From an uncultured Acidimicrobiales bacterium (lineage in GTDB: Bacteria; Actinomycetota; Geothermincolia; Fen-727; Anoxymicrobiaceae), in contig CAZEJS010000010.1 of the NCBI GenBank assembly GCA_964512645.1, positions 7,022 through 71,021 on the forward strand: 64,000 nt of DNA, given 5' to 3'. Position numbers and translations under genes: made by a program. How positions within the stretch are numbered: the first letter of the stretch is position 1; each line of letters starts with the position of its first letter. Positions 1 through 64,000 of this stretch are shown here, in pieces. The notes under the pieces were generated by a model, which was not told the origin of the DNA, made no database searches, and saw only the letters and a program-made list of their open reading frames with translations.

Positions 1-1140
1 GAGGAAGGTTTCCTGTCCGGAGAAGTCGAGCGGCAGGCATTCTTCGCCGCAGACGAAGCCGACGTGATCATCATGTTGGCGGACGTCAAGACCGGTGTTA
101 CGGAGGACGACCTCTGGCTGGGGCGCAGGCTCAAGCGGTTGAGGAAAGAGGTCGTACTGGTCGTCAACAAGGTTGACAACGCCGAGCTCGAATATGAAGC
201 CACGGCTTTCTACGAGCTGGGGCTCGGCCGGCCGGTTACGGTCTCCGCGCAGCACGGGCTGGGAGTGGGTGACCTGCTCGACCGGGTCGTGGAGCTCCTG
301 CCCGAGGGCGACGCCGAGCCGGAGACGGCCGAGGTGGCCGTCGCGGTAGTGGGGCGCCCGAACGTCGGGAAGTCGTCCATCCTGAACCGCCTCTCCGGCG
401 AGCAGAGGGCGCTTGTCCACGACGAACCCCACACGACCAGGGATACTATCGATACCGTTGTCGAAAGCGGCGGAAGACCGTACCGGCTCCTGGACACGGC
501 CGGCATACGCAAGAAGAGGAGCGGGATGACCGACCTCGAGTACTATTCGTCGGTGAGGACCTTCAGGGCCATCGAGGATTCGGACGTCGTCCTGCTGGTG
601 ATAGACGCCGCCGAAGGTCCCAGCGAGCACGATCAGCGGATCGCCGGGAAGATCGAGGCGCGCGGTCGGGCCTGCGTGATACTCCTGAATAAATGGGACG
701 CAATAGAGGAACGGCACGAAGCCAGGGAAGTGATGGAATCGATAGGCTATAAGTTCCGGTACGCCACACACCTCCCTCTTCTGCGCGTGTCAGCCCTCAC
801 AGGCCGGGGGATGGACAAGGTGCTTCCGCTGGTCGACACGGTTTACGACGAGTGGAACAAGAGGGTGCCGACGCCGGCGCTCAATGATTTCCTCGCCCTG
901 GCGAAGGAAAAGGCCGCGCCTCCCAGGAAAGGCTCCAGGCAGTTGAAACTGTACTACGCGACGCAGGCCGGAACGGCACCACCGACGGTCGTGATATTCG
1001 TGAACGACGCCGGCCTTGTAAAGGCGGATTACCGGAAGTTCCTGGCCAGGCAGCTCAGGGAGGAATACGGGTTCTGGGGCAGCCCACTGCGGGTGCACTT
1101 CAAGACGGCAGGCAGGGACCACCGGGCAGGGCGGGCGTGA
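1..1140 (+). CDS. der: GTPase Der (EngA), 3' portion; the 5' end lies upstream of the window
   Basis: The frame is open from nt 1. The second GTP-binding domain has the P-loop GRPNVGKSS, DTAG and NKWD motifs, followed by a KH-like C-terminal domain. Confidence 0.9.
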   Translation, partial: EEGFLSGEVERQAFFAADEADVIIMLADVKTGVTEDDLWLGRRLKRLRKEVVLVVNKVDNAELEYEATAFYELGLGRPVTVSAQHGLGVGDLLDRVVELLPEGDAEPETAEVAVAVVGRPNVGKSSILNRLSGEQRALVHDEPHTTRDTIDTVVESGGRPYRLLDTAGIRKKRSGMTDLEYYSSVRTFRAIEDSDVVLLVIDAAEGPSEHDQRIAGKIEARGRACVILLNKWDAIEERHEAREVMESIGYKFRYATHLPLLRVSALTGRGMDKVLPLVDTVYDEWNKRVPTPALNDFLALAKEKAAPPRKGSRQLKLYYATQAGTAPPTVVIFVNDAGLVKADYRKFLARQLREEYGFWGSPLRVHFKTAGRDHRAGRA

Positions 1141-1154
1141 GCGGGGGGGCTTTT

Positions 1155-1190
1155 GCGGCCGTCGGAGTATGGCCCGGCGAAGCTTTTTTT
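1155..1190 (+). terminator. Possible intrinsic terminator after der
   Basis: Imperfect GC hairpin (GCGGCCG...GGCCCGGCGAAGC) followed by TTTTTTT at 1184-1190. Confidence 0.35.
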
Positions 1191-1266
1191 CCCATCTTCA
1201 AAGGTCGGAACGCACCGGCGGTAGAAAAAAAAGGCTGAAAGGGGCTCGAGAAAGGGGGTGTGGTTC

Positions 1267-1545
1267 GTGACCAAGAAAGAGCTTGCGGACGAAGTGGCGG
1301 AGAAGGTGAACATCTCCAAGAAGGATGCCGCGGCGGCTGTGGACGCGATGCTGGACGGCATCACCAAGGCGCTCAAGAAGGGCCAGAAAGTTCAGCTCGT
1401 CGGCTTCGGCACCTTCGAGGTGCGCAAGAGGAAGGCCCGCACGGGGATCAACCCGCAGTCCAAGGAGAAGATCAAGATCGCTGCGAGCAAGGCTCCCGCA
1501 TTCAGGCCGGGCAAGGCGCTGAAGGACACCATCGCGAAGAAGTAG
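1267..1545 (+). CDS. hup: DNA-binding protein HU
   Basis: Translation VTKKELAD...GFGTFEVRKRKARTGINPQS..FRPGKALK is a classic HU/IHF fold sequence. GTG start at 1267 is preceded by AAAGGGGG; the ORF track begins at the in-frame GTG 1258. Confidence 0.9.
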   Translation: MTKKELADEVAEKVNISKKDAAAAVDAMLDGITKALKKGQKVQLVGFGTFEVRKRKARTGINPQSKEKIKIAASKAPAFRPGKALKDTIAKK

Positions 1546-1568
1546 TCTGTTCCGAAGAAGCATTTGCG

Positions 1569-1592
1569 CAAAGCCCCCGGCAGGGGGCTTTG
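1569..1592 (+). terminator. Hairpin downstream of hup, likely intrinsic terminator
   Basis: CAAAGCCCCC-GGCA-GGGGGCTTTG forms a 10-bp perfect stem, but the downstream U-tract is weak. Confidence 0.5.
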
Positions 1593-1604
1593 TCGTACCT
1601 TCGA

Positions 1605-1633
1605 TTGCCCGCCGCGACACGCGTTGCTAGAAT
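1605..1633 (+). promoter_or_regulatory. Sigma70-type promoter for tRNA-Pro
   Basis: -35 TTGCCC (1605-1610), 17-nt spacer, -10 TAGAAT (1628-1633), about 16 nt upstream of the tRNA 5' end. Confidence 0.55.
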
Positions 1634-1649
1634 ATCTGTTGTCTCGCGT

Positions 1650-1727
1650 CGGGACGTGGCGCAGTCAGGTTAGCGCACTGGTCTGGGGGACCAGGGGTCG
1701 CCGGTTCAAATCCGGCCGTCCCGACCA
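1650..1727 (+). tRNA. tRNA-Pro (anticodon GGG) with encoded CCA
   Basis: Manual cloverleaf: acceptor CGGGACG/CGTCCCG; D-stem GCGC/GCGC; anticodon stem CTGGT/ACCAG with loop CTGGGGG (U33, GGG, G37); T-stem GCCGG/CCGGC with loop TTCAAAT; discriminator A, then CCA. Confidence 0.85.
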
Positions 1728-1872
1728 TCGAGCCGGGAAGTCCTGCTCGGCAAACCTGCTTCTTTTCCTTCGCGATGATGCGGACGCCCGCCGCACGCGC
1801 ACGCGCGCCGCCCGGGAGGCATCCGGCGCCGCGCAGAACACCTTCCTGATAGGACTCCAGGAACTGGCCATC

Positions 1873-1881
1873 TGTTATAAT
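1873..1881 (+). promoter_or_regulatory. Extended -10 element (TGTTATAAT), candidate pgsA promoter
   Basis: Perfect TGnTATAAT about 140 nt upstream of the pgsA start; the -35 is weak. Confidence 0.35.
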
Positions 1882-2019
1882 TCATGCACTCGGCGCGGAG
1901 TTCGGGGAAAAGGCGGGCCGGCTCCGAAGAGGCTGAATCCGAGATACCGCGCGGCCGCGGCGAAAGAGGCCTGTGCGGCGAACCAAGAGCGCCGTGAACG
2001 CGTTCGTGATGGGAGAGAA

Positions 2020-2667
2020 ATGTCCAACCTTGCAAACGTGGTAACGATGCTCAGGGTGCTGGTTACTCCGTTCTTCGTCGTTTTCATGGTACTTTCGAAC
2101 GCCCGCCCCGGTTGTCGCTGGGTCGCCCTTGTCCTGTTCCTTTTCGGGGCCTTCACGGATTTCGCCGACGGGCAGATCGCCAGGAGGACCGGGACCGTGT
2201 CCCGGCTGGGCGTAACCCTGGACCCGCTCGCGGACAGGGTGTTCATCGGCGCGACGCTGATAACACTTTACGCCCTGAGGATTGTCCCGCTTCTCTTCCT
2301 CGCGGTTGTGCTGGGTCGCGACGTCCTGATGGCCGCCGGATACCCTTTCATCGGAAAGATAGACCCCTCGAGGGTCGCGGTGCACTGGTCCGGCAAGGTA
2401 GCTACCGCCGTTCTTTTCGTGTCCCTCGCACTGTTGGTGATGTCGACGCCCCTGATGTTCGGGCCGAACTCCTACGGGTTCGCCGGAAGCCGTCTCGGCT
2501 TCTCGGGGTATCCGTTCGCGCACCCGTCCACCATTCAGTTCTGGGGGCTCTGGCTGTTCGCTGTGGGGATGTTCTGGTCCGTGTACTCCGGAGTCCTGTA
2601 CGTCAGGAGGGCGCTGGAAGCGGTCAAAGAGGAGGCGGCCGAGTCCGTTGACGGGTCGGCGGCCTGA
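2020..2667 (+). CDS. pgsA: CDP-diacylglycerol--glycerol-3-phosphate 3-phosphatidyltransferase (CDP-alcohol phosphatidyltransferase family)
   Basis: Motif DFADGQIAR...G...D.LAD; multi-TM hydrophobic profile; SD GGGAGAG before ATG 2020. The track ORF 1564.. spuriously spans the tRNA. Confidence 0.85.
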   Translation: MSNLANVVTMLRVLVTPFFVVFMVLSNARPGCRWVALVLFLFGAFTDFADGQIARRTGTVSRLGVTLDPLADRVFIGATLITLYALRIVPLLFLAVVLGRDVLMAAGYPFIGKIDPSRVAVHWSGKVATAVLFVSLALLVMSTPLMFGPNSYGFAGSRLGFSGYPFAHPSTIQFWGLWLFAVGMFWSVYSGVLYVRRALEAVKEEAAESVDGSAA

Positions 2668-2683
2668 GCGGGAGAGGGTGACG

Positions 2684-5209
2684 ATGTCCGGTAACTCGCC
2701 CGACGACGTACAGGTCGTTCTCATGGCGGGCGGGCAGGGCACGAGGCTCCGCCCGCTGACGAGCAACCAGCCGAAACCGATGATATCCGTCGCCAACAAG
2801 CCGCTGATGGAGCATATCATCGAACTCCTCAAGCGCCACGGGCACACCGGAATCGTGGTCACTCTCCAGTTCCTGCCGACGCTCATCTCAAACTACTTCG
2901 GTGACGGCGAGGCCTTCGGTGTCCAGATGAGTTACGTTACCGAGGAGAGCCCGCTGGGCACAGCCGGAAGCGTCAGGAACGCCAGGAGCCTCATCGACCG
3001 CACCTTCATCGTCGTCAGCGGGGACGCGCTCACCGACATAGACCTCACTTCGGCACTGGAGTTCCACCGCAAGTCCGGGGCGATGGTGACGATTGTGCTG
3101 AAGAAGGCTCCCAACCCGCTGGAGTTCGGACTTGTCATCACCGACGAGGAGGGGAGGATAGACAGGTTCCTCGAGAAGCCGGGCTGGGGCGAGGTCTTCT
3201 CCGATACAATCAACACCGGTATCTACATAATAGAGCCGGCGGTCCTGAACCTGATTCCCGACGACCGCCCGTTCGATTTCAGCAAGGACCTCTTCCCCGA
3301 GATGCTGGCCAGCGGCTTCCCCCTGTTCGGTTACGTCGCCGATGGTTACTGGACCGACGTCGGCAACCTCGAGCAGTACCTGACCGCGCACAGGGACATA
3401 CTCGACGGCCTGGTGCGGATCGAAGTACCCGGGCACCGGCTGGAAAACAGCATCTGGGTGGGTGACGGCGTGGAGATAGACGATTCCGTCGCGCTCTCCG
3501 GCCCTCTGCTCATAGGGAACCACGTCAAAATAGAGGCCGGGAGCAAGATAAGAGAGTACTCGGTCCTCGGTAACAACGTCGTTGTCAAGAGAGACAACTT
3601 CCTCCACCGTTCCGTGGTGATGGACAACACATATATCGGCCCCGCATGCCACATACGGGGCAGCGTCATCGGCAGGAACTGCGACATCAAGTCGGGTGTG
3701 CGCATAGACGAGGGTTCGGTGCTGGGTGACGACTGCCTGGTCGGGGACAACGCCATGATCAACCAGGGGGTGCTCGTATTCCCGTTCAAGACCGTCGACT
3801 CCGGGGCTACGGTCAACTCCAGCATTATCTGGGAATCCCGGGGAATGCGGTCGCTGTTCGGAAAACGCGGGGTGTCGGGTCTTATCAACGTTGACATCAC
3901 CCCGGAGAAGGCTGTGCGGCTGGGCATGGCCTACGGCTCCACGCTCCCGGTCAACGCCCAGGTCGTCACCAGCCGTGACGGGACCCGCTCGGCGCGCATC
4001 ATCAAGAGGGCGTTCATGGCAGGGCTGAACGCGACCGGAGTTCACTGCAGGGACCTCGAGGTCGGGGCCGTGCCGGTGAACAGATTCACCGTGGACAGCC
4101 ATAACGACCAGGGGGGCGTCGATACGCGCACGAGCGAGCGCGACCCCCAGTGGATAGACATCAACTTCTTCGATGAAAGCGGCGCCGACCTCGACATCAA
4201 CGCCAGGCGCAACATCGAGCGCGTATACTCGCGCAACGACTTCAGAAGGGCGTTCCTCGACGAACTGGGCGAGATATATTACCCGGCCAGGGCGAGGGAA
4301 GCGTACGTTCGAGCGGTCGAGGAAAGGGTTGATTGCGCCCGCATACAGGAAAGGGCCTTCAAGGTCGTCTTCGACTACGCTTACGGGGCGGCGTCTCTCA
4401 TCATGCCCGGGATCCTCGGCAAGTTCGGATGCGAGGTCATAAGCCTGAACGCCTACACCGACGAAAAGCGGTTGATAACCTCGCGACCGGGGAGGGAAGA
4501 GGTGTTGAAGAGGCTCGGGGAGGTTGTGGTCTCTTTCAACGCGGACATTGGACTTCTCTTTGATAACGGTGCCGAGAGACTGGCGCTGGTCACCGAGAAC
4601 GGCGAAGTCCTCTCCGGAAGCGATCTGCTGGTGACCATGGTCGGCCTGGTGGCCCGCGTGTCCGGAGGCTCGGGCACGATCGCGGTCCCGCTGAACCAGC
4701 CGCACATCATAGATGATATCGCCGCGGGTGCCGGGCTGGACGTCGTACGTACACGCCTCGACAGGTCCAGCATCATGGCGGCCTCACGAGAACCCGGGGT
4801 CATTTTTGCGGGAAGCGGCGACGGCGGTTGCATCTTCCCCGAGTTCATGCCCGTGTACGACGCCATGATGGCATTCGCCAAGCTCAGCGAGATGCTCTCA
4901 CTTACCGGAGAGACCCTTTCGGGTATGAAGGATGCCCTGCCCTCATATTGCCTGATGCGCCGGGAGGTCCTTACCTCCTGGGAGAACAAAGGCACGGTTA
5001 TGCGTCTGCTCCTTGAGAAGCACCAGGGCGCCGGCGTCGATTCCACCGACGGCATCAAGGTCTCCTGGGACGGAGGCGCGCGCTGGGTGCTGGTCGTCCC
5101 CGATCCCGAGGAGCCCGTGCTGCACCTGTACGCCGAGGGGGACGGGGAAACCGACGCCAGGGCCATCCTCGACCGGTACGAAGAAGAGATCAAGGCAGAG
5201 CCTTCCTGA
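2684..5209 (+). CDS. Bifunctional sugar-1-phosphate nucleotidyltransferase (GDP-mannose/NDP-sugar pyrophosphorylase-like, N-terminal) fused to an alpha-D-phosphohexomutase domain (C-terminal)
   Basis: N-terminus has the nucleotidyltransferase signature LMAGGQGTRLRPLT and left-handed beta-helix hexapeptide repeats. The C-terminal domain has FGKRGVSG...DSHND (a variant of TASHNP) and PGM/PMM domains II-IV. SD GGGAGAGGG before ATG 2684. Confidence 0.8.
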   Translation: MSGNSPDDVQVVLMAGGQGTRLRPLTSNQPKPMISVANKPLMEHIIELLKRHGHTGIVVTLQFLPTLISNYFGDGEAFGVQMSYVTEESPLGTAGSVRNARSLIDRTFIVVSGDALTDIDLTSALEFHRKSGAMVTIVLKKAPNPLEFGLVITDEEGRIDRFLEKPGWGEVFSDTINTGIYIIEPAVLNLIPDDRPFDFSKDLFPEMLASGFPLFGYVADGYWTDVGNLEQYLTAHRDILDGLVRIEVPGHRLENSIWVGDGVEIDDSVALSGPLLIGNHVKIEAGSKIREYSVLGNNVVVKRDNFLHRSVVMDNTYIGPACHIRGSVIGRNCDIKSGVRIDEGSVLGDDCLVGDNAMINQGVLVFPFKTVDSGATVNSSIIWESRGMRSLFGKRGVSGLINVDITPEKAVRLGMAYGSTLPVNAQVVTSRDGTRSARIIKRAFMAGLNATGVHCRDLEVGAVPVNRFTVDSHNDQGGVDTRTSERDPQWIDINFFDESGADLDINARRNIERVYSRNDFRRAFLDELGEIYYPARAREAYVRAVEERVDCARIQERAFKVVFDYAYGAASLIMPGILGKFGCEVISLNAYTDEKRLITSRPGREEVLKRLGEVVVSFNADIGLLFDNGAERLALVTENGEVLSGSDLLVTMVGLVARVSGGSGTIAVPLNQPHIIDDIAAGAGLDVVRTRLDRSSIMAASREPGVIFAGSGDGGCIFPEFMPVYDAMMAFAKLSEMLSLTGETLSGMKDALPSYCLMRREVLTSWENKGTVMRLLLEKHQGAGVDSTDGIKVSWDGGARWVLVVPDPEEPVLHLYAEGDGETDARAILDRYEEEIKAEPS

Positions 5210-5292
5210 TCCACGGCGGCCCGCCGGACCCCCCTTAGAAAGGCGCCAGCCCGAGTGCTATACTTTTTCAACGGCTTGCTTTACCCCGAGGA

Positions 5293-6717
5293 GTGGTTGT
5301 GGTGAATGAGATTGCTTTTGGCACCGATGGCTGGCGTTCCACGGTCGACACCGATTTCAACGAAGAGAACGTGAGGATCGTTACTCAGGCCATCTGCAAC
5401 TACCTCTACGAGAAAGAGCTCGCGCAGAAAGGCTGCGTAGTCGCCTACGATACCAGGACGCACTCCGAGGGGTTCTCCGAGATCGTCGCCGACGTGCTTG
5501 TGCGCAACGGCATCGCGGCCTTGAGGATGGAAACGTTCTGCCCTACGCCGCAGGCGGCTTTCGCCGTCAAGCAAGTGGGCGCCGCCGGAGCCATAATGCT
5601 GACCGCGAGCCACAACCCCCCCGCGTATAACGGCATCAAGTTCATACCGCACTATGCCGGACCCGCAACTCCCGACATCACCGACGATATCGAATGGGAG
5701 ATCGGCACTCTCAGGGAGGAAGGAACGACGGAGCCCCCCGTGGAGCGCACCATCGGCCCCTTGAAGAAACTCGACGTCAGCAACGAATACATCAAGCACC
5801 TGCTTACTCTCGTCGAACGATCCGTCATCGAACGCTCGAAGGTCAAGGTGCTGTTCGACCCGATGTACGGGTCGGGACAGAACGTGTTCATGCGAGCGCT
5901 CGCGCACATGGACACTTTTGTCGTGCCCCTCCACTGCTACCTCGACCCGGATTTCGGAGGCCTGCTTCCGGAGCCGACGGAGGCCAACCTCGAGGAGTGC
6001 AAGAAGGCCGTGCTGGACAACCGCACGGACGTCGGCGTGGCGCTGGACGGCGACGCGGACCGTTTCGGCGTTGTCGATTCCCGGGGGGAGTACCTCAGCC
6101 CCAACAAGGCGCTGACACTCATCCTCTGGTACCTCCTGACTTACAAGCCGACAGGGGGGGCGGTAGCCCGTTCTCTGGCGACAACACATATGCTCGATAC
6201 GATAGCCGAGCACAACGGCTGCCGCGTGCTGGAAACCCCCGTGGGGTTCAAGTACATCGGCGAACTGATGCGCGAAAAGATGATCATCCTCGGCGCGGAG
6301 GAGAGCGGCGGCATGAGCGTGGCGGGACACATACCGGAGAAAGACGGGCTGGTGGCGGGACTGATACTCATCGAGATAGCGGCGCGTTTCAAGAAGCCCT
6401 TCTCCGAACTTCTGGACAACATCTACCGGGAGCTGGGCCCCTGTTACGACGAGCGCATCGATATCGAGATCGGAGAAGGCAAGAAGATGGAGCTCATGGA
6501 GACTCTCCGCGACGGCCCCCCGCGCAGGATCGGGGACGAAGACGTCGTAAAGGTTGACTTGAGGGACGGGGTCAAAGTCGTTACCGGGGAAGACTCCTGG
6601 ATACTTGTGCGGGCTTCCGGCACTGAACCCATGGTAAGGGTCTACGTGGAAGCTCGAACGCGCGAGGCTTTCGACAAGGTCAGGAAAACAGCGCTCAAGC
6701 TGGTCAAGGTGAAATGA
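5293..6717 (+). CDS. Phosphoglucomutase/phosphomannomutase (alpha-D-phosphohexomutase)
   Basis: FGTDGWRS and canonical TASHNPPAYNGIKF motifs; GEESGG sugar-binding loop. The start could be any of the GTG codons at 5293, 5299 or 5302. Confidence 0.85.
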   Translation: MVVVNEIAFGTDGWRSTVDTDFNEENVRIVTQAICNYLYEKELAQKGCVVAYDTRTHSEGFSEIVADVLVRNGIAALRMETFCPTPQAAFAVKQVGAAGAIMLTASHNPPAYNGIKFIPHYAGPATPDITDDIEWEIGTLREEGTTEPPVERTIGPLKKLDVSNEYIKHLLTLVERSVIERSKVKVLFDPMYGSGQNVFMRALAHMDTFVVPLHCYLDPDFGGLLPEPTEANLEECKKAVLDNRTDVGVALDGDADRFGVVDSRGEYLSPNKALTLILWYLLTYKPTGGAVARSLATTHMLDTIAEHNGCRVLETPVGFKYIGELMREKMIILGAEESGGMSVAGHIPEKDGLVAGLILIEIAARFKKPFSELLDNIYRELGPCYDERIDIEIGEGKKMELMETLRDGPPRRIGDEDVVKVDLRDGVKVVTGEDSWILVRASGTEPMVRVYVEARTREAFDKVRKTALKLVKVK

Positions 6718-6739
6718 CCCGTCACGAGGAGGGTCCCGG

Positions 6740-7582
6740 ATGGGAAGCCTGAAGCTCTGCTGCGTGGCGCCTCACCCCCCCATACTGGTCCCCGAGGTCG
6801 GGGGGCCCGAGGCCGAAAAGGTCAGCGCCACAGCGCGGGCCCTGCACTCCCTGGCCGACGAGATAGAGGCGCTCGATTTGGACACCGTCGTAATCATGTC
6901 CCCCCACAGTCCCGTGTACGCTGAAGCGTTTGCCGTGAAAGGCGTACCGTCGCTCGGCGGTTCACTCCGGCAGTTCGGCGCGCCGCAGGTTCGCTACGAC
7001 TCCGAGACGGACCTCGAGTTGGCCGGTTCCCTGGTCGAAGCGGCCGCCTCGATGGACGTCCGCTGCGAGATGGTTGGGACGCGCGGATACCGTCATCCGG
7101 ACGTGTCCGATCTGGACCACGGCGTGCTGGTTCCCATGCATTTCCTGGCCCGAAAGAGGTACCCGCTGGTGTGCATATCTCTTTCGATGCTGGATTACCG
7201 CTCCCACTACAAGCTGGGCGTCGCCCTGCGCCGTGCCGTTGAAGAGAGCGGCCGGAACTGCCTATTCGTGGCTTCCGGCGACATGTCCCACCGGCTGCTG
7301 CCGGGCGCCCCGGCAGGCTACGATCCCCTTGGGGCCGATTTCGACGCCGAGATTGTCGAGATACTGTCGAGCGGAGAATTCCGCGGGCTTTTCGAGCTGG
7401 ACGACAGGCTGGTGGACAGGGCGGGTGAGTGCGGCCTCCGGCCGGTCTTCACTCTCGCCGGCGCCGTTGACGGCTACGCCAGGTCCAGCGGCGTGCTTTC
7501 GTACGAAGGGCCGTTCGGGGTAGGTTATCTTGTTGCCAGGGTCAAGCCGGGGGCGCGGGACGCGTCTCTTTCTATCCTTTGA
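6740..7582 (+). CDS. LigB-family (class III extradiol dioxygenase / DODA-YgiD / Memo-like) protein
   Basis: Colinear with YgiD/LigB: APHPP(ILVP), SPHSP, DHGVLVPMHF, VASGDMSHRL. A 4-bp overlap with the downstream AMMECR1 gene. Confidence 0.75.
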   Translation: MGSLKLCCVAPHPPILVPEVGGPEAEKVSATARALHSLADEIEALDLDTVVIMSPHSPVYAEAFAVKGVPSLGGSLRQFGAPQVRYDSETDLELAGSLVEAAASMDVRCEMVGTRGYRHPDVSDLDHGVLVPMHFLARKRYPLVCISLSMLDYRSHYKLGVALRRAVEESGRNCLFVASGDMSHRLLPGAPAGYDPLGADFDAEIVEILSSGEFRGLFELDDRLVDRAGECGLRPVFTLAGAVDGYARSSGVLSYEGPFGVGYLVARVKPGARDASLSIL

Positions 7583-8124
7583 TGAAGGTGGCGGAAAACA
7601 TGGGCGTGGAAAAGGAACCGGCAAGCCCTCACGCCAGGCTGGCACGGAAAGTCGTCGAGGCCTTCGTCAGAGGGGAGGACCCCGCCGGCACGGGCGACCT
7701 CCCCGAGGAGCTCCGAGGGCGCGCCGGTGTTTTCGTCTGCCTCAAGTCCGGCGGTGTGCTGCGGGGGTGCATCGGCACGATAAGTCCCTGTACGCCTTCG
7801 ATCGCCGAGGAGATCAGGGCCAACGCGATATCCAGCGCTTCCAGGGATTTCCGGTTCCCCCCCGTAACCGAGAGCGAACTCGAGGGCCTTTCCTATTCCG
7901 TTGACGTGCTCGGAGAGCCGGAGGACATCCCGGACATCAGCTTCCTCGACCCGTCCCGGTACGGGGTGATCGTGAGATCGGGTTCGCGCACCGGGCTCCT
8001 GCTGCCCGACCTGGAGGGCGTCGACACCCCGGAGGAACAGGTGCGCATCGCTATGCTGAAGGCCGGCATCAGGCATGGAGAGCCCCTCAGGCTGCAGCGG
8101 TTCAAAGTCACCCGCCACGAGTGA
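7579..8124 (+). CDS. AMMECR1 domain protein (AmmeMemoRadiSam system protein A-like)
   Basis: About 180 aa with the AMMECR1 core (CLKSGGVLRGCIGT..SP, GLLLP motif). Confidence 0.8.
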   Translation: MMKVAENMGVEKEPASPHARLARKVVEAFVRGEDPAGTGDLPEELRGRAGVFVCLKSGGVLRGCIGTISPCTPSIAEEIRANAISSASRDFRFPPVTESELEGLSYSVDVLGEPEDIPDISFLDPSRYGVIVRSGSRTGLLLPDLEGVDTPEEQVRIAMLKAGIRHGEPLRLQRFKVTRHE

Positions 8125-8134
8125 GGGATCCCGC

Positions 8135-9121
8135 TTGCAGAGAAAGAGAGAGACTCCCGTCGAGCCCCTGACCCCCATCGCCGCGATCGTCGGACCTACG
8201 GCCGTGGGAAAGACCGCGGTGGCGGTGGAAGTGTGCCGCGAAATCGGAGGCGATGTCATATCCGCCGACGCCATGCAGGTGTACAGGGGAATGGACATTG
8301 GAACCGCGAAACCGTCGGCCCTGGAGCGCCGGGCGGTTTCCTTTCACCTGATCGACGTGGCCGGTGTCAACGAGGCATTCTCGGTGGCCCGCTACAAGGA
8401 ACTCGCCGACCTCGCCGTTTCCGCCGTTGCCGCCCGTGGCCGCCTGCCGGTCCTGAGCGGGGGTTCGGGCCTCTACTACCGGGCGGTCGTGGACGACCTC
8501 GATTTCGCGAACACCGGCGGGGACGAGCGCCGGCGCGCCGTGGCCGAGGTGGAGTTCGGCGACATGGACGACCTCGAGCTTCATGCCCTGCTGTCCGACC
8601 TCGACCCCGGGTCCGCCGAGGCCATACCCCCGGCAAACCGCAGGCGCGTACTGCGTGCCCTTGAAGTCGCCAGGCGGGGAGAGAGGCTGATGTCCGAGAG
8701 GCAGCGCGCCTGGCGGGAGTTCACGTCTCCGTACAAGCTCGCCGTCGCGGGACTGGAAATGGACCGTCCCGCGCTTTACAGGCGAATCGACGAGCGCGTC
8801 GACCGGATGATCGAAGCCGGATTGCTGGCGGAGGTGGAGGCCCTGCGCGACAGGGGGTTACGAAGAGGCTCCACCGCCGGCGAGGCTCTCGCTTACAAAC
8901 AGCTCCTCGAGCACCTGGACGGGGAAAAATCCCTCGAGGAGGCCGTCGACGAGATCAAGCGGCGCACCCGCAACTACGCCAAGAGGCAGATGACATGGTT
9001 CCGGTCGGACCCCAGGGTGCGCTGGTTCGAGGTCGGAGGAGGCGCAGGGGACTCCGGAGACGCGATCGAAAGAACTGCCACGGCCGTACTTGAATATTTC
9101 CGGGATTATCTGGAGAATTGA
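8135..9121 (+). CDS. miaA: tRNA dimethylallyltransferase
   Basis: P-loop GPTAVGKTAVAV, DAMQVYRGMDIGTAKP. Likely TTG start at 8135, after the AMMECR1 stop with SD GAGGGA; the ORF track starts at 8075. Confidence 0.85.
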   Translation: MQRKRETPVEPLTPIAAIVGPTAVGKTAVAVEVCREIGGDVISADAMQVYRGMDIGTAKPSALERRAVSFHLIDVAGVNEAFSVARYKELADLAVSAVAARGRLPVLSGGSGLYYRAVVDDLDFANTGGDERRRAVAEVEFGDMDDLELHALLSDLDPGSAEAIPPANRRRVLRALEVARRGERLMSERQRAWREFTSPYKLAVAGLEMDRPALYRRIDERVDRMIEAGLLAEVEALRDRGLRRGSTAGEALAYKQLLEHLDGEKSLEEAVDEIKRRTRNYAKRQMTWFRSDPRVRWFEVGGGAGDSGDAIERTATAVLEYFRDYLEN

Positions 9122-9954
9122 CCCCGATGGAGTTCTCCAAGTACGAAGCAACCGCCAACGACTTCATTATGCTCGACCGCACCTCGGGGGGGCCCGGAAC
9201 CGTGCCGGCGCTGGCAATGGCGCTGTGCGACAGGAGAAGGGGCGTTGGAGCGGACGGGGTGATCGAGGTGCTGCCCTCCGGCCGCTGTGACCTGAGGATG
9301 CGCATCCTGAACGCTGACGGCTCGGAAGCCGGCATGTGCGGCAACGGGATAAGGGCGCTGTTCCTGTTCGCGCTGGACAGAGGGATCGCGACCGGCGACC
9401 ATATCACCGTCGAAACGCCCGCCGGCGACAGGCTCGTCAGGCGTCACCCGGGACCGGGGGGGGATGATTTCTCCGTGGAGATGGGAGCTCCCCGCTGGCT
9501 GCGCCGAGACGTGCCGATGACCGGGCGGCCGGACGAAGAAGCGATCGGAGTCGAACTTACCGTCGACGGGCGCTCTTTCGAGGTCACCTGCGTATCGATG
9601 GGGAACCCCCATTGCGTGCTGTTCGTCCAGGACCTCCCCTCCTGTGATGTCGGGCGTCTCGGGCCGGCAATTGAGGTTCACGAGGCGTTCCCCGAGCGAA
9701 CAAACGTGGAGTTCGCGCGTGTAGGCCCCGGTGATGAGGTCCACCTCAGGGTGTGGGAGCGCGGGGTAGGTGAGACCATGGCGTGCGGGACCGGCGCCTG
9801 CGCGTCGGTCGTGGCGGCGTCCCTGGGTGGCCTCACCGGCGGAAACGCCCTGGTCAGGGTTCCCGGGGGAACCCTTGAGGTGCAATGGGACGACCGGGGC
9901 GTGGTCCTCACCGGTGGAGCGCGCCATGTTTTCGACGGAAAGACGGTGGGGTAG
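9118..9954 (+). CDS. dapF: Diaminopimelate epimerase
   Basis: KYEATANDFIM..., catalytic CGNG and GACAS(V) cysteine motifs; 278 aa. Confidence 0.9.
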   Translation: MTPMEFSKYEATANDFIMLDRTSGGPGTVPALAMALCDRRRGVGADGVIEVLPSGRCDLRMRILNADGSEAGMCGNGIRALFLFALDRGIATGDHITVETPAGDRLVRRHPGPGGDDFSVEMGAPRWLRRDVPMTGRPDEEAIGVELTVDGRSFEVTCVSMGNPHCVLFVQDLPSCDVGRLGPAIEVHEAFPERTNVEFARVGPGDEVHLRVWERGVGETMACGTGACASVVAASLGGLTGGNALVRVPGGTLEVQWDDRGVVLTGGARHVFDGKTVG

Positions 9955-11121
9955 ATGGAACTGTCCGAAAGGCTGAAGGCCATTCCGCCTTACCTGTTCG
10001 CTGAGATCGACCGCAGGATCGCGGAGAAAAAGGCGCAGGGCGTCGACGTGATAAGTTTCGGCGTCGGGGATCCGGACGTGCCTACGCCCGGCACTGTCGT
10101 TGACAGGCTGTGCGCGGAGGCCCGGAAACCGGAGAACCACAGGTATCCGGACTACTTCGGCCTCCTTGAGTACCGTGAAGCCTGCGCCGTATGGCTCCGC
10201 CGCAGGTTCGGCGTCGAGATGGACCCGGAAACGGAGATCCTGCCGGTGATGGGCTCCAAGGAGGGTATCGCCCACCTGGCCCTGGCCGTGCTGGACCCGG
10301 GCGCGCTGGCCTTCGTCCCCGAACCGGGTTACCCGGTGTACGAGATGGGCGCTTTGCTGGCCGGCGCCCGGCCGTATTTTCTTCCGCTCAGCGCCGACAT
10401 GGGTTTCCTGCCGGACTTCGAGGCGATCCCCGGCGAGGCGCTTTCCCGCGGGCGCCTGCTCTGGCTCAACTACCCCAACAACCCCACGGGCGCGGTGGCG
10501 GACCGGGAGTTTTTCGAGGGCGCGGTCGAGTTCTGCAGGCGACACGACCTCTTGCTCGCGCACGACAACGCTTACTCGGAGATAACCTACGACGGTTACG
10601 TGGCCCCGAGCGCCCTCGAAGCGAACGGGGCCGCCGATGTCTGCATAGAGTTCCATTCCCTGTCGAAGACGTTCAACATGAGCGGCTGGCGCATCGGGTT
10701 TGTGTGCGGGAACGCCGCGGCCATAAAGGCTCTGGGCACGGTAAAGACAAACATCGACTCCGGCGTGTTCAATCCTGTGCAGCTCGCGGCGGTCGAAGCG
10801 CTCGAGCGGTGCGCGGAAGATGTCGCGGTGATGGTCGAGACGTACGCAAGGCGGCGCGACCTGCTCATCGGGGGCCTGGGGCGCCTTGGATGGGACGCAA
10901 CGCCCCCCAGGGGCGCCATATACATCTGGCTGCCGGTACCGGAAGGTTATGACTCCGTATCGTTCTCGACACACGTACTGGACCGCGCCGGGGTCTTTTT
11001 CACTCCGGGCAACGCCTACGGGCCGTCCGGTGAAGGATACGTCAGGCTGTCTCTCACCGTGCCCGACGAGCGCATAGCCAGCGCCGTTGAGCGCCTCGAG
11101 GGAGTCTTCCGGGTTGCTTGA
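9955..11121 (+). CDS. dapL: LL-diaminopimelate aminotransferase (DapL-type PLP aminotransferase, class I/II)
   Basis: 388-aa aminotransferase with FHSLSKTFNMSGWRIGF (PLP lysine) and YPNNPTGA; starts immediately after dapF. Confidence 0.75.
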   Translation: MELSERLKAIPPYLFAEIDRRIAEKKAQGVDVISFGVGDPDVPTPGTVVDRLCAEARKPENHRYPDYFGLLEYREACAVWLRRRFGVEMDPETEILPVMGSKEGIAHLALAVLDPGALAFVPEPGYPVYEMGALLAGARPYFLPLSADMGFLPDFEAIPGEALSRGRLLWLNYPNNPTGAVADREFFEGAVEFCRRHDLLLAHDNAYSEITYDGYVAPSALEANGAADVCIEFHSLSKTFNMSGWRIGFVCGNAAAIKALGTVKTNIDSGVFNPVQLAAVEALERCAEDVAVMVETYARRRDLLIGGLGRLGWDATPPRGAIYIWLPVPEGYDSVSFSTHVLDRAGVFFTPGNAYGPSGEGYVRLSLTVPDERIASAVERLEGVFRVA

Positions 11122-12397
11122 GAAACAGGGAACCACCGGTGAGCCCTGGACCGCCGTCCTTGTCTCGGTTCAACCGCCTGGCGTCACCGACGAGGAGGCG
11201 GGCGAATTCCTCGAAGAGCTGGCCGCACTCGCCAGCACCGCAGGCGCAAACGCGACCTCCTCCGTGCTCCAGCGGAGGAGCACGCCGGACCCCGCGACGC
11301 TCCTGGGAAGCGGCAAGGCCAGGGAGGTCGCCGGGGAGGTCGAGGCCAGCGGCGCGTCGCTCGTCATCTTCGACAACGAGCTGTCAATCGGACAGCAGGA
11401 CAGGCTGGCCGAGCTCCTTGGCGCCCGTGTCGTAGACCGCACCGCGCTCATCCTGGAAATATTCGCCCAGCACGCGCACACTGCCGAAGGCAGGGTCCAG
11501 GTGGAGCTCGCGCAGTACTCCTATCTCCTCCCGCGCATCAGGGGATACGGGATGGAGCTGTCGAGAATGGGGGGAGGCATCGGCACCAGGCGGGGACCGG
11601 GCGAGACCAAGCTGGAGGTCGACCGACGGCGTATCCGGAAGCGGATACACCGCCTCGAGGCCGAACTGGAAAGGTTGGAGGCGGTAAGACGGACGCAGCG
11701 CAAACGGCGCGTAAAGGCGGGGCTGCCGTCGGTGTGCCTCGTCGGGTACACCAACAGCGGGAAGTCCTCCCTGCTCAACCGTCTTACGGGAGCCGGCGTG
11801 CCCGTCGAGGACCAGCTCTTCAGCACTCTCGACTCGACGACCAGGAGAATGGCCCTCCCTGGGGGCCTGACCGCGCTGCTCTCCGATACGGTCGGTTTCA
11901 TACGGAAGCTGCCTCACGAGCTGGTGGCCGCTTTTCGCTCGACTCTAGAGGTGGTAAGGGACTCGGACCTCCTGCTCCACGTCATCGACCCGACAAGGAG
12001 CGGGACGATGGAGGCCAGGACCAGGTCCGTAGAAGCGGTCCTGTCGGAACTCGGGGCGGAAGAACTCCCCGTGATAGAGGTGATAAACAAGGTCGATACC
12101 CTGGACCCCGCTGCCCGCCAGTCGCTGGAGTCGTCCCGTCCCGCCGCCCTGCAGGTTTCGGCAAGGACGGGGGAGGGGCTGAGTGTCCTCCTCGGTGAGA
12201 TCGCCACCGCCCTGTCCGCGGGACCGTGCGTAACCGTCCGTGTGCCGGTGGAGCGCGGCGACGTAATCTCCAGGTTGCACAGGGAAGGGACGGTGCTTTC
12301 GAGCGAGGTAGACGGCGAGTCCATGGTGATCACCGCGCGGCTGCCCGCCGATCGCCGTTCTGCGTTCTCGCCGTACCTGGCAGGAGATGGCAGGTAA
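11087..12397 (+). CDS. hflX: GTPase HflX
   Basis: N-terminal HflX domain (ERAVLV-like, coiled coil) and G-domain GYTNSGKSSLLNRL, DTVGF, NKVD. The start is uncertain (TTG 11087 or TTG 11114) and overlaps the dapL 3' end. Confidence 0.85.
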   Translation: MSASRESSGLLEKQGTTGEPWTAVLVSVQPPGVTDEEAGEFLEELAALASTAGANATSSVLQRRSTPDPATLLGSGKAREVAGEVEASGASLVIFDNELSIGQQDRLAELLGARVVDRTALILEIFAQHAHTAEGRVQVELAQYSYLLPRIRGYGMELSRMGGGIGTRRGPGETKLEVDRRRIRKRIHRLEAELERLEAVRRTQRKRRVKAGLPSVCLVGYTNSGKSSLLNRLTGAGVPVEDQLFSTLDSTTRRMALPGGLTALLSDTVGFIRKLPHELVAAFRSTLEVVRDSDLLLHVIDPTRSGTMEARTRSVEAVLSELGAEELPVIEVINKVDTLDPAARQSLESSRPAALQVSARTGEGLSVLLGEIATALSAGPCVTVRVPVERGDVISRLHREGTVLSSEVDGESMVITARLPADRRSAFSPYLAGDGR

Positions 12398-12693
12398 CCT
12401 ACTAGTATTTGCCAGAATCCTCGAAACCTCGACCTCAGACTGAGAAAATATTTTTTTCTGGACCTGCTCTCCAGTGCCGGGCTGCCGGCCCTGTTCTCCG
12501 ACCGGCTCCTGCCAGGTTCTGTCGATGTCCGGTCCAGTGATGACCGACCCCGGAGACGTCGCCATGGTGCGGATTGCGCGCTCTGACGCCGATTCTAAAC
12601 CACCCTCGACCCCGGGTTAAACCTTGAATCAAGCTTCATTTCGTGCCGCAACCCTGTAGCTCGTAACGAGAGAATTTTTTTCAAAAAACCGCC

Positions 12694-12745
12694 TTGACAC
12701 ACCCTATCTTGTGGGCAAAAATTGCCTCCAGCACTAGATGTGGGT
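12694..12745 (+). promoter_or_regulatory. Candidate nrdR/nrdD promoter (-35 TTGACA) with two putative NrdR boxes
   Basis: TTGACA at 12694-12699. ACAC..GTG imperfect palindromes ACACCCTATCTTGTGG (12697-12712) and GCACTAGATGTGGG (about 12730-12745) lie about 33 bp apart, roughly 80-130 nt upstream of nrdR. Confidence 0.35.
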
Positions 12746-12823
12746 TCCAGCCCGAAGTGGGATGCGGCGGCGGAAAACTCGTGAATGTCCGGGCCGTCGA
12801 GGGCCCGGAAGAAGGAAGCGTCG

Positions 12824-13294
12824 ATGAAGTGTCCGTTCTGCGGGAGTAGAAAAACGAAGGTCATAGACTCGAGATCGGTGGATGACGGCGCAGCTATCAG
12901 GCGCCGGCGCAGCTGCCCTTCATGCGGATCGAGGTTCACCACTTTCGAGCGGCGCGAAAGGGTGGACGTGGTTGTGCTCAAGCGCGACGGAGAGCGAGAA
13001 CCGTACAGCAGGGAGAAGGTCGCCACCGGGTTCTACAAGGCCCTTAGCAAGAGAGACGTCCCTGAGTCTGTCATCGAAAGCACCGTCGACGAGATAGAGG
13101 ACGAGCTCAAGCGTCGCCAGGACAAGGAAGTGGCGGCCTCCGAAATAGGTGACATGGTAATGGAGCGGCTCATGCGCATCGACGAGGTCGCCTACATGCG
13201 CTTCGCGTCGGTGTACAAGAACTTCGGAGACGTCAGCGAGTTCCGGAGGGAGCTGGGGCAGTTCATGCCCGAGGAGATGGACAGCAACGCCTGA
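12824..13294 (+). CDS. nrdR: Transcriptional repressor NrdR
   Basis: MKCPFCGS..., Zn-ribbon CPFC/CPSC, ATP-cone (VIKRDGEREPYSREKV); SD GAAGGAAG. Confidence 0.9.
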   Translation: MKCPFCGSRKTKVIDSRSVDDGAAIRRRRSCPSCGSRFTTFERRERVDVVVLKRDGEREPYSREKVATGFYKALSKRDVPESVIESTVDEIEDELKRRQDKEVAASEIGDMVMERLMRIDEVAYMRFASVYKNFGDVSEFRRELGQFMPEEMDSNA

Positions 13295-13310
13295 ACGGTG
13301 CGACGGCACG

Positions 13311-15509
13311 GTGACTCGAAAGGAGCGGGAAGTGACACCTCGGATCCAGGTTGTCAATAACGGGGGAGAGTTCAACTATGACCCTGCGGGCGATGCGACC
13401 GATATCGCCCTGCAGGTGAGCACGGTCTCTGCCGAGGAGATCAACCTCTGGGACAAGCAGAGGATCGTGGACTCCATCATCCTGGAAGCCCAGGCCTCGC
13501 CCGGCCTGGCCGCGGAGATCGCCGACGAGGTCGAGAAGACGCTGATCGCGTCCGGGCAGACGAGGGTGACGACGAGCCTGATCCGGGAGCTCGTGGACCT
13601 GCAATTGATGGAGCGCGGGCTTTCGCAGATGCTGGAGAAGCACACCAAGCTCGGCCTCCCGATGTTCGACGTGGAAAACATCATCACCCAGGCGAACAAG
13701 GAGAACTCCAACACCACCCACAACCCCGAGTCGATCAACCTGACTATCGCCGAGACCGTGCTCAAGCAGTACGCGCTGGAGCGGGTGTTCTCCGACGACG
13801 TCGCCCGTCTGCACTACGAAGGGGCCATACACCTGCACGACCTCGGGTTCGTGGTCCGTCCGTACTGCGGCGGACACAGCCTCGAATACGTGAAGAAGTA
13901 CGGACTGCGGCTGCCCAACATCACCAGCACGTCCGGGCCGGCGAAGCACGCCGACGTCCTGATAGGCCACATGGTCAAGATGGCTTCGACGCTGCAGTCC
14001 TATTACGCCGGAGCGATCGGCTGGGAAGCCGTCAACGTGTTCTTCGCGCCGTTCCTGGTGGGGATGCCCTACGAGAGGATCAAGCAGCTGGCCCAGATGC
14101 TGATCTTCGAGTTCAACCAGCTCGCCGGGGCCCGCGGCAGCCAGGTGGTGTTCACCGACTTCAACCTGTACTGGAACGTCCCCCGGCACCTCAGGGAAGC
14201 GCCCGCGGTCGGCCCGGGCGGGCTCGAGACGGGGAAGACTTACAAGGAGTACGAGCGCGAGGCGCAGCAGTTCCTCACCGCCCTGTTCGAGGTCTACATG
14301 GACGGCGACGCCATGGGCAAAACGTTCGTATTCCCCAAGCCGCTGCTGCACATCAACGACGATTTCTTCCGCACCGAGGGCTGGGAGGAGTTCCTCGACC
14401 TCGCCTGCGCGGTGGCGAGCCGGCAGGGCATAACCTACTTCGTTTTCGACCGGGGCGACGAGATCACGGTCTCGCAATGCTGCAGGCTGAAGCTCAAGCT
14501 GCAGGAGGTCGACCTTGCCGAGGCTATGACCCCGGAGAAGATGCGCTTCAGCGCCCTGCAGAACATTACCATCAACCTGCCGCGCATCGCCTACCGCGCA
14601 CACGGCAGCGACGAGATGCTTTTCAGCGAGCTCGAGAAGACCCTCGAGCTTGTTGCCAGGGCCCACCTCCAGAAGCACAAGTTCATTACCTCGCTGATGG
14701 AGCTGGGCAGGGACGGCCCGGTGTCGCTCCTCTGCATGGAGCACGACGGCGAGCCGTACCTCAAGCTGGACCGGCTGACATACCTCGCGGGGCTGCTGGG
14801 GCTCAACGAAATGGTCCAGCACCACGTGGGCAGCCAGCTTCACGAGTCGCCCGAGGCGCTGCGTTTTGGCCTCAAGGTGGTGGCCCACATGAACCTCGTC
14901 TGCGAGCGGCTCTCGGAGAAGATGGGGATCAACATGGTCCTGGAGGAATCCCCGGCCGAGTCCAGCGGATACAGGCTGGCCAAGTTGGACATGAAGTACT
15001 ACCCGGAACAGGCGGGAAAGGTCGTCAAGGGGCAGATCGATACCGGCCGCTATTACTACACCAACTCGATCCACCTGGCTACCGACGCCCCGATCGACTA
15101 CGTGGAAAGGGTGCAGAAGCAGAGCCTCTTCCACCCCCTGATCAAGGCGGGAGCCATCATCCACATCTGGCTGGGTGAGCACGAACCTCCGGCGGCGTCG
15201 ATAAGGAAGTTCGTCGAAAAGGTCTTCTGGGACACAAACGCCGCCCAGGTGGCCTTCAGCCCCGAGTTCACCGTTTGCAACGCCTGCAGCAGGACCAGCA
15301 GGGGGCTCTCCGCGGAGTGTCCGAAGTGCGGTTCGGAAGACACTTACGGAATCACCAGGATCGTCGGCTACTACTCGAAGGTCTCGACATGGAACAAGGG
15401 AAAACTGGGAGAGCTCGAGGAGAGGAGCAGGACTCCGCTCGGGGGAGGGGGCAGGAATGCTACTGAAGGTGTTCGTCAAAGACAACTGTCCGAACTGTCC
15501 AGCGGCTAA
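13311..15509 (+). CDS. nrdD: Anaerobic ribonucleoside-triphosphate reductase (class III RNR)
   Basis: 732 aa; C-terminal Zn-ribbon CNACSRTSRGLSAECPKCG followed by the glycyl-radical motif TRIVGYYS; 16 nt downstream of nrdR. Confidence 0.9.
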   Translation: MTRKEREVTPRIQVVNNGGEFNYDPAGDATDIALQVSTVSAEEINLWDKQRIVDSIILEAQASPGLAAEIADEVEKTLIASGQTRVTTSLIRELVDLQLMERGLSQMLEKHTKLGLPMFDVENIITQANKENSNTTHNPESINLTIAETVLKQYALERVFSDDVARLHYEGAIHLHDLGFVVRPYCGGHSLEYVKKYGLRLPNITSTSGPAKHADVLIGHMVKMASTLQSYYAGAIGWEAVNVFFAPFLVGMPYERIKQLAQMLIFEFNQLAGARGSQVVFTDFNLYWNVPRHLREAPAVGPGGLETGKTYKEYEREAQQFLTALFEVYMDGDAMGKTFVFPKPLLHINDDFFRTEGWEEFLDLACAVASRQGITYFVFDRGDEITVSQCCRLKLKLQEVDLAEAMTPEKMRFSALQNITINLPRIAYRAHGSDEMLFSELEKTLELVARAHLQKHKFITSLMELGRDGPVSLLCMEHDGEPYLKLDRLTYLAGLLGLNEMVQHHVGSQLHESPEALRFGLKVVAHMNLVCERLSEKMGINMVLEESPAESSGYRLAKLDMKYYPEQAGKVVKGQIDTGRYYYTNSIHLATDAPIDYVERVQKQSLFHPLIKAGAIIHIWLGEHEPPAASIRKFVEKVFWDTNAAQVAFSPEFTVCNACSRTSRGLSAECPKCGSEDTYGITRIVGYYSKVSTWNKGKLGELEERSRTPLGGGGRNATEGVRQRQLSELSSG

Positions 15510-15699
15510 AGAAGTCGCGAACCAGTTCCCGTTCAGCAGGCTGTTCGACATGGACAAGGCGGAGGGCCTTGCGGAGGCGGCGTTCCACAGCGTGCTCTGC
15601 ACCCCGTCGATGGTTCTCGTCGACGACACGGAAAACGTCATTCACTCCTGGCGCTGCCACGTCCCGCGGCCCACGGAGATCGCCAACTACGCGGCTTGA
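15457..15699 (+). CDS. Glutaredoxin/NrdH-like small redoxin (CxxC)
   Basis: 80 aa, MLLKVFVKDNCPNCP... thioredoxin-fold N-terminus; overlaps the nrdD 3' end by 53 nt in another frame. Confidence 0.5.
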   Translation: MLLKVFVKDNCPNCPAAKEVANQFPFSRLFDMDKAEGLAEAAFHSVLCTPSMVLVDDTENVIHSWRCHVPRPTEIANYAA

Positions 15700-15757
15700 G
15701 GACGGCAGTACACTGTCCTTCACCGTCCGGTTCAGGAAGCTCGACCCCGGGGCGGGG

Positions 15758-16150
15758 ATGCCCCTGTACGCGCACGAGGGCGACGCCGGTTGTGACCTGA
15801 CGAGCATGGAGGAAGCCACTCTCGCCCCCGGCGAGCGCGCGGTTGTAGGGACCGGGGTCGCGGTGGCGATCCCCGAGGGGTACGCCGGGTTCGTGCAGCC
15901 GCGAAGCGGGCTCGCCGCGCGTTGCGGGATTGGGATCGTCAACACCCCGGGCCTCATCGATTCGCATTACCGGGGTGAGATCAAAGTCATCCTGGTCAAC
16001 CTCGATCCCCGGGAGGATTTCACGGTCAACAGGGGGGACAAGATCTGCCAGCTCGTCTTTCAGAAAGTCGAGAGGGCGACCTTCCTGGAAGTCGAGGACC
16101 TCGACGAAACAGTCAGGGGCGACGGGGGGTTCGGTTCCACGGGCCTCTAG
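15758..16150 (+). CDS. dut: dUTP diphosphatase
   Basis: MPLYAHEGDAGCDL, RSGLA, GLIDSHYRGEI motifs. The conserved N-terminal strand (FTVRFRKLDPGAG) lies upstream in frame with no ATG/GTG/TTG (see findings). Confidence 0.85.
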   Translation: MPLYAHEGDAGCDLTSMEEATLAPGERAVVGTGVAVAIPEGYAGFVQPRSGLAARCGIGIVNTPGLIDSHYRGEIKVILVNLDPREDFTVNRGDKICQLVFQKVERATFLEVEDLDETVRGDGGFGSTGL

Positions 16151-16197
16151 ACAGCCCCCGCGACACCGGTTCGGGCAACCAACTGCTAGAATCTTGC

Positions 16198-16845
16198 ATG
16201 GTGACGGCATTGGACATCGACGAGAGCCGAAGAGGCGAGAACCCGTTCGAGGAGCCGGCGCGCAAGCTCCGGGGGATGGACCCCGAGGAAGTGGCCGCCC
16301 GGACCGGCGGGCGGTTCCGCGCCGGACCGGACGGGACCGGCGAAGTTGTGGTGCCGGTGCTTTCCTGGACGGTGAAGGTCGCGTTTCCGGCGGTCGATGT
16401 TACGGCCGACCCCAGGGTTGACTCGTTCACTTTCAAACTGCTCACGCTCCTCTACCTCTCGAACAGCGACGGGCTGGCTCCCACCGGCGAATGGATCGCC
16501 TACCGGGAACTGGCCGGCGGTCGCTTCTACGAGCCGGTTGTGCGCAGAAGCGTGGAAGACCCGCTTGCGCGGCGCTTTGGCCTGGACGCCGGAACGTTTC
16601 TCGCGGCCTGCGCGGCTGCCGGCGGGAGACAGGAGCCGTTGGGCGACGCCTCCTGTTCCTTCGACCTTTTCCCGCTGGTGAGGGCGGCCTTCCTCCTGTG
16701 GCGGGCGGACGAGGAGTTCGAAGCCCGTGTGCAGGTGCTGTTCGACTCCGGGGCCACCCACCATCTCAACGCGTTCGACCTGCGGATGGGGGCGGCGGAG
16801 ATAGCGTCGCTTCTTCTCAAGTGGAGGGCCGGTGAAAGCAGTTGA
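16198..16845 (+). CDS. Conserved hypothetical protein, translationally coupled to queC
   Basis: 215-aa ORF with coding-like composition; ATGA overlap with the queC start; no recognisable catalytic motifs. Confidence 0.55.
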   Translation: MVTALDIDESRRGENPFEEPARKLRGMDPEEVAARTGGRFRAGPDGTGEVVVPVLSWTVKVAFPAVDVTADPRVDSFTFKLLTLLYLSNSDGLAPTGEWIAYRELAGGRFYEPVVRRSVEDPLARRFGLDAGTFLAACAAAGGRQEPLGDASCSFDLFPLVRAAFLLWRADEEFEARVQVLFDSGATHHLNAFDLRMGAAEIASLLLKWRAGESS

Positions 16846-17498
16846 GCGGCGCTCTCGTCCTGCTTTCGGGCGGCATGGACTCGGCCGTGTGCCTGTACGA
16901 AGCGATCGAGGCGCACGGCACCGTTGCCGTAGAGTGTCTTTTTTTCGACTGGGGCCAGCTCGCGGTCGAGCAGGAGCGCCGCTGCTGCTCCGCCCTCTGC
17001 AGGGCAGCGGGGGTCGCCCCGCAGATCGAGGTCGAACTTCACTTCCCGTACCGCGGTCCGCTCACCGACGAGTCGCTGGGCATGCCCAGAGGCAGGACAC
17101 CGTCACAGATCAGCGGGGGAGGGGTGGAGGCGACGTTCTTCCCCGGCAGAAACCTGGTAATGCTCGCAAGCGCGTTCGGGATCGCCGCCGCCCGGGGCAT
17201 CGAGCGCATCTATTTCGGGGCCACCGCCCAGGACGGCTCCGGGTACCCCGACTGCCGCGCCGAATTCCTCCGGGCGATGGAAGATGCGTGTTCCGCGGGT
17301 GTCGGCCGTGAGATCGAGCTCGTGACCCCTCTTCTGGGAATGTCCAAGGCTCGAGTGGCGCTCAGGGGTGAGGAGCTTGGGGTCCCCTGGGACCTGACCT
17401 TCTCCTGCTACGCGCCGCGCGGCGGTGAACCGTGCGGCACCTGCGACTCCTGCGTACTCAGGGGGAACGCTCTTCATCGGGACGGTCAATCTCCGTAA
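16842..17498 (+). CDS. queC: 7-cyano-7-deazaguanine synthase
   Basis: SGGMDS PP-loop, C-terminal Zn-binding CxxC..C (GEPCGTCDSCVLR). Confidence 0.9.
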   Translation: MSGALVLLSGGMDSAVCLYEAIEAHGTVAVECLFFDWGQLAVEQERRCCSALCRAAGVAPQIEVELHFPYRGPLTDESLGMPRGRTPSQISGGGVEATFFPGRNLVMLASAFGIAAARGIERIYFGATAQDGSGYPDCRAEFLRAMEDACSAGVGREIELVTPLLGMSKARVALRGEELGVPWDLTFSCYAPRGGEPCGTCDSCVLRGNALHRDGQSP

Positions 17499-19200
17499 CC
17501 GCCTCGCCCGCCGGATTGGCGGTGTCAACCGCGGGAGAGGTGTCGCCCTGTTCCCCCTCTTCCGCGCCTTCAGGCTCTTCGTCCCAGTCCGGCAGTATCC
17601 TCGGCATGCTGACGTCCAGCCTGATCGAACGCTTGATGTAGCCGCTGAAGACGAGCGGTATCGAGAAAATCACCAGTACGGCCACAGCCAGCAGGATCCA
17701 ACTGCGGCCGGATCCTTTCGTCCTGCGCGGGGCCGCGCTCCCCACCACGCCCCCTTCCCCGAAGACGTCCGTGCTCGACCACTCGGACGCCTGGAGAACC
17801 TGTCCGCCGGTGACCCGGCCGGAGAAGAACCTGTCCCAGCTCTTTCCGGTGCCGTTCTCCAGGACCTCGCTCACGTCAACCTGGGTGTAACGCTTGCCCT
17901 TCATGCCGTCGAACCGGTCCGCCATCCTGCCCAGAAACCATTCCATGTCCTTGGCGCCTCCGGCTGTCTGGCTGCGCAGGCGCACCGCGAGGGATGCCAG
18001 GACGCATGCCCCCTTGGTAGCCAGCAGGTCGGCGGCGGCGGGGTCAGATTCCGCGTCTTGCAGGCTGACGGTAAGCGCCAGAGGATCCGTCAGGTACTCG
18101 GAATAGACCCGGGAGAAATCTGCGTAGGCGTCGTTGGCGTCGAGGAGCCCGGTCTTGCCCGCGACCCGGTAGGCGTAGAACCATGGCAATCCCCGTTCGA
18201 GCCATTCGGCTCCGCCCCCGGGCTTCGCCGCGAGGGAAAGGCCGTTCCAGAGGCCGAGCCAGCCCCTGGCCGCCGCGGAGGCGGCGCTCCCTTTGATGTC
18301 GGATTCTGCGGTGGAGAGAAGGAAGGAGTCCCTCAGTGCCAGCGACCCCGACCGGCCCGGCCCGGCGTCCGGCACGCGGACTACCAGCACGGAAGCCGCT
18401 TCCTGGTCGGGCCTGGCTCCCAGGACCTTCACCACCTCGTCTCGAAGCCTGGAAAGGCCTTCTGCGAAGGACCGCCGCTGCTTCGAACTCAACCCGCTGA
18501 ATCCCGCTGTGATCCTCGGACCCCTGCCCCTCAGTTCGACAACGTCCATCTTGCCCCAGGCGATGAAGTTGGAGAGAAGCTCGCCCGTCGTTCCCACGGC
18601 GTACTTTCCCTTCTCGCCGCTCCAGGGGGCAAGTACGGCTTCCCCGGGGGCGCAATCGACTTCAACCGAATAACCACCCTCGAAGTAGTCCCCGGAGGCA
18701 TCCTGGGGCGCCAGGAGCACGTCTGAGGCGCTGAAAACCTTCAGGTGCCTGTCGGTTATGGCACGGGGAGGAACGGCGCTTCCAGCGACGCCTCCGCGCT
18801 CCCAGTAGTACTCGGGGTCGCCGGGGGCGAAACGGACCCGGTATTCCACCTCTACCGCGCCATCGCCCCTGGAGATGAGCTCCCAACCGTTCGCCGGTCC
18901 CTCGAGGGGCTTGACCTCGTATCCAGGGTCGGCCGGCCCGGTGAGTTCGAGCGCCGGTGGAGGCCCCGAAAATGGCGGCTCCGAGGTTGCGTCCAAGGGC
19001 TTGAGAACGGCTTTCTGGCCCGCTTTCATATTGAAGGTCAACCTGACGTCCACCGCCGTCCGATCCGCAGCGTCGGACCTCAAGGTGTACTTCACCGCTG
19101 CTTTCGAGGCGGCGCGTGCGGCAGTGGGGGAGGGGACGGCGACCAGCGCGGCGAACAGGGCCGCGAACAGCCATACGGATATGTTCCGGGCAGCTTTCAT
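17458..19200 (-). CDS. Secreted protein with cleavable signal peptide and C-terminal membrane anchor plus acidic tail; function unknown
   Basis: Probable start MKAARNISVWLFAALFAALVAVPSPTAARA (ATG 19200, SD AAGGAG). C-terminal TM WILLAVAVLVIFSIPLVFSGYI is followed by a D/E-rich tail. Lies 64 nt downstream of the FtsX-like permease. Confidence 0.7.
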   Translation of the reverse strand: MKAARNISVWLFAALFAALVAVPSPTAARAASKAAVKYTLRSDAADRTAVDVRLTFNMKAGQKAVLKPLDATSEPPFSGPPPALELTGPADPGYEVKPLEGPANGWELISRGDGAVEVEYRVRFAPGDPEYYWERGGVAGSAVPPRAITDRHLKVFSASDVLLAPQDASGDYFEGGYSVEVDCAPGEAVLAPWSGEKGKYAVGTTGELLSNFIAWGKMDVVELRGRGPRITAGFSGLSSKQRRSFAEGLSRLRDEVVKVLGARPDQEAASVLVVRVPDAGPGRSGSLALRDSFLLSTAESDIKGSAASAAARGWLGLWNGLSLAAKPGGGAEWLERGLPWFYAYRVAGKTGLLDANDAYADFSRVYSEYLTDPLALTVSLQDAESDPAAADLLATKGACVLASLAVRLRSQTAGGAKDMEWFLGRMADRFDGMKGKRYTQVDVSEVLENGTGKSWDRFFSGRVTGGQVLQASEWSSTDVFGEGGVVGSAAPRRTKGSGRSWILLAVAVLVIFSIPLVFSGYIKRSIRLDVSMPRILPDWDEEPEGAEEGEQGDTSPAVDTANPAGEAVTEIDRPDEERSP

Positions 19201-19264
19201 CGAAAAAGCGGACTCCTTGTTTTCAACCGAGTATAACAGAACGAACCGCCAGGCAACCGGTCCT

Positions 19265-21655
19265 CTAACCCCCGCGCTCCTTGGTGGCCTCGGCAAGCTC
19301 CACGCGCTTGACGTAGCGCAGGGCCGGAAGCTGGCAGAGCAGCAGGATGACTATGATTCCCACGCTCACGGCGACATAGCTGCTCGGATCGACGATGAGC
19401 GAGAGGGTCATGAAATCCGATTGCTGAAGGCTCATGGCGTACCTGCCCACCGCTACGCCCAGAAGGATTCCCGGTACGATGGCCAGGAGCCCGAAGATGA
19501 GGTTTTCGACCGTGGTCATCGCTGAGATCTTCCAGGATTCCGTGCCGATCGTCCTGATGGTGGCGATTTCACGCTCCCGCTCGAGGATATTGATGGTTAT
19601 GGTGTTGAAAGTAAGGGTAAACGCCATAAGGAGCGCGAAGACCAGCATGACGTACACGATGATGTACATAAGACCCATGTACTGGTCCACCTCCCGCTTG
19701 ATCTCCTTCAGGTCGATTATGGCCGCGAGCCCGGAGATCTTCTGGAGTCCCCGCCGGACCTGGTCCTGCTTGCCGGGAAACGCCTTCACGTAGAAGCTGC
19801 CCCTGGCTATGGTCCCGTATGCAAGCAGCTCCTGGGCTTCCGGCCGGCTGACGTAGAGGATGTTCCCCAGGGGCTCCTCGATGAACGGACCGACTGTGAA
19901 CGCCTTCTCGCGCCAGGCCGTCTTCAGGGTAACCCGCTGCCCCTCCTGGATCCCTTTTTTCAGGTGGTAGTACTGGTTGAGCAGGACGTGCCCGCCCGCG
20001 AGCTCCACCGGCTTCCGTTCCGGGGTATAGAACCTGCGCATCCGGGTGTCCGGCTGCACCCCCATCATGACGGTGTCGTTGGACCCGCCGTCCCAGGAGA
20101 GCTTGACGTTGTAACCTGTCGTGGGCTCGACGCTCGAGACCCCATCGACGCGCTCTATGCGGTTGATCACCGCGACGTCCCTGTCGCCGAGGAAGATCGC
20201 GACCATGTCGAACCTGTTGTTGAGGGAGAAGCCCCGGTTCATAGCGTCGCTCGAGGTGTCGAGCACGGCGAGGAACACCAGGACTATCATCACCGAGAAG
20301 ATCAGCCCGAGGAGGGTGAAGGCGGTGCGCCTCCTGTTCCTGAACATGTTCCTCAGGGGCACCTTCAGGAACATCGGCAGCCCCTTGAGGGGCGGCAGTA
20401 CCCGCTCGAGAAGGGGCTGCTTGAAGACCGTCTCCAGGGTCTCGCCCCGCATCGCTTTCGAAGGGTCGAGGCGGGCCGACCTGGCGGCGGGCACTATCCC
20501 GGCGAACGCGCAGAACGCCAGGGAGAGCATCCCTCCCTGGAGCAGCACCAGCCAGTAGGTCCTGGTCTTGACCAGGGGGAATCCGAGCGTTCTGGCGTAC
20601 ATGGTGGTGATGAAGTACGACAGGCCGAACCCTGCGGCCATTCCCACCACCGCCCCGATGAGGCCGATGATCAGCGCGAAGGAGAGGTAGTGCCCGAGGA
20701 TGTCGCGCCTGCGGTATCCCATCGCTCTCATGACACCGATGAACGGCCTCTGGGTGTAAACGAGCCTGCTCAGCAGGATGTAGATGCTGAAGCACGCTAT
20801 GCCAAGGAAGAGGAGAGGGAAGAAGAGGGCGAAGCTCCGCATGCCCTCCAGGTCCATCTTCAACATGTTGTTGCCGTTGTGCTGGTCCCTGGTCACGACC
20901 TCCTTGATCCCGGTGTTCTTCATGACCTCTTCGGCACTGGCGACCGTATCGTCCACCCTCGAGTAGTCGGCGACTTTGAAGAGGACCTGGTTGTAGAGGT
21001 TCGGAAGGTTGGCCATCCACCTCGCGTCCTCCGTCGGCACCCAGAAGATGGCCATGGTGGAGGCGGAAAGCATCGGGCTGAAGTCGCCTTTGTCTCCCGC
21101 CAGGACCAGGTACTCCGGGTTACCGGCTACGCCGATCACCTTGATGGGGATCCTCGACCCCTGGCGCAGGTAGTAGAGGTAGTCCCCTGGCTTGATCCCG
21201 TAGAAATCGGCGAAGTGAGACTCGGCGATGCAGACCCTGGATTCGCCCTTCTTGAAGAAGCGTCCCTTTTTTACCAGCAGGTCGTCCACCTGGGGCTGTT
21301 CCGGTGGGATACCGAGGGTCCTGCCCATCAGCTTCTTGCCGCTCGCGAGCTCGACGGATACGTCCGTCTTCACCCGGGGCGTGAGCATGGTTACGCCTCT
21401 GATCTTCCGTAGCTTCTCGACGACGTACCGCGGAACCTGCTCCGCCCTCACCGAGAAGTCGGCGAAGTTGAGCCTTTCGTAGGTGTATTCGTACGAAGCC
21501 TGGAGGTTCCGGTACGACATCGACGAAGCGATGAATATCATCACGCCGATCATCACCACCAGCGTGATCGCTACGAACCTCACCTTAGCGCCAAGAATCT
21601 CCCGTATCAGCTTGATGCGCATCGAGTTCATCTCGGGCATCTTCAAACTGCTCAT
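19265..21655 (-). CDS. FtsX-family ABC-transporter permease with duplicated permease modules (YbbP/MacB-like, type VII)
   Basis: 796 aa; two repeats, each with an N-terminal TM, a roughly 200-aa extracytoplasmic domain and a 3-4 TM FtsX domain; no ABC ATPase gene nearby. Confidence 0.85.
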   Translation of the reverse strand: MSSLKMPEMNSMRIKLIREILGAKVRFVAITLVVMIGVMIFIASSMSYRNLQASYEYTYERLNFADFSVRAEQVPRYVVEKLRKIRGVTMLTPRVKTDVSVELASGKKLMGRTLGIPPEQPQVDDLLVKKGRFFKKGESRVCIAESHFADFYGIKPGDYLYYLRQGSRIPIKVIGVAGNPEYLVLAGDKGDFSPMLSASTMAIFWVPTEDARWMANLPNLYNQVLFKVADYSRVDDTVASAEEVMKNTGIKEVVTRDQHNGNNMLKMDLEGMRSFALFFPLLFLGIACFSIYILLSRLVYTQRPFIGVMRAMGYRRRDILGHYLSFALIIGLIGAVVGMAAGFGLSYFITTMYARTLGFPLVKTRTYWLVLLQGGMLSLAFCAFAGIVPAARSARLDPSKAMRGETLETVFKQPLLERVLPPLKGLPMFLKVPLRNMFRNRRRTAFTLLGLIFSVMIVLVFLAVLDTSSDAMNRGFSLNNRFDMVAIFLGDRDVAVINRIERVDGVSSVEPTTGYNVKLSWDGGSNDTVMMGVQPDTRMRRFYTPERKPVELAGGHVLLNQYYHLKKGIQEGQRVTLKTAWREKAFTVGPFIEEPLGNILYVSRPEAQELLAYGTIARGSFYVKAFPGKQDQVRRGLQKISGLAAIIDLKEIKREVDQYMGLMYIIVYVMLVFALLMAFTLTFNTITINILEREREIATIRTIGTESWKISAMTTVENLIFGLLAIVPGILLGVAVGRYAMSLQQSDFMTLSLIVDPSSYVAVSVGIIVILLLCQLPALRYVKRVELAEATKERGG

Positions 21656-21856
21656 CCCTTCTCGTGGCCCCGGTTTTTCGGGGCTTTCTTACACAGCATG
21701 CTCTCCTGGACGGTCCGCGTTCCCGGCGCGTTTCAGGCTCGCGCAGCGCAAACGCGTCCGCCGAGGCGCCAGGCGCAAAATACGACCTGAGCTCCGACTG
21801 GTGAAATGATAACCAATATGAGCAAAGAATGCCTCAAACGTGGAAGGCACAACGCC

Positions 21857-21887
21857 CCGCCGGGTCACCGGTGTGACCTCCCGGCGG
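21857..21887. repeat. 31-nt GC-rich perfect hairpin/palindrome
   Basis: CCGCCGGGTCAC-CGGT-GTGACC(T)CCCGGCGG: about 13 bp of stem with a tetraloop and no trailing U-tract. Confidence 0.6.
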
Positions 21888-21926
21888 TCGCTTCCCTGTG
21901 GATGGAACCTCTATCGCGAATGTCCC

Positions 21927-21940
21927 ATAATATATATTAT
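21927..21940. repeat. 14-bp perfect AT palindrome ATAATATATATTAT inside an AT-rich island
   Basis: Self-complementary, embedded in cccATAATATATATTATgtaaacttatt within an otherwise GC-rich 650-bp intergenic region. Confidence 0.6.
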
Positions 21941-22312
21941 GTAAACTTATTGCGAACCACCCTTTTCCCCGCCCCGCAATCCCTCGTCTCGCACCTCTCC
22001 TCCCTGCTCGTGCAACCGGGTTACGTCTTGCGGGACGGCGACCGTCCTGTGTTAACTGTCAACAGGTGCAATCGGCTGAGGTGTTCCACCGCCTGGCGGC
22101 TCGTCGCCCCGGGCCCGGCGGGGCCTCTCCCCCGTCGTACCTGCCGCGGGCACTCCCCCGAGACAGGTCACCCGCCTTTTCCGGCGCGCAATTCCGGCGA
22201 CTCGGGTGACGGATGCCTTGCGCAATGTTCGCGCCGGCTACACCGGCCAGGGAAAGCAAGCGCGTATCGCGCGCGTTCTGGCGGCATCATTCCGGCTGTA
22301 GAGGCGAGGAGA

Positions 22313-22870
22313 TCAGGACCTGCGGGACAGGGCCTCCCGGAGCATTTCCGTGTAACGCTCGTTCAGGAAGTAGCCCATGTCCTGCTCGAACTCGAAGAGG
22401 TTCTCGCGGCGGTAATCCTCTGAGGCCTTTCTGCGCATGTTCAGCATGGCGACCGTCAGGCTGTGTATCTCGAACTCCACGTCGCTCAAGGAGCGGTCGA
22501 TCTCGTCGATGAACTCCTGGATCATCATTCCCCGGCCTTTCTCCAGGAGCACCTTGAGCGCGGTCATCTCGATCTCTCCTAGTTCTCCGATGTACCGGTC
22601 GAGTTCTTCCTGAGTCCATGTGTCCGGTTGCGGCACCATGACTATCCAAGTCTCGGTGGCGTCAATTCCTTCGACACCCCGTACGGTGGAGAGGATGGTG
22701 TCCTGGAGCGTCTCCAGATCGGGCCCGTGCATCACCGCTACCACGTCGTAATGACCGGACACGCCCTCGGCGGAGAGCACCTGCGGCATCTGGGACAGCG
22801 TCCGCATCACCACGTCAAGGTTTCCCGCGCTGACTGTTATAAATACGTATGCCTTCTTCTTCACGTCCAC
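22313..22870 (-). CDS. Lrp/AsnC ligand-binding (RAM) domain protein with an unknown C-terminal extension
   Basis: N-terminal 80 aa (AYVFITV..G.LD.V...L..MPQVLSAEGVSGHYDVVAVMHGPDLETLQDTILSTVRGVEGIDATET) match a stand-alone RAM domain; the C-terminal roughly 100 aa are novel; no N-terminal HTH. Confidence 0.7.
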   Translation of the reverse strand: MDVKKKAYVFITVSAGNLDVVMRTLSQMPQVLSAEGVSGHYDVVAVMHGPDLETLQDTILSTVRGVEGIDATETWIVMVPQPDTWTQEELDRYIGELGEIEMTALKVLLEKGRGMMIQEFIDEIDRSLSDVEFEIHSLTVAMLNMRRKASEDYRRENLFEFEQDMGYFLNERYTEMLREALSRRS

Positions 22871-22882
22871 TCCCCTCGCGTT

Positions 22883-24490
22883 CTACAGGTTCGCCACGTC
22901 CACTCTTTCGATCAGTTCGTCCCTGAGGACCCTCTTCAGGACCTTGAGCGTCATTCCGTACGGCATCTCTCTCCGGACTTCGACGTAGCGGGGCGCCTTG
23001 TATGCGGCTATATTCTCCCGGCACCACTCGAGGAGTTCCCCGGAGTCGAGGTCCTTCCCTGCCACGGGGGTGCAGACAGCGGCGACGACCTCCACCTTGG
23101 TGGGGTGCGGTATCCCGACCACCGCGACCTCGTCCACCAGCGGGTGTGTCCGGATCTCCTCCTCCACTTCCCTGGAAAAAACGGAGTAGCCGCCGGCCTT
23201 CACCACGTCCTTGGTGCGGTCCACGAAGTAGAGCAGGCCGAACCTGCCCCTGCGAGCCACGTCACCGGTGTGGAACCAGCCCCCCCTGAAGGCCTCCTCG
23301 TTTCTCTCCGAATCGTCCCAGTATCCCTTGGTGATGTTGGGGCCCCTGACCACGAGTTCGCCCGCCTCTCCCCTGGCGACAGGCCTGCACTCCTCGTCCC
23401 ATATCCGGGTGCGCACCGGGAACACGGGGATTCCCACGCAGCCGTGCTCGAACGACACCCGTTTCGTCGAAAGCTTCAGTGCTGTTATCGGGCTGGTCTC
23501 CACCTGCCCGTAACCCTCGAAGAACATCCCTCCGAACCCCATGAACTTGCGTATCTGCTCCACGGGCATCGCGTCGGCGCCCGACGCCCAGAGCCTCATG
23601 GAAGAAAGGTCGTACTCCTCGGCCCCGCTGTGCAGCAGTATGGAGTACATCGCGGGCACGCCGACGAACACCGTCACCCCTCGCTCCTGGATCAGCTCCA
23701 GGACCTTCACCGGGTGGAAGTATTTCATGAAATATCCGCGGGTGCCCAGCATGAAGCACAAGAGCGCCACGCAGAACCCCATGAGGTGGGCGCCGGGAAG
23801 CGCGGAGAGCCCGAGGTCGCGCTCGGAGACGGGGAGCACCCCTGCAGTGATCCTCTGTGTGGTGATGAGGTTCCGGCCGGTCATCATCGCGCCCTTGGGA
23901 TACCCGGTCGTCCCTGACGTGTAGAATATCGCCACCGTGGAGTTGGGATGGACGGAGCGCGGCTCCAGCGACGGCGAGGCGGAGTCCAGCATCTCGTCCA
24001 GGCTGTAGAAGCCTTCCGGCAGGTCCTCGCGGGGCCCGGCCATTACCCAGGTCTCGATGCATTCGATGGCGGACCGTTCCTTGATGTTGACATCGAACAC
24101 GTCCCTGTCCGTGACGAGGACCCTTGCGCCGCAGTTGGTTGCAATATACCTGATCTCCGAGCCCTTCAGCATGTAGTTGAGAGGCACCGCGATCGCCCCG
24201 ATCTTGAAGCAGGCATAGCACAGCAGGAGCAGTTCCAGGCGGTTGCCCATGGCGAAGACAACCCTGTCGCCCCGCTTCACCCCGATGTCCAGCAGGCAGT
24301 TAGCCAGCCGGTTAACGAAATGGAGCGCATCGGCGTAGCTGAGCTCGTCCTCGGGCATGAAGCGATAGTCGAGCGGCTCGTCCAGATAAGCCATCGTGCG
24401 GTCGCCGTAGACCGCCGCCGCCTTGTCCCAGAGGTTGGCCATCGACAGCTTCGGGTCCAGGATCAGCTTGAACTTCGTGAGGTACGACAT
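22883..24490 (-). CDS. fadD: Long-chain fatty-acid--CoA ligase / acyl-CoA synthetase (AMP-binding)
   Basis: YTSGTTGYPKG AMP-binding motif, GYGQVE, and the hinge/A10 region; probable start MSYLTKF (ATG 24490). Confidence 0.85.
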   Translation of the reverse strand: MSYLTKFKLILDPKLSMANLWDKAAAVYGDRTMAYLDEPLDYRFMPEDELSYADALHFVNRLANCLLDIGVKRGDRVVFAMGNRLELLLLCYACFKIGAIAVPLNYMLKGSEIRYIATNCGARVLVTDRDVFDVNIKERSAIECIETWVMAGPREDLPEGFYSLDEMLDSASPSLEPRSVHPNSTVAIFYTSGTTGYPKGAMMTGRNLITTQRITAGVLPVSERDLGLSALPGAHLMGFCVALLCFMLGTRGYFMKYFHPVKVLELIQERGVTVFVGVPAMYSILLHSGAEEYDLSSMRLWASGADAMPVEQIRKFMGFGGMFFEGYGQVETSPITALKLSTKRVSFEHGCVGIPVFPVRTRIWDEECRPVARGEAGELVVRGPNITKGYWDDSERNEEAFRGGWFHTGDVARRGRFGLLYFVDRTKDVVKAGGYSVFSREVEEEIRTHPLVDEVAVVGIPHPTKVEVVAAVCTPVAGKDLDSGELLEWCRENIAAYKAPRYVEVRREMPYGMTLKVLKRVLRDELIERVDVANL

Positions 24491-24658
24491 GTCATCCGCC
24501 TTCCCTTTGCGCCCACCACCGCTTGCTCCAGAGTATACTACGTCTGCAGGGCCCGCGGGCACCGTCGCGGTTGCGGCAAACGCCCGCTTCTGCAGAAATT
24601 TAACCGCGCAGGCCGGGGCGCCTGGGAACAGGAATCGCCGAGCCGGGGAAGGAGCGAG

Positions 24659-25162
24659 ATGTCCGGGATCCGCCCGCAGGAGGAGATGGAAGCTGGTGCG
24701 GGGTCAAGGCGGCTTTCCATTGGACTGCTGGTCATATCGGGACTGGGATTGGTGTTCGGTGCCGGCCTGATAATCTCCGGCAGCATGCTGACCTGGCGCT
24801 CCGACCGGGTGCTGGGCCTTTACAGCCGTTCCGGCTGGGTTTTCGACAACATCCTGGCGGGCGACGGCAAGGTCACGATGGCGCTGGGGGCGCTCATGGC
24901 CGCAGGTATAGTGCTCGGGTTTCTTCTCAGGAACAAGTGGGCATTCGCCGTAGCGCTGGCGGCGGACCTGGCGGTCATGGCCCTGGCTGTCTACGAGCTC
25001 GTATTCCTGGTTACCAGGCCGGGCATCGTGGGGCCGGGGAACGGCCTGTATATGGTCCTGGGGGGAACAGTCGCCGGCGGGCTCTGCGCCCTGGGAGCTT
25101 ACCTCATGATGGCCGAGACCCCGCGAGGCGAGGAAGGCGTTAACGCTCAGCCGGCCCAGTAG
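24659..25162 (+). CDS. Small integral membrane protein (4 predicted TM), hypothetical
   Basis: ATG 24659 with SD GGAAGGAG; hydrophobic segments LLVISGLGLVFGAGLII, MALGALMAAGIVLGFLL, AFAVALAADLAVMALAV and YMVLGGTVAGGLCALGAYLMM. Confidence 0.55.
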   Translation: MSGIRPQEEMEAGAGSRRLSIGLLVISGLGLVFGAGLIISGSMLTWRSDRVLGLYSRSGWVFDNILAGDGKVTMALGALMAAGIVLGFLLRNKWAFAVALAADLAVMALAVYELVFLVTRPGIVGPGNGLYMVLGGTVAGGLCALGAYLMMAETPRGEEGVNAQPAQ

Positions 25163-26529
25163 GAGCCCGCTTCCTTAACGCGCCCGGCGCCAGGAATCGC
25201 CCCTGCCCACCTTTCCAGCGCCCCGGGCGCATCCAGGGGCGGATACCTTTTATAATGCCGGTAGGTCCTGGAAGCCCGCAGGCCCGACGAGGCAAGGCCG
25301 AACAGCTTCCCGGGGGGCACGTACCCGGCGCGCAACTTCCGCGCCACCCAGACCGGGCCGAGCGCCGGCAGCTCGGGAACCAGCCCGCTGTAGACGTCGG
25401 CGGGTCCCACCAGCCCCTTGGAGATCATCATGTCGAGGTCCTCGACGGTAAGCCCTGCGGTATGCTGTCTGATCACGTCGTAGTAAGCCAGCAGGGCTCC
25501 CCTTCCGCTCTGAAACGCGTGGCAGTAACCCCACAGCGAAGGCCTGTCGGCGTTACCGGTCTCGATGGCCCTGAGAACCGATACGGACGCGAGGTCGGCC
25601 GCTATCAGCGCCGACGCGGTGCCCGACCCGTGAGCGGGAACCACCTGGCACGCCGCGTCCCCCAGGCACACCAGGCCGGGGGCGACGAATGTGTTCAGCG
25701 GCCTCCTGATCGGTATGGGCCCCCCGTCGCCAAACACCTTCTCCCCTATGAAGGAGTGCTTCTCGAGGACCGACGCGAAGCGATCCTCGGGGGTCGGCCC
25801 GCTGCCGGGCTTGGTCCCTATCAGGATGTCAATGAAACCTCTTTCGAGGTCGAGGAAAAAAGTCTCCACCGAATAGACGCCCTGCGAGCCCACCCTGTCG
25901 TACCTGGTTCCGTCCCAGATGTACCTCTTCTTCATCGATGCCCCGGCCTCACCAGGGTCGATCCGGCGGGTTTCCCTGCGCGCCAGGACTACGTCCTCCG
26001 CGTGAAGGCGCTCCGATACCCTCCAGTCGGACGGGGTGCCCGACCGCACCGTGCCGGCAATCCCGGTGCAGTCCGCGACTACCAGCGCGTGCAGCGTGTC
26101 GCGTCCTTCCGGCCCCTTCACACGGACCCCGCACACACGCCCGTCCTCCACTATCGGTCCTTCAACCTTCGTACCGCAACGCAGCGACGCGCCGCATTCC
26201 TGTGCCCATGCCGCGAGCTTTCTGACGTACGGCCCGTTGCGCACCGGGACCATCGGAACCGGGGGGAGATCCACGGCGCAACGCCTGTCCGAGGTGACAA
26301 TGGCGGTGGTGCCCGGCTCGACGAACAGCTCTGTGCCCTCCGGGGCGGGCACGCCCGCAAGCCCGAACGTGTCCCTCCCCACGTCGACCACCCAGTCCCT
26401 GTCCAGCCCCGGCTCCCGTTTCCTCTCCAGCAGAAGGACGCGGGCCCCGCCTTTCGCCGCCTTCGCGGCCAGAACGCAACCCGCGGGCCCGGCCCCCGCA
26501 ACCACCAGGTCGAATGTGCTTTCCATCAA
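25147..26529 (-). CDS. FAD-dependent oxidoreductase, geranylgeranyl-reductase family
   Basis: N-terminal FAD Rossmann fold FDLVVAGAGPAGCVLAAKAAKGGARVLLLERK, GD..G motif; about 460 aa as in GGR/ChlP-like enzymes. Confidence 0.8.
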   Translation of the reverse strand: MMESTFDLVVAGAGPAGCVLAAKAAKGGARVLLLERKREPGLDRDWVVDVGRDTFGLAGVPAPEGTELFVEPGTTAIVTSDRRCAVDLPPVPMVPVRNGPYVRKLAAWAQECGASLRCGTKVEGPIVEDGRVCGVRVKGPEGRDTLHALVVADCTGIAGTVRSGTPSDWRVSERLHAEDVVLARRETRRIDPGEAGASMKKRYIWDGTRYDRVGSQGVYSVETFFLDLERGFIDILIGTKPGSGPTPEDRFASVLEKHSFIGEKVFGDGGPIPIRRPLNTFVAPGLVCLGDAACQVVPAHGSGTASALIAADLASVSVLRAIETGNADRPSLWGYCHAFQSGRGALLAYYDVIRQHTAGLTVEDLDMMISKGLVGPADVYSGLVPELPALGPVWVARKLRAGYVPPGKLFGLASSGLRASRTYRHYKRYPPLDAPGALERWAGAIPGAGRVKEAGSYWAG

Positions 26530-27257
26530 GGTTCCCCCTTGCGTCTCTCCTCCAGAAGCGCGGCTACACGCTCTCTGGCCCCTGAGCGTATCACCTCTCC
26601 ATGGCCCGGAAGAAGCACATCGAAGTCGAGAGGGAGGACAAACCGGCGGATGCCCTCGTATGCCAGCTCGACATCCGGCGTGAACCGGGGCGGCGGGCCA
26701 TCCAGGATTTCGTCTTCGTTCCTGATCGTATCCCCGGTGAACAGCGCGCCGGTATCCTCGTGGTAGAGGGCGATGCTTCCATCCGTGTGCCCCGGCAGGT
26801 GGATCACCCGCAGGCCCCCGAGTGCGTCCAGGGTCTCCCCGCCTCGCACCCTCACGTCGACGTGCACGTACTCGTACGGGTAGAGCGGCCTCAGCGCCTT
26901 GTAGTATACAGCTCTCAACAGGTCCAGCTTGAACATCGTGTAAGGCTTCTTGCCTTCGATGACGTCAGCGTCGTCAGGGTGCGCGGCCACCAGCGAACCG
27001 AAAGCTTCCTTGATCCTGGCCATCGACCCCATGTGGTCCAGGTGGCAGTGTGTGGCCACCATCAGCCCGGGCCCGCGCGGGTCCAGGGAGGCGCAGGCGC
27101 GCTTGACCATCCCCGCGTCCAGCGGGAAGCCGGAATCCACCAGAACGAGCCCGTCCCCGGCCAGGAAATAGATGTTGGAACCCCATGTCCTGCGCGCGCT
27201 GTAGATTCCCGGGGCGACCTCGTCCAGCGCTTCGTCGCGTCTCCGCGGGAACAGCAT
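26526..27257 (-). CDS. MBL-fold metallo-hydrolase
   Basis: THCHLDHMG (HxHxDH) motif; downstream His/Asp ligands; a 4-bp overlap with the reductase gene. Confidence 0.8.
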   Translation of the reverse strand: MLFPRRRDEALDEVAPGIYSARRTWGSNIYFLAGDGLVLVDSGFPLDAGMVKRACASLDPRGPGLMVATHCHLDHMGSMARIKEAFGSLVAAHPDDADVIEGKKPYTMFKLDLLRAVYYKALRPLYPYEYVHVDVRVRGGETLDALGGLRVIHLPGHTDGSIALYHEDTGALFTGDTIRNEDEILDGPPPRFTPDVELAYEGIRRFVLPLDFDVLLPGHGEVIRSGARERVAALLEERRKGEP

Positions 27258-27263
27258 CGGCGC

Positions 27264-28265
27264 CTAAGACCCCGGCACGACTATTTCGCAATCGACCCAC
27301 CGGACCCCCTTCAGGCCGACCGCTTCGGCCGCGCCCCTGGAGAGGTCGACCATCCGGTTGTCGGCCGATGGCCCCCTGTCGTTGACCTTCACGATGACGC
27401 TGCGCCCCAGGAAGGTAACCCTGAGATAGGTCCCCATCGGAAGGGTCCGGTGCGCACAGGTGAACGCGTACTGGTCGAAGGCTTCGCCGCTCGCCGTGGC
27501 CTTGCCCTGGGACTCGCCCCCGTACCAGCCGGCGTAGCCGCTGAAGATCTGCCCGGTCCTCACGAACCCTTTCTCGTCGGGCTTCGAGAAGATCCGGCCG
27601 GGTTCGAAGACCCTCGGGGCGGGAGTGTAGGTACCGGGAAGCTGCATAGCGATGAGCGAGGCGCTCACCTCTGCGAGCTCGTTCTTCTTGTTATCGAGCT
27701 CGGCCTGTATCGCGATGGTATCGGCTGTTTCGTGCAGGGCCGCCTGCTCCCTCTTGTACTCCTGCAGGCGTGTCTGGACCTCATGCAACCGCGATTTCTT
27801 CTCTCTCAGCCCTTCGAAAGCCTTGCTCTCGCTGGCGGCTATATTGAGCATGCGCTCGGACCAGACAAGGAAGTCGGTCACGTTGTCGCTTTCGAGGAGT
27901 CTCACCAGGGGGTCGGCGCGGCCGGCTACGTACAGGGCCCGGAACCTCCCGTTCAGGATCCGGCGCGCCGTTCGCACCGCCGCTTCGACGGCGTCTATCT
28001 CCATGTAGCACTCGAGTATCCGGCGCTCAACCTCGACAAGCCTCCGCGCTATCGACACCGAGTCCTGCTGTGAGGTTGCGAGCCTCGCCTCCAGAGAGGC
28101 GATCTCTTTCTCCAGAGTGCGCGCCCTCTCCTCCGCCGACATGAGGCTGTCCTGCACGACCTGTGCGAGGCAGGGCGATAGAAGGCCGGACGCGAGCGCC
28201 GCTACCAGCGCCGCGGCCAGCGCCGCGGCCGTGGCTCTTCTCGCGAAAGGTCGGACCTCGGGCAT
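27264..28265 (-). CDS. RlpA-like lytic transglycosylase (double-psi beta-barrel) with signal peptide and long coiled coil
   Basis: Signal peptide, coiled-coil middle region, C-terminal GWYGGESQGKATASGEAFDQYAFTCAHRTLPMGTYLRVT..GRSVIVKVNDRGP...VDLS RlpA DPBB signature. Confidence 0.8.
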   Translation of the reverse strand: MPEVRPFARRATAAALAAALVAALASGLLSPCLAQVVQDSLMSAEERARTLEKEIASLEARLATSQQDSVSIARRLVEVERRILECYMEIDAVEAAVRTARRILNGRFRALYVAGRADPLVRLLESDNVTDFLVWSERMLNIAASESKAFEGLREKKSRLHEVQTRLQEYKREQAALHETADTIAIQAELDNKKNELAEVSASLIAMQLPGTYTPAPRVFEPGRIFSKPDEKGFVRTGQIFSGYAGWYGGESQGKATASGEAFDQYAFTCAHRTLPMGTYLRVTFLGRSVIVKVNDRGPSADNRMVDLSRGAAEAVGLKGVRWVDCEIVVPGS

Positions 28266-28353
28266 TCTGCTCCCACTCCTTCGATACGGCCCTGTCTAAG
28301 GAAACATGTAATAAGATACCACATCTGATAATGATAATCAATTATAGTTGACA

Positions 28354-28389
28354 ATGATTGTTATGTTGCTAATGTTGCTGGTGTTGTAT
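28354..28389. repeat. Four tandem 9-bp repeats (ATGATTGTT/ATGTTGCTA/ATGTTGCTG/GTGTTGTAT) in the AT-rich promoter region of the RlpA-MBL-reductase operon
   Basis: Direct reading; an adjacent TATAAT (minus strand) lies about 80 nt upstream of the RlpA start; the region is strongly AT-rich in a GC-rich genome. Confidence 0.55.
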
Positions 28390-28407
28390 TTCAGCCCGGG
28401 TACGGAC

Positions 28408-29487
28408 TCAGCGCCTGCTCTGTGACACACGCCGGAGACCTTCGACCTGCTCGGGGGCTCCGGAGACGATGAGGATGTCACCCGCGTCGAGGACCGTATC
28501 GCCCCTCGGGTTTACCAGGAAGTCCCTCTTGGGCCTCTTGAGCCCGAGTATTCCCACGCCTTTCAGGTCCCCCACCAGGACATCCCTGATGGCCCGGCCG
28601 ATAACTGCGGCGCCAGGCTCGACGGAAATGTCCTCCAGGGTGAGTTCAACCAGCTCGCCGTGCGTTACAACGTCGAGGAAGTCGCAGACAAGCGGCTTGA
28701 GCAGCAGGGCGGCCATCCTCCTCCCTCCTACGTTGTGGGGAGAGATCGCGCGATCGGCGCCCGCGCGATATAGCTTCGATTCCGTGTCGTCGGAGTTGCA
28801 CCTGCCGACGATGAACATGTCGGGCCTTATCATTCTCGCGGTCATCGTAACGAAGAGGTTGTCGGCATCGGAGCTCAGTCCGGTCACCAGCCCGGCCGCG
28901 CGCTCGACTCCGGCTTTTCTCAGCATTCCCTCTTCGCTCGCGTCACCGGTGATGACTATGAATCCTTCGCCGCCGGCGCTCTCCGAGACCGCGGGGTCTT
29001 TCTCGATGACCACGACCGAAGTGCCCCTGGCCTGGCACTCCATCGCTATCTGCCGCCCAACGCGGCCGTAACCGCAGATAATGTAATGTCCGGTTATGTC
29101 GTGCAGCTCTTTCAAGGCCCTTCTCCTCCCCATGATGTCGAGGATCCTTCCCTCGATAAGCAGCTCGACGACGCTGGTCGTCACGTAGACCACGGTGGCT
29201 ACGCCCGCAATAATGATGATCATGGTGAATATCTGTCCAGCGCGAGACGGGAGGACGACCTCCCGGTACCCGACCGTGGCCACCGTGATCACGGTCATGT
29301 AAAGCGCCTCCCAGAAGTTGAGGCGCTCGATTATCATGTACCCGACAGTTCCAACCGTGATGAGTCCGAGGAAGATGAGCAACGCCGTCCTCAGGTGCCA
29401 GTATGGGCTTCTCCTGCTCCGCAAATCACACCCCTCGAAGGACTTCCAGGTACTGAAGCTTCGGTCTGCCCGGGCCGGCCGATCCAC
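28408..29487 (-). CDS. RCK-domain (TrkA-N/TrkA-C) two-TM cation channel, MthK-like, with a non-canonical selectivity filter TVGYRE
   Basis: TM1, pore helix FWEALYMTVITVATVGYRE (codons verified: GGG-TAC-CGG-GAG), TM2, then Rossmann YIICGYGRVGRQIA and a C-terminal TrkA-C domain. Confidence 0.8.
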   Translation of the reverse strand: MDRPARADRSFSTWKSFEGCDLRSRRSPYWHLRTALLIFLGLITVGTVGYMIIERLNFWEALYMTVITVATVGYREVVLPSRAGQIFTMIIIIAGVATVVYVTTSVVELLIEGRILDIMGRRRALKELHDITGHYIICGYGRVGRQIAMECQARGTSVVVIEKDPAVSESAGGEGFIVITGDASEEGMLRKAGVERAAGLVTGLSSDADNLFVTMTARMIRPDMFIVGRCNSDDTESKLYRAGADRAISPHNVGGRRMAALLLKPLVCDFLDVVTHGELVELTLEDISVEPGAAVIGRAIRDVLVGDLKGVGILGLKRPKRDFLVNPRGDTVLDAGDILIVSGAPEQVEGLRRVSQSRR

Positions 29488-29511
29488 GAACGAGGTGCGC
29501 GGGAGCGCCCC

Positions 29512-29982
29512 TCAGAGGAAATCCTGCGGCTCGACGTGGTCGAGAAAATCGCGGAAACGCTGGATTTCGTCCTCGTCGGCGGTCTCCATGACGATGCTGG
29601 CCTCGTCGAGCACTCCCTCGTTCGCGTAAATCGGCACATCCATGCGAACGGCCAGCGCTATCGCGTCGGACGGCCTGGCGCTTATCACGTGCTTGCCGCC
29701 GTCGGCGATCATTGTTATTTCGGCAAAGAAAGTCCCGTCTACGAGGTCGTTGATGAGCACCCTTTCCACGCCGACGTCCAGGTCGTCGAGGACGTTCTTG
29801 AAGAGGTCGTGCGTCATCGGCCTCGCCGTCTCGACTCCCTGTACGGCGAAGGCGATCGCCGTCGCCTCGAACGCACCAATCCATATCGGGAGGAAGCGGT
29901 CGCCCTCGTTCTCCTGGAGCAGGACTATCGGCTGATTCGTCGGCAGTTCCACGCGCACGCCCACGATGTTCATCTTGATCAT
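29512..29982 (-). CDS. Bifunctional nuclease family protein (DUF151/BFN)
   Basis: MIKMNIVGVRVELPTNQPIVLL..RFLPIWIGAFEATAIA matches the BFN family; start at ATG 29982, or at 29973; 24 nt upstream of the channel gene. Confidence 0.8.
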   Translation of the reverse strand: MIKMNIVGVRVELPTNQPIVLLQENEGDRFLPIWIGAFEATAIAFAVQGVETARPMTHDLFKNVLDDLDVGVERVLINDLVDGTFFAEITMIADGGKHVISARPSDAIALAVRMDVPIYANEGVLDEASIVMETADEDEIQRFRDFLDHVEPQDFL

Positions 29983-30108
29983 CTGCCTCACCGACTCCTT
30001 TATACTCCAACGCCATACCCCGGTCAAACAACGCCGGAAAGGCGGCTGCGGGGGCTCCGTCCCGCCTCAACGCAAGACCCTTCAGACCGCGCGGAGACGC
30101 CGGACGAC

Positions 30109-31512
30109 TCAGAAAATGCGAAACGGCGCGGAGATGATCCTGCCCATCCAGCAGGCACTGTACCAGAAGAACGCCCAGATCGCTCCGGGGAGATTGGAAC
30201 CGGACTGCGCACGAGCCGCAACGGCCTCGACGCCGGCGAAAGCCGAGTTGTCGAGGGTCACGGTTATCGTGCCCAGCTTCTGGCCGGCTCTGACCGGCGA
30301 GCCCGCGCTCCGCTGGACGGCGGTCGCAACCTTGAACACATCGCCGGACCCCACGAAAGTCAGAGAAGCCAGGTCCCCGCCGGACACCACGCCGACCGAG
30401 CGCCTCGGGAAGGAGCTCACCCTGCACCGCCCGAGTTTCTGGCCCTTGCCGGAGAAAACCAGGCGGGCGGTGTTGCCGAAGCCGTAGTTGAACAGCGCCG
30501 AGACGTCGTCGGCTCTGTGCGAGCTGTTCAGAACCACCGCGATCAGGCCTTTGCCGTCACGCTTGGCTGATGCCGCAAGGCACATGCCGGCCTTTCCCGT
30601 GTAGCCGGTCTTGATCCCGTCGGCGCCTTGGTAGCGGGCCAGGATCTCGTTGTGTCCCACGGCGACCCGGTCCCAGGGCTGTCCTGGCGTGGGAATGGAG
30701 TATTTCGGCGTGGATACGATTCTCGCCAGCACCGGGTCCCGCATGACCGCCCGGCCTATCAGTGCGAGGTCGTAGGCGCTCGAGTAGTGATCTCCCTGGT
30801 CCAGGCCGTGAGGGTTGGTGAAGTGGGAGTCCCTGGCACCGATATCCGCAGCCATCTTGTTCATGAGACCGGCGAACGCATCCGGAGACCCTCCGGCGTG
30901 CTGTGCCAGAGCGAATGCCGCGTCGTTGGCGGACTGGATGAGCATGACGTTCAACAATTGCTCGACGGTGAGGGTCTCCCCGGCAATCAGGTTGATGGAC
31001 TCCTCTCCGACCTGGACGGCCTCCGGGGTGATCTCCACCCGCTCCTTGAGGCCGCACCTGGCCCTGACCACCAGGGCGGTCATCATCTTGGTTGTGCTCG
31101 CCATCGGCAGCCTGGAATGGGCGTTTTTATCGTAAAGCACCCTGCCGCTGTCAAGGTCGGTAAGCACCGCCGCATCCGCCCAGACCCCCGGCGCGGCGTC
31201 TTTCGTGCCCGGTGGTGCCTTATATTCCTTCAGCGTCTCGGCAACAGTCGGTCCGGCGTTCGCGTCGGCGAGGGCAAGCAGGCAGGACACGAAGAAGAGA
31301 AAAACCAGCAACGCCAGCACACCGACGGCAGCGGCCCTTGTCTTCTTGACCCCGGATACCCGCACCCGCGCGTCAGGTCGCCCTCGCTCTCCCGGCCCTT
31401 CGGGGCGCGCGCGAACGGGCGCCGCCGTTCGGGGCGTGTCCGCCTTCGAACGTCGAACCGGCTTACGCCTCGACCTCCTGTTGAGGTAATCCTCGGTATA
31501 GACTCTCTTCAT
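30109..31512 (-). CDS. dac: D-alanyl-D-alanine carboxypeptidase (serine-type, PBP5/DacB-like) with an N-terminal membrane anchor
   Basis: TM segment followed by SxxK (ASTTK), SGN-like and KTG motifs. The start is ambiguous: ATG 31512 or the upstream GTG 31593. Confidence 0.8.
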   Translation of the reverse strand: MKRVYTEDYLNRRSRRKPVRRSKADTPRTAAPVRARPEGPGERGRPDARVRVSGVKKTRAAAVGVLALLVFLFFVSCLLALADANAGPTVAETLKEYKAPPGTKDAAPGVWADAAVLTDLDSGRVLYDKNAHSRLPMASTTKMMTALVVRARCGLKERVEITPEAVQVGEESINLIAGETLTVEQLLNVMLIQSANDAAFALAQHAGGSPDAFAGLMNKMAADIGARDSHFTNPHGLDQGDHYSSAYDLALIGRAVMRDPVLARIVSTPKYSIPTPGQPWDRVAVGHNEILARYQGADGIKTGYTGKAGMCLAASAKRDGKGLIAVVLNSSHRADDVSALFNYGFGNTARLVFSGKGQKLGRCRVSSFPRRSVGVVSGGDLASLTFVGSGDVFKVATAVQRSAGSPVRAGQKLGTITVTLDNSAFAGVEAVAARAQSGSNLPGAIWAFFWYSACWMGRIISAPFRIF

Positions 31513-31672
31513 ACGCTCGCAGTGCGCTCTTCCAACACAAAAAGCCACGCACGATACCGCCGTCTGTCCATGCCATAGCGGGCCGGACAGCACATTTGAC
31601 CGATATCACCGCGGCCAGGTTCCACCAGAGTATATCCCAGCGCGAAACGGCCAACAACACGGGTGTTCTTGC

Positions 31673-32263
31673 TCAACGCGTGTGCCGCCCCTCGATCACC
31701 ACGGCCCCCTCTTCCACCCTCTGCACCGCCGCCCAGGGAATGACCTCCGAGTCGTGTCTGCTCCCGTGCTTTCTCCTCAATCCGTCGATGTAGCTCCTGA
31801 GCCCGGTACTGGCGATCAACATCCCGCGGCTCACCTCCAGTCCGGCGATATCAAGCGATCCGCCCGAGCACGCCAGGACGACGTCGTCGACCCTCTGTAT
31901 CTTCATCCCGTAAGTGTCGACCATCTGCTTGTCCAGGATGTCACGCCTTACGAGCCACTTGCCGGACGCGCTCCGCACCGGGAGCCGGGGGTGAGCGCAG
32001 GAGAGCGTGATCAGCTCCGCGCCGGTGTCCTCGCGCGCCACCTCCCCCCAGGGCAACAGAACCACGATGTCCTCCGCTCGCCGGGCCAGTTCTATCACTC
32101 CCACCCTGTCGGTCCACAGCAGGTGCACGGCAAGGTAACCGATGCGGGGGGCATCACGCGGGTCGAGCGCGAGGTCCTGCAGGTGTCCCACGTGTCTGCC
32201 CTCGCAGTCCTCGACCCTGACCTTCAGCAGTTCCCTGATCCGGAGCTGTTCACCCTCTACCAT
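31673..32263 (-). CDS. PRC-barrel domain protein, stand-alone paralogue of the MgtE N-terminal extension
   Basis: 196 aa; it aligns with residues of about 10-170 of the adjacent MgtE (RVEDCEGRHVGHLQDLAL vs RIEDEPGVRIGRVSDVVV; LVRRDILDKQMVDTYGMKIQRVDDVVLA vs LYRDLLDKQIVDMDGYRIVRVGDIRIA). SD AAAGGAG; overlaps the mntH stop. Confidence 0.75.
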   Translation of the reverse strand: MVEGEQLRIRELLKVRVEDCEGRHVGHLQDLALDPRDAPRIGYLAVHLLWTDRVGVIELARRAEDIVVLLPWGEVAREDTGAELITLSCAHPRLPVRSASGKWLVRRDILDKQMVDTYGMKIQRVDDVVLACSGGSLDIAGLEVSRGMLIASTGLRSYIDGLRRKHGSRHDSEVIPWAAVQRVEEGAVVIEGRHTR

Positions 32264-32280
32264 TGCGCCCGGCTCCTTTC

Positions 32281-33546
32281 TCACCTGCCGACAATCCGCA
32301 AGCTCGACAGGACCAGCCACAGGTCGAGCCCGTACAGGACCGCGACCGCGACCCACGCCACGACGTTGTAGGCACCGCCGTTGACGTGGTCTCCCATTAC
32401 GTCCCTGTCCCTTATGATCTTCAGCATGCAGGTCAGGACCACCGGGAGGAGCAGCCCGTTGATGGCCTGCGATGCCAGCATCACTGTTATGAGGGGAACC
32501 TTCGGCACAAGCACCACCGCCGCACCGCCGGCTATGAACACGGTGTACACGGTGTAGAAATTCGGCGCCTCCGAGATGGTCCGGTCGATACCGTACTCCC
32601 AGCCGAACGCCTCGCAGACGGTGTACGCGGTGGTCAACGGGAGTATGCAGGCGGCGAAGAGGGAGGCGAACAGAAGACCGAAAGCGAACAGGCTGGAAGC
32701 GTAGCGTCCGGCCACCGGCGCCAGCGCACGCGCCGCCTGGTCGGCCGAGGTGATGCTGGTCGCCCCCACCCCGGGCTTGTTGAAGAACGCCGCGGCGCAG
32801 CAGACGACTATCGCGCCAGCCGTTATCGTGAGAAAGACCGCCCCCATCGCGGTGTCGACCCGCTCGTAGGCGAGGTCGGACGCCTTCAAACCCTTGTCCA
32901 CCACCGATGACTGCTGGTAGAACTGCCCCCACGGGGCTATGGTCGTTCCCACTATGGTTATGACCATCAGGATATAAGCAGCGTCGAGCTGCCCGCCCGG
33001 CACGAAAGCGCCCCTTGCCACCTGGCCCCACTCGGGCTTCGCCAGTATCGCGGACACGATGTAAGCGATGTAGACGACGCTGACGAGCAGGAAGACCTTC
33101 TCTACGCGCTTGTAGCTGCCTTTGAGCACCAGGAACCAGACCAGCGCAGCCGACACCGGCACCGCTATCCAGCCGGGCACCCCGAAGACGTGCGCGCTCG
33201 CGGAGATGCCCGCGAAGTTGGAAACGGTGTTGGCGAAGTTGGCCAGTATCATCGCCAGCATTATCAAAGCGGTCAACCTGAAAGAGAACTCTTCTCTTAT
33301 CAGGGCGGCGAGCCCCTTGCCGGTGACGACACCCATCCTCGCGTTCATCTCCTGGACCATGAACAGGAGTATCCCCGCCGGTATCAGAACCCAGAGTATC
33401 TGGTAGCCGTAACGCGCGCCGGCGACGGAGTAGGTGGCGATGCCCCCTGCGTCATTATCGGCGACCATGACGATAATCCCCGGCCCGAGCACCGAGAGCA
33501 GCATGAGCATCTTCTGTTTGTTCATCGCGCCCGCGAGCCGGCTCAC
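32281..33546 (-). CDS. mntH: NRAMP-family divalent metal (Mn2+/Fe2+) transporter
   Basis: GPGIIVMVADNDAGGIATYS...QEMNARMGVVTG motifs; 11 TM profile. Confidence 0.85.
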   Translation of the reverse strand: MSRLAGAMNKQKMLMLLSVLGPGIIVMVADNDAGGIATYSVAGARYGYQILWVLIPAGILLFMVQEMNARMGVVTGKGLAALIREEFSFRLTALIMLAMILANFANTVSNFAGISASAHVFGVPGWIAVPVSAALVWFLVLKGSYKRVEKVFLLVSVVYIAYIVSAILAKPEWGQVARGAFVPGGQLDAAYILMVITIVGTTIAPWGQFYQQSSVVDKGLKASDLAYERVDTAMGAVFLTITAGAIVVCCAAAFFNKPGVGATSITSADQAARALAPVAGRYASSLFAFGLLFASLFAACILPLTTAYTVCEAFGWEYGIDRTISEAPNFYTVYTVFIAGGAAVVLVPKVPLITVMLASQAINGLLLPVVLTCMLKIIRDRDVMGDHVNGGAYNVVAWVAVAVLYGLDLWLVLSSLRIVGR

Positions 33547-33567
33547 CTAATACCGCCCTTCATCGCC

Positions 33568-35370
33568 CTACAGCCAAGCCCCGGCCACCAGCAACCCGAC
33601 AGCCAGAAAGACCACAAGGGACGCTGCCATCACCGAGACACTCACGAGCCTCGCGGGGCCGACGACGGGCCTTGGCCCGGCCCTGCCGAGGATCACCGGT
33701 ACGCCGAAGCCCAGAAGTCCGGCCACGGAAATAGCCGCAAAGAGGGCCAGTGCCCCCGCCAGGGCCTGCCTGCCGATGTCCACCCAGACCAGTGCGGCCG
33801 CGAACCCCAGCGCGCTGACCAGCGCAGCCGCCGCGAAGGTCAGCAGGTACTCCCGGGCAAGCATCCTGGCTATCGCTCCCGGCGCCAGGCGGGACCCACG
33901 CACGTCCCGGACCGCCGCAGCCATGGACCACACGCTCACATCGTGTATCGCCCTCAGCGCGAGCGGCAGGAAATAGACTATCGCCAGCGCCAGCAGGAAC
34001 TCATTCTGGAACGCGTAGAAGAGGGCCATGGCGACGAGGCCGCCCAGAAAGGTCAACATGGTCGCGGCCCACCTGCGGATGTCGAGGGCGTTTCGCACCG
34101 GGGTCCCTTCCTCCTCGAAAGGCACCCCCGAGAGCTGAGCGAAATCCTCCCCCATCTCTTCACGCATCACGTCGATCGCGTCGTCGACCGTCACGATACC
34201 CTTCAATACGTGGTCCTCGTCTACGACGGGCACGGCGAGGAGGTTGTATCGCGTGAGCCGGTTTGCCACGCTCTCCTGGTCTTCGAGCGTCTCCGCCGTA
34301 ATCACGTCCCTCATCATCAGGCTCCCGACGTCCGCGCCGGGACTTGCCCGCAGAAGGTCCCTCAGCGAGAGCACTCCCGACAGGTGCCCTTCGCCGTCGA
34401 CGACGTATACGTAGTAGATGGTCTCGGCTTCGGAACCGACACGCCGAAGGTATTCGATGGTCTCCCCGGCTTTCATGGTCACCGGCACGGCGACGAACTC
34501 CGTGGTCATCCTGCCGCCCGCCGTTTCAGGATCGTAGCCGAGCAGTTCGGATACGATCGAAGACTCATCGATGCCCATGAGTGCCAGAAGGGTCTGGGCC
34601 TTGTCCCTCGGGAGCGAACCCAGGATGTCCGCCGCCTCGTCCGGGGGCATTATCTCCAGCAACTCGGAAAGTCTCTCGTCTTCCAGCGCATCCGCCACGT
34701 CCGAGCGGATGCCGGGCAGAATCCTGGAAAGCACCTCCGCCGCCTTCGCCTCCTCCACCAGAGTGAGGACCTTGTACCGCTGGTCTTCGGGAAGTTGCTC
34801 GATGATGTCAGCCAGGTCGGACGGGTGTACCTCCAGGAACTCCCGGTACGGCACACGGAGCCGGACGTCGTACGGCATAGGACCCATGGGCGAGACGAGG
34901 TTCCAGGGCACGATGCGGTCTTTGAAGACGGTGGCGTTCAAGCGCTTCAGCCGACCGGTCAGCGGCTGCAGGCCAAGCCGTCGGAGCAGCGCCAGCGCTC
35001 CCACGTCGGCGCCGATCACGCGCAGCTCCGGGCCGGACCTGGCGATACGGATGTCGCCGACCCTCACGATCCTGTATCCGTCCATGTCGACTATCTGCTT
35101 GTCCAGCAGGTCTCGGTACAGGAATATGTCGCCGCTCTCGGCGGTGGCTCCATACGGCGGCCTCTCCGCCACTACCCGGTCGGGCTCGACCCTGCTCACC
35201 GCGGACACGGGGAGAAAGAAAGTGCCGCCGCCCTTGTGGGCCCTGGCCATGAAACCTTTTACCCTGGGAAACCTGGCCTCACTCTCGACGACGACATCCG
35301 ACACCCTACCGATGCGCACCCCAGGTTCGTCTTCGATTCTCCTGCCCATCATCGCGCTCAGATACGGCAT
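33568..35370 (-). CDS. mgtE: Magnesium transporter MgtE with an N-terminal PRC-barrel extension
   Basis: MgtE N-domain, CBS pair, C-terminal 5-TM domain, plus about 150 extra N-terminal residues that resemble PRC-barrel domains. Confidence 0.85.
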   Translation of the reverse strand: MPYLSAMMGRRIEDEPGVRIGRVSDVVVESEARFPRVKGFMARAHKGGGTFFLPVSAVSRVEPDRVVAERPPYGATAESGDIFLYRDLLDKQIVDMDGYRIVRVGDIRIARSGPELRVIGADVGALALLRRLGLQPLTGRLKRLNATVFKDRIVPWNLVSPMGPMPYDVRLRVPYREFLEVHPSDLADIIEQLPEDQRYKVLTLVEEAKAAEVLSRILPGIRSDVADALEDERLSELLEIMPPDEAADILGSLPRDKAQTLLALMGIDESSIVSELLGYDPETAGGRMTTEFVAVPVTMKAGETIEYLRRVGSEAETIYYVYVVDGEGHLSGVLSLRDLLRASPGADVGSLMMRDVITAETLEDQESVANRLTRYNLLAVPVVDEDHVLKGIVTVDDAIDVMREEMGEDFAQLSGVPFEEEGTPVRNALDIRRWAATMLTFLGGLVAMALFYAFQNEFLLALAIVYFLPLALRAIHDVSVWSMAAAVRDVRGSRLAPGAIARMLAREYLLTFAAAALVSALGFAAALVWVDIGRQALAGALALFAAISVAGLLGFGVPVILGRAGPRPVVGPARLVSVSVMAASLVVFLAVGLLVAGAWL

Positions 35371-35394
35371 TGGAAGCTCCCGTCAGAAGGCGAC

Positions 35395-35416
35395 AAAAAA
35401 GCCCTCGGAAGAGGGC
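35395..35416 (-). terminator. Intrinsic-terminator hairpin inside the mgtE 5' leader (candidate riboswitch/attenuator expression platform)
   Basis: Minus strand reads GCCCTC-TTCC-GAGGGC-TTTTTT, about 20 nt upstream of the mgtE SD GGGAG/ATG. A candidate -10 TATAAT (plus 35584-35589) lies about 200 nt upstream. Confidence 0.55.
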
Positions 35417-35632
35417 GTCTCGATCACCCGTCCCCGATAGAATCAGCTCAAGGCACGCTCCCCTCCGCGTGATACCGCACGGACCGGAGCAGAGCCCTGT
35501 CAGGTATTGGTTTCTCGGGTCTGTCGCTTTCCATCATCTCAATCCCGCGCCCGCCCCCACCAGGGGAGCACGTCATTTCAACGATTATACAACAAGCCGG
35601 GCGGTGTTTCGGTGGTCGGCGCGAACGGGGTG

Positions 35633-36532
35633 TCATTCGAGGAACATCTGCTGGCCGGTTTCAGGCGAGCCGGGCGCCTCCTGCCCGGAATCCGGCCCTG
35701 CGCGCCTCTCGGCGGAGACTGCCCCTCCCTCGCCGCCTTCCGCCGGCGCACCGGCAGGAGCCTCGCCGCCTTCGCTCACCGTATCCATGTCCGCGTCCTC
35801 CCCGCTCTCCTCCTCGAGGATGTCCAGGCCGGCCGGACGCGGTAGATACCGGGACAGCGCCTCCCTCAGCAGAGCCCCGGTAAACATCTGGGACAGCGAC
35901 ATCAGGTTCTCGAGGTCCTTTATGGCGGCCCTCTTGGTGTTGGGGTCTTTGTGCTGCAAGTGCGGCCGGATGATCTGCTCGATGAACGAAGCCTCTCGTC
36001 CGACGAACTGCGTGTACATCCTCAAGTGCCTGGGCTCTACCCCGTAACGAAAGAACTCCTTGGCGAGGTTGAGTATCTTCATCTCCGACGGAGGGAAGTA
36101 CTTGCCTTCAGGGCCTTCATGCACGGCCACGATGCCGTATTCGACGAGCTCCTTCACCGTCTCCGCGGAAAGTCCGAGCTTTGCGGGAGCAAGGTCCAGC
36201 GACACCGGGACGGCCCCTGCCAGAGACGGTTCGGCGCCCTGTCCGGACATGACAGCAAGTTCGCCCGCGACCGCCTTTCCGCTACGGAGGTCCTGTATCT
36301 TCCGTTTGATAACCGAGAGCGGAAGATACTCCTCACGTTGAAGTCGAAGTATATAGCTGAGTTGCTTGATGTTCGCGCGAGAGTACTTGCGGTATCCGCT
36401 CTGGGTGCGCTCGGGATTGATCAGACCCTCTTTTTCGAGGAAACGAATCTTGCTTATGGTTATGTCCGGGAACTCCTTCTTCAGCAACTCCTGGACTTCG
36501 CCGATGCCGTATTTCTTTTCCTCTGAAGCCAT
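35633..36532 (-). CDS. MerR-family transcriptional regulator with a long C-terminal domain (Rv1828-like)
   Basis: N-terminal MerR HTH (YGIGEVQELL...ISKIRFLEKEGLI..R...GYRKYS), C-terminal effector region and an acidic tail. Confidence 0.8.
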   Translation of the reverse strand: MASEEKKYGIGEVQELLKKEFPDITISKIRFLEKEGLINPERTQSGYRKYSRANIKQLSYILRLQREEYLPLSVIKRKIQDLRSGKAVAGELAVMSGQGAEPSLAGAVPVSLDLAPAKLGLSAETVKELVEYGIVAVHEGPEGKYFPPSEMKILNLAKEFFRYGVEPRHLRMYTQFVGREASFIEQIIRPHLQHKDPNTKRAAIKDLENLMSLSQMFTGALLREALSRYLPRPAGLDILEEESGEDADMDTVSEGGEAPAGAPAEGGEGGAVSAERRAGPDSGQEAPGSPETGQQMFLE

Positions 36533-36579
36533 TGTTAAACCTCATGAGAAGTCTGAACATAAAGTCAAACCTTAATTGC

Positions 36580-36610
36580 TAATATGCTCAATTCCGGGTG
36601 TGAATGTCAA
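36580..36610 (-). promoter_or_regulatory. Candidate promoter of the MerR gene with a perfect -35 TTGACA and an over-long spacer
   Basis: Minus strand TTGACA (plus 36605-36610), then a 19-20-nt spacer before ATATTA/TATTAG; an elongated spacer is typical of MerR-type promoters. Confidence 0.3.
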
Positions 36611-36620
36611 CACCTGCGGC

Positions 36621-37088
36621 TCATTTGCAGAAAAATATGAGCCGGAACTTCCCTATCTGGATCTCGTCTCCGCTGGAGAGATCCGATTCCTCAACCCTCA
36701 ACTTGTTGACATAGGTGCCGTTGAGGCTGCCCATGTCCTGGATCCTGAAACGTTCCCCGTCCTTACGGATCTCCGCGTGCCTCCTCGACACGGTGATGTC
36801 ATCGAGGAAGACGTCGCTCTCGGGATGCCTTCCGGCTGTTGTAACGTCTTTGGTGAGAACGAAGCGGGTTCCCGCGTTCGGCCCCCTCTTGACGACCAGC
36901 ATCGAAGCACCCGGCAGCAGCTCGTCTTCCGGAACGGCTATCTCCGCTTCGTGCTCGACCTCGGCCTCAACAGGGGTCAGCGTTATGGTGGTGTCCCCGT
37001 CCGGACTCGCCCCCAGGTAGGCGCCGCACTGGCTGCAATAGGTGCTGTCCTCCGGGTTGTTTCTGCCGCACGCGGGGCAAAACATCAC
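36621..37088 (-). CDS. FHA-domain protein with an N-terminal zinc ribbon (GarA/OdhI-like)
   Basis: CPACG...CSQCG Zn-ribbon, then FHA core (GR....D..L.D..VSRRHAEI...G..F.I.D.GSLNGTYVN). Confidence 0.85.
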   Translation of the reverse strand: MMFCPACGRNNPEDSTYCSQCGAYLGASPDGDTTITLTPVEAEVEHEAEIAVPEDELLPGASMLVVKRGPNAGTRFVLTKDVTTAGRHPESDVFLDDITVSRRHAEIRKDGERFRIQDMGSLNGTYVNKLRVEESDLSSGDEIQIGKFRLIFFCK

Positions 37089-37241
37089 TCACTCCGTTTC
37101 TGCCGGCGGCCAGCGGGTGCCGGCTCGCCTTGCGGGATCATGACCGCTATCTCCCGTATCTCCTCCGGCACAAACCCCATGTCCTTGATCAGGCCCAGAA
37201 CGGCCCCCCTCTGCTTCGAGGACAGCTCGCCCAGATCGACG

Positions 37242-37517
37242 CTAACCTTGATCCGGAGTTCGCTCTCCCGCGCTTGTTCCTGTTCGCTCAACGGGCCCGC
37301 CTTCCCGCCGCAGCTCGAATTCGCGCCGCTGTTGTTCCCGCCGCTTGAACTTCTCCAGGAGTTTCTCTCTGCTTTTCTTCGACGCTTCGGATTTCTCCCC
37401 GAAAGTGATGGAATGCTGCTCCCCGATGCCGTGCGCGTGGTGTTCCCCGGGGGTCTTGATTCCCTCTTCGGTGGTCGATCTCACGTTCCGCTCAACGTCT
37501 TTGTCGCTCATCGTCAT
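37242..37517 (-). CDS. Small charged protein (about 91 aa), hypothetical, possibly frameshifted into the downstream 68-aa ORF
   Basis: MTMSDKDVERNV...KLLEKFKRREQQRREFELRR; GC3 about 77% outside the overlap. The 3' end overlaps in another frame the TTG-initiated ORF 37085-37291, which is ATGA-coupled to the FHA gene. Confidence 0.35.
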   Translation of the reverse strand: MTMSDKDVERNVRSTTEEGIKTPGEHHAHGIGEQHSITFGEKSEASKKSREKLLEKFKRREQQRREFELRREGGPVERTGTSAGERTPDQG

Positions 37518-38292
37518 CACCCGCCGAGTTCCTCTGGCCAATGATATCACAAACATGACCTTCGTTATTTCCCCGCCCGGCGCACGGCGCGCCGTGCCTG
37601 GCTGCGCAGAGGAGGCCGGCCTCACGGCATTCGCCGGAGTCGAGGCTGCCTTCCTCGAGAACGAGCCCGTGTGCCGCGGCGAAACCCCGCTTGAAAGCCT
37701 CGGCGGCCCGTGAGAAATCCACCGGGCGCCCAACAACCTCCTCCAGGTTAACCGGGGGGTCCGCGAGTGGGGCAACGCCCCCTGTCGCGTACGGGACGAC
37801 CGTGGCCGCGTGTCTTTCCAGGAACACGGTACCGTGCTGAAGCACGGCACCCCCGGTGACTCTCTGGGCGCTCCCGCAGATCTTACGGCCATGCCACTCG
37901 ATGTCTACGCCGAACTCCCGGTCGAAACACCAGCCGTCCGGCGACCTCGATCCCCTGTGGCGGCTGGTGCACGCGTCAATGCCCAGCAACCGGAGCGCTT
38001 CGATTACCCCTTCCGCGACGAAAGAGAAGCACTCGTCCCTGACATTGCCGTAAAAAGCGTCCAGAGGGCTGGTGTAACAGTAAGTGATGTCGCCGGAATG
38101 CAGGATGGCTCCCCCGCCGGTCGGCCTCCTGACCACGTCTATCCCTGCCAGCTCGCAGGAAGCGGCGTCAACGACGAGCCCGATCTCCTGCGACCTCCCC
38201 AGCGTGACGCAGGCCGGCTCGAACGAGTAGACCCGCAGGGTCCTGAGGCCCGTCGCGCTCGCGCGCCGGGCCAGCACCTCGTCGAGCGCCAT
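37492..38292 (-). CDS. Lipoate-protein ligase / octanoyltransferase family protein (BPL_LplA_LipB domain)
   Basis: RRPTGGGAILH motif and the catalytic-lysine region (HGRKICGSAQR); start taken at MALDEVL (ATG 38292), because the track ORF extension overlaps pncB. Confidence 0.75.
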   Translation of the reverse strand: MALDEVLARRASATGLRTLRVYSFEPACVTLGRSQEIGLVVDAASCELAGIDVVRRPTGGGAILHSGDITYCYTSPLDAFYGNVRDECFSFVAEGVIEALRLLGIDACTSRHRGSRSPDGWCFDREFGVDIEWHGRKICGSAQRVTGGAVLQHGTVFLERHAATVVPYATGGVAPLADPPVNLEEVVGRPVDFSRAAEAFKRGFAAAHGLVLEEGSLDSGECREAGLLCAARHGAPCAGRGNNEGHVCDIIGQRNSAGDDDERQRR

Positions 38293-38354
38293 ATGACAGG
38301 CGCCACGTCTTGCGACGTCCTGGACGAACCGGCAGTTACCCGCGTGTCCCGATG

Positions 38355-39533
38355 TCACCAGAGCACTGCGCCCTTCAACGACTCCAGGACTCTCGACCGC
38401 AAATCTCGAGGACTCGGGGTTCCCCCAAGGAGCTTTCCCTGCCGAAACACCGGCTTGAGCATCGGTTCCGTCGGACCACCGCACTCCGGGCAGGAGACCT
38501 CTCCCCGTGAAGCCGGCGCCAGGGTCCGGCAGCCATCGGAAGTGCACCGCCAGAGCTGCTTGAGCGCCGACTCCTTCCCTCTCTTTGCCAGCGGCTCCCC
38601 GTCGATTTCGACAATATCCATGGCGAAATTTACAACCGGGGAGTTGCTGATGTGTGTGCCTACACCGTAGGCGTCCGCAACGCGGTTGTATTCCAGGATC
38701 TTCTTCTCGTCCAGGTCCCCGGAGACGAACAGCTTGAGGTGCGACAGGCCCCTGAGGTCCAGCTCCCATCGCACCTCTTCAATTATTTTCTGGAAGTCCC
38801 CGCGCCTCGAGCCCGGAGTATCCAGCCGCACGGCATAGAGCCTGTCCCCCAGCACTTCCGCGGCGAAAAGAGCGCCGAACTTCTCGTCCTGGAAAGTGTC
38901 GATGAGCGCCACCCGCGGGACGTCCCCGGGCATGGCTTCGTCGAACATCTCGAAAGCCAGGCGCTCGTCGCGGGCACACAATATCAGAGAATGCGACATG
39001 GTGCCGGATGGTTTCTCTCCTATCCGCTGGGCGCTCTCGACCACCGCGACTCCGTCGCACCCGCCGATGAAGGCGTTCCTTTCGATCATCGGCGCAATGG
39101 CGGGGTGCATCCGCCGCGCCCCGAAGCTTATGACGGCCCTCTCTCCCGCGGCTACCTTGCACCTGGCGGCGCTCGTGGCTATGCCCGACGCCTGACAGAC
39201 AAGCCCGAGAATCGCCGTCTCGAACACGCCGAAATCGAGATATCTGCCGGTGACCGAGAAGACCGGCTCGCCGGGGCCGAAGATCTCGCCTTCATTCATC
39301 GCGCTTACCTCGACGGGGAGTCCCTCGAGCAGCTCGAGCACCTCTTCCAGGCCGGAGAAGACAGCCCAGGGCCATCCATCGGGCAGGCTGCCGGTGCGCA
39401 CCTCCATCGACACCAGCGGGTTTATGCCGCGTTTCGCAAGGGATTCCGTGACCCGCTCGAAGTAAACGTCGGTGACCTTTCCTTGCTTGATGCGATCGTC
39501 AGACGCCACCAGAAATCCCATCCCGTCCTCCAT
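38355..39533 (-). CDS. pncB: Nicotinate phosphoribosyltransferase (archaeal/Thermus-type) with a C-terminal zinc ribbon
   Basis: NAPRTase family motifs (DTF..., GDLDE), C-terminal CPECGG. Confidence 0.85.
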   Translation of the reverse strand: MEDGMGFLVASDDRIKQGKVTDVYFERVTESLAKRGINPLVSMEVRTGSLPDGWPWAVFSGLEEVLELLEGLPVEVSAMNEGEIFGPGEPVFSVTGRYLDFGVFETAILGLVCQASGIATSAARCKVAAGERAVISFGARRMHPAIAPMIERNAFIGGCDGVAVVESAQRIGEKPSGTMSHSLILCARDERLAFEMFDEAMPGDVPRVALIDTFQDEKFGALFAAEVLGDRLYAVRLDTPGSRRGDFQKIIEEVRWELDLRGLSHLKLFVSGDLDEKKILEYNRVADAYGVGTHISNSPVVNFAMDIVEIDGEPLAKRGKESALKQLWRCTSDGCRTLAPASRGEVSCPECGGPTEPMLKPVFRQGKLLGGTPSPRDLRSRVLESLKGAVLW

Positions 39534-39550
39534 TCAACGCACCTGCCGCT

Positions 39551-40084
39551 TCAGACCACTCTGGCACCAAACACACGCTGCAGCTGATCGAGAGCCCAGT
39601 TGCCGTCCTCTTCGTCAAGCCCTTTCACGGCGCTCCTGGGGACCGTCACATCGTAACCTCTCATCAGCGCTTCGATCGCGGATACCATGACGCAGATATT
39701 AGTCACCGTCCCGGTAATCACCACGCGCCTGATGCCCAGTTTCTTGGCAAGCAGGTCGTCCAACCCGGTCTTGTACCACGCCGAATACCTGGTTTTCTCC
39801 AGGACGTGATCGCTCTCCGAGGGAGCGAGTTCCTCGACGACCTCCGAGCCCCATGACCCCGCCACAGCGTGTTCGCCCCACCGGGAGAACTCGTCGTCGC
39901 CGGGCGCGTGGGCGTCGTTGACGAAAATGACAGGGGCACCGACTTCGTGGGCCTCGCGGATTAGCGCCGCGACCTCCTTGACGGTATCCTCAATCCCGGG
40001 GACGTACAGTTTCCCCTCAGGCTTGACGAAATCGTTGATCATGTCGGCTATGATCAGCGCGCTTCCACTGTCAAGAATCGCCAT
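39551..40084 (-). CDS. pncA: Nicotinamidase / isochorismatase-family hydrolase
   Basis: ALIIADMINDF, catalytic Cys in VTGTVTNICV; ATG 40084 preceded by a perfect SD AAGGAGG. Confidence 0.85.
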   Translation of the reverse strand: MAILDSGSALIIADMINDFVKPEGKLYVPGIEDTVKEVAALIREAHEVGAPVIFVNDAHAPGDDEFSRWGEHAVAGSWGSEVVEELAPSESDHVLEKTRYSAWYKTGLDDLLAKKLGIRRVVITGTVTNICVMVSAIEALMRGYDVTVPRSAVKGLDEEDGNWALDQLQRVFGARVV

Positions 40085-40124
40085 GTTGCCGTCCTCCTTC
40101 ACGCTCCTGGTGTCTCTGGGGATT

Positions 40125-41441
40125 TCACCGGACCACTGCGCCCCGGAGTGAATGCCCCCCCGCAGCCAAGACGTCTACCTCGAATACACTGTCGGTCGGA
40201 ACAGCGCCTTCTATCAGGATCACCCTGTTCCCCCTGGTGCGTGCGCTGGTCAATCCGCCCCTCCTGGCTTCTCCGGTGGCAACGACTTCGACGCGTCTGC
40301 CGACAACCTTCTGCAGCGACCTGGCGGTTATCCGTTCCTGTTCGTGCAGCAGACGACCCAACCTCTCGCGTTTCAGGGTCCCCGAAATCTGCCCCTGGAG
40401 TTCGTGCGCAGGCGTCCCACGCCGGACCGAGTACAGAAACGTGTAGGCGGCATCGAACCGAACATCCCTGACCAGATCCATCGTGGCCTCGAAATCGTCA
40501 TCTGATTCGCCGGGGAAGCCGACGATGATATCGGTGGTTAGTACGATGCCGGGTACGCTGCGCCTCACGCGCTCGACCAGCGCCATGTACTCCTCGCGGG
40601 TATAGCCTCGATTCATCGCGTCCAACACGGCGTTCGACCCCGACTGCACCGGCAGGTGCAGGTACTCGCATATCCGGGGCTCGCAGGCCATCGTTTTCAG
40701 CAGCTTGTCGCTGAGATCCGCAGGATGAGAAGTCTCGAACTTGATCCTCTGCACGCCCCCGACGCCGGCTACGGCATGGAGAAGCGAAGCAAAATCAGTT
40801 CCGATGTCTTTCCCGTACGCGTTGACGTTCTGCCCGAGGAGCGCCACCTCCGCAACCCCCCGGTTGGTGAGTTCGCGTACGTCCTCCAGAATCTCCTCCT
40901 CCCGCCTGCTCCTGTGCGGCCCTCTCACCGCGGGGATCACGCAGTAAGCGCACCTGTTGTCGCACCCGTGGCTCACCGGCACCCATCCCCAGGCCCGCGG
41001 CTCCCTGTCGAACGGGCACTCGTCAACCAGGGCACTCCCCGGGTCACCCACCTGGCAAACGCGCCCAGACCGGGAGGCCTCCAGAAGAGAAGGAAGGCGC
41101 TGGAGCTCCTCGATGCCGAACACCAGGTCGACCCCGGGCGCGCGGGTGAGTATGTCCAGGCCGTGCATCTGAGCCATGCATCCGGTTACGGCGATGGTTC
41201 GTGCCGGAGACCCCCTGCCGGAAATCGAGGCGATCTTGCCCCACGCCCTGTCCTCGGCGCTCTGCCGCACGCAGCATGTGTTGAAGACGACGAGGTCGGC
41301 GGTGCCCGGTGTATCGGAACGTCGGTATCCCGCGTTCAAGAGGGTACCGGCGATATGTTCAGAATCGTGAGAGTTCATCTGACAGCCGTATGTCCACACA
41401 TGGAACCCTGGCCGGTCGGAAGAGGGTGGCGTGGACATCAT
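40125..41441 (-). CDS. miaB: tRNA-2-methylthio-N6-dimethylallyladenosine synthase (radical SAM methylthiotransferase)
   Basis: N-terminal MTTase Cys triad (YGCQMN..., NTCCVR), radical SAM CAYCVIP, C-terminal TRAM domain. Confidence 0.9.
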   Translation of the reverse strand: MMSTPPSSDRPGFHVWTYGCQMNSHDSEHIAGTLLNAGYRRSDTPGTADLVVFNTCCVRQSAEDRAWGKIASISGRGSPARTIAVTGCMAQMHGLDILTRAPGVDLVFGIEELQRLPSLLEASRSGRVCQVGDPGSALVDECPFDREPRAWGWVPVSHGCDNRCAYCVIPAVRGPHRSRREEEILEDVRELTNRGVAEVALLGQNVNAYGKDIGTDFASLLHAVAGVGGVQRIKFETSHPADLSDKLLKTMACEPRICEYLHLPVQSGSNAVLDAMNRGYTREEYMALVERVRRSVPGIVLTTDIIVGFPGESDDDFEATMDLVRDVRFDAAYTFLYSVRRGTPAHELQGQISGTLKRERLGRLLHEQERITARSLQKVVGRRVEVVATGEARRGGLTSARTRGNRVILIEGAVPTDSVFEVDVLAAGGHSLRGAVVR

Positions 41442-41908
41442 GCCCCGCGGAATACGTCCCTGAACATACGTCTTTTGACAGCGAAGGTCAGGGCCGTCAC
41501 CGCTGTCGTGACAAAACCGAGTTTCGCCATCGGCGATTTGATCGCCTTCTCCACGGCGTCTGACGCTTCGCTCATCTTTCCGATGAGAACCGCTGTGTCT
41601 CCGGTGATGATCTCGACGTTCTCGAGTTCCCTGTTCACTCCATCGAGGGTAAGCTGGGCTTTTTTGAGAAGGGTCACGGCCTGTGGGCGGGTCTCGGCGA
41701 CCACGAAGGCTACCTCCTCCAGGGTCCTGCGCAATCTCAACAGGACGGGTATGAGCAACAGCACCACTATCACAACGGCTGCCGCTCCAACGACCTGGAG
41801 CACCTTCAGCGCCAATCTCTCTCCTCTCCGGCGTAACGCTTCAATACATTCTAGTGCATACTCCGCGAACCACAAACCGGCGCCCGGCGCCAGAGGGTGG
41901 GGCTCCAT
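41438..41908 (-). CDS. DUF948-like small membrane protein
   Basis: Single N-terminal TM (VVGAAAVVIVVLLLIPVLL) and a coiled C-terminal domain; 4-bp overlap with the miaB start; the start codon is uncertain. Confidence 0.55.
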   Translation of the reverse strand: MEPHPLAPGAGLWFAEYALECIEALRRRGERLALKVLQVVGAAAVVIVVLLLIPVLLRLRRTLEEVAFVVAETRPQAVTLLKKAQLTLDGVNRELENVEIITGDTAVLIGKMSEASDAVEKAIKSPMAKLGFVTTAVTALTFAVKRRMFRDVFRGA

Positions 41909-41965
41909 TCCTCCCGTCGTCTCGGTGGCGATGTCGCCCGGCGCGCCCGCCCGGAACGTTCCGGC

Positions 41966-42889
41966 TCAGAGCCAGCCGACAAAGGGGTACGCGTCGATCT
42001 TCCAGGCGTCGCCCTCCCTCACCAGCCGCACCTCTTCAATCCGGGGGTCGCCGTTCTCCACGTAAGCGATAACCTTGACGTTAGCGGTGTCCGGGTCGGA
42101 GAAGTCGATCTGCGCCGCGCTGACATAGTAGCCGACCGGCTTGTTGCTTCCCCAGGCGTCGTTCCAGCCCTGCATGAGCTTCTCTTTGGTGATCTTGAAG
42201 TAATCAAAACCTGTGTGCAGCCTGCTCGAGAGCATCGACCACACGGTATCGAGGTCGTGCCGGTGGATATCCGCGTCCATGAAAGCCTCGACGGTATCGT
42301 GCACGACTCTCGCGGCGGCCTCCGCGGCGGGATCCATGTGCCGGAAGGCGGACTGCAGCGTACTTCCGCCCTGGTAGAGATCGCCCGGCAATTTCACGCT
42401 CAACCACGGAGCCGAGCCCGTGAAGGAGGTCACCGCTTCCTGGGCACGGCTCGCAAGGCTTTCCAGGGCCGCCCGGCCATCGGCCACCGCCCGGTCGTCG
42501 CCCGCCGAAAGCTCTCCGAGAACGGTGGCGTATCTTCCGACGCTGTCCAGCGCCAGCCGCTCCCTCTCCGCCACCTCCCTGTACTTCCCTGGAACACGCG
42601 TCTTCTCCAGGGAGTTCGACACCTTCGCGACACCGGCGGCCAGCGCGCCGGCGCCTTCTTCCACCGCATCGAGATCCCCCGGGTTCGCCACCCTGGTCAT
42701 TGCGTCGACCAGCGTGTTCATCCGGCCCGCGATTCCCTTCCAGTCGGCGGAAACACGCTCCCTGAAAGCTCTTTCGGCCCGGCTTCTGGAGGCTGCGCAC
42801 CACCACGCCAGCCCGCCAGCGACACACCCCAGGACAAGCAGGGCCAGCAGGGCGACCACGGTGATGCGCCGCCAGCCCCAGCGCCTCAA
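41966..42889 (-). CDS. Membrane-anchored hypothetical protein (307 aa)
   Basis: N-terminal TM (ITVVALLALLVLGCVAGGLAWW) plus a soluble domain; 4-bp overlap with the upstream GHKL gene. Confidence 0.6.
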   Translation of the reverse strand: MRRWGWRRITVVALLALLVLGCVAGGLAWWCAASRSRAERAFRERVSADWKGIAGRMNTLVDAMTRVANPGDLDAVEEGAGALAAGVAKVSNSLEKTRVPGKYREVAERERLALDSVGRYATVLGELSAGDDRAVADGRAALESLASRAQEAVTSFTGSAPWLSVKLPGDLYQGGSTLQSAFRHMDPAAEAAARVVHDTVEAFMDADIHRHDLDTVWSMLSSRLHTGFDYFKITKEKLMQGWNDAWGSNKPVGYYVSAAQIDFSDPDTANVKVIAYVENGDPRIEEVRLVREGDAWKIDAYPFVGWL

Positions 42890-44040
42890 TCCACCTCACC
42901 GTCCTCGTCGGTCACGTAGCAGGACACTATGAGCTTGCCCCGGGAGCGCCTGACGCGGGGCGGGGCGGCACCGCGTAGGTAATACCTGCCGACAACCCCT
43001 TCGACCACCTTCGCGCATCCCTCCCCGATCCGGGCCAGGTCATCCCCGGAAAGCTTCCTCAGCGGACTTCTGATTCTGACCGCCTTCTTCGTGTCATGGC
43101 TTTGCACCTTTCCGGCTTTTCCTTCGGCGGCGGTGAACAACCTCGCCTGGGTCATGACCGTATCGAGAATGGTTATCTCGTCGTTGAGAATGCGGTACGA
43201 ATTTCGCTCCGAGACCGCCAGTCCCAGAAGCCTTCGCGAAGCCTCAGCGAGCGCCCTGGCTTCTTCGATGCCACATAACTCACTCCATGGAACCCGCTTC
43301 TCACCGGCGCCGATAAAACGCGCCGTGGCCAGCACCTCGGAGTAAGACCCCAGGTAGAATTCCATCTCGGGGTGATCGACTGACATCTCCAGGAGTACCC
43401 GCGCGACGTTGTGAGGCCCGGACCCAACCTCGGGCTCTTCATCGGTTCCAACGATGCAGGGCAGAGTCGCCTGGTCGGACCTCTCGCCCAGCTTCTTGGT
43501 GTCCACGCTCACCTGCATGACCGTACCCACCCCTGGCTCCGAGAACGCAACGTTAGCGGACATGCACCTGGATTTAATGGAAAACAGGGCCATCCCCCGG
43601 CCGTGGACCCCGTACCTGTCTTCATCGAAGTCCCGGCTCTTGGAGGTCACGCGCGGCTCGAAGATCGCCTGGTGCATCTCTCCGGGGATTCCGCACCCGT
43701 CGTCCATGACCGATATCCTCCTGTACCGGCCCTGCTCTTTCTGGAATGCGACCATGACACGCCTCGCCCCGGCGTCTCTGGAGTTGCGCACGAGCTCGGT
43801 CACTACATTCTCGACGGAGCGGATATCGTGCTGGGCCTGCCTTCGTTCCGCTTCCGCCACCTTGAGACGGACAAACCCGTGCGGGAGGTTCTCCTCGATT
43901 CGCAACCGCGCCGCGTCTGTCACTTGCGATACGAACCTGACGACGTCGCCCGCGAGCGAATCGCCCGAAGTATCGGTAGAGTCCACGCTCCCAGCCTGGA
44001 GGTCGCGCCTTCCGGCACGGCCCGGGCGGGCGCCGGTCAC
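42886..44040 (-). CDS. GHKL-superfamily (histidine kinase-like) ATPase domain protein, orphan (no DHp/receiver)
   Basis: N-box [11 protein letters not shown]1 DDGCGIP, G2 GVHGRGMAL; 4-bp overlap with the rny stop. Confidence 0.7.
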
Positions 44041-45569
44041 TTGGCGTACTCCACTACGCGCGTCTCACGAATCACGGTGATCTTGATCTGGCCGGGATAG
44101 TCGAGCTGGTCCTCGACCTCCTTCGCGACGTCCCTCGCCAGTGTCGCACTCTGCAGATCGTCAACGGAATCCGACTGGACAACAATGCGTATTTCTCTGC
44201 CGGCCTGCATCGCGTAGGCTTTTTCCACGCCTTCGAAGGAGTCCGCAAGCGTTTCGAGCTTCTCCAGCCTCTTGATGTAACTCTCCAGGGTCTCGCGCCG
44301 GGCGCCCGGCCTCGCCGCGGAAATGGCGTCGGCGGCCTGCACCAGGACACCTTCTATGGTCTTGACCTCGACTTCACCGTGGTGAGCCTCCACCGCATGC
44401 GTCACCGTATTGCTCTCCCCAAGGCGCTTGGTCAGCTCGGCGCCGATTAGCGCGTGTGAGCCTTCCACTTCGTGGTCTATCGCCTTTCCGATGTCATGCA
44501 AGAGCCCGGCCCGCTTGGGCAACTTCGGGTCGAGGCCCAGTTCCGCCGCCATGATGCCCGAAAGGTGCGCAACCTCGAGCGAGTGCATGAGGACGTTCTG
44601 CCCGTAGGAAGTCCTGAACTTCAACCTGCCGAGAGCCCTCACCAGCTCTTTATTGAGGTTGTGGATGCCGACCTCGAACGCCGCCTCTTCCCCGGCCTCG
44701 CGTATCTCGTTCTCGACCTCCGCCTTGGACTTCTCGTACATCTCCTCTATTCGTGCGGGCTGGATTCTTCCGTCGCCGATCAGCTTCTCCAGGGTTAGTC
44801 TCGCTATCTCCCTGCGGACGGGGTCAAAGCTCGAGAGGATCACCGCCTCGGGCGTGTCGTCGATAATAAGGTTGATGCCGGTGAGGTTCTCGAAGGTACG
44901 GATATTCCTCCCCTCGCGGCCGATTATCCTTCCCTTCATCTCGTCGCCCGGAAGCGGCACCACGGAGACAGTGGTTTCCGCGACGTGCTCAGAGGCGCAT
45001 CTCTGGATAGCCAGTGAAACGATCTTCCTTGCCCGCTTCTCCGCTTCCTCGCGTGCGCGCGACTCCTCCTCTTTGATGTAAACCGCGCTCTCGCGTTTCA
45101 CCTCTTCACTGATGTTTTCCAGGAGGTAATCCTTGGCTTCCTGAGTGGTCATCCTCGCCACCTTCTCGAGCAGTTTCTTCTGCTCCGCGGCGGCCTTCAT
45201 CAGCTTGGATTCCTGTCCCTTGAGGTGCTCTTCCCACGAAGCAATACGCTTGTCGCGCTTCTCCGCCTCCGCCTCCTTGGTCTCGAGCAGTTCCTCCCTT
45301 TGCGAGAGACGTCGCTCCTGTCTCTGCAGGTCGCTCCTGCGACTCTTGACCTCCCTGTCAGCCTCCGCCTTCATCGACAGGACTTCGTCCTTTGCCTCAA
45401 CCTGAGCTTCACGCTTCAGGTTCTCGACCTCTCTCCGTGCGTCTTCAACAAGCTTCTTTGCCTGGTTCTCCGCGGTTGATATGCGTGCTTCGGCAAGATA
45501 CTTCCTGCCCAGAAAACCCCCGATCAGCCCTATTGCGACGGCCGCCAGGCCGACTATTATGTAAATAAT
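44037..45569 (-). CDS. rny: Ribonuclease Y
   Basis: KH domain, HD domain (HS.EVA...HDIGK). The first ATG is 45374, but the in-frame upstream sequence encodes the conserved N-terminal TM anchor [32 protein letters not shown] with no canonical start (see findings). Confidence 0.85.
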
Positions 45570-45754
45570 GGCGATTACCCCCTTCTTCTATGTAAACACG
45601 CCGAGCAAACGCCCGGCGCTGTACAGACAAGTATGTCGGCCCGAGTGCGGTGCAGTGCTACCCGCCAGACCGATGATGGATTCCGCCCGATCCTGCCTAG
45701 GAAAACCCCATATATCTCAATACTCGACGTTCCAGCGCAATGAATGCCCTATTT

Positions 45755-46267
45755 TCATTCTAATTCGGCGCCAGTTTCAGTGTCAACTTGCTCGGCGTTC
45801 GCGCACGCCCCGCCGGCATCCTCAACAGAGTAACCGCGGCGGAGAAGATACGCGAAAGTCTTCTCCCTCGCTTTTGCGGCACCTATCGTGCCACTGAGGG
45901 CGGAATAGCGCCGCACGGCGGCTGCTCGTGCCCGTTCCCGCTCCTCCTCGTGGTCGAGAGACTCCATCAGGCATTCCACCAGTTCCCTGTCCAGTCGCTT
46001 TTTCAGAAGCTCGGAACGGATCCGGAACGACCCCAGTCCTTTTCTCACCAGTTCTTCGACGAAAGTCCTGCCGAATTCACGATCGTCCAGCAGGCCTGCC
46101 CGTGCCAGACGCCCGAGGACCAGCTCGGTGGTCTCCTGCCCGTATCCCCATTTCCGCAACCTGTCTCTGGTCTCCCCGGTGCTCCTGGCCCTGTATTCAA
46201 TGAAGCGGATCGCTTTCCTGTACGCTTCTTCGTCGATGCCCTGCATCAGCGGCGCCAGGGGGCTCAA
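45755..46267 (-). CDS. recX: Regulatory protein RecX
   Basis: RecX three-helix repeats (YALRLL...-like); 4-bp overlap with the recA stop. Confidence 0.8.
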
Positions 46268-47361
46268 GCGGGGTCCTTCGCCTTCGCGGACCCTTTCGCC
46301 TTCTTCTCCACGGGGACCACTTCCACCGACGCCAACGCCCCGTCCTCGGCACTTCCCGCGGCGACCGGCGCCAGTCCCGCTTCCTCGCGTATCCGGTTTT
46401 CGACGCGTTCGGAGATGTCGCTGTGTTCGGCCAGAAAGGACTTGGCGTTCTCGCGCCCCTGCCCCAGCTGGTCCTCTTCGTACATGTACCAGGCGCCGCT
46501 CTTCTTGATGACGCCGTGAGTGACCCCCAGGTCGAGTATATCGCCCTCGCGCGATACGCCCAGGCCGTACATGATATCGAATTCCGCGTTCTTGAACGGT
46601 GGAGCCACCTTGTTCTTGACCACCCGCGCGCGCACTCGGTTTCCAACGATGTCCGTGCCCTTCTTGATAGTGTCGATCTTTCTCAGGTCCAGCCTCACCG
46701 AGGAGTAGAACTTGAGCGCCCGTCCTCCGGGTGTAACCTCCGGGTTTCCGAACATTACACCTATCTTCTCCCTCAACTGATTGATGAAGATCGCGATCGT
46801 ATTGGACCTGTTTATGGCGTTGGACAGCTTCCGCAACGCCTGGGACATGAGCCGGGCCTGGAGGCCGACATGAGAGTCACCTATATCACCCTCTATCTCG
46901 GCCCTGGGCACGAGTGCGGCGACCGAGTCGATCACGACCACGTCCACCGCGGCGCTCCTCACCAGAAGCTCTGTTATCTCCAGCGCCTGTTCGCCGGTGT
47001 CTGGCTGGCTTATTAGCAGTTCGTCGATGTTCACCCCGAGGGCTCGCGAGTAGGCCGGGTCGAGCGCGTTCTCCGCGTCAATGAAAGCTCCGACGCCCCC
47101 CATCTTCTGCGCTTCTGCGACTATCTGCAGGGCGACCGTCGTCTTTCCGCTTGATTCCGGCCCGAATATTTCTATCACCCTGCCCCGGGGAAGGCCCCCC
47201 ACGCCGAGTGCGATATCCAGTGCCAGAGAACCGGTCGGTACAACCTCGACGGCCATCCTGTCGGCTTCGGCGCCAAGTTTCATGATGGAGCCCCGACCGA
47301 ACTGGCGCTCTATCTGCATGAGCGCCATCTCGAGTGATTTGTCCTTTTCCAATCTTCTCAC
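46264..47361 (-). CDS. recA: Recombinase RecA
   Basis: GPESSGKTT Walker [13 protein letters not shown]1/L2 loops. Confidence 0.95.
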
Positions 47362-47951
47362 CTCTTGTCAGTTCGGGCGGACTCATTGCCCACGCTATGG
47401 ATTACGGAATACTCGGATCCCTCGCTCGACAGAGTGCTCCGATAGAGGACCAGCCGGTCCACCTTCATCTCCAGCCAGTCCCGTGCGTACCGCTCAACGA
47501 TTCTCCCGGGAATCTTCACCGGCTTCCGAGCGCGGGCGACGGTGATGTGGGGAGTGTAACTCCTGCCCTCACGATTCAGACCGCAGGCCGCAGCGCCCTT
47601 GTCGAGCACATCGTACACTTTCTTCACACGGCCCGAGTCGTCGCACGCACCCACATATACGACTCTAGCAGACGACGGTGACGGAAATCCGCTCACTCCT
47701 CCGACCCTCAAAACGAAGGGCAGGTGCCTGGACGCTTTTTCCATCCATCGTGAATACTGATCGATCCTCTCCATGGAAAAAGGCCCGAGGAACCTGAGGG
47801 TCACGTGGAGATTGTCCGGGGGGACCCACCTTACACCGGCTAAGTCGTCGCTCATCTGCCCGACCACTTCTCGGACGAAGTCTCTGGTCCTGTCACTGAG
47901 TTCTATAGCGGTGAAAAGTCTCGGGTCGCGACGGCGCTGCTCGCTTCGCAT
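47358..47951 (-). CDS. thpR: RNA 2',3'-cyclic phosphodiesterase (2H phosphoesterase, ThpR/LigT)
   Basis: Two H-x-T-x motifs ([14 protein letters not shown]); 4-bp overlap with recA. Confidence 0.8.
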
Positions 47952-47989
47952 GAGACCAGTCTAACACCCCCCGGGTAGCAATACAAGCA

Positions 47990-48229
47990 TCATTTCTCCT
48001 CCTCGAGGCGAAACAGCTTGTCCCTGGACGAACCGCCGGACACCAGCTCCAGCGCGGACCGGCAGACGCCCAGGTGCCTGCTGAGCGCTTTCACGACCGC
48101 GGCGTTCGCTCTTCCCTTCTCCGGCGCGCATGTCACGTGCACCTTATAGGTGTCGTCCCCCAGTTCTTCGACCCTGGTGTTCGCGGAGCGTGGGCAGGCC
48201 CTCACCTTCAATATCCGGCCTTCACCCAA
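47990..48229 (-). CDS. DUF167/YggU-family small protein
   Basis: 79 aa, LKVRA.P.A..N...E.....KV.V.A.P..G.AN.A..K.L matches the DUF167 consensus. Confidence 0.65.
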   Translation of the reverse strand: MGEGRILKVRACPRSANTRVEELGDDTYKVHVTCAPEKGRANAAVVKALSRHLGVCRSALELVSGGSSRDKLFRLEEEK

Positions 48230-48309
48230 TGGAGTTCACCACCGGTGCGGCCGTAACGCGAAGGAGCGCCCTCCACGGGGCGCCCCTTCGAGATTCAGGA
48301 TCAATTGTT

Positions 48310-49395
48310 TCATTCCCAGAAGAAATGGCCATCGCGCTTGTCCTTGCGACCCCTGCGCCGTTTCTCGCGGTCGTCGCCTTCCTCTTCGACGTCGAACTCC
48401 CCGAAAACCGACTCGTCCGCCGCGCCCATCGCCAGAACCTCGTCAACGAGGTCTCTGCTGGGCGGCGGCGCAACCTTGTCCTCGGGGCCGCGGGGTTCCT
48501 GCACGGCCCTCTCTGGCGGCTTCACAGGAGGCGCAACCTCCCTCATCTCGCGAGCCGCAGGAGCCCTCTGGAGAGCATCGTCCTCCGGGGGAACCCGAGG
48601 ACCTTCCTTCCCGGAGGCGTTCTCGGGCGGTGCCACAGCGGCAGGTGGAGGTGGAGCCACGGCAGGCTCGGGCCTGTCCGGCGGGGCGGAAGGCTCTTCC
48701 CGGGGCGCGGCGGCAACGGTCGGAGGCGCGGCCGTCTCAGCGCGGGCAGGGGCCGGAGACGGCTGGTCAGCCAGGAGCGCCTCCAGCGTCCTCGCTTCCC
48801 GGGGAGCATCCTGGGGCTTCTTCTCGGGGCGCGCCGCCGGGGCGTCCGACCCGGTGGCGAAACCGGGAGGTTCCGACGTCGGTTGCTCGAACTTCACTCC
48901 GTCGGTCTCCTCCCGGGATTCCCAGTCGGCGACCTTCGCCAGTTGCGCTTCGGATATCTCGCGAATGCTGTCCAGATACCTTTTCTTGATCTCCTGGAGC
49001 GAAGCGATGGCGCGCTCAGCCTTCTGACGGTCGTTCTGAGCCGCAAGGAGCATCTGTCTGGCCTGCTCCTGCGCGCTCCGCATCATCGAATCCGACTCCT
49101 CCTGCGCTTTGGACAGCATCGCCTCCGACTCCTGCCGGGCCTGCTCCTTCACCGCCTCGGCGGATTTGCTGGCGGCCAGCAGCGCGCTCTGCAGAGACGT
49201 CTGCATCTCTTCGAACTCGGACAGCCGCTTCTTCATGTGCTCCATCTGCTGACGCAGTTCCGCGCTCTCCTGGCCGAGCCTCTCGAATTCATCGGCGACG
49301 AGATCGAGGAAAGCGTCAACTTCTTCCTCGTTATAACCTCCGAACCGTGCCGACTTGAACTCTTTGTGGTGGATGTCCGTGGGAGTCATCGCCAT
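48310..49395 (-). CDS. divIVA: DivIVA-domain cell-division/polarity protein with a Pro/Ala-rich C-terminus
   Basis: N-terminal DivIVA motif (TPTDIHHKEFKSARFGGYNEEEVDAFLD), coiled coils. Confidence 0.8.
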   Translation of the reverse strand: MAMTPTDIHHKEFKSARFGGYNEEEVDAFLDLVADEFERLGQESAELRQQMEHMKKRLSEFEEMQTSLQSALLAASKSAEAVKEQARQESEAMLSKAQEESDSMMRSAQEQARQMLLAAQNDRQKAERAIASLQEIKKRYLDSIREISEAQLAKVADWESREETDGVKFEQPTSEPPGFATGSDAPAARPEKKPQDAPREARTLEALLADQPSPAPARAETAAPPTVAAAPREEPSAPPDRPEPAVAPPPPAAVAPPENASGKEGPRVPPEDDALQRAPAAREMREVAPPVKPPERAVQEPRGPEDKVAPPPSRDLVDEVLAMGAADESVFGEFDVEEEGDDREKRRRGRKDKRDGHFFWE

Positions 49396-49423
49396 CTGAG
49401 ATTACCTCCGTTCGGTTTCAGGT

Positions 49424-50281
49424 TCAGTCTGCGAGCTCGGCGGCCCTGCGCCTGGCCGCGTCCACGGCTCCGGCGATCATTTCCGAGAAACCGCCTGAAT
49501 CCATCCGCTCGAGCGCAGCCAGGGTGGTGCCCCCCGGTGAGGAAACCGCCCTCCTCAACGCCCCCGGGTCGCTTCCGGTCTCTTTGACCGTCTTTGCTGC
49601 GCCCCACAGCGTCTCCCTGGCCAGCAGGCCCGCTGTCTCCGCCGGCATCCCGAGTTCGACGGCGGCCTTCTCGAGCGCTTCGGTCAAGTAGAAGAAGTAC
49701 GCGGGTCCGCTGCCGCTCACGGCGGTGACCAGGTCCATCAAGCTCTCTTCGACCTCGACGGCCTCGCCGATCGCCGAAAGCATCTCTCTGGCGGTCCCGG
49801 TGTCGCATTCCCCGGTACCGCTTGACACCGTGAAGCCGGAGGCCGCCGCCCGGACCATTGCGCCCATGTTGGGCATCACTCTAACGATACACGGTTCCGG
49901 ACCGACGGCTCTCCTGATGTTATCGACGGTCAACCCGGCGGCGATCGACATGAGCACCTGCGCCGGGCCGATACGGCCCTTCATCTCGGCCAGAACACCC
50001 GCGGAGTCCTGCGGCTTGACGGCGAGCACGACGGTCGACGCTTCCGACGCCAGCTCGGCGATGCTCTCAACGACCGTCACGCCCTTCTCACGCTCGAGAA
50101 GCCGTGCCCTGCCGAGGTCCTTGTCTACCACCCCGACGTCGTTGCTCTTCAGTACGCCCGAATCTATCCACGCGGCCACCATGGCCCTGCCCATGTTACC
50201 CGCGCCGACCAGACCAACACTGTACAAACCAACCACCTGTCCACTCAGAACTGGTTGAAGAAGCCCTTCTCCCTCATCCAC
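49424..50281 (-). CDS. proC: Pyrroline-5-carboxylate reductase
   Basis: GLVGAGNMG Rossmann, PNMGAMV, C-terminal ProC dimerisation domain. Confidence 0.85.
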   Translation of the reverse strand: MDEGEGLLQPVLSGQVVGLYSVGLVGAGNMGRAMVAAWIDSGVLKSNDVGVVDKDLGRARLLEREKGVTVVESIAELASEASTVVLAVKPQDSAGVLAEMKGRIGPAQVLMSIAAGLTVDNIRRAVGPEPCIVRVMPNMGAMVRAAASGFTVSSGTGECDTGTAREMLSAIGEAVEVEESLMDLVTAVSGSGPAYFFYLTEALEKAAVELGMPAETAGLLARETLWGAAKTVKETGSDPGALRRAVSSPGGTTLAALERMDSGGFSEMIAGAVDAARRRAAELAD

Positions 50282-50682
50282 TTGCGGTCCTCCGCCGAAA
50301 CCTCGATGTTTGCCGGCGTCAGCAGGAACACCATCTCCGCGACCCGCTGTATGCCGCCGTCGAGGCCATAGGTGAGACCGCTCACGAAGTCAATGAGTCG
50401 CTTCGCCAGATCGCGGTCGATGCTCTGGAGGTTGACGATGACGGGGGTGTCGTTCTTGAACTTCGCCCCAATCTGCTCCGCGTCGTTGAAGCTCTTGGGC
50501 TCGACGACGTGTACTCTCGAAGTGGTCTCGGGCACGGGCTGAAGTATCCTCTCGGAGCTTCGCCTGCGCGGGACCCTGTCCGAGATTTCCTCCACCGCTT
50601 CTTCACGAGCCCGCATCTCGCCAAACTCGTCAGGCTCCTTGAGCCCCAGCCATTCAGCCACCCTGCCCCAGAAACCGGGCAT
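50245..50682 (-). CDS. sepF: Cell division protein SepF
   Basis: C-terminal SepF domain (VIVNLQSIDRDLAKRLIDFVSG..YGL.G..Q.V...VFLLTP). Confidence 0.85.
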   Translation of the reverse strand: MPGFWGRVAEWLGLKEPDEFGEMRAREEAVEEISDRVPRRRSSERILQPVPETTSRVHVVEPKSFNDAEQIGAKFKNDTPVIVNLQSIDRDLAKRLIDFVSGLTYGLDGGIQRVAEMVFLLTPANIEVSAEDRKWMREKGFFNQF

Positions 50683-50720
50683 CTATCCGACCTCCTTGCC
50701 GGTGCGTCCGATGGCCCGCG

Positions 50721-51419
50721 TCAGGTGAACAGCGCGGTTCCGATACGCACGATTGTAGACCCTTCCTCCACGGCCACCTCGAAGTCGTTCGTCATTCCCA
50801 TCGAGAGCTCACGGAGCGTAAAACGCTCGATATCCTCCTCGCACCGGAGCCCCAGTTCCCTCAACTCCCTGAAAACCCACCTGACCCTCTCCGGGTCATC
50901 GTCCATCGGCGCAATTGTCGACAACCCGACCACTGCCAGCCCGGGCATGGCCCCTGCTTCAGAAACCAGCCAGGGGAGCGCCCCGGGGGAAACCCCCGAT
51001 TTCGAATCCTCCCCTGATACGTTGACCTGTATGAGGACGTCCTGGACGAAGCCACCCGCGCCGGCCCTGCGATCAATCTCGCCCGCAAGCCTCAGGCTGT
51101 CTACGGAGTGGATCAGGCGCACCAGCCCGGCGACCTTCCGGACCTTGTTGGTCTGAAGGTGGCCGATAAAATGCACCTCCGCACGGCCTCTGAGCCATTC
51201 CTCCTTCTCCAGCAGCTCCTGGACCCTGTTCTCTCCCACCAGGGACACCCCGGCCTCCACGACCGCCTCGACCTGAGCCCGGTCCCTGTTCTTGGTGGCC
51301 GCCAGCAACCGCACCCCGTCGGGATCACGCCCGACCCTGGATGCGCTTTCCCTTATCCGTCGGCGAACCTCATCCACGTTCTCTTTTATGCGGTTCAGAT
51401 TATTTTTCGCTTGAATCAC
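50721..51419 (-). CDS. yggS: YggS-family pyridoxal-phosphate homeostasis protein
   Basis: PLP-lysine context (LLAATKNRD), HFIGHLQTNK, MGMTNDF. Confidence 0.85.
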   Translation of the reverse strand: MIQAKNNLNRIKENVDEVRRRIRESASRVGRDPDGVRLLAATKNRDRAQVEAVVEAGVSLVGENRVQELLEKEEWLRGRAEVHFIGHLQTNKVRKVAGLVRLIHSVDSLRLAGEIDRRAGAGGFVQDVLIQVNVSGEDSKSGVSPGALPWLVSEAGAMPGLAVVGLSTIAPMDDDPERVRWVFRELRELGLRCEEDIERFTLRELSMGMTNDFEVAVEEGSTIVRIGTALFT

Positions 51420-51455
51420 AGGCTATTCCTTGTGGGGACCGACCCCCGGTGGCGG

Positions 51456-51758
51456 TCAATCAACGCCGTGCAGAACTTCAAATCCGTTCAGAGCGGACGG
51501 TTCGGTCCACTCCACTTCAACCGTGGCGACCCGCGCGGCGGACGGTCCGGTGCCGCACCACTCGATCGCCGACTCGACTTCCCGGCGTCCACCTTCGAAC
51601 AACGCCTCCACGGAACCGTCGGGCAGGTTGCGCACCCATCCCTTCAGTCCGAGCCGGAGAGCCGCCTTTCGAGTCTCCGCCCTGAAGAAAACACCCTGGA
51701 CACGTCCAATCACGCGCACCCGGGCTGCAACCCGCTCATCCACCCGATCCACCCCCAT
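51456..51758 (-). CDS. acyP: Acylphosphatase
   Basis: VIGRVQGVFFR...GLKGWVRNL motifs; 100 aa. Confidence 0.75.
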   Translation of the reverse strand: MGVDRVDERVAARVRVIGRVQGVFFRAETRKAALRLGLKGWVRNLPDGSVEALFEGGRREVESAIEWCGTGPSAARVATVEVEWTEPSALNGFEVLHGVD

Positions 51759-52548
51759 GGATAATCGCGAGCGCCGCCTGGCGTCCGCACGGAGATCCGC
51801 GCCTGTGCGAGAAATAACCGGTTGAGCACGCGGTGCAAGTGTCGGATCGGTAAACGTTCTCGGGCCATATCCCGGACGCTTCCAGATCGAGGCCGACGGC
51901 AGCCCCGAGGTCCAGGCACGTCCGGATGCCGTCTGTCGTCAAGACCCGGCGTCCGAACCTCCGGGCGAACGCGTCGGCCACCTCACCTCCTACCTCGAAG
52001 CAGCACGGCCCGATATGCGGACCCAGCAGGGCCAGGAGCTCCCGCCGTTCCTCCGTCCTCTCCCGCAACATCCTGGCGACGCTGCCGGCAATGCCCGCAA
52101 GCGCACCGCGCCAGCCGGCATGGACAACCGCAACCGCCGGACGTCCCGGATCGATTACCACCAGCGGCACGCAGTCCGCGGTGAGCACGCCGACAGCCAG
52201 GCGCCCCGTCGCGGTGAAGAGCGCGTCGGTGTCCGGCATGGCCGTGTCGTGCCCGAAGGCGCCGCGGCCCGCGTCTGAGGCGCCTACCTCCCGGACGCCA
52301 GCGCCGTGTACCTGCCGGGGCAGCACCCAACTCCGCAGGGGCAGCCCCAGCTCCCCGGCGACGAGCCGCCTGTTCGCCGTCACCGCCTCAGGCCGGTCTC
52401 CAACCGAGAAAGAGAGGTTGAGCGAATCGAAGGGCTCATCGCTGACGCCGCCGTGCCTTCCCGTGAAGGCGACCTTCACGCCGCACTCGCGCTCCAGGCG
52501 TGGGAACGCGAGCACCTCCAGCGTTCCAGAGCGCACTGTTTCCAGCAT
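51736..52548 (-). CDS. pgeF: Peptidoglycan editing factor PgeF (YfiH/DUF152 laccase-domain protein)
   Basis: Conserved His/Cys motifs of the YfiH family (LTADCVP, AVVHAGWRG, GPHIGPCCFEV). Confidence 0.8.
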   Translation of the reverse strand: MLETVRSGTLEVLAFPRLERECGVKVAFTGRHGGVSDEPFDSLNLSFSVGDRPEAVTANRRLVAGELGLPLRSWVLPRQVHGAGVREVGASDAGRGAFGHDTAMPDTDALFTATGRLAVGVLTADCVPLVVIDPGRPAVAVVHAGWRGALAGIAGSVARMLRERTEERRELLALLGPHIGPCCFEVGGEVADAFARRFGRRVLTTDGIRTCLDLGAAVGLDLEASGIWPENVYRSDTCTACSTGYFSHRRGSPCGRQAALAIIHGGGSGG

Positions 52549-53835
52549 CTATCCCGAACCGCCAGCCCCGGGAGCGGGCTCGGTGGTACTCAGCAGCACT
52601 TTCACCACCCTGTTGTTCCTCACCAGCTCCACCTTGATGGCTACGCCGTTGTAATCGAACGACTCTCCCTTGACCGGCACGTGCCCGAGGACCTTGAACA
52701 CCAGACCCCCTACGGTATCGATGTCCTCCTCCTTGGGCATCGAGATTTGCAGGACCTCGTTGAGATCGTCTATGCTGATCCGGGCGTCAACCCTGTACCT
52801 GCCCTCTGCGAGCTTCTCCACGAGGTCGATCTCCATGTCGAACTCGTCGAATATCTCCCCGACCAACTCTTCCAGCAGGTCCTCGATTGTGACCAGTCCT
52901 ACCACGGTGCCGTACTCGTCGACGATCAGGGCCATGTGCACTTTTCGGCTCCTGAACTCCCGCAGCATGTCGCTCAAGACCTTTGTCTCCGGTACCACGA
53001 ACGCCTCACGGGCGATACCGCCGACTTCTCTGGTCAGGTTTCCCTCCTGCAGGTAGAGCATCAGGTCCTTGGCGTAAAGAACTCCTCTGATGTTGTCCAG
53101 CTCCCCGGAATAGACGGGGATGCGGGAGAATCCGCGCTCGATGGTCAGAACCAGGGCGTCCTTGACGGTTGCGTCCGCCTCGAGCGTCACCATGTCGGGC
53201 CTGGGAACCATTACCTCCCTGACCATCGTGTCGGAGAATTCGAACACGGAGTGGATCATGTCCTTCTCCTCGACCTCGATGACGTCGTGCTCCTCCGCCG
53301 CGGTGACCATCGCCTTGATCTCGCCCTCGTCACGGACAAGGACCTCAGAAGGCGGCGGGCCGCGCCTCAGGACTCTCAGCACCCCTCTCGCCACAAGCTC
53401 GAAGAGTACGGCCAGCGGGTGTAGAAGCCAGCTCATGAAACCAATCGGCCTCGTCACCGCCAGCGCGTAACGCTCGGAGTCGTGGCTGGCGGCGGCCTTC
53501 GGCACCAGTTCTCCGAAGACAAACATGAATATGGTGAGCACCACGGTGCCAGCCACCACCCCAATTCCCGCGTTATGGGTGAGCCTGGTCGTCAGCCAGG
53601 TCGTCAGCGACGCAGAAGTGAGCTGCACCACGAGCACCATCAGAAGAAGCGGGGGCAGAAAGTAATCGGGGTTCTCGATGAGTTTCTCGAGCTTCCTGGC
53701 CCTGGCAACGTCTTTCTCGACAAGGTACTTCACCCTTATCCTGCTGACACTCATGAGCGCGGTCTCTGAAGCCGCAAGGTACGCGGCGAAAAGTATCAAC
53801 AGGACAAGACCGATCAATCCGAGGGTGATGGTCAT
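52549..53835 (-). CDS. CNNM/CorC-type transporter (DUF21 + CBS pair + CorC_HlyC), hemolysin-family
   Basis: N-terminal 4-TM DUF21, two CBS domains, C-terminal transporter-associated domain. Confidence 0.85.
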   Translation of the reverse strand: MTITLGLIGLVLLILFAAYLAASETALMSVSRIRVKYLVEKDVARARKLEKLIENPDYFLPPLLLMVLVVQLTSASLTTWLTTRLTHNAGIGVVAGTVVLTIFMFVFGELVPKAAASHDSERYALAVTRPIGFMSWLLHPLAVLFELVARGVLRVLRRGPPPSEVLVRDEGEIKAMVTAAEEHDVIEVEEKDMIHSVFEFSDTMVREVMVPRPDMVTLEADATVKDALVLTIERGFSRIPVYSGELDNIRGVLYAKDLMLYLQEGNLTREVGGIAREAFVVPETKVLSDMLREFRSRKVHMALIVDEYGTVVGLVTIEDLLEELVGEIFDEFDMEIDLVEKLAEGRYRVDARISIDDLNEVLQISMPKEEDIDTVGGLVFKVLGHVPVKGESFDYNGVAIKVELVRNNRVVKVLLSTTEPAPGAGGSG

Positions 53836-54311
53836 GGGTAGTCTCCCGCCTCCGTTCCGGTCATGGCGCCACCGGTAAGCCTGATCTCCGCTGCGCGCAT
53901 CTTGCGCGACCCCTCGCTGTCGTCGTGGCGGTACCCGAGGAGATGGAGAAGGCCGTGGGCGGCGAGCATCTCGAGCTCCCGGTCCAGTGCTTCTCCCCGT
54001 CCGAGCGCCTGCCTGCCGGCCGCCTCGATGTCAATAACGATATCGCCCAGCGCCTCCTCCCCTTGGGATCCCAGCAGGTTCAACTCGCCGGGCTCCAGCT
54101 GTGGAAAAGAGAGGACGTCCGTCGGCTCGTCGATCCCGCGGTACTCGGAGTTCAGCCGGCGCATGCCGGAGTCGTCGGTCACCAGGACGCTCAACTCGAC
54201 CGCAATGTCAGGAAGCAATTCGCGCGTCATCCTCCGTAGAGCGCGCTCAAGTCGCCCCCGCAACCGCCTTGTCGTCACCGCCCGCGGGTCTGTCTTTACC
54301 CTTACGCCCAT
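53832..54311 (-). CDS. ybeY: rRNA maturation endoribonuclease YbeY
   Basis: HGLLHLLGYRHDD zinc motif. Confidence 0.85.
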   Translation of the reverse strand: MGVRVKTDPRAVTTRRLRGRLERALRRMTRELLPDIAVELSVLVTDDSGMRRLNSEYRGIDEPTDVLSFPQLEPGELNLLGSQGEEALGDIVIDIEAAGRQALGRGEALDRELEMLAAHGLLHLLGYRHDDSEGSRKMRAAEIRLTGGAMTGTEAGDYP

Positions 54312-56406
54312 TCTTACGCTCCGCTCGTGAATCCGGGTAGTCCACGCGTGGGTGGTACGACCCGATGAGCATCCGCTCGAATATCGCCTTGATCTTGTTC
54401 AGTTCCTCGAAGGTCAGCGGGCACTCGTCCAGCTGGCCGTCTTCGAGCTTGTCGTCGACTACTTTCTCCACCATCTGCTGGATCGACACCGCTGTAGGGT
54501 TCTCCAGCGTTCTCGCCGTGGCCTCTACCGCGTCGGCCAGCATTACGATCCCGGCGGTCCTCCTCCGCGGCTTCGTGTAATGGTACCTGAACCTTTCGAT
54601 GTCCACCGGCTTTCCGCCTTCGAGCGCCGCCTGGTAGAAGTACCTCACAACGCTGGTGCCGTGGTGCTCCCTGACGATCTCCACGAGGTCGGGTGGAAAG
54701 TGGTGTTTCTCCAGCATTTCCACCCCGTCTCTCACGTGAGAGGTGATGATGAGCAGGCTCAGGTTCGGGCTGAGCCCCCCGTGGGGGTTCTCCCCGGGCT
54801 GCTGGTTCTCCACGAAATACTGCGGCTTGGCGATCTTTCCTATATCGTGGTAGTAGGCGGCCACCCTCGCAAGCATCGGGTCGCTGCCGATCTCACGGGC
54901 GGCCGCCTCGGCGAGGTTCGCCACCATGACGCTGTGGGAGTATGTGCCCGGCGCCTTGAGCGTGAGCAGCTTCATCAGCTCCTGGTCCGGCGCCGCCAGC
55001 TCCAGCAGCCAGGTATTGGTGGTGACCCGGAACGTCGTCTCCAGGAACGGCAGTGATCCCAGGGCGACTATCGTGCACACCGCCCCGTTGAGAAACCCTA
55101 TGCCGGTATTCAACAGGATGTCGGTACCGCCCTGGGTAAGAGCGGTCGCGCCGAACGCTACTCCCGCGGTCCAGAACGAAGTGTAGAGCCCGACCCTCCG
55201 CAGCTCGTGTCGGGTCGACGTGCGCGATGCGTACAGCGACGGGAAGATTCCGCCGAGGATGGTCAGCAGCATGATCGAGAAATCACCCTTGGTCACGACG
55301 CCGGCGATCAGCCCGCACAGCGCAACCGAGACCAGGGCTGTTCCGCTGTCGAACAGCACCGCGACGATAATGGCGATTGCGGCCGAGGGCATGAGATACC
55401 CCCAGAACGAAGACCAGCTCCTCGACGCGAAAGTCAGCAGGTTGGCGAAGATCGCAAACGCGGTGATCGACGACCCGAGGAGCAGCAGCAGGCCCGGGCT
55501 GTCGTAGTACATCCTGCGGAACTTCGCCAGATACATCGCCATCGCGGCCATCAACAGCACCACCAGGACTGAGACGTAGAGCATGTTCAGCGGCGAGAAG
55601 CTCCACCCGGTGAAACCCAGGCTCTTCAGCAGGTCGTAGACCTCGGGTGTCACGACCGTGCCCCTGCGCACTATGATCTCGCCTTCCAGCCGGGTGGTAA
55701 CGACCGGCTTCACCGCTTTCCGGGCGGCCTGCCTGCGGCCTTCGGTCTCGGCCTGGTCGGCTATGAGGTTGGGCTTCATCGCCACAGCGGCGACCGACTG
55801 CGCGGCCTGCCGTATGTCGGGGTCGTCGGTCTGGCCGCTTATGCGGGCGCTCGCGGACTTCACCGCGGCCTCGACCTCACCGCCGTGGACACCGTGCTCC
55901 ATCTCCGCGACGACGGCGCTCGTTACCACCTGGCGTGCCGCGGCTCTCTGTTCTGGAGCAAGGGCGACGAGCTGCCCCAGGGCGCCGGCGTAGGCCTTGT
56001 CCTCGAGCTTCTCCTCCCCCAGGGTCGTGCGCTCCGCGTCGTCACCCGCGAGCGCCGTCACCTCGTCGGCGATGGCGAATACCCTGTCGATGGCCGCGAC
56101 AACGTTCCCGGCCACTTTCTCGTCGGTTACGTACACTTCACTGAGCGCCGCTGCGGCGGCGTCCTGCTGCTCCTGCGTCCTGCTCCTGTCGACGTACTGC
56201 ACGGTCGAAGGCGCGACGATGGTCCTGGGGCTGGCTTTTTCCGCCTCCACCTGATACCCGTACGGCGCGATCTCCGTGGTGATTATCAAAACGAGCATAA
56301 CGAAGATAGCAAGCGCCACGACCAGGCGCTTTCGCGCCAGCGAGACCCTGTCGGCGCGCTTTCTCAGCGACGCGATCAGGTCGAGGTATCTCTTTCTGTA
56401 GCTCAT
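54247..56406 (-). CDS. 7TM-receptor with intracellular HD hydrolase (PgpH/YqfF-like)
   Basis: Large extracellular N-domain, 7 TM, HD domain (HSVMVANLAE...YYHDIGK); start taken at MSYRKRYL (ATG 56406), 1 nt after the phoH stop. Confidence 0.8.
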   Translation of the reverse strand: MSYRKRYLDLIASLRKRADRVSLARKRLVVALAIFVMLVLIITTEIAPYGYQVEAEKASPRTIVAPSTVQYVDRSRTQEQQDAAAAALSEVYVTDEKVAGNVVAAIDRVFAIADEVTALAGDDAERTTLGEEKLEDKAYAGALGQLVALAPEQRAAARQVVTSAVVAEMEHGVHGGEVEAAVKSASARISGQTDDPDIRQAAQSVAAVAMKPNLIADQAETEGRRQAARKAVKPVVTTRLEGEIIVRRGTVVTPEVYDLLKSLGFTGWSFSPLNMLYVSVLVVLLMAAMAMYLAKFRRMYYDSPGLLLLLGSSITAFAIFANLLTFASRSWSSFWGYLMPSAAIAIIVAVLFDSGTALVSVALCGLIAGVVTKGDFSIMLLTILGGIFPSLYASRTSTRHELRRVGLYTSFWTAGVAFGATALTQGGTDILLNTGIGFLNGAVCTIVALGSLPFLETTFRVTTNTWLLELAAPDQELMKLLTLKAPGTYSHSVMVANLAEAAAREIGSDPMLARVAAYYHDIGKIAKPQYFVENQQPGENPHGGLSPNLSLLIITSHVRDGVEMLEKHHFPPDLVEIVREHHGTSVVRYFYQAALEGGKPVDIERFRYHYTKPRRRTAGIVMLADAVEATARTLENPTAVSIQQMVEKVVDDKLEDGQLDECPLTFEELNKIKAIFERMLIGSYHPRVDYPDSRAERKNGRKGKDRPAGGDDKAVAGAT

Positions 56407-56407
56407 G

Positions 56408-57391
56408 TCATCCGCCGGAAGGGCCCGGGTCCCCCTGCGACTCGTACTTCTTGTAAGCCTCGACAATCTGCTGGACGATCTTGTGCCGGACAACGTCACG
56501 CGCGTCGAGGTTCACGAACGAGACGCCGTCTATGTCCCGCAGTATCTCCCGAACGACCTTCAGGCCGGAGGAGACCTCCTTGGGAAGGTCCACCTGGGTG
56601 ACGTCCCCGGTTATGACCGCCCTGCTCCCGAAGCCCAGTCTGGTGAGAAACATCTTCATCTGCTCCGGGCTGGTGTTCTGGGCTTCGTCCAGGATGATGA
56701 AGGAATCGTTCAAGGTCCTTCCCCGCATGAACCCGAGGGGCGCCACTTCGATAATCCCCTGGTCCGTCATCCGGTGGAACTTCTCGGCCCCGAGCATCTC
56801 GTAGAGCGCATCGTAGAGGGGCCTCAGGTAAGGGTCGACCTTCTGGTACAGGTCCCCGGGCAGGAAACCGAGCCTCTCCCCCGCTTCGACCGCGGGCCTG
56901 GTCAGGATCAGCCTGTTGACTTTCCGGTCCAGGAGACACTGCACCGCGTACGCCAGCCCCAGGTAAGTCTTCCCCGTCCCCGCCGGTCCGATGCTGAACA
57001 CGATGGTGGAGGTACGCATCACCTCCACGTATTTCTTCTGGCCCAGGGTCTTCGGCCGGATTACCTTTCCCCTGGCCGTCAGCACAGCGTCGCGAAACAG
57101 GTCGGTGGGCTTCAGCTCCTCGCCGCGCCGGACCATGTCAATGGCAATCGACAGGTTCTCAGGGGTTATCACCAACCCGGCTTCGAGAAGCTCGACGAGC
57201 TCCTCGAAGAGGGTCGTACACAGCCCCGCTTCCGTGGCGTCACCGCTGATGTCGATCTCGTTGCCCCTGGCAAACACGCTGCAGGCGAAAGCCTCGGCAA
57301 CCACGTTGAGGAACCTGTCCTCCTGCCCGAGAAGCGCTACCATGGGCAGGTTGTGAGGGACCACCAGCTTGATTTCGGCATGTTCAGGCAC
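56408..57391 (-). CDS. phoH: PhoH-family ATPase
   Basis: Walker A GPAGTGKTYL, DEAQN. Confidence 0.9.
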   Translation of the reverse strand: MPEHAEIKLVVPHNLPMVALLGQEDRFLNVVAEAFACSVFARGNEIDISGDATEAGLCTTLFEELVELLEAGLVITPENLSIAIDMVRRGEELKPTDLFRDAVLTARGKVIRPKTLGQKKYVEVMRTSTIVFSIGPAGTGKTYLGLAYAVQCLLDRKVNRLILTRPAVEAGERLGFLPGDLYQKVDPYLRPLYDALYEMLGAEKFHRMTDQGIIEVAPLGFMRGRTLNDSFIILDEAQNTSPEQMKMFLTRLGFGSRAVITGDVTQVDLPKEVSSGLKVVREILRDIDGVSFVNLDARDVVRHKIVQQIVEAYKKYESQGDPGPSGG

Positions 57392-57451
57392 TGCAGGCTC
57401 TCCGCTCGGGGTCGAACCCGGCCGGCCTCATCTCTCGCCGGGCGCGGGAAA

Positions 57452-57898
57452 TCATTTCTGGAGGGCTTCGCGAACGAGCCGGTTCACCTTCTTCCCGTCC
57501 GCCTTTCCTTTCACCTTGGGCATGACCGCGCTCATTACCCGTCCGAGGTCCGAGGGCGCGGAGGCCCCCACTTCCCGTATGGTTTCCGCCACGACGCGCG
57601 CGACCTCGTCTTCGCCCATCTGCCGGGGAAGATACGCCTCGAGGACCTTCAACTCCTCGGTCTCCCTGTCCACCAGGTCCTGGCGTCCGCCGCGAGTGAA
57701 ACCCTCGATGGCCTCTTTTCTCTTCCTGGCCTCCCTGGCCGCGACCTGCAGCTCCTCCTCCTCGGTCAGCTCTTCTCGCTTGGCTATCCGCGCGTTCTTG
57801 AGCTCGGCAAGCAGCATCCTCAGCGTGGACAGCTTGAGCTTCTGCCCTTCTTTCAGCGCGTTCCTGCTGTCTTCCTCCACCTTCTCAACAAGGGTCAT
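57452..57898 (-). CDS. yqeY: GatB/YqeY-domain protein
   Basis: 148-aa acidic helical protein that matches the YqeY family. Confidence 0.75.
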   Translation of the reverse strand: MTLVEKVEEDSRNALKEGQKLKLSTLRMLLAELKNARIAKREELTEEEELQVAAREARKRKEAIEGFTRGGRQDLVDRETEELKVLEAYLPRQMGEDEVARVVAETIREVGASAPSDLGRVMSAVMPKVKGKADGKKVNRLVREALQK

Positions 57899-57917
57899 GC
57901 GATCACTCTCTCGTAAC

Positions 57918-58271
57918 TCATCCCGGCGGCCACCCCATGAACCGGCCCCCGAGCAGGTGAAAATGGAGGTGGTCCACGGCCTGGCCCGCCTCTTCCCCGA
58001 TGTTGGCCACCAGCCGGTACCCTCTCTGCGATATGCCCTCGCTGACTGCGATGTCTTTCACCAGGGAGAATATGTCCGAGAGTATCTCGCAGCTGTCCGG
58101 GGCCGCCACCATCTCGGCGATAGTGGGTATGTGTTCTCTGGGAACGATGAGCACGTGCACCGGGGCCTGCGGGCTGACGTCCCTGAATGCGACGGCACGG
58201 GGCCGTTCGTCCACCAGCTCGCTGCCGATCTCCTTGTTCACTATCCTGCAGAACAGGCAACTCTCGGCCAA
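57918..58271 (-). CDS. HIT-family (histidine triad) protein
   Basis: HVHFHLLGG histidine triad. Confidence 0.85.
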   Translation of the reverse strand: MAESCLFCRIVNKEIGSELVDERPRAVAFRDVSPQAPVHVLIVPREHIPTIAEMVAAPDSCEILSDIFSLVKDIAVSEGISQRGYRLVANIGEEAGQAVDHLHFHLLGGRFMGWPPG

Positions 58272-58289
58272 AACCTCTTCCTCCTGTGC

Positions 58290-59552
58290 CTACCGGTCCT
58301 CCCGCACGAGGCGCCCTTCCAGCCAATCCGGGCCCGCCTCCGTCACCTCTACGCGGACCTTCCTGCCCAGAAGCTCGCCGGACCCGGCGAACACCACGCC
58401 GGCGAAATTCCTCGAGCGCCCGAACATGGTTCCGGGCCTGGTACTCAAAGGGCCCTCCACCAGTACCTGGATTATACGACCAACAAATCCCTCGTGGAAC
58501 ATGGAGGCGCACCGGCGGCCGATCCGCCTGACCTCCGCGGCCCTCCCGTCTTTCACTTCCGGGGCGACGGTGTCTCCCATCTCGAAGGCGCGGGTGCCGG
58601 GCCGCGGGGAGTACTTGAAGACGTGAAGCCTGGAGAACGCGATCCTCTCGATCACCCCGAGCGTCTCCCGGTGATGCTCCTCCGTCTCTCCCGGGAAGCC
58701 GACCATGATGTCGCCGGAAACCGCCAGGTCTTCCACCGCGCCCCTCAGATCCGACACTGCGCGTTCGAACTCCCCCGCGGTGTAGCCGCGTCCCATCCGG
58801 GCAAGGACCTCGTCCGAGCCGCTCTGCACCGGCAGGTGCAGGTGTTCGCAGAGACGTCCGGTGTTCATCTGTTCGATCACCGTCTCATCTACATCACCGA
58901 ACTCGATAGAGCTCAACCTCAGCCAGGTGTCCCCACAGGCACGGGATACCTCCTCGACGAGGCGCCCCACCCCCTCCCCCGAGGAAGGCTCCCGGTAAGA
59001 GCCCAGGTCTATTCCGCACAGTATGATCTCCCCGGTTCCGCCCGCGCACAGGGCTTCCGCCTGTCTTGCGACTTCCCTGGAACACCGGCTGAACGGCCGG
59101 GGCCTCAAGTACGGGACGATGCAGTAGGCACAGAACCTGCTGCAACCGTCCTGCACCTTCAGCGGAACCCGCACCAGCTCCCCCGGGTCCACTTCTCGAA
59201 AAGGGACACCCTCACGTTCGTCACCCAGGGCCGCGCCTATCATCGAGGCTTTGGCAGCGTTCGGGAACAGTTCCATGACCCGCTTGCCGCTCCAGGCGGA
59301 CAGGTCGTAATCGACGCCGCAACCGGTGACCAGCACGCGCGCGCCCTCCAGGGCCGCCCTCCTGGCAGCTTTCCTCGACTTCCTCATGCCTTCCGCCGTC
59401 ACGGCGCATGTGTTGACCACCCACACGTCCGGCGTCTCCCCGCTGCCGGCCCTCTTCAATCCCCTGTCTCTCAAGTCGCTCTCGAGCTGCAGGGAATCGG
59501 CCCGGTTCACCCTGCAACCGAGCGTGGTGACGCGGTACGTCGCCTCAACCAT
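58290..59552 (-). CDS. mtaB: Radical SAM methylthiotransferase, MtaB-like (tRNA t6A37 methylthiotransferase)
   Basis: N-terminal MTTase cysteines, CAYCIVP radical SAM motif, TRAM C-terminus; context rsmE-mtaB as in the Bacillus yqeU-yqeV cluster. Confidence 0.7.
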   Translation of the reverse strand: MVEATYRVTTLGCRVNRADSLQLESDLRDRGLKRAGSGETPDVWVVNTCAVTAEGMRKSRKAARRAALEGARVLVTGCGVDYDLSAWSGKRVMELFPNAAKASMIGAALGDEREGVPFREVDPGELVRVPLKVQDGCSRFCAYCIVPYLRPRPFSRCSREVARQAEALCAGGTGEIILCGIDLGSYREPSSGEGVGRLVEEVSRACGDTWLRLSSIEFGDVDETVIEQMNTGRLCEHLHLPVQSGSDEVLARMGRGYTAGEFERAVSDLRGAVEDLAVSGDIMVGFPGETEEHHRETLGVIERIAFSRLHVFKYSPRPGTRAFEMGDTVAPEVKDGRAAEVRRIGRRCASMFHEGFVGRIIQVLVEGPLSTRPGTMFGRSRNFAGVVFAGSGELLGRKVRVEVTEAGPDWLEGRLVREDR

Positions 59553-60312
59553 CGTTCCCCCCGGCGCCGGGGGCCAGCAGCCCGTAGTGGTTCCTTGTGA
59601 TGGCCGCCGCGACGGGCCCGGCGCTGCGAGCCCTAAGGTTCAGCAGCCCCAGGCTCACTGTCCTGGCGCCCAACGACCGCAGTACGCTTATCTCCGCGGG
59701 GTCCAGCCCGCCCTCCGGACCGGCTATCAGGGCAACCGAAATCGGCGTAGCCGCGGCAGGCAAGGCTTCGGAGAGGGGCACCTCCTTCTCTTCTTCCCAC
59801 AGGACCAGCCTGCACGCGGTCTTGCCCAGCACAGACTCGTCCAGCTCCTCGACGGGGCTTCGCATCTCCAGCGGGTACGGCCTGCGCGACAGCCTCGAGC
59901 TCTCCCTTGCTATGGCGCTCCAGCGACCGATCCTGTTCTTTCCCCTGGTCAACGCCTCAAGGGGCGACCGCCTTCCGGCGTAGGGCACTATCCGCGAGAT
60001 ACCCACCTCGGCGGCGTACGAGACAAGCTCATCCATTGCGGCGTTCTTTCCCATTGCCTGGAAAAGCACGACCTGGGGACGCTCCGGGGCATGGTAGGCG
60101 TTCGAATGAAGGCTCACGGTCACCCGGTCCTGGAGGGACCCGGTGAGGCTCGTCGTGTAGACCGTTCCCATTGCGTCGCAGATTAGAACTGTGTCACCGA
60201 CCCTGGCGCGGAGCGACTTCACCAGGTGCCTCGCGTCGGCTCCCCGCAGGTGCGCGACCCCGCGGTCCAGGTCTATCAGTTCTGGTTCTACGTAGAAAAG
60301 AGGAAGTCCCAT
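59545..60312 (-). CDS. rsmE: 16S rRNA (uracil1498-N3)-methyltransferase
   Basis: PUA-like N-terminus and SPOUT C-terminal domain (VALIAGPEGG). Confidence 0.85.
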   Translation of the reverse strand: MGLPLFYVEPELIDLDRGVAHLRGADARHLVKSLRARVGDTVLICDAMGTVYTTSLTGSLQDRVTVSLHSNAYHAPERPQVVLFQAMGKNAAMDELVSYAAEVGISRIVPYAGRRSPLEALTRGKNRIGRWSAIARESSRLSRRPYPLEMRSPVEELDESVLGKTACRLVLWEEEKEVPLSEALPAAATPISVALIAGPEGGLDPAEISVLRSLGARTVSLGLLNLRARSAGPVAAAITRNHYGLLAPGAGGNDG

Positions 60313-60321
60313 CTCGGGCAG

Positions 60322-61440
60322 TCAGCTTGTTCGGGGCACCCGGCCGGGTTGCCTGCTGGCCTTCTCCTTCCGCGCGGTGCGATAGGCCTCCAGCACCTTT
60401 TTCTGCTCTGCGCTGAGCTTCCTGGGGACCGTGATGTCAATGGCCACGTAGAGATCTCCTCTCCTGCCGCCGTATCTCGGGGGAAGTCCCAGCCCTTTCG
60501 CCACTAGAGTATCTCCTGGCTGGGTGCCCGAGGGCACCTTGAGCTCGTGGGACCCTTCCACCGTCGGGACCTCAACGTGCGCGCCCAGCGCGGCGTCGAC
60601 CATGTCAACGGGCACCTTTGTGAACAACCTGGTACCGTCTCGTTCAAACCTCTGATCGCGCCGGACGTCAATAGCGACGTACAGATCACCACCCGGCCCT
60701 CCCCTGGCTCCCCCTTCGCCTTTGTCCCGGACTCTCAGCCGATCTCCACGCTCCACCCCGGGCGGAACCGACACCTGGATCCTCTCGGTGACCTGCCGTC
60801 GAGCCGCGCCGCGACATTCCTCACACGGCTCGAGTATCAGCTCGCCCTCCCCGCCGCACCTTGAGCAGGCCTGTGTCCGTATGAACGTCCCGAACATGCT
60901 CCGCTGCGACCTCCTGATCTCGCCGGTGCCCCCGCAGCCGTCACATCGCCCCATCTTGGTACCCGGGACCCTGCCGGACCCCCCACAGGCCTCACATGTG
61001 GCCATTCGCGTTATCTCCAGCTCCTTCTCGGTGCCGGTGAGGACGTCCTCGAGGCCCACCTCCATGACCACTTCCATGTCTCTTCCGCGCTCGCGCCCGC
61101 GGCGCTTCCCCCGCCGCCCGAATGGGGCGCCGAACCCTTCCCCGAAAAAGGCGTCGAACAGGTCGGATACGGAGGTGAAACCCTCGAAGCCGGTTCCGGC
61201 GCCACGCCTCAGCCCGTCCAGACCGAAAGCGTCGTACGCCCGTCGTCTCTCGGGGTCGGAAAGGATCTCGTAGGCGAAGGTGAGCTCCTTGAACTTGTGC
61301 TCTGAGTCGGGATCGGAGTGCGCGACATCAGGATGGCATTCCTTGGCCTTCGTGCGATAGGCGCTCTTTATCTCGTCGGAGCCCGCGGCGTTGGAAACGC
61401 CGAGTATTTCGTAAAGGTCCCTGTCGATGTCGTTATGCAT
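60322..61440 (-). CDS. dnaJ: Molecular chaperone DnaJ
   Basis: J-domain with HPD, G/F region, four CxxCxGxG zinc-finger repeats. Confidence 0.9.
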   Translation of the reverse strand: MHNDIDRDLYEILGVSNAAGSDEIKSAYRTKAKECHPDVAHSDPDSEHKFKELTFAYEILSDPERRRAYDAFGLDGLRRGAGTGFEGFTSVSDLFDAFFGEGFGAPFGRRGKRRGRERGRDMEVVMEVGLEDVLTGTEKELEITRMATCEACGGSGRVPGTKMGRCDGCGGTGEIRRSQRSMFGTFIRTQACSRCGGEGELILEPCEECRGAARRQVTERIQVSVPPGVERGDRLRVRDKGEGGARGGPGGDLYVAIDVRRDQRFERDGTRLFTKVPVDMVDAALGAHVEVPTVEGSHELKVPSGTQPGDTLVAKGLGLPPRYGGRRGDLYVAIDITVPRKLSAEQKKVLEAYRTARKEKASRQPGRVPRTS

Positions 61441-61467
61441 CAGATCCGTTTCCGCCTGGAGCCGGGC

Positions 61468-62505
61468 TCAATCCCTTGGTGTATACAGGGTGCGCCCGAG
61501 GTTGTCCGCCATGAACTGAACCATCCCGATCGTCCTCGCGTAGTCCATCGAAGTGGGACCTACGACCCCGAGAGACCCCAGCAGCCCGTCTCCTACCGGG
61601 TAGCTGGTGCCGACGAACGAGTACCGCTGAAGCTCCCTCAGCCTGTTCTCCTCCCCGATTCGCACCGTGAGCCTGCGCTCTCTGAGGAGGTCCTTGAGCA
61701 GGTCCAGTATGAAGTACTGTTTTTCCATCGCCTCGAGAAGCACCTGCGCCCATTGGGGCCCTTCGTTGCCCATCTCGCGGACTATGTTCGCGGTTCCCCC
61801 GATGAACACCCTCTCCTCTATCGACCCGAGGTAGTCTCTAACCGCCACGAGAACGTCGGCCAGCAACTTCTTGCCGGGGCCGCCGAACCTGGCCTTCCGC
61901 GCCACGGCCTCGCCGTCGATCCGGTCGAGAGACAGGCCGCACAACGCCCTGTTGGCGTAGGCGCATACGCGTGACATCGTATCAGCCGTCAATCGCACCG
62001 GCGCCCGCACGAGCTGCCGCCCGACCTGCCCCTTGGAGGTAATGACGATGACCATCGCCCTCTCATCGCTCAGCCTGACTATATCCACGTGCCTGACCGA
62101 ATCGGCGCGGCTGAACGGCGCGAAGACTATGGCCGTTGTATGGGTCAGACTGGAGAGCAGCAGCGACGCCTCGTGAAACAGCCCTTCGATCTCACGCGTT
62201 TGTGCGGCGAAAAGGGTTTCGATCGCCTCCGCGTCTCGTCCGACGGGTTTCTCCCCGCCAACCAGCACGTCGACGTAAAGCCTGTAGGCGATGTCGGTGG
62301 GCACCCTTCCGGCGGAGGTGTGCGGCTGTCGGAGGTAGCCCAGGTCCTCCAGCAGCGCAAGCTCGTGCCTTATGGTGGCGGTGCTCAAGCCCAGGTCGAG
62401 GGCGCGGGCGATGGAGTTCGAGCCGACCGGCTTGCCACTGAGTATGAAGCTCTGGACTACCGCCAGCAGTATCTTCTGCTTTCTCTCGTCCAGGATCGAG
62501 CTCAT
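61468..62505 (-). CDS. hrcA: Heat-inducible transcription repressor HrcA
   Basis: N-terminal winged HTH, HrcA C-terminal domain. Confidence 0.9.
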   Translation of the reverse strand: MSSILDERKQKILLAVVQSFILSGKPVGSNSIARALDLGLSTATIRHELALLEDLGYLRQPHTSAGRVPTDIAYRLYVDVLVGGEKPVGRDAEAIETLFAAQTREIEGLFHEASLLLSSLTHTTAIVFAPFSRADSVRHVDIVRLSDERAMVIVITSKGQVGRQLVRAPVRLTADTMSRVCAYANRALCGLSLDRIDGEAVARKARFGGPGKKLLADVLVAVRDYLGSIEERVFIGGTANIVREMGNEGPQWAQVLLEAMEKQYFILDLLKDLLRERRLTVRIGEENRLRELQRYSFVGTSYPVGDGLLGSLGVVGPTSMDYARTIGMVQFMADNLGRTLYTPRD

Positions 62506-62532
62506 TTCGCGTCTTCTCCTTCCCGCGGTGTA

Positions 62533-62562
62533 ATTCTAGCACTCGCGAAGGCAGACTGCTAA
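62533..62562 (-). promoter_or_regulatory. CIRCE operator overlapping the hrcA promoter
   Basis: CTAGCACTC-N9-GACTGCTAA (62536-62562) against the consensus TTAGCACTC-N9-GAGTGCTAA. On the minus strand -35 TTAGCA, 18-nt spacer, -10 TAGAAT overlap the inverted repeat. Confidence 0.85.
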
Positions 62563-62600
62563 ACGCGCATGCCGGCACATGCCGGCGATCCGCCCACGGT

Positions 62601-64000
62601 TCATGAACCACTCTCGTCGCTCTTGATCATTGCGACGAAAGCCTCCTGCGGGATCTCCACCCTGCCGATCATCTTCATCCTCTTCTTTCCGGCCTTCTGC
62701 TTCTCCCAGAGCTTGCGCTTTCGCGTGATGTCCCCTCCGTAGCACTTGGCGGTAACATCTTTCCTCCTCGCGGGCACGGTTTCCCGGGCGATCACCTTCC
62801 CGCCCACCTGAGCCTGTATCGCAAGCTCGAACTGCTGGCGGGGGATAACCGCCTTGAGACGCGCGGCAAGCTCCCTTCCCCTCGACTGGGCCCTGTCCCT
62901 GGGAACGATCATGCTGAAAGCGTCTACCACTTCGCCGTGCACCAGTATCTCGAGCTTCACAAGCGGGCCGCTTCTCCAGTCCCCCAGTTCGTAGTCCAGC
63001 GAGGCGTACCCGCGCGACCTCGACTTGAGCTGGTCGTAGAACCCCGAGACCATCTCCGCCAGGGGCATCTCGTAGCTCAGCTCTACCCTGTTGCTCGAAA
63101 GGTAGACCATGTCACGATACACGGCCCTCTTCCCCTGGCAGAGCTCCATCACCGGCCCGACCATGTCGTGCGGAGCGATCAGCAGCAGGTTCACGTAAGG
63201 CTCCAGCACCGCCGCGACCTCGTTGGCCGGGGGCATCTGTGACGGGTTCTTGACCGTCGTTTCGTTGCCGCTCTTGTCGGTCACGCGGTACACCACGTTG
63301 GGCGGCGTTATGATGAGGTCGAGACCGTACTCGCGCTCCAGGCGATCCCTCACGACCTCCATGTGAAGCAGGCCGAGGAACCCGCACCTGAACCCGAACC
63401 CCAGCGCCCGTGAGGTCTCGGGCTCGAAGGTGAAAGCCGAATCATTCAGGTTCAGTTTAGCAAGCGCCTCCCTGAGGGCCTGGTACTCGCTGTTGTCCAC
63501 GGGGAACAGCCCGGCGAACACCACCGGCTTCGGTTCGCGATACCCCGCAAGGGCCTCCCGGGCTCCGTCCGTCGCTGCCGTGAGCGTGTCTCCCACCGGG
63601 AGCCTGGACACATCCTTGATTCCCGTCGCCACGAAACCCACCTCTCCGGCCAGGAGCGCTTCCGCGGGAACCAGGTCCGGCGCGAGGTATCCCAGTGATT
63701 CCGCAGCCGCCCGGGTGCCCGCCTCGACCATCCTGATCTCGGCACCCGCGCGTAGTTCGCCGGAGACCACCCTGACGAAAGTGACCACGCCGCGGTACTG
63801 GTCATAGGTCGAGTCGAAGACCAGGGCTCTGAGCACGTTGTCCCCGCGATCAGACGGAGGGGGTACCCGTGCAACGACGGCCCTCAGTATCTCCGGCACT
63901 CCCTCCCCGGTCTTGGCCGAGCAGAACAGGACGTCCCCGGGTTCGACCCCCAGGATCTCCGTTACTTCATCCCTCACCCGCTCCGGCTCGGCCGATGGCA
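62601..64000 (-). CDS. lepA: Elongation factor 4 (LepA), C-terminal portion; the 5' end lies beyond the window
   Basis: LepA domain IV/V and the LepA-specific C-terminal domain; frame open to the window edge. Confidence 0.9.
   Translation of the reverse strand, partial: PSAEPERVRDEVTEILGVEPGDVLFCSAKTGEGVPEILRAVVARVPPPSDRGDNVLRALVFDSTYDQYRGVVTFVRVVSGELRAGAEIRMVEAGTRAAAESLGYLAPDLVPAEALLAGEVGFVATGIKDVSRLPVGDTLTAATDGAREALAGYREPKPVVFAGLFPVDNSEYQALREALAKLNLNDSAFTFEPETSRALGFGFRCGFLGLLHMEVVRDRLEREYGLDLIITPPNVVYRVTDKSGNETTVKNPSQMPPANEVAAVLEPYVNLLLIAPHDMVGPVMELCQGKRAVYRDMVYLSSNRVELSYEMPLAEMVSGFYDQLKSRSRGYASLDYELGDWRSGPLVKLEILVHGEVVDAFSMIVPRDRAQSRGRELAARLKAVIPRQQFELAIQAQVGGKVIARETVPARRKDVTAKCYGGDITRKRKLWEKQKAGKKRMKMIGRVEIPQEAFVAMIKSDESGS

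Follow-up and report, generated by a model that had tools for sequence, protein, structure and literature searches.

On the minus strand of the window, by which we mean the whole 64,000-nt stretch of DNA that was analysed, a leader of about 200 nt precedes a homologue of the magnesium channel gene mgtE. In this leader a TATAAT hexamer, a terminator, a Shine-Dalgarno (SD) sequence GGGAG and the ATG can all be read directly. Two transporter genes lie downstream:

33568..35370, minus strand: MgtE Mg2+ channel homologue, 600 aa, with an extra N-terminal PRC-barrel domain.
32281..33546, minus strand: Nramp-related Mg2+ transporter of the NRMT type, whose best PDB match is EleNRMT (7QIA).

The mgtE product carries the Pfam domains PRC, MgtE_N and CBS, scores 233.7 bits against TIGR00400 (mgtE; cutoff 232.75) and aligns over residues 176-595 with T. 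thermophilus MgtE (PDB 2yvx). The second gene had been called mntH in the earlier note, a name that we did not retain. Its product scored far under the NCBIfam cutoff for MntH, matched EleNRMT 7QIA with 375 bits as opposed to approximately 100 bits for MntH, and contains the binding-site signature D-A-G-G and T-T-I-A-P-W in place of DPGN and AxxMPH, in agreement with the published NRMT signature (PMC8806188). As judged by homology, both downstream genes are Mg2+ importers (PMC8806188). The gene 5' of the leader was considered as a MerR-type metal regulator and rejected in that role; it encodes an FtsR-type MerR regulator (FtsR equivalog), and its synteny with the leader is therefore probably mere gene order.

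The leader is delimited by the following elements:

35589-35584, minus strand: -10 box TATAAT, 219 nt 5' of the mgtE ATG (35370).
35416-35395, minus strand: intrinsic terminator GCCCUCUUCCGAGGGC (GCCCUC-UUCC-GAGGGC followed by six U residues), identified by a terminator scan.
35371..35394, minus strand: post-terminator spacer with a conserved GUCGCC and the mgtE SD GGGAG (35381-35377).

The terminator consists of the hairpin GCCCTCTTCCGAGGGC at 35416-35401 and a run of six T residues at 35400-35395. These positions bear out the earlier note, which had placed a TATAAT approximately 215 nt before the mgtE ATG (219 nt as measured), a terminator just 5' of the mgtE SD within a long leader, and the GGGAG and ATG beyond it. 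Taken without conservation, the leader elements are statistically unremarkable: a scan of 1 kb returned one terminator-like site where 0.4 were expected, and a full promoter was not found by a sigma-70 scan of the leader region since the -35 box is missing. We took the elements as real because relatives carry the same -10 box, leader and terminator in corresponding positions.

The leader is kept in 43 loci, representing 37 distinct sequences, of Geothermincolia/Anoxymicrobiaceae-like Actinomycetota, and all of its carriers are uncultured metagenome-assembled genomes (MAGs). It occurs as a single copy per locus, always immediately 5' of an mgtE homologue, in the invariable order ftsR-like gene, leader, mgtE, often with an NRMT-type Nramp gene next; a search with nhmmer found no further leader copies in the 64-kb window or in the other fetched loci. 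Counts of ORFs, -10 boxes and stop codons below are based on 36 distinct leaders, and peptide counts on 29 distinct peptides. TATAAT is present in the alignment of approximately 28 of the 36 leaders, with a TG 4-5 nt 5' of the box in most relatives. In five leaders of the L006-type group the sole candidate is a TAnAAT-like hexamer displaced by a few bases from the aligned position, and L012, L120 and L016 lack a -10-like box in the stretch examined. The terminator is found in all 43 loci, a figure to be read with the fact that the single metagenome scan for the leader demanded its presence. Its stem shows a compensatory change from U-A to C-G in one clade (L009, L012, L046 and L120), with U-G as the intermediate in L014, L072, L086 and L109. 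These pair types were read from anchored segments of the alignment because MAFFT shifts the two length classes of the terminator loop by one column. The predicted hairpin energy is -7.3 kcal/mol in the window, with a mean of -7.7 kcal/mol.

Textbook RNA control of magnesium uptake is exerted by the M-box in Firmicutes and by mgtL/corL in enterobacteria, and the earlier note had suggested an M-box (ykoK) or a diverged form of it for this leader. Only the genomic context speaks for such an element: genes for Mg2+ transport, here mgtE plus an Nramp-family gene, follow a leader with a terminator platform. However, a search of the whole window with Rfam 15 revealed no match to any family in the leader at gathering score (44 bits for RF00380), and a relaxed search at E<=10 of positions 35300-35700 (a 401-nt search space) found neither M-box, nor yybP-ykoY (RF00080, which the name mntH had prompted), nor other families. 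Nor were there Rfam matches in 19 related loci. As a positive control, RF00380 scored 143 and 132 bits 5' of distant mgtE homologues in L028 and L030, which are comparable high-GC MAG loci. On reading the leader we did not see the M-box core (GUUAGGUGAGGCU...), RNAalifold did not find the three-helix aptamer, and the leader is filled by an open reading frame (ORF). Within the reach of models of sequence and structure, the M-box reading is thus refuted, and we regard a strongly diverged M-box or yybP-ykoY element missed by the covariance models as exceedingly improbable. What held was the fallback of the earlier note, a different attenuator. That note had further looked to a covariance-model match and to an antiterminator pairing mutually exclusive with the terminator; the former is missing, while the latter exists, between GGGAGGGG and CUCUUCC (see below).

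Between the -10 box and the terminator, the leader contains a short upstream ORF:

35538..35546, minus strand: SD region of the upstream ORF, GGGAUUGAG in the window, in low-entropy columns 5' of the ATG.
35448..35537, minus strand: upstream ORF, MMESDRPEKPIPDRALLRSVRYHAEGSVP, 29 codons plus a TGA stop, with an invariant ATG and an open frame.
35505..35537, minus strand: codons 1-11, M-x-E/D-S-D-K-S/P-D-K-Q/R-I, conserved at the amino-acid level.

In relatives the SD reads GUGAAGGAC, 5-6 nt ahead of the ATG, and the ORF spans 25-31 codons. All 36 distinct leaders keep this frame open, versus 3/36 for each other frame, with a chance expectation of 0.29 per sequence. The distance from the ATG to the stop block is 74, 75, 80, 83, 86, 87 or 89 nt, and none of these indel classes is in the frame that would miss both conserved stops. 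Comparison of close pairs separated the ORF into two parts. At first, second and third codon positions, differences numbered 2/6/17 in codons 2-11 and 35/33/36 in codons 12-22; the codon changes were 14 synonymous and 11 non-synonymous in the former segment, and 15 synonymous and 58 non-synonymous in the latter. At codon 7, YCN, each of the four third bases occurs. From these patterns the upstream ORF looks translated, and the conserved core of the leader is, as far as the alignment can be read, an SD, an ATG and a coding frame, with no aptamer. The small ORF in this conserved intergenic region was previously unannotated and had escaped the earlier note.

Small proteins alongside metal transporters are known in other bacteria, among them MgtS, MgtR and MntS. 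The amino-acid-level selection on the N-terminal 11 residues could accordingly mean that the product of the ORF is a small protein with a function of its own, such as one associated with the transporter, and that the hairpin is a leaky terminator with no part in sensing. However, past these 11 residues, the only conserved ones, there is no codon bias, and the C-terminus changes reading frame between relatives (MGGVRP-stop versus GRGFALI-stop). The peptide is hydrophilic, and searches of Pfam and NCBIfam at E<=10 returned no family match. Moreover, the U-run ends just 24 nt ahead of the mgtE ATG, which leaves no space for a separate promoter, so that mgtE must be transcribed through the terminator. 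A free-standing small protein would also leave unexplained the complementarities described next, and we consider it very improbable.

Three further conserved blocks lie at or beyond the end of the ORF:

35458..35468, minus strand: R2, a G-rich, SD-like strand within the last ORF codons, GCGGAGGGGAG in the window and GGGAGGGG in relatives.
35442..35454, minus strand: D block, GCCUUGAGCUGAU, which contains the upstream-ORF stop UGA (35450-35448).
35424..35437, minus strand: E block, UCGGGGACGGGUGA, non-coding and conserved, a second G-rich strand seen in the alignment.

R2 is kept as nucleotides even across differing reading frames. It pairs with CUCUUCC of the terminator (T5, comprising the 5' arm and the loop), a helix that RNAalifold returned in two alignments. 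The R2:T5 duplex has a predicted energy of -10.5 kcal/mol in the window and a mean of -11.8 kcal/mol, with a z-score of about -2 relative to shuffled sequences; the terminator hairpin, at a mean of -7.7 kcal/mol, is less stable. Because of this complementarity to the terminator 5' arm and loop, R2 is a candidate antiterminator; since T5 is nearly invariant, its support takes the form of conserved complementarity and not of true covariation. The E block can likewise pair with the terminator 5' arm and loop (E:T5 duplex, mean -9.1 kcal/mol, z -0.9), and its possible pairing with D is weaker. Directly after the T-run, GC is invariant, and GCC(C) has two possible pairing partners, the SD region and the 3' half of E. 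In the D block, a two-codon mini-ORF, UUG-AGC-UGA, overlaps the upstream-ORF stop, and the stop of this mini-ORF serves a second frame. TTGA (ATGA in L016) together with the second stop (TGA, TAA or TAG, never TGG) is present in 36/36 leaders, in six of which the upstream ORF closes at the second stop. Two pairings that might in turn sequester the antiterminator strands were rejected: a trp-like 1:2 pairing of the variable ORF middle with R2 was no better than shuffles (mean z -0.5), and a D:E anti-antiterminator had a z-score of -0.3 overall, being significant only in the L006/L007-type subgroup.

Besides R2:T5, RNAalifold predicted one consensus helix in the leader:

35553..35569, minus strand: P1, a 5'-terminal hairpin, GCUCCCC-UGGU-GGGGGC, predicted by RNAalifold.

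P1 takes the form GCUUCC...GGAAGC in relatives and was recovered by per-sequence folding in most leaders. Compared with the consensus, the P1 of the window shows two compensatory U-A to C-G changes, and an A-U pair is restored in L061 where L031 has an A.C mismatch. Hand pairing of the conserved stretch that follows P1 to the GCCUUGA block (AAGG/CCUU, CAAAUC/GAUUUG) was dropped because variants break pairs without compensation; the stretch consists of the SD and codons. A hairpin that would serve as a pause site or an aptamer within the variable ORF middle (approximately 35 nt) was also rejected, as this segment has no excess structure (mean z +0.29). RNA-level metal sensing with an incidental ORF was reportedly once argued for the Salmonella mgtA leader, and a new class of riboswitch for Mg2+ or another metal, in which the ORF is incidental or auxiliary, would fit a terminator/antiterminator platform located where distant homologues carry an M-box. 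It would also fit nucleotide constraint beyond coding, which is seen in the A-ending minority codons 6 and 9-11, in the E block and in the GCC after the T-run. However, the SD, the ATG and codons that wobble at their third position fully account for the core from P1 to R2, its middle is unconstrained in sequence as well as in structure, and the ORF is open in all 36 leaders. RNAalifold found neither a multi-stem consensus fold nor a covarying junction, and the folding z-score of the leader is only -1.65. A new riboswitch class is thus, in our estimation, very unlikely.

We therefore favor, with confidence that is evenly balanced, the reading of this leader as a ribosome-dependent (leader-peptide) transcription attenuator that would control the mgtE-NRMT magnesium-uptake operon. 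The leader has a short conserved ORF with its own SD and start, an intrinsic terminator between this ORF and the structural gene, and, by computation, a terminator-excluding pairing (R2:T5) with a strand within reach of the ribosome. Runs of identical regulatory codons were absent from all 29 distinct peptides, and the N-terminal motif is conserved instead. Since the end of the mini-gene overlaps RNA segments that could block the terminator, its translation probably sets the amount of transporter mRNA. In the proposed sequence of events, transcription would begin a few bases past the TATAAT and P1 would fold, after which a ribosome would load at the SD and translate the 29-codon ORF (35537-35448). 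R2, GGAGGGG in the last ORF codons, is complementary to the terminator 5' arm and loop (CCCUCUUCC). If R2 were naked once RNA polymerase had completed the terminator 5' arm, it would pair, the hairpin would be blocked, and polymerase would read through into mgtE. A ribosome engaged at the ORF end, in translation or in termination, would instead bury R2, which lies 8-9 nt 5' of the stop, allowing the terminator to fold and transcription to stop at the U-run. As R2 would be buried by the ribosome and free otherwise, expression would be inversely coupled to the efficiency of ribosome traversal of the ORF. We infer this sign of the switch, in which translation lowers read-through.

Thermodynamic scanning of ribosome positions was heterogeneous across leaders on the sign of the switch. 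With the ribosome placed over R2, the predicted terminator probability was high, and with R2 free and the upstream RNA masked it was approximately 0 in most leaders, the window included. Ribosome-free leaders were predicted to terminate (P>=0.9) in approximately 20/36 cases and to read through in approximately 8/36. When the A site was placed on the first stop, E:T5 appeared in the minimum free energy structures and terminator probability fell to almost 0 in a set of leaders that includes those of the window, L002 and L003. The latter result is what would be expected if the sign were opposite and ORF translation promoted read-through: a ribosome that reaches Pro-UGA or pauses there would cover D and free E (CGGGAACGGGUGA) for T5, whereas in its absence D:E would form and the terminator would win kinetically, consistent with the several ribosome-free leaders predicted to terminate. 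Conservation of the non-coding E block, which complements T5 (GGAA/UUCC and GGG/CCC), and the identity of the first stop, which is invariably UGA and follows a final Pro in 17 of the 29 distinct peptides, a context of slow termination, point in the same direction. However, D:E is no better than shuffled controls, E:T5 falls short of R2:T5 in strength and specificity, and the ribosome would partly cover E where spacers are short or where it terminates at the second stop. Read-through upon translation would moreover be odd physiology for Mg2+ importers and is opposite to the mgtL/corL precedents (PMC11552253). We consider the opposite sign unlikely.

How traversal of the ORF might be made conditional is suggested by known leaders of Mg2+ transporter genes. 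In enterobacteria, efficient translation of the mgtL/corL upstream ORFs at high Mg2+ represses mgtA/corA (PMC11552253; PMC3641672; 10.1101/2021.02.02.429294), and N-terminal peptides rich in D, E and P abort translation at low Mg2+ (PMC11552253; 10.1101/2021.02.02.429294). In the favored attenuator, the acidic N-terminal peptide (M-x-E-S-D-K-S/P-D-K), with its acidic residues at positions 3, 5 and 8, would play this part, such that at low cytoplasmic Mg2+ its translation would, by analogy with MgtL, fail more often. The number of D, E and P residues among positions 2-11 is 2 in four peptides, 3 in 17, 4 in seven and 5 in one, that of the window. A published screen for such sequences, held capable of intrinsic ribosome destabilisation (IRD), used a threshold of >3 D/E/P per 10-residue window (10.1101/2021.02.02.429294), and with 4-5 such residues in only 8/29 distinct peptides the enrichment here is modest. 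Rare-codon pausing at AUA was dismissed because AUA makes up 36-39% of Ile codons here. That Mg2+ is the signal we infer from the MgtE and NRMT cargo and from M-box control of distant homologues.

As in MgtL/CorL and mgtM/mgtP (mgtCBR), a short leader ORF of a Mg2+ transporter overlaps alternative RNA structures that would decide premature transcription termination, and the conserved part of the peptide is N-terminal and acidic or proline-containing. However, sequence similarity to MgtL (MEPDPTPLP...) is absent, the consensus here being MxESDKSDKxI, and the ORF has 25-31 codons as opposed to 17. An intrinsic hairpin and U-run would take the place of Rho termination, the genes are mgtE and NRMT instead of mgtA/corA, the host belongs to the Actinomycetota (Ca. 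Geothermincolia), the D/E/P enrichment is only moderate, and the Mg2+ response is proposed by analogy. With trpL, hisL, pheL, ilvL and the mycobacterial poly-Cys short ORFs the leader shares an SD, a short ORF, a terminator and an exclusive upstream pairing; as in classical attenuators, one pairing strand lies in or next to the ORF, so that ribosome position would pick the fold. It differs from these in that tandem codons for one amino acid are lacking and the N-terminal peptide is conserved instead, that a 1:2 anti-antiterminator is unsupported, and that R2 and E provide two G-rich strands as antiterminator candidates. The M-box (RF00380) occupies the same position, with the same mgtE/NRMT cargo and a terminator platform, but here a coding ORF, with no covariance-model match, replaces its three-helix aptamer and core. 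Attenuators that depend on a nascent peptide or on a stop codon are brought to mind by GGGAGGGG located 8-9 nt before an invariant UGA, by the many Pro-UGA ends and by the overlapping mini-ORF, features that we take to resemble tnaC, the SD-plus-UGA site of prfB (RF2) and minimal start-stop upstream ORFs; tna termination is Rho-dependent, whereas the terminator of the leader described here is intrinsic. It might be that the UUG/AUG-NNN-stop mini-ORF over the invariant UGA parks or re-initiates the ribosome and thereby chooses which G-rich strand is exposed.

More tentatively, and with doubt outweighing belief, we suggest that the leader represents an independent, convergent case of translation-based Mg2+ sensing in Actinomycetota, in which a peptide and GGGAGGGG were wired to a terminator and replaced the M-box. 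Sensing of Mg2+ would then lie with the ribosome itself, the elongation of which would abort or arrest when Mg2+ is low, and the device would stand in for the M-box, under whose control this gene family lies in neighbouring lineages. For annotation, two corrections follow: the gene called mntH encodes an NRMT-type Mg2+ transporter, and the intergenic region holds a small ORF. If the attenuator reading is true, an actinobacterial lineage has met the problem of Mg2+ control with an unrelated leader peptide and an intrinsic terminator, whereas the same gene family is under M-box control in other phyla. If the N-terminal peptide is Mg2+-sensitive, the ribosome would be a Mg2+ sensor in two independent cases, the second of them a compact part of approximately 200 nt that lends itself to tests in heterologous hosts.

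The TATAAT, terminator hairpin, GGGAG and ATG that the earlier note had placed upstream of mgtE are all present on the minus strand as described:

35589-35584, minus strand: -10-like TATAAT, read directly
35416-35401, minus strand: terminator hairpin GCCCUCUUCCGAGGGC, followed by U6 at 35400-35395
35381-35377, minus strand: SD of mgtE, GGGAG, read directly
35370, minus strand: ATG of mgtE, opening a 600-aa ORF, read directly

A consensus scan of the 1 kb revealed one terminator-like site against 0.4 expected and, since a -35 box is absent, no full sigma-70 promoter. Taken alone, the set is without significance, and its reality rests on conservation in related loci. The leader had also been proposed as a possible, perhaps diverged, M-box riboswitch or another attenuator. 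Rfam 15 at gathering thresholds gave a tRNA gene (1650-1724, plus strand) as the sole match in the 64-kb window, and both the M-box model (RF00380) and RF00080 were absent from 35300-35700 even at E<=10, where the permissive search returned two chance matches, one to a plant miRNA, the other to an archaeal snoRNA. Rfam matches were likewise absent from related loci (0/19). The M-box model does detect its target in genomes of this kind, because it scored 143 and 132 bits 5' of distant homologues of mgtE in two compared loci, and the M-box reading of the window leader was therefore abandoned:

L028, 2782-2949: M-box riboswitch, 143 bits
L030, 2313-2476: M-box riboswitch, 132 bits, approximately 525 nt before the matched gene start

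The PRC-MgtE homologues of these two loci, from a MAG labelled Slackia and a Chloroflexota MAG, show 36-37% identity.

The genes on either side of the leader were assigned as follows:

33568-35370, minus strand: MgtE homologue (Pfam, NCBIfam TIGR00400, PDB alignment)
32281-33546, minus strand: NRMT-type (Nramp-related Mg2+ transporter) gene of the Nramp family (PDB match and binding-site motifs)
35633-36532, minus strand: FtsR-type MerR-family gene, 5' of the leader (equivalog 196 bits, cutoff 150)

The 600-aa mgtE product carries PRC-barrel, MgtE_N and CBS domains (Pfam), narrowly passes the NCBIfam mgtE equivalog (233.7 bits against a cutoff of 232.75), and aligns over residues 176-595 with the full T. 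thermophilus MgtE, including its membrane domain (PDB 2yvx). For the window homologue, the Pfam membrane-domain model did not reach E<=0.001, although the alignments to PDB and TIGR00400 extend over this domain. The protein is about 600 aa long versus about 450 for canonical MgtE, with an extra N-terminal region of about 170 residues that includes the PRC-barrel domain. The next gene, previously read as mntH, encodes an NRMT instead: the top-scoring solved structure is EleNRMT (7QIA, 375 bits, versus about 100 bits for MntH structures), it falls far under the NCBIfam MntH cutoff, and D-A-G-G and T-T-I-A-P-W replace the canonical Nramp DPGN and AxxMPH, matching the NRMT-defining signature of Asn-to-Gly, Ala-to-Thr, Met-to-Ala and His-to-Trp (PMC8806188). 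By these two assignments, the leader stands before two Mg2+ importers. The MerR-like gene on its other side was considered as a metal sensor and rejected, as the FtsR equivalog is a cell-division regulator. Its product, whose long C-terminal tail is of low complexity (acidic/Gly/Pro) with the conserved end ...MF(P/L)E, is 68-88% identical among relatives, above mgtE conservation, and always adjoins the leader on the 5' side.

MgtE homologues were found in Ca. Geothermincolia/Anoxymicrobiaceae and in unclassified Actinomycetota MAGs, and approximately 220 nt 5' of mgtE align end to end in 15 genome loci (protein identity 44-73%). A metagenome search using the stop block plus terminator as the pattern retrieved 106 stretches, 28 of them true members and the remainder unrelated terminators. 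The order ftsR-like gene, leader, mgtE holds in all 28, and NRMT lies 3' of mgtE in 15. Six of the other 13 are too short to judge (L036, L046, L056, L061, L062, L073) and five end <1 kb past the mgtE match (L068, L072, L074, L086, L134), while only L031 and L114 lack an NRMT hit despite at least 2 kb beyond mgtE. The leader thus totals 43 loci and 37 distinct sequences; by nhmmer profile it occurs exactly once per locus, and nowhere else in the 64-kb window. The leader of one locus, L056 (Ga0116185_1024815, a 3.6-kb metagenome contig), matches that of the window exactly, with flanking proteins 99.6-100% identical, and comes from the same organism or strain at another sampling site.

In the span bounded by the 5' hairpin and the terminator region, conservation peaks at GUGAAGGAC-CAG-AUG-GNC-GAN-AGY-GAY-AAA-YCN-GAC-AAA-CNA-AUA, which consists of an SD, an AUG that never varies and codons varying mainly at third positions. 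From this AUG, an ORF of 25-31 codons runs in 36/36 leaders (L046, with a deletion of about 35 nt, was left out of this set). In the window it is:

35537-35448, minus strand: upstream ORF, MMESDRPEKPIPDRALLRSVRYHAEGSVP*, translated from the conserved ATG

Frame 0 is free of stops in all 36 leaders and each other frame in 3/36, with a probability of 0.29 for an open frame in shuffled sequence. The distances from ATG to stop block are 74, 75, 80, 83, 86, 87 and 89 nt; 75 and 87 fit a second conserved stop 5 nt downstream, the others fit the first TGA, and the third frame never occurs. A mechanically called 62-aa ORF (35448-35636, minus strand) is the same ORF extended in frame to an upstream ATG that overlaps the last part of the ftsR-like gene; the start that is conserved lies at 35537 (ATG). 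Among close pairs of equal length, the counts of differences at the three codon positions were 2/6/17 for codons 2-11 (14 synonymous, 11 non-synonymous changes), 35/33/36 for codons 12-22 (15 synonymous, 58 non-synonymous) and 17/5/10 from codon 23 onward. The pattern of codons 2-11 argues that residues 1-11 (M-x-E/D-S-D-K-S/P-D-K-Q/R-I) are under amino-acid-level selection; the middle of the ORF needs only an open frame and roughly constant length, and the 3' end of the ORF is constrained as RNA. There, GGGAGGGG is retained across frames and reads as ...MGGVRP* or ...GRGFALI*, depending on the leader. The peptide matched no Pfam or NCBIfam family; D/E/P number three among residues 2-11 in most peptides and four to five in 8/29 (five in the window). 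Codons 6 and 9-11 (within 35522-35505, minus strand) are A-ending minority codons (AAA never AAG; CAA/CGA never CAG/CGG; AUA), while neighbouring genes use AAG for 74-80% and CAG for 80-95% of the respective codons, which points to a nucleotide-level constraint on the A-rich stretch besides coding.

The RNA elements of the leader are:

P1: 5'-terminal hairpin, GCUUCC/GGAAGC in relatives and GCUCCCC/GGGGGC in the window (two compensatory changes)
R2, 35468-35458, minus strand: GGGAGGGG, within the last upstream-ORF codons
D, 35454-35442, minus strand: GCC-UUGA-NN-URR, holding the stop(s)
E, 35437-35424, minus strand: CGGGAACGGGUGA, conserved, non-coding
T5, loop and T3: terminator (5' arm, loop, 3' arm)
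35443-35451, minus strand: two-codon mini-ORF UUG-AGC-UGA, overlapping the upstream-ORF UGA stop

On both the whole leader and its 3' half, the RNAalifold consensus prefers an R2:T5 helix (GGGAGGG with CUCUUCC, 7-8 pairs) over the terminator. Mean energies were -11.8 kcal/mol for R2:T5 (z about -2 versus shuffles), -9.1 for E:T5 (z -0.9), -7.4 for D:E (z -0.3) and -7.7 for the terminator hairpin, whose stem covaries from U-A to C-G in L009, L012, L046 and L120 with U-G intermediates in other loci. Compared with its close relative L120, the metagenome contig L046 (SDBT01327840.1) has lost the SD, ATG and first six codons to the deletion and keeps R2, D, E and the terminator; the deletion is either natural ORF loss or an assembly error. 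An aptamer in the leader is argued against, because the variable ORF middle lacks both excess structure (mean z +0.29) and preferential pairing with R2 (mean z -0.5), and the whole leader folds only slightly better than shuffles (z -1.65).

The anatomy instead looks to be that of a ribosome-mediated attenuator. The terminator begins 26-35 nt after the upstream-ORF stop, and the candidate antiterminator strand, R2, is the 3' end of the ORF. We moved a ribosome footprint stepwise through the ORF and folded the RNA outside it. With the P site about 5-10 codons ahead of the stop, so that R2 was covered, the modelled terminator probability was near 1, and with R2 free and upstream RNA masked, R2:T5 was predicted to supplant the terminator in most leaders, including that of the window. 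When the ribosome sits on the first stop, E is exposed and E:T5 supplants the terminator in several models, which would give a switch of the opposite sign; for ribosome-free leaders, termination was predicted in about 20/36 and read-through in about 8/36. In the simplest reading, a ribosome finishing the ORF would bury R2 and the terminator would form, while one stopping short would leave R2 free, so that ORF completion would give termination and failure antitermination.

Further features suggest additional layers. In the 36 leaders the first stop of D is always UGA and the preceding base always U, except A in L016; this base is fixed even though most leaders have a four-fold degenerate codon as their last sense codon. 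A UUG (AUG in L016) therefore overlaps the stop and opens the mini-ORF, which always has its own stop (UGA/UAA/UAG, 36/36), sits 8-9 nt 3' of the SD-like R2, and may serve for termination-reinitiation or for parking a ribosome. Directly 3' of the terminator U-run (35394-35389, minus strand), (G/A)U(C/U)GCC, including UCGCC, is conserved with an invariant GC; its predicted possible partners are the region of the mgtE SD (in relatives through GCCC/GGGC-type hairpins), the terminator 3' arm and the 3' half of E. The stop/mini-ORF block, A-ending codons, post-U-run UCGCC, E:T5 pairing and mixed ribosome-free folds all hint at such layers.

For mgtL/mgtA and corL/corA, the transporter is reported to be repressed at high Mg2+, when the upstream ORF is translated efficiently (PMC11552253), and the N-terminal EPDP of MgtL leads to Mg2+-sensitive abortive translation, or intrinsic ribosome destabilisation (IRD; 10.1101/2021.02.02.429294). 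The proposed logic of the present leader is alike, in that ORF completion would give less transporter. By analogy with MgtL, the leader may sense Mg2+ through its nascent peptide, because the N-terminus is conserved as acidic and Ser/Pro-interspersed, although its D/E/P enrichment is modest. Unlike the enterobacterial leader ORFs, which use Rho, it has an intrinsic terminator; peptide homology is absent, and cargo (here mgtE and NRMT) and phylum differ. Classical attenuators work similarly, but their regulatory codon run is absent here. Nothing comparable for mgtE with leader-peptide attenuation appeared in the literature searched, and the device, as judged from its sequence, seems akin to both systems and outside every described family.

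Elsewhere in the mgtE family, Solincola-like homologues (about 40% identity) have short leaders unrelated to that of the window. The short leaders of loci L017-L027, in which upstream ORF and terminator are both absent, have conserved promoter-like boxes (TTGACGCC...TACAAT or GCTATAGAATTG) about 60-100 nt 5' of the gene start at ~3001 and appear to be a third regulatory arrangement of the family. Since the mgtE family is under a true M-box in other lineages, the attenuator-like leader looks like a functional replacement of the riboswitch that controls the same gene family elsewhere.

Follow-up and report, generated by a model that had tools for sequence, protein, structure and literature searches.

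The window, by which is meant the whole stretch of 64,000 nucleotides analysed here, carries five genes on its minus strand in the order rny, a gene for a 384-aa GHKL ATPase, p307 (307 aa), a DUF948-like gene and miaB. Inspection of the sequence revealed three 4-bp stop/start overlaps among them, namely GTGA between rny and the GHKL gene (AAGTGACC), TTGA between the GHKL gene and p307 (GATTGAGG) and ATGA between the DUF948-like gene and miaB (GCATGATG). The remaining junction, between p307 and the DUF948-like gene, is a gap of 57 nt, or of 150 nt when counted from the conserved start of the latter. A preliminary description had proposed a chain of five genes with 4-bp overlaps or short gaps, RNase Y first and MiaB last, which was borne out by these junctions. 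The genes in the span given there (41438–45590) are real, but the span omits miaB, and position 45590 is an in-frame stop upstream of rny. It should be mentioned that the GTG at codon 19 of the GHKL gene is a possible alternative start, at which most homologues begin; with this start, the junction with rny would be a gap of ∼50 nt instead of an overlap.

The product of rny (44037–45569, ∼511 aa, stop at 44037) scored 734 bits against the RNase Y model TIGR03319 (cut-off 454) and showed an N-terminal transmembrane helix, a coiled coil, and KH and HD domains (Pfam RNase_Y_N, KH_1 and HD), with the helix placed at residues 1–25 by a hydropathy scan. The reading frame contains no ATG, GTG or TTG before codon ∼66. 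The most likely start is the ATT at 45569, where relatives have ATT, ATC or ATG in the alignment, and a Shine-Dalgarno sequence (GAAGGGGG, 45585–45578) lies 8 nt before it. A sigma-70-like promoter (TTGACA-18-TAGAAT, 45757–45786, minus strand), found by consensus scan only and with 11 of 12 matches, is located in the 3′ end of recX and could drive rny and the downstream genes. Folding of the rny 5′ leader together with the alignment gave a hairpin, GCGCCGGGC-GTTT-GCTCGGCGT (45598–45619, minus strand), conserved in four loci (L001–L004); neither the operon nor the leader, this hairpin included, had a match in Rfam. At the other end of the chain, miaB (40125–41441) encodes the tRNA-i6A37 methylthiotransferase, with 406.7 bits against TIGR01574 (cut-off 355.3) and with UPF0004 and Radical_SAM domains in Pfam.

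The p307 protein (41966–42889) was described earlier as N-terminally anchored, in agreement with the transmembrane segment found at residues 5–34; it has a helical middle part and a weak NTF2-like C-terminus. Its Pfam matches, DUF4878 and DUF3828, were both below threshold, and a profile search against the PDB gave no significant match. The next protein (41438–41908) has one transmembrane segment and a coiled coil, a layout consistent with the DUF948 family by alignment and hydropathy. Its Pfam score (PF06103, E 1.8e-7) was 31.7 bits, with a gathering threshold of 37.2, and a homologue from L006 scored 28.3 bits. The 11 homologues in an alignment have their first residue where the window has TTG 41815, which is probably the conserved start (125 aa). 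Between p307 and this start lies a terminator-like hairpin, CTGGCGCCGGGCGCCGG followed by TTTGTGGTT (41868–41893, minus strand), and the DUF948-like gene and miaB possibly form a separate sub-unit in the window's clade.

Sequence features and class of the GHKL ATPase

The 384-aa protein (42886–44040, minus strand) matched HATPase_c with 47.6 bits (GA 26.4) and HATPase_c_3 with 44.8 bits (GA 25), which places it in the GHKL (Bergerat-fold) superfamily; these were the only Pfam matches, and neither HisKA nor a receiver domain was among them. All 40 aligned homologues have the N, G1 and G2 boxes in invariant form, the invariant residues being E82, N86, D89, D113, G117, R130 to S133, G144 and H146 to G149. 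The N box (E82-L-V-R-N86-S-R-D89-A-G-A, 43765–43797) aligns with ELVENSLDAKA of Aquifex MutL, so that E82 corresponds to the catalytic base and N86 to the Mg2+ ligand. The G1 box (D113-D-G-C-G117-I-P, 43684–43704), with the adenine-binding Asp, aligns with DNGTGI of MutL, and R130-V-T-S-K134 (43639–43653) aligns with the ATSK of motif III in Aquifex MutL. The G2 box, or ATP lid, extends from G144 to residue 154 (43579–43611). The orphan GHKL protein with intact boxes and without kinase dimerisation or receiver domain, as previously described, was thus confirmed by Pfam and by the alignment.

Profile searches favoured the MutL type. MutL, MLH1 or PMS2 made up 16 of the 18 PDB hits, with a best E-value of 3.7e-10 compared with 1e-3 for the best histidine kinase, no anti-sigma kinases were found, and the top NCBIfam match was MutL. 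By Foldseek E-values, MutL was not separable from histidine-kinase CA domains, which, together with SpoIIAB, were significant, lower-ranking structural matches. Motif III has the xTSK form, the protein is more similar to the MutL, GyrB or Hsp90 type than to histidine kinases, and the ATP-binding head is accordingly assigned, as far as sequence can tell, to the MutL/GHL type. With MutL, MLH1 and PMS2 the protein shares the Bergerat ATP-binding fold, motifs I (ExxxNxxD), II (DxGxG) and III, and the G2 lid.

The remainder of the protein is different. Neither the transducer (ribosomal S5 domain 2-like) nor the MutL C-terminal dimerisation/endonuclease domain was found; instead, the family has an N-terminal extension of ∼70 residues with the invariant, family-specific motif EAERRQA, and a family-specific C-terminal half of ∼180 aa, which matched no solved fold in a PDB fold search. 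A true MutL was rejected, since the protein reached only 48.6 bits with TIGR00585 (cut-off 180), the match covered only residues 73–157, and both additional domains are missing; moreover, the genomic partner is an RNase, not mutS. Compared with GyrB, ParE, TopoVI-B and MORC, the protein is much smaller and lacks transducer, TOPRIM, H2TH and CW domains, and no topoisomerase A-subunit gene is located nearby. An assignment to anti-phage defence was also rejected: PADLOC gave MzaB alone (E 3.4e-4, 17 bits, confined to the ATPase core), and the gene lies in a conserved housekeeping region. The ATPase is soluble, without any transmembrane segment in the hydropathy scan (maximum KD19 of 0.75). No marked basic character was seen (median net charge of the C-terminal domain, +1), charge analysis gave no clear nucleic-acid-binding surface, and direct binding of RNA is thus not suggested.

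Conservation of the rny–GHKL gene pair

The family was found to be discrete and of uniform length, with 208 representatives (50% identity clusters) at E ≤ 1e-30. Its database name is only "ATP-binding protein". The sole long homologue (P0078, 509 aa) was a misassembly with duplicated segments, and domain fusions were discarded as a clue to function.

All 79 GTDB species loci that could be evaluated had rny as the immediate upstream neighbour of the GHKL gene. The 80 loci retrieved were those closest to the query among at least 570 hits, and more distant members were sampled through 7 extra look-ups; rny was directly upstream in all seven, including the most divergent members (32–34% identity). 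In total, the GHKL gene lay directly downstream of rny in 86/86 evaluable loci spanning 32–96% identity, in Coriobacteriia, Ca. Geothermincolia and Ca. Aquicultoria, with intergenic distances mostly of 0–130 nt. The pairing persisted where recA was not upstream (L084) and where spoVS was lost (the window and L087). These observations support a linkage to rny far beyond chance, and suggest that the gene is often translationally coupled to rny in anaerobic Actinomycetota.

In relatives, the GHKL gene is usually followed by spoVS (71 of 80 loci), often by a PHP phosphoesterase gene, and then by miaB. SpoVS, a nucleic-acid binder, is an Alba superfamily protein (PMC11621453, PMC2732212). Both spoVS and the PHP gene are absent from the window, where p307 appears as a clade-specific insertion at the spoVS position of relatives; of 85 related loci, only 4 (L002–L005) have p307. 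The DUF948-like gene was found in 13 of the 85. Hence, of the three genes described earlier as accompanying rny, the GHKL gene is retained throughout, and the other two are mostly absent. The stretch from the ATPase gene to miaB has a freely changing content (spoVS, PHP, AP_endonuc_2, DUF948 and p307), and several neighbours are RNA-themed (thpR, rny, spoVS, the PHP phosphoesterase gene, miaB and miaA).

Possible role of the ATPase and alternative explanations

The main endonuclease of mRNA decay in Gram-positive bacteria is RNase Y; the control of its activity and specificity is understood only in part. YmdB of Bacillus subtilis is a metallophosphoesterase, not a GHKL ATPase, and its gene precedes spoVS. 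In that bacterium, the rny operon has ymdB as its second gene (PMC3328962, PMC8266666). The GHKL gene fills the corresponding position, with rny on one side and spoVS on the other, but encodes an unrelated protein. The Ric proteins of B. subtilis belong to the Fe-S/flavin proteins and not to the ATPases, and their genes lie away from rny. RicA, RicF and RicT form the Y-complex, whose members are accessory factors tuning RNase Y cleavage (PMC10470536); they are a conceptual precedent for dedicated RNase Y cofactors, without homology to the GHKL ATPase.

The GHKL ATPase is a candidate new partner or regulator of RNase Y. Our tentatively favoured reading, which we would place just short of probable, is that it is an ATP-driven dimerising switch working with RNase Y. 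In a GHL-like step, the protein would bind ATP, dimerise by its N-terminal region and hydrolyse ATP, and this cycle would act as a switch or clamp on RNase Y or its substrates. SpoVS, where present, would be the RNA-binding partner, and in the window's clade the lineage-specific membrane protein p307 stands in place of spoVS and the PHP gene. The outcome would be a tuned activity, oligomeric state or target choice of RNase Y. We infer the ATP-driven dimerisation, and, from gene order only, the action on RNase Y; because no GHL transducer domain is recognisable, activation of the ATPase may differ from that of MutL and GyrB. Rather doubtful is the wider proposal of a first GHKL/MutL-type ATPase in RNA decay, in which, in Coriobacteriia and their relatives among the Actinomycetota, an ATP-powered subunit with Alba-fold SpoVS as RNA-binding partner would gate or remodel RNase Y and its substrates; this would amount to a new type of RNase Y "degradosome", with a molecular role for SpoVS. 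We know of no GHKL ATPase acting in RNA decay, and none was revealed by literature searches, which combined RNase Y with GHKL, MutL or Coriobacteriia, and SpoVS with Coriobacteriia, and gave nothing relevant.

It is unlikely, though worth weighing, that the ATPase and SpoVS act on DNA or the nucleoid, as a MutL/MORC/TopoVI-B-like clamp in recombination, repair or chromosome organisation that is merely sited in an ancient recA–rny neighbourhood. The nearest relatives by sequence and fold (MutL, GyrB and TopoVI-B) act on DNA, recA and recX are just upstream, and SpoVS has been predicted to be a DNA-binding regulator (PMC2732212). However, the protein lacks the MutL C-terminal and transducer domains, it stays beside rny without recA upstream, and the promoter-like site and a leader of ∼180 nt part recX from rny, while rny and the GHKL gene overlap. 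The adjacency might also be inherited gene order without functional coupling, the ATPase having an unrelated housekeeping role, since pgsA-cinA-thpR-recA-recX-rny...miaB-miaA is, as a whole, a conserved housekeeping block (PMC3328962) and the evidence for a link to RNase Y is one of context. This seems distinctly unlikely, as the gene content changes both upstream and on the miaB side of the pair, yet rny and the ATPase gene are never split in the 86 loci.

A GHKL-type protein kinase (anti-sigma factor or PDK-like), acting as a regulatory switch by phosphorylation of RNase Y, SpoVS or another target, would fit the superfamily fold common to histidine-kinase CA domains, SpoIIAB and RsbW, the labels anti-sigma regulatory factor and sensor histidine kinase that some sources give to homologues, and a loosely H-box-like motif (H71-D-I-R-S). 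We consider it quite improbable, because HisKA (DHp) is missing, H71 is only 15 residues before the N box and is Gln in 7 of 40 aligned homologues, leaving no conserved phospho-acceptor His, and the RVTSK motif is of the MutL type, besides the profile-search ranking given above. Anti-sigma kinases such as SpoIIAB and RsbW have a size of ∼140–160 aa, a STAS antagonist and a partner sigma factor, and no gene for a STAS antagonist, sigma factor or receiver (response regulator) was found in the window neighbourhood or in any annotated locus. The preliminary description had instead grouped the GHKL protein, p307 and the DUF948-like protein into a membrane-associated accessory trio of RNase Y. In its favour, the genes share one strand in the window and are joined by overlaps or short gaps, and RNase Y, p307 and the DUF948-like protein each have one N-terminal hydrophobic segment. 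The missing co-conservation argues strongly against it; furthermore, the ATPase is soluble, the terminator-like hairpin parts p307 from the DUF948-like gene, which is coupled to miaB and not to the ATPase gene, and the C-terminus of p307, weakly NTF2-like, resembles exported or lipoprotein domains. The trio as a unit was thus abandoned as very improbable.

A dedicated ATPase in lock-step with rny across a whole Actinomycetota branch is a concrete, testable candidate regulator. If the link to RNase Y is real, RNA metabolism would be added to the DNA, chaperone and kinase roles of GHKL/MutL-type ATPases, and the widespread, enigmatic SpoVS would be tied to RNA decay. It would also point to a non-homologous replacement of ymdB in these lineages. 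Should the link be only positional, the proteins would still constitute a new, defined family of GHKL proteins whose C-terminal domain is novel. The branch with the rny–GHKL pair includes the common human gut and oral genera Collinsella, Olsenella and Atopobium.

Conservation of the rny-GHKL gene pair

Relatives were collected by a pattern scan with one genome per GTDB species, which gave at least 570 species-level genomes, and the closest 80 were fetched. It was found that rny lay immediately upstream of the GHKL ATPase gene in all 79 of these closest loci with enough upstream sequence, with recA further upstream of rny and miaB downstream of the GHKL gene. Seven additional loci from an exact-protein look-up also kept the pair, and among them were the full-length representatives that diverge most, two proteins at 32-34% identity; in one of the related loci (L084) it was retained although recA was not upstream, and in another (L087) miaB followed directly. 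The distance from the rny stop to the GHKL start was mostly 0-130 nt. The reading frames, often overlapping or near-abutting, showed at the level of gene arrangement that the GHKL gene is expressed from the transcriptional context of rny.

The genes between the GHKL gene and miaB were variable. Among the closest 80 of the at least 570 genomes, spoVS was present in 71 loci; spoVS plus a PHP phosphoesterase gene occurred in ∼29 loci, and spoVS plus DUF948 and an AP_endonuc_2 protein in several. Typically (L006-L085), the ATPase gene was followed by spoVS (Alba-fold product of 86-107 aa), often by a gene for a PHP-domain phosphoesterase of ∼275 aa, which we take to be TrpH/YciV-like, and then by miaB, LigB/AMMECR1 and miaA. 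Neither spoVS nor the PHP gene was present in the window. The preliminary description had read the GHKL ATPase, p307 (an N-terminally anchored 307-aa protein) and a DUF948 protein as a membrane-associated trio serving RNase Y. Its proposed co-occurrence beside rny held for the ATPase, but p307 was found in only 4 of 85 loci, all Anoxymicrobiaceae-like relatives (L002-L005), and DUF948 in 13 of 85. These counts, together with that of spoVS, indicated that the conserved module is rny-GHKL(-spoVS), and the lack of co-conservation contradicted the trio. Inheritance of the rny-GHKL adjacency by position only was weakened as an explanation, because all other neighbours turned over while the two genes never separated.

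The family was present in Coriobacteriia (Atopobium, Olsenella, Collinsella, Parafannyhessea and Anaerosomatales), in Ca. Geothermincolia (Anoxymicrobiaceae and Solincola) and in Ca. Aquicultoria. It was also observed that spoVS occurs in non-sporulating Actinomycetota. Five bins labelled Aeromicrobium, Acutalibacteraceae, Agathobacter rectalis or Bacteroidaceae (L030, L057, L058, L071 and L072) carried a Coriobacteriia-type recA-rny-GHL-spoVS-miaB locus, which was probably due to bin contamination or mislabelling.

A MutL-type ATPase with a novel C-terminal domain

Inspection of the 384-aa GHKL protein with Pfam returned HATPase_c and HATPase_c_3 only, with no HisKA domain. In a set of 40 homologues (37-84% identity), E82, N86 and D89 of the N box, D113 and G117 of the G1 box, R130-V-T-S133, and G144 and H146-G-R-G149 of the G2 box or ATP lid were invariant, which bore out the earlier report of intact boxes without a kinase dimerisation domain. 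An invariant, family-specific motif, E63-A-E-R-R-Q-A69, was located immediately ahead of the N-box helix. No hydrophobic segment was found in the protein, contrary to its earlier description as membrane-associated. As judged from its sequence, the protein was shown to be soluble, with an intact MutL-type site for ATP binding and hydrolysis.

Whether the protein is nearer to anti-sigma factor kinases, MutL/GyrB-type enzymes or histidine kinases had been left to be checked, and the family profile favoured MutL. Searched against all PDB sequences, it gave 18 matches, 16 of which were N-terminal domains of MutL, MLH1 or PMS2; the best was Aquifex MutL (E 3.7e-10), whereas the best histidine kinase reached only E 1e-3. 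The alignment with Aquifex MutL paired ELVRNSRDA with ELVENSLDA, DDGCGI with DNGTGI and RVTSK with ATSK. GHKL comparison values were 12.3-13.8 for MutL, MLH1 and PMS1, 11-11.6 for GyrB and TopoVI-B, 9.8 for CovS and 9.2 for SpoIIAB. MutL was also the top NCBIfam match, yet far under the cut-off. Foldseek E-values did not separate MutL from histidine-kinase CA domains; the TM-score was 0.27 for MutL versus 0.18-0.20 for the CA domains, and the rmsd was also better for MutL. Because only about 160 residues aligned to MutL, the C-terminal half is something other than the S5-fold transducer found in GHL enzymes, and the C-terminal domain was shown to be novel.

The family had sharp limits: in a set of 1.84 billion representatives, 208 matched at E <= 1e-30, 312 at E <= 1e-10 and 3471 at E <= 1e-3. 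Full-length members were almost all 340-400 aa, and those of cultured Collinsella, Olsenella and Parafannyhessea were named merely "ATP-binding protein". One homologue of 509 aa (P0078) was considered as a domain fusion and rejected, since its ATPase segments were duplicated internally, an assembly artefact. PADLOC returned nothing for the GHKL protein beyond a marginal MzaB match.

Possible action on RNase Y

In GHL ATPases, ATP binding shuts the lid and dimerises the N-terminal domains; hydrolysis then resets the clamp or switch formed in this way. Such a cycle may here act on RNase Y or its RNA substrates, with SpoVS, where present, as a likely nucleic-acid-binding partner. A DNA-directed role might be suggested by the MutL-like head, by recA-recX upstream and by the former prediction of SpoVS as a DNA binder, but two facts weakened it: MutL domains were missing, and the linkage was to rny, not to recA. 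A role as protein kinase was weakened as well, because the motifs were of MutL type, partner genes were lacking, and the His was not conserved (H71 of the H-box-like HDIRS motif was replaced by Gln in 7 of 40 aligned homologues).

The evidence for action on RNase Y or its substrates was contextual. RNA-end and tRNA enzymes were abundant in the neighbourhood (thpR, rny, PHP phosphoesterase, miaB and miaA). The LigT/ThpR 2',3'-cyclic phosphodiesterase gene, directly upstream of recA (47358-47951, minus strand), encodes another RNA-end enzyme, and the cinA-thpR-recA arrangement was likewise found in L081 and L083. On the other hand, the protein was not notably basic. To our knowledge, no GHKL ATPase acts in RNA decay, and none was found in the literature searched; full-text searches for RNase Y with GHKL, MutL or Coriobacteriia, and for SpoVS with Coriobacteriia, returned nothing relevant. 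Within the GHKL superfamily, the protein joins a MutL-type head to a new C-terminal domain, and its very tight association with an RNase is also new. The hypothesis of an RNase Y partner is clearly delimited and could be tested in Coriobacteriia of the gut that can be cultivated. The Alba fold of SpoVS has been described (PMC11621453, PMC2732212), and in Bacillus rny and ymdB form a bicistronic operon with ymdB directly after rny (PMC3328962, PMC8266666). Here, the GHL ATPase gene takes the place of ymdB.

Gene junctions and signals in the window

All genes of the locus were on the minus strand, in the upstream-to-downstream order recA (46264-47361), recX (45755-46267), rny (stop at 44037), GHKL ATPase (42886-44040), p307 (41966-42889), DUF948-like ORF (41438-41908), miaB (40125-41441), a pncA-like gene (39551-40102) and a pncB-like gene (38355-39533). 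The five-gene order from rny to miaB had been described correctly, with 4-bp overlaps at rny/GHKL (GTGA), GHKL/p307 (TTGA) and DUF948/miaB (ATGA) and a gap of 57 nt between p307 and the DUF948-like ORF; the span proposed for it, 41438-45590, covered rny to DUF948 but not miaB. The identities of RNase Y and MiaB also held, both being above their NCBIfam equivalog cut-offs (734 versus 454 bits and 407 versus 355 bits). In the alignment, most homologues of the GHKL protein started at GTG codon 19, which could be its start as well.

RNase Y, p307 and the DUF948 protein each had one N-terminal TM segment, in agreement with the anchoring proposed for p307. The C-terminus of p307 had only sub-threshold NTF2-like matches (DUF4878, DUF3828 and Rv0361_Cterm), and a profile search found no PDB relatives. 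For the DUF948 membrane protein the TM segment was thus present, but the Pfam score of 31.7 bits was below the threshold of 37.2. Because its homologues start at the residue of TTG 41815, the spacer after p307 would be ∼150 nt. Between the p307 stop and this TTG, a GC hairpin resembling a terminator was observed, with TTTGTGGTT after it (41868-41893, minus strand), so that rny-GHL-p307 and DUF948-miaB may be separate transcriptional sub-units.

The first ∼65 codons of rny, which encode the TM helix, contained no ATG, GTG or TTG. The start is most likely ATT 45569, 8 nt after GAAGGGGG. In the comparison with L001-L005, the Shine-Dalgarno sequence, GGGGG(G)T, was strong and preceded this codon by 7-8 nt (45566-45590, minus strand). 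The corresponding codon was ATT in the window, L003 and L004, ATC in L001 and L002, and ATG in L005. By analogy with infC, a conserved AUU/AUC start could place RNase Y synthesis under translational control. A near-consensus promoter, TTGACA-18-TAGAAT, was predicted within the recX 3' end (45757-45786, minus strand). The leader of ∼175 nt downstream contained a hairpin, GCGCCGRGC/GCTCGGCGY (45598-45619, minus strand), conserved in L001-L004 and without a match in Rfam, which could be a recX terminator or a regulatory leader of rny.

Elsewhere in the window, phoH, 7TM-HD (PgpH-like) and ybeY were consecutive and followed by a CNNM/CorC gene (53832-57391, minus strand), with yggS-like, sepF, proC, divIVA and yggU between this cluster and thpR; from phoH to thpR, the context is thus of a typical, conserved housekeeping kind. 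A pattern search for XerCD dif gave a single candidate, ATGTCCCATAATATATATTATGTAAACT, in an intergenic region at 21920-21947 (plus strand), whereas 0 of 100 shuffles matched; it is presumably 24/28 identical to B. subtilis dif. The cumulative GC skew peaked near 17 kb, and gene orientation changed from plus to minus between 16.8 and 19.3 kb. Taken together, these three features suggested that the window probably spans the replication terminus.
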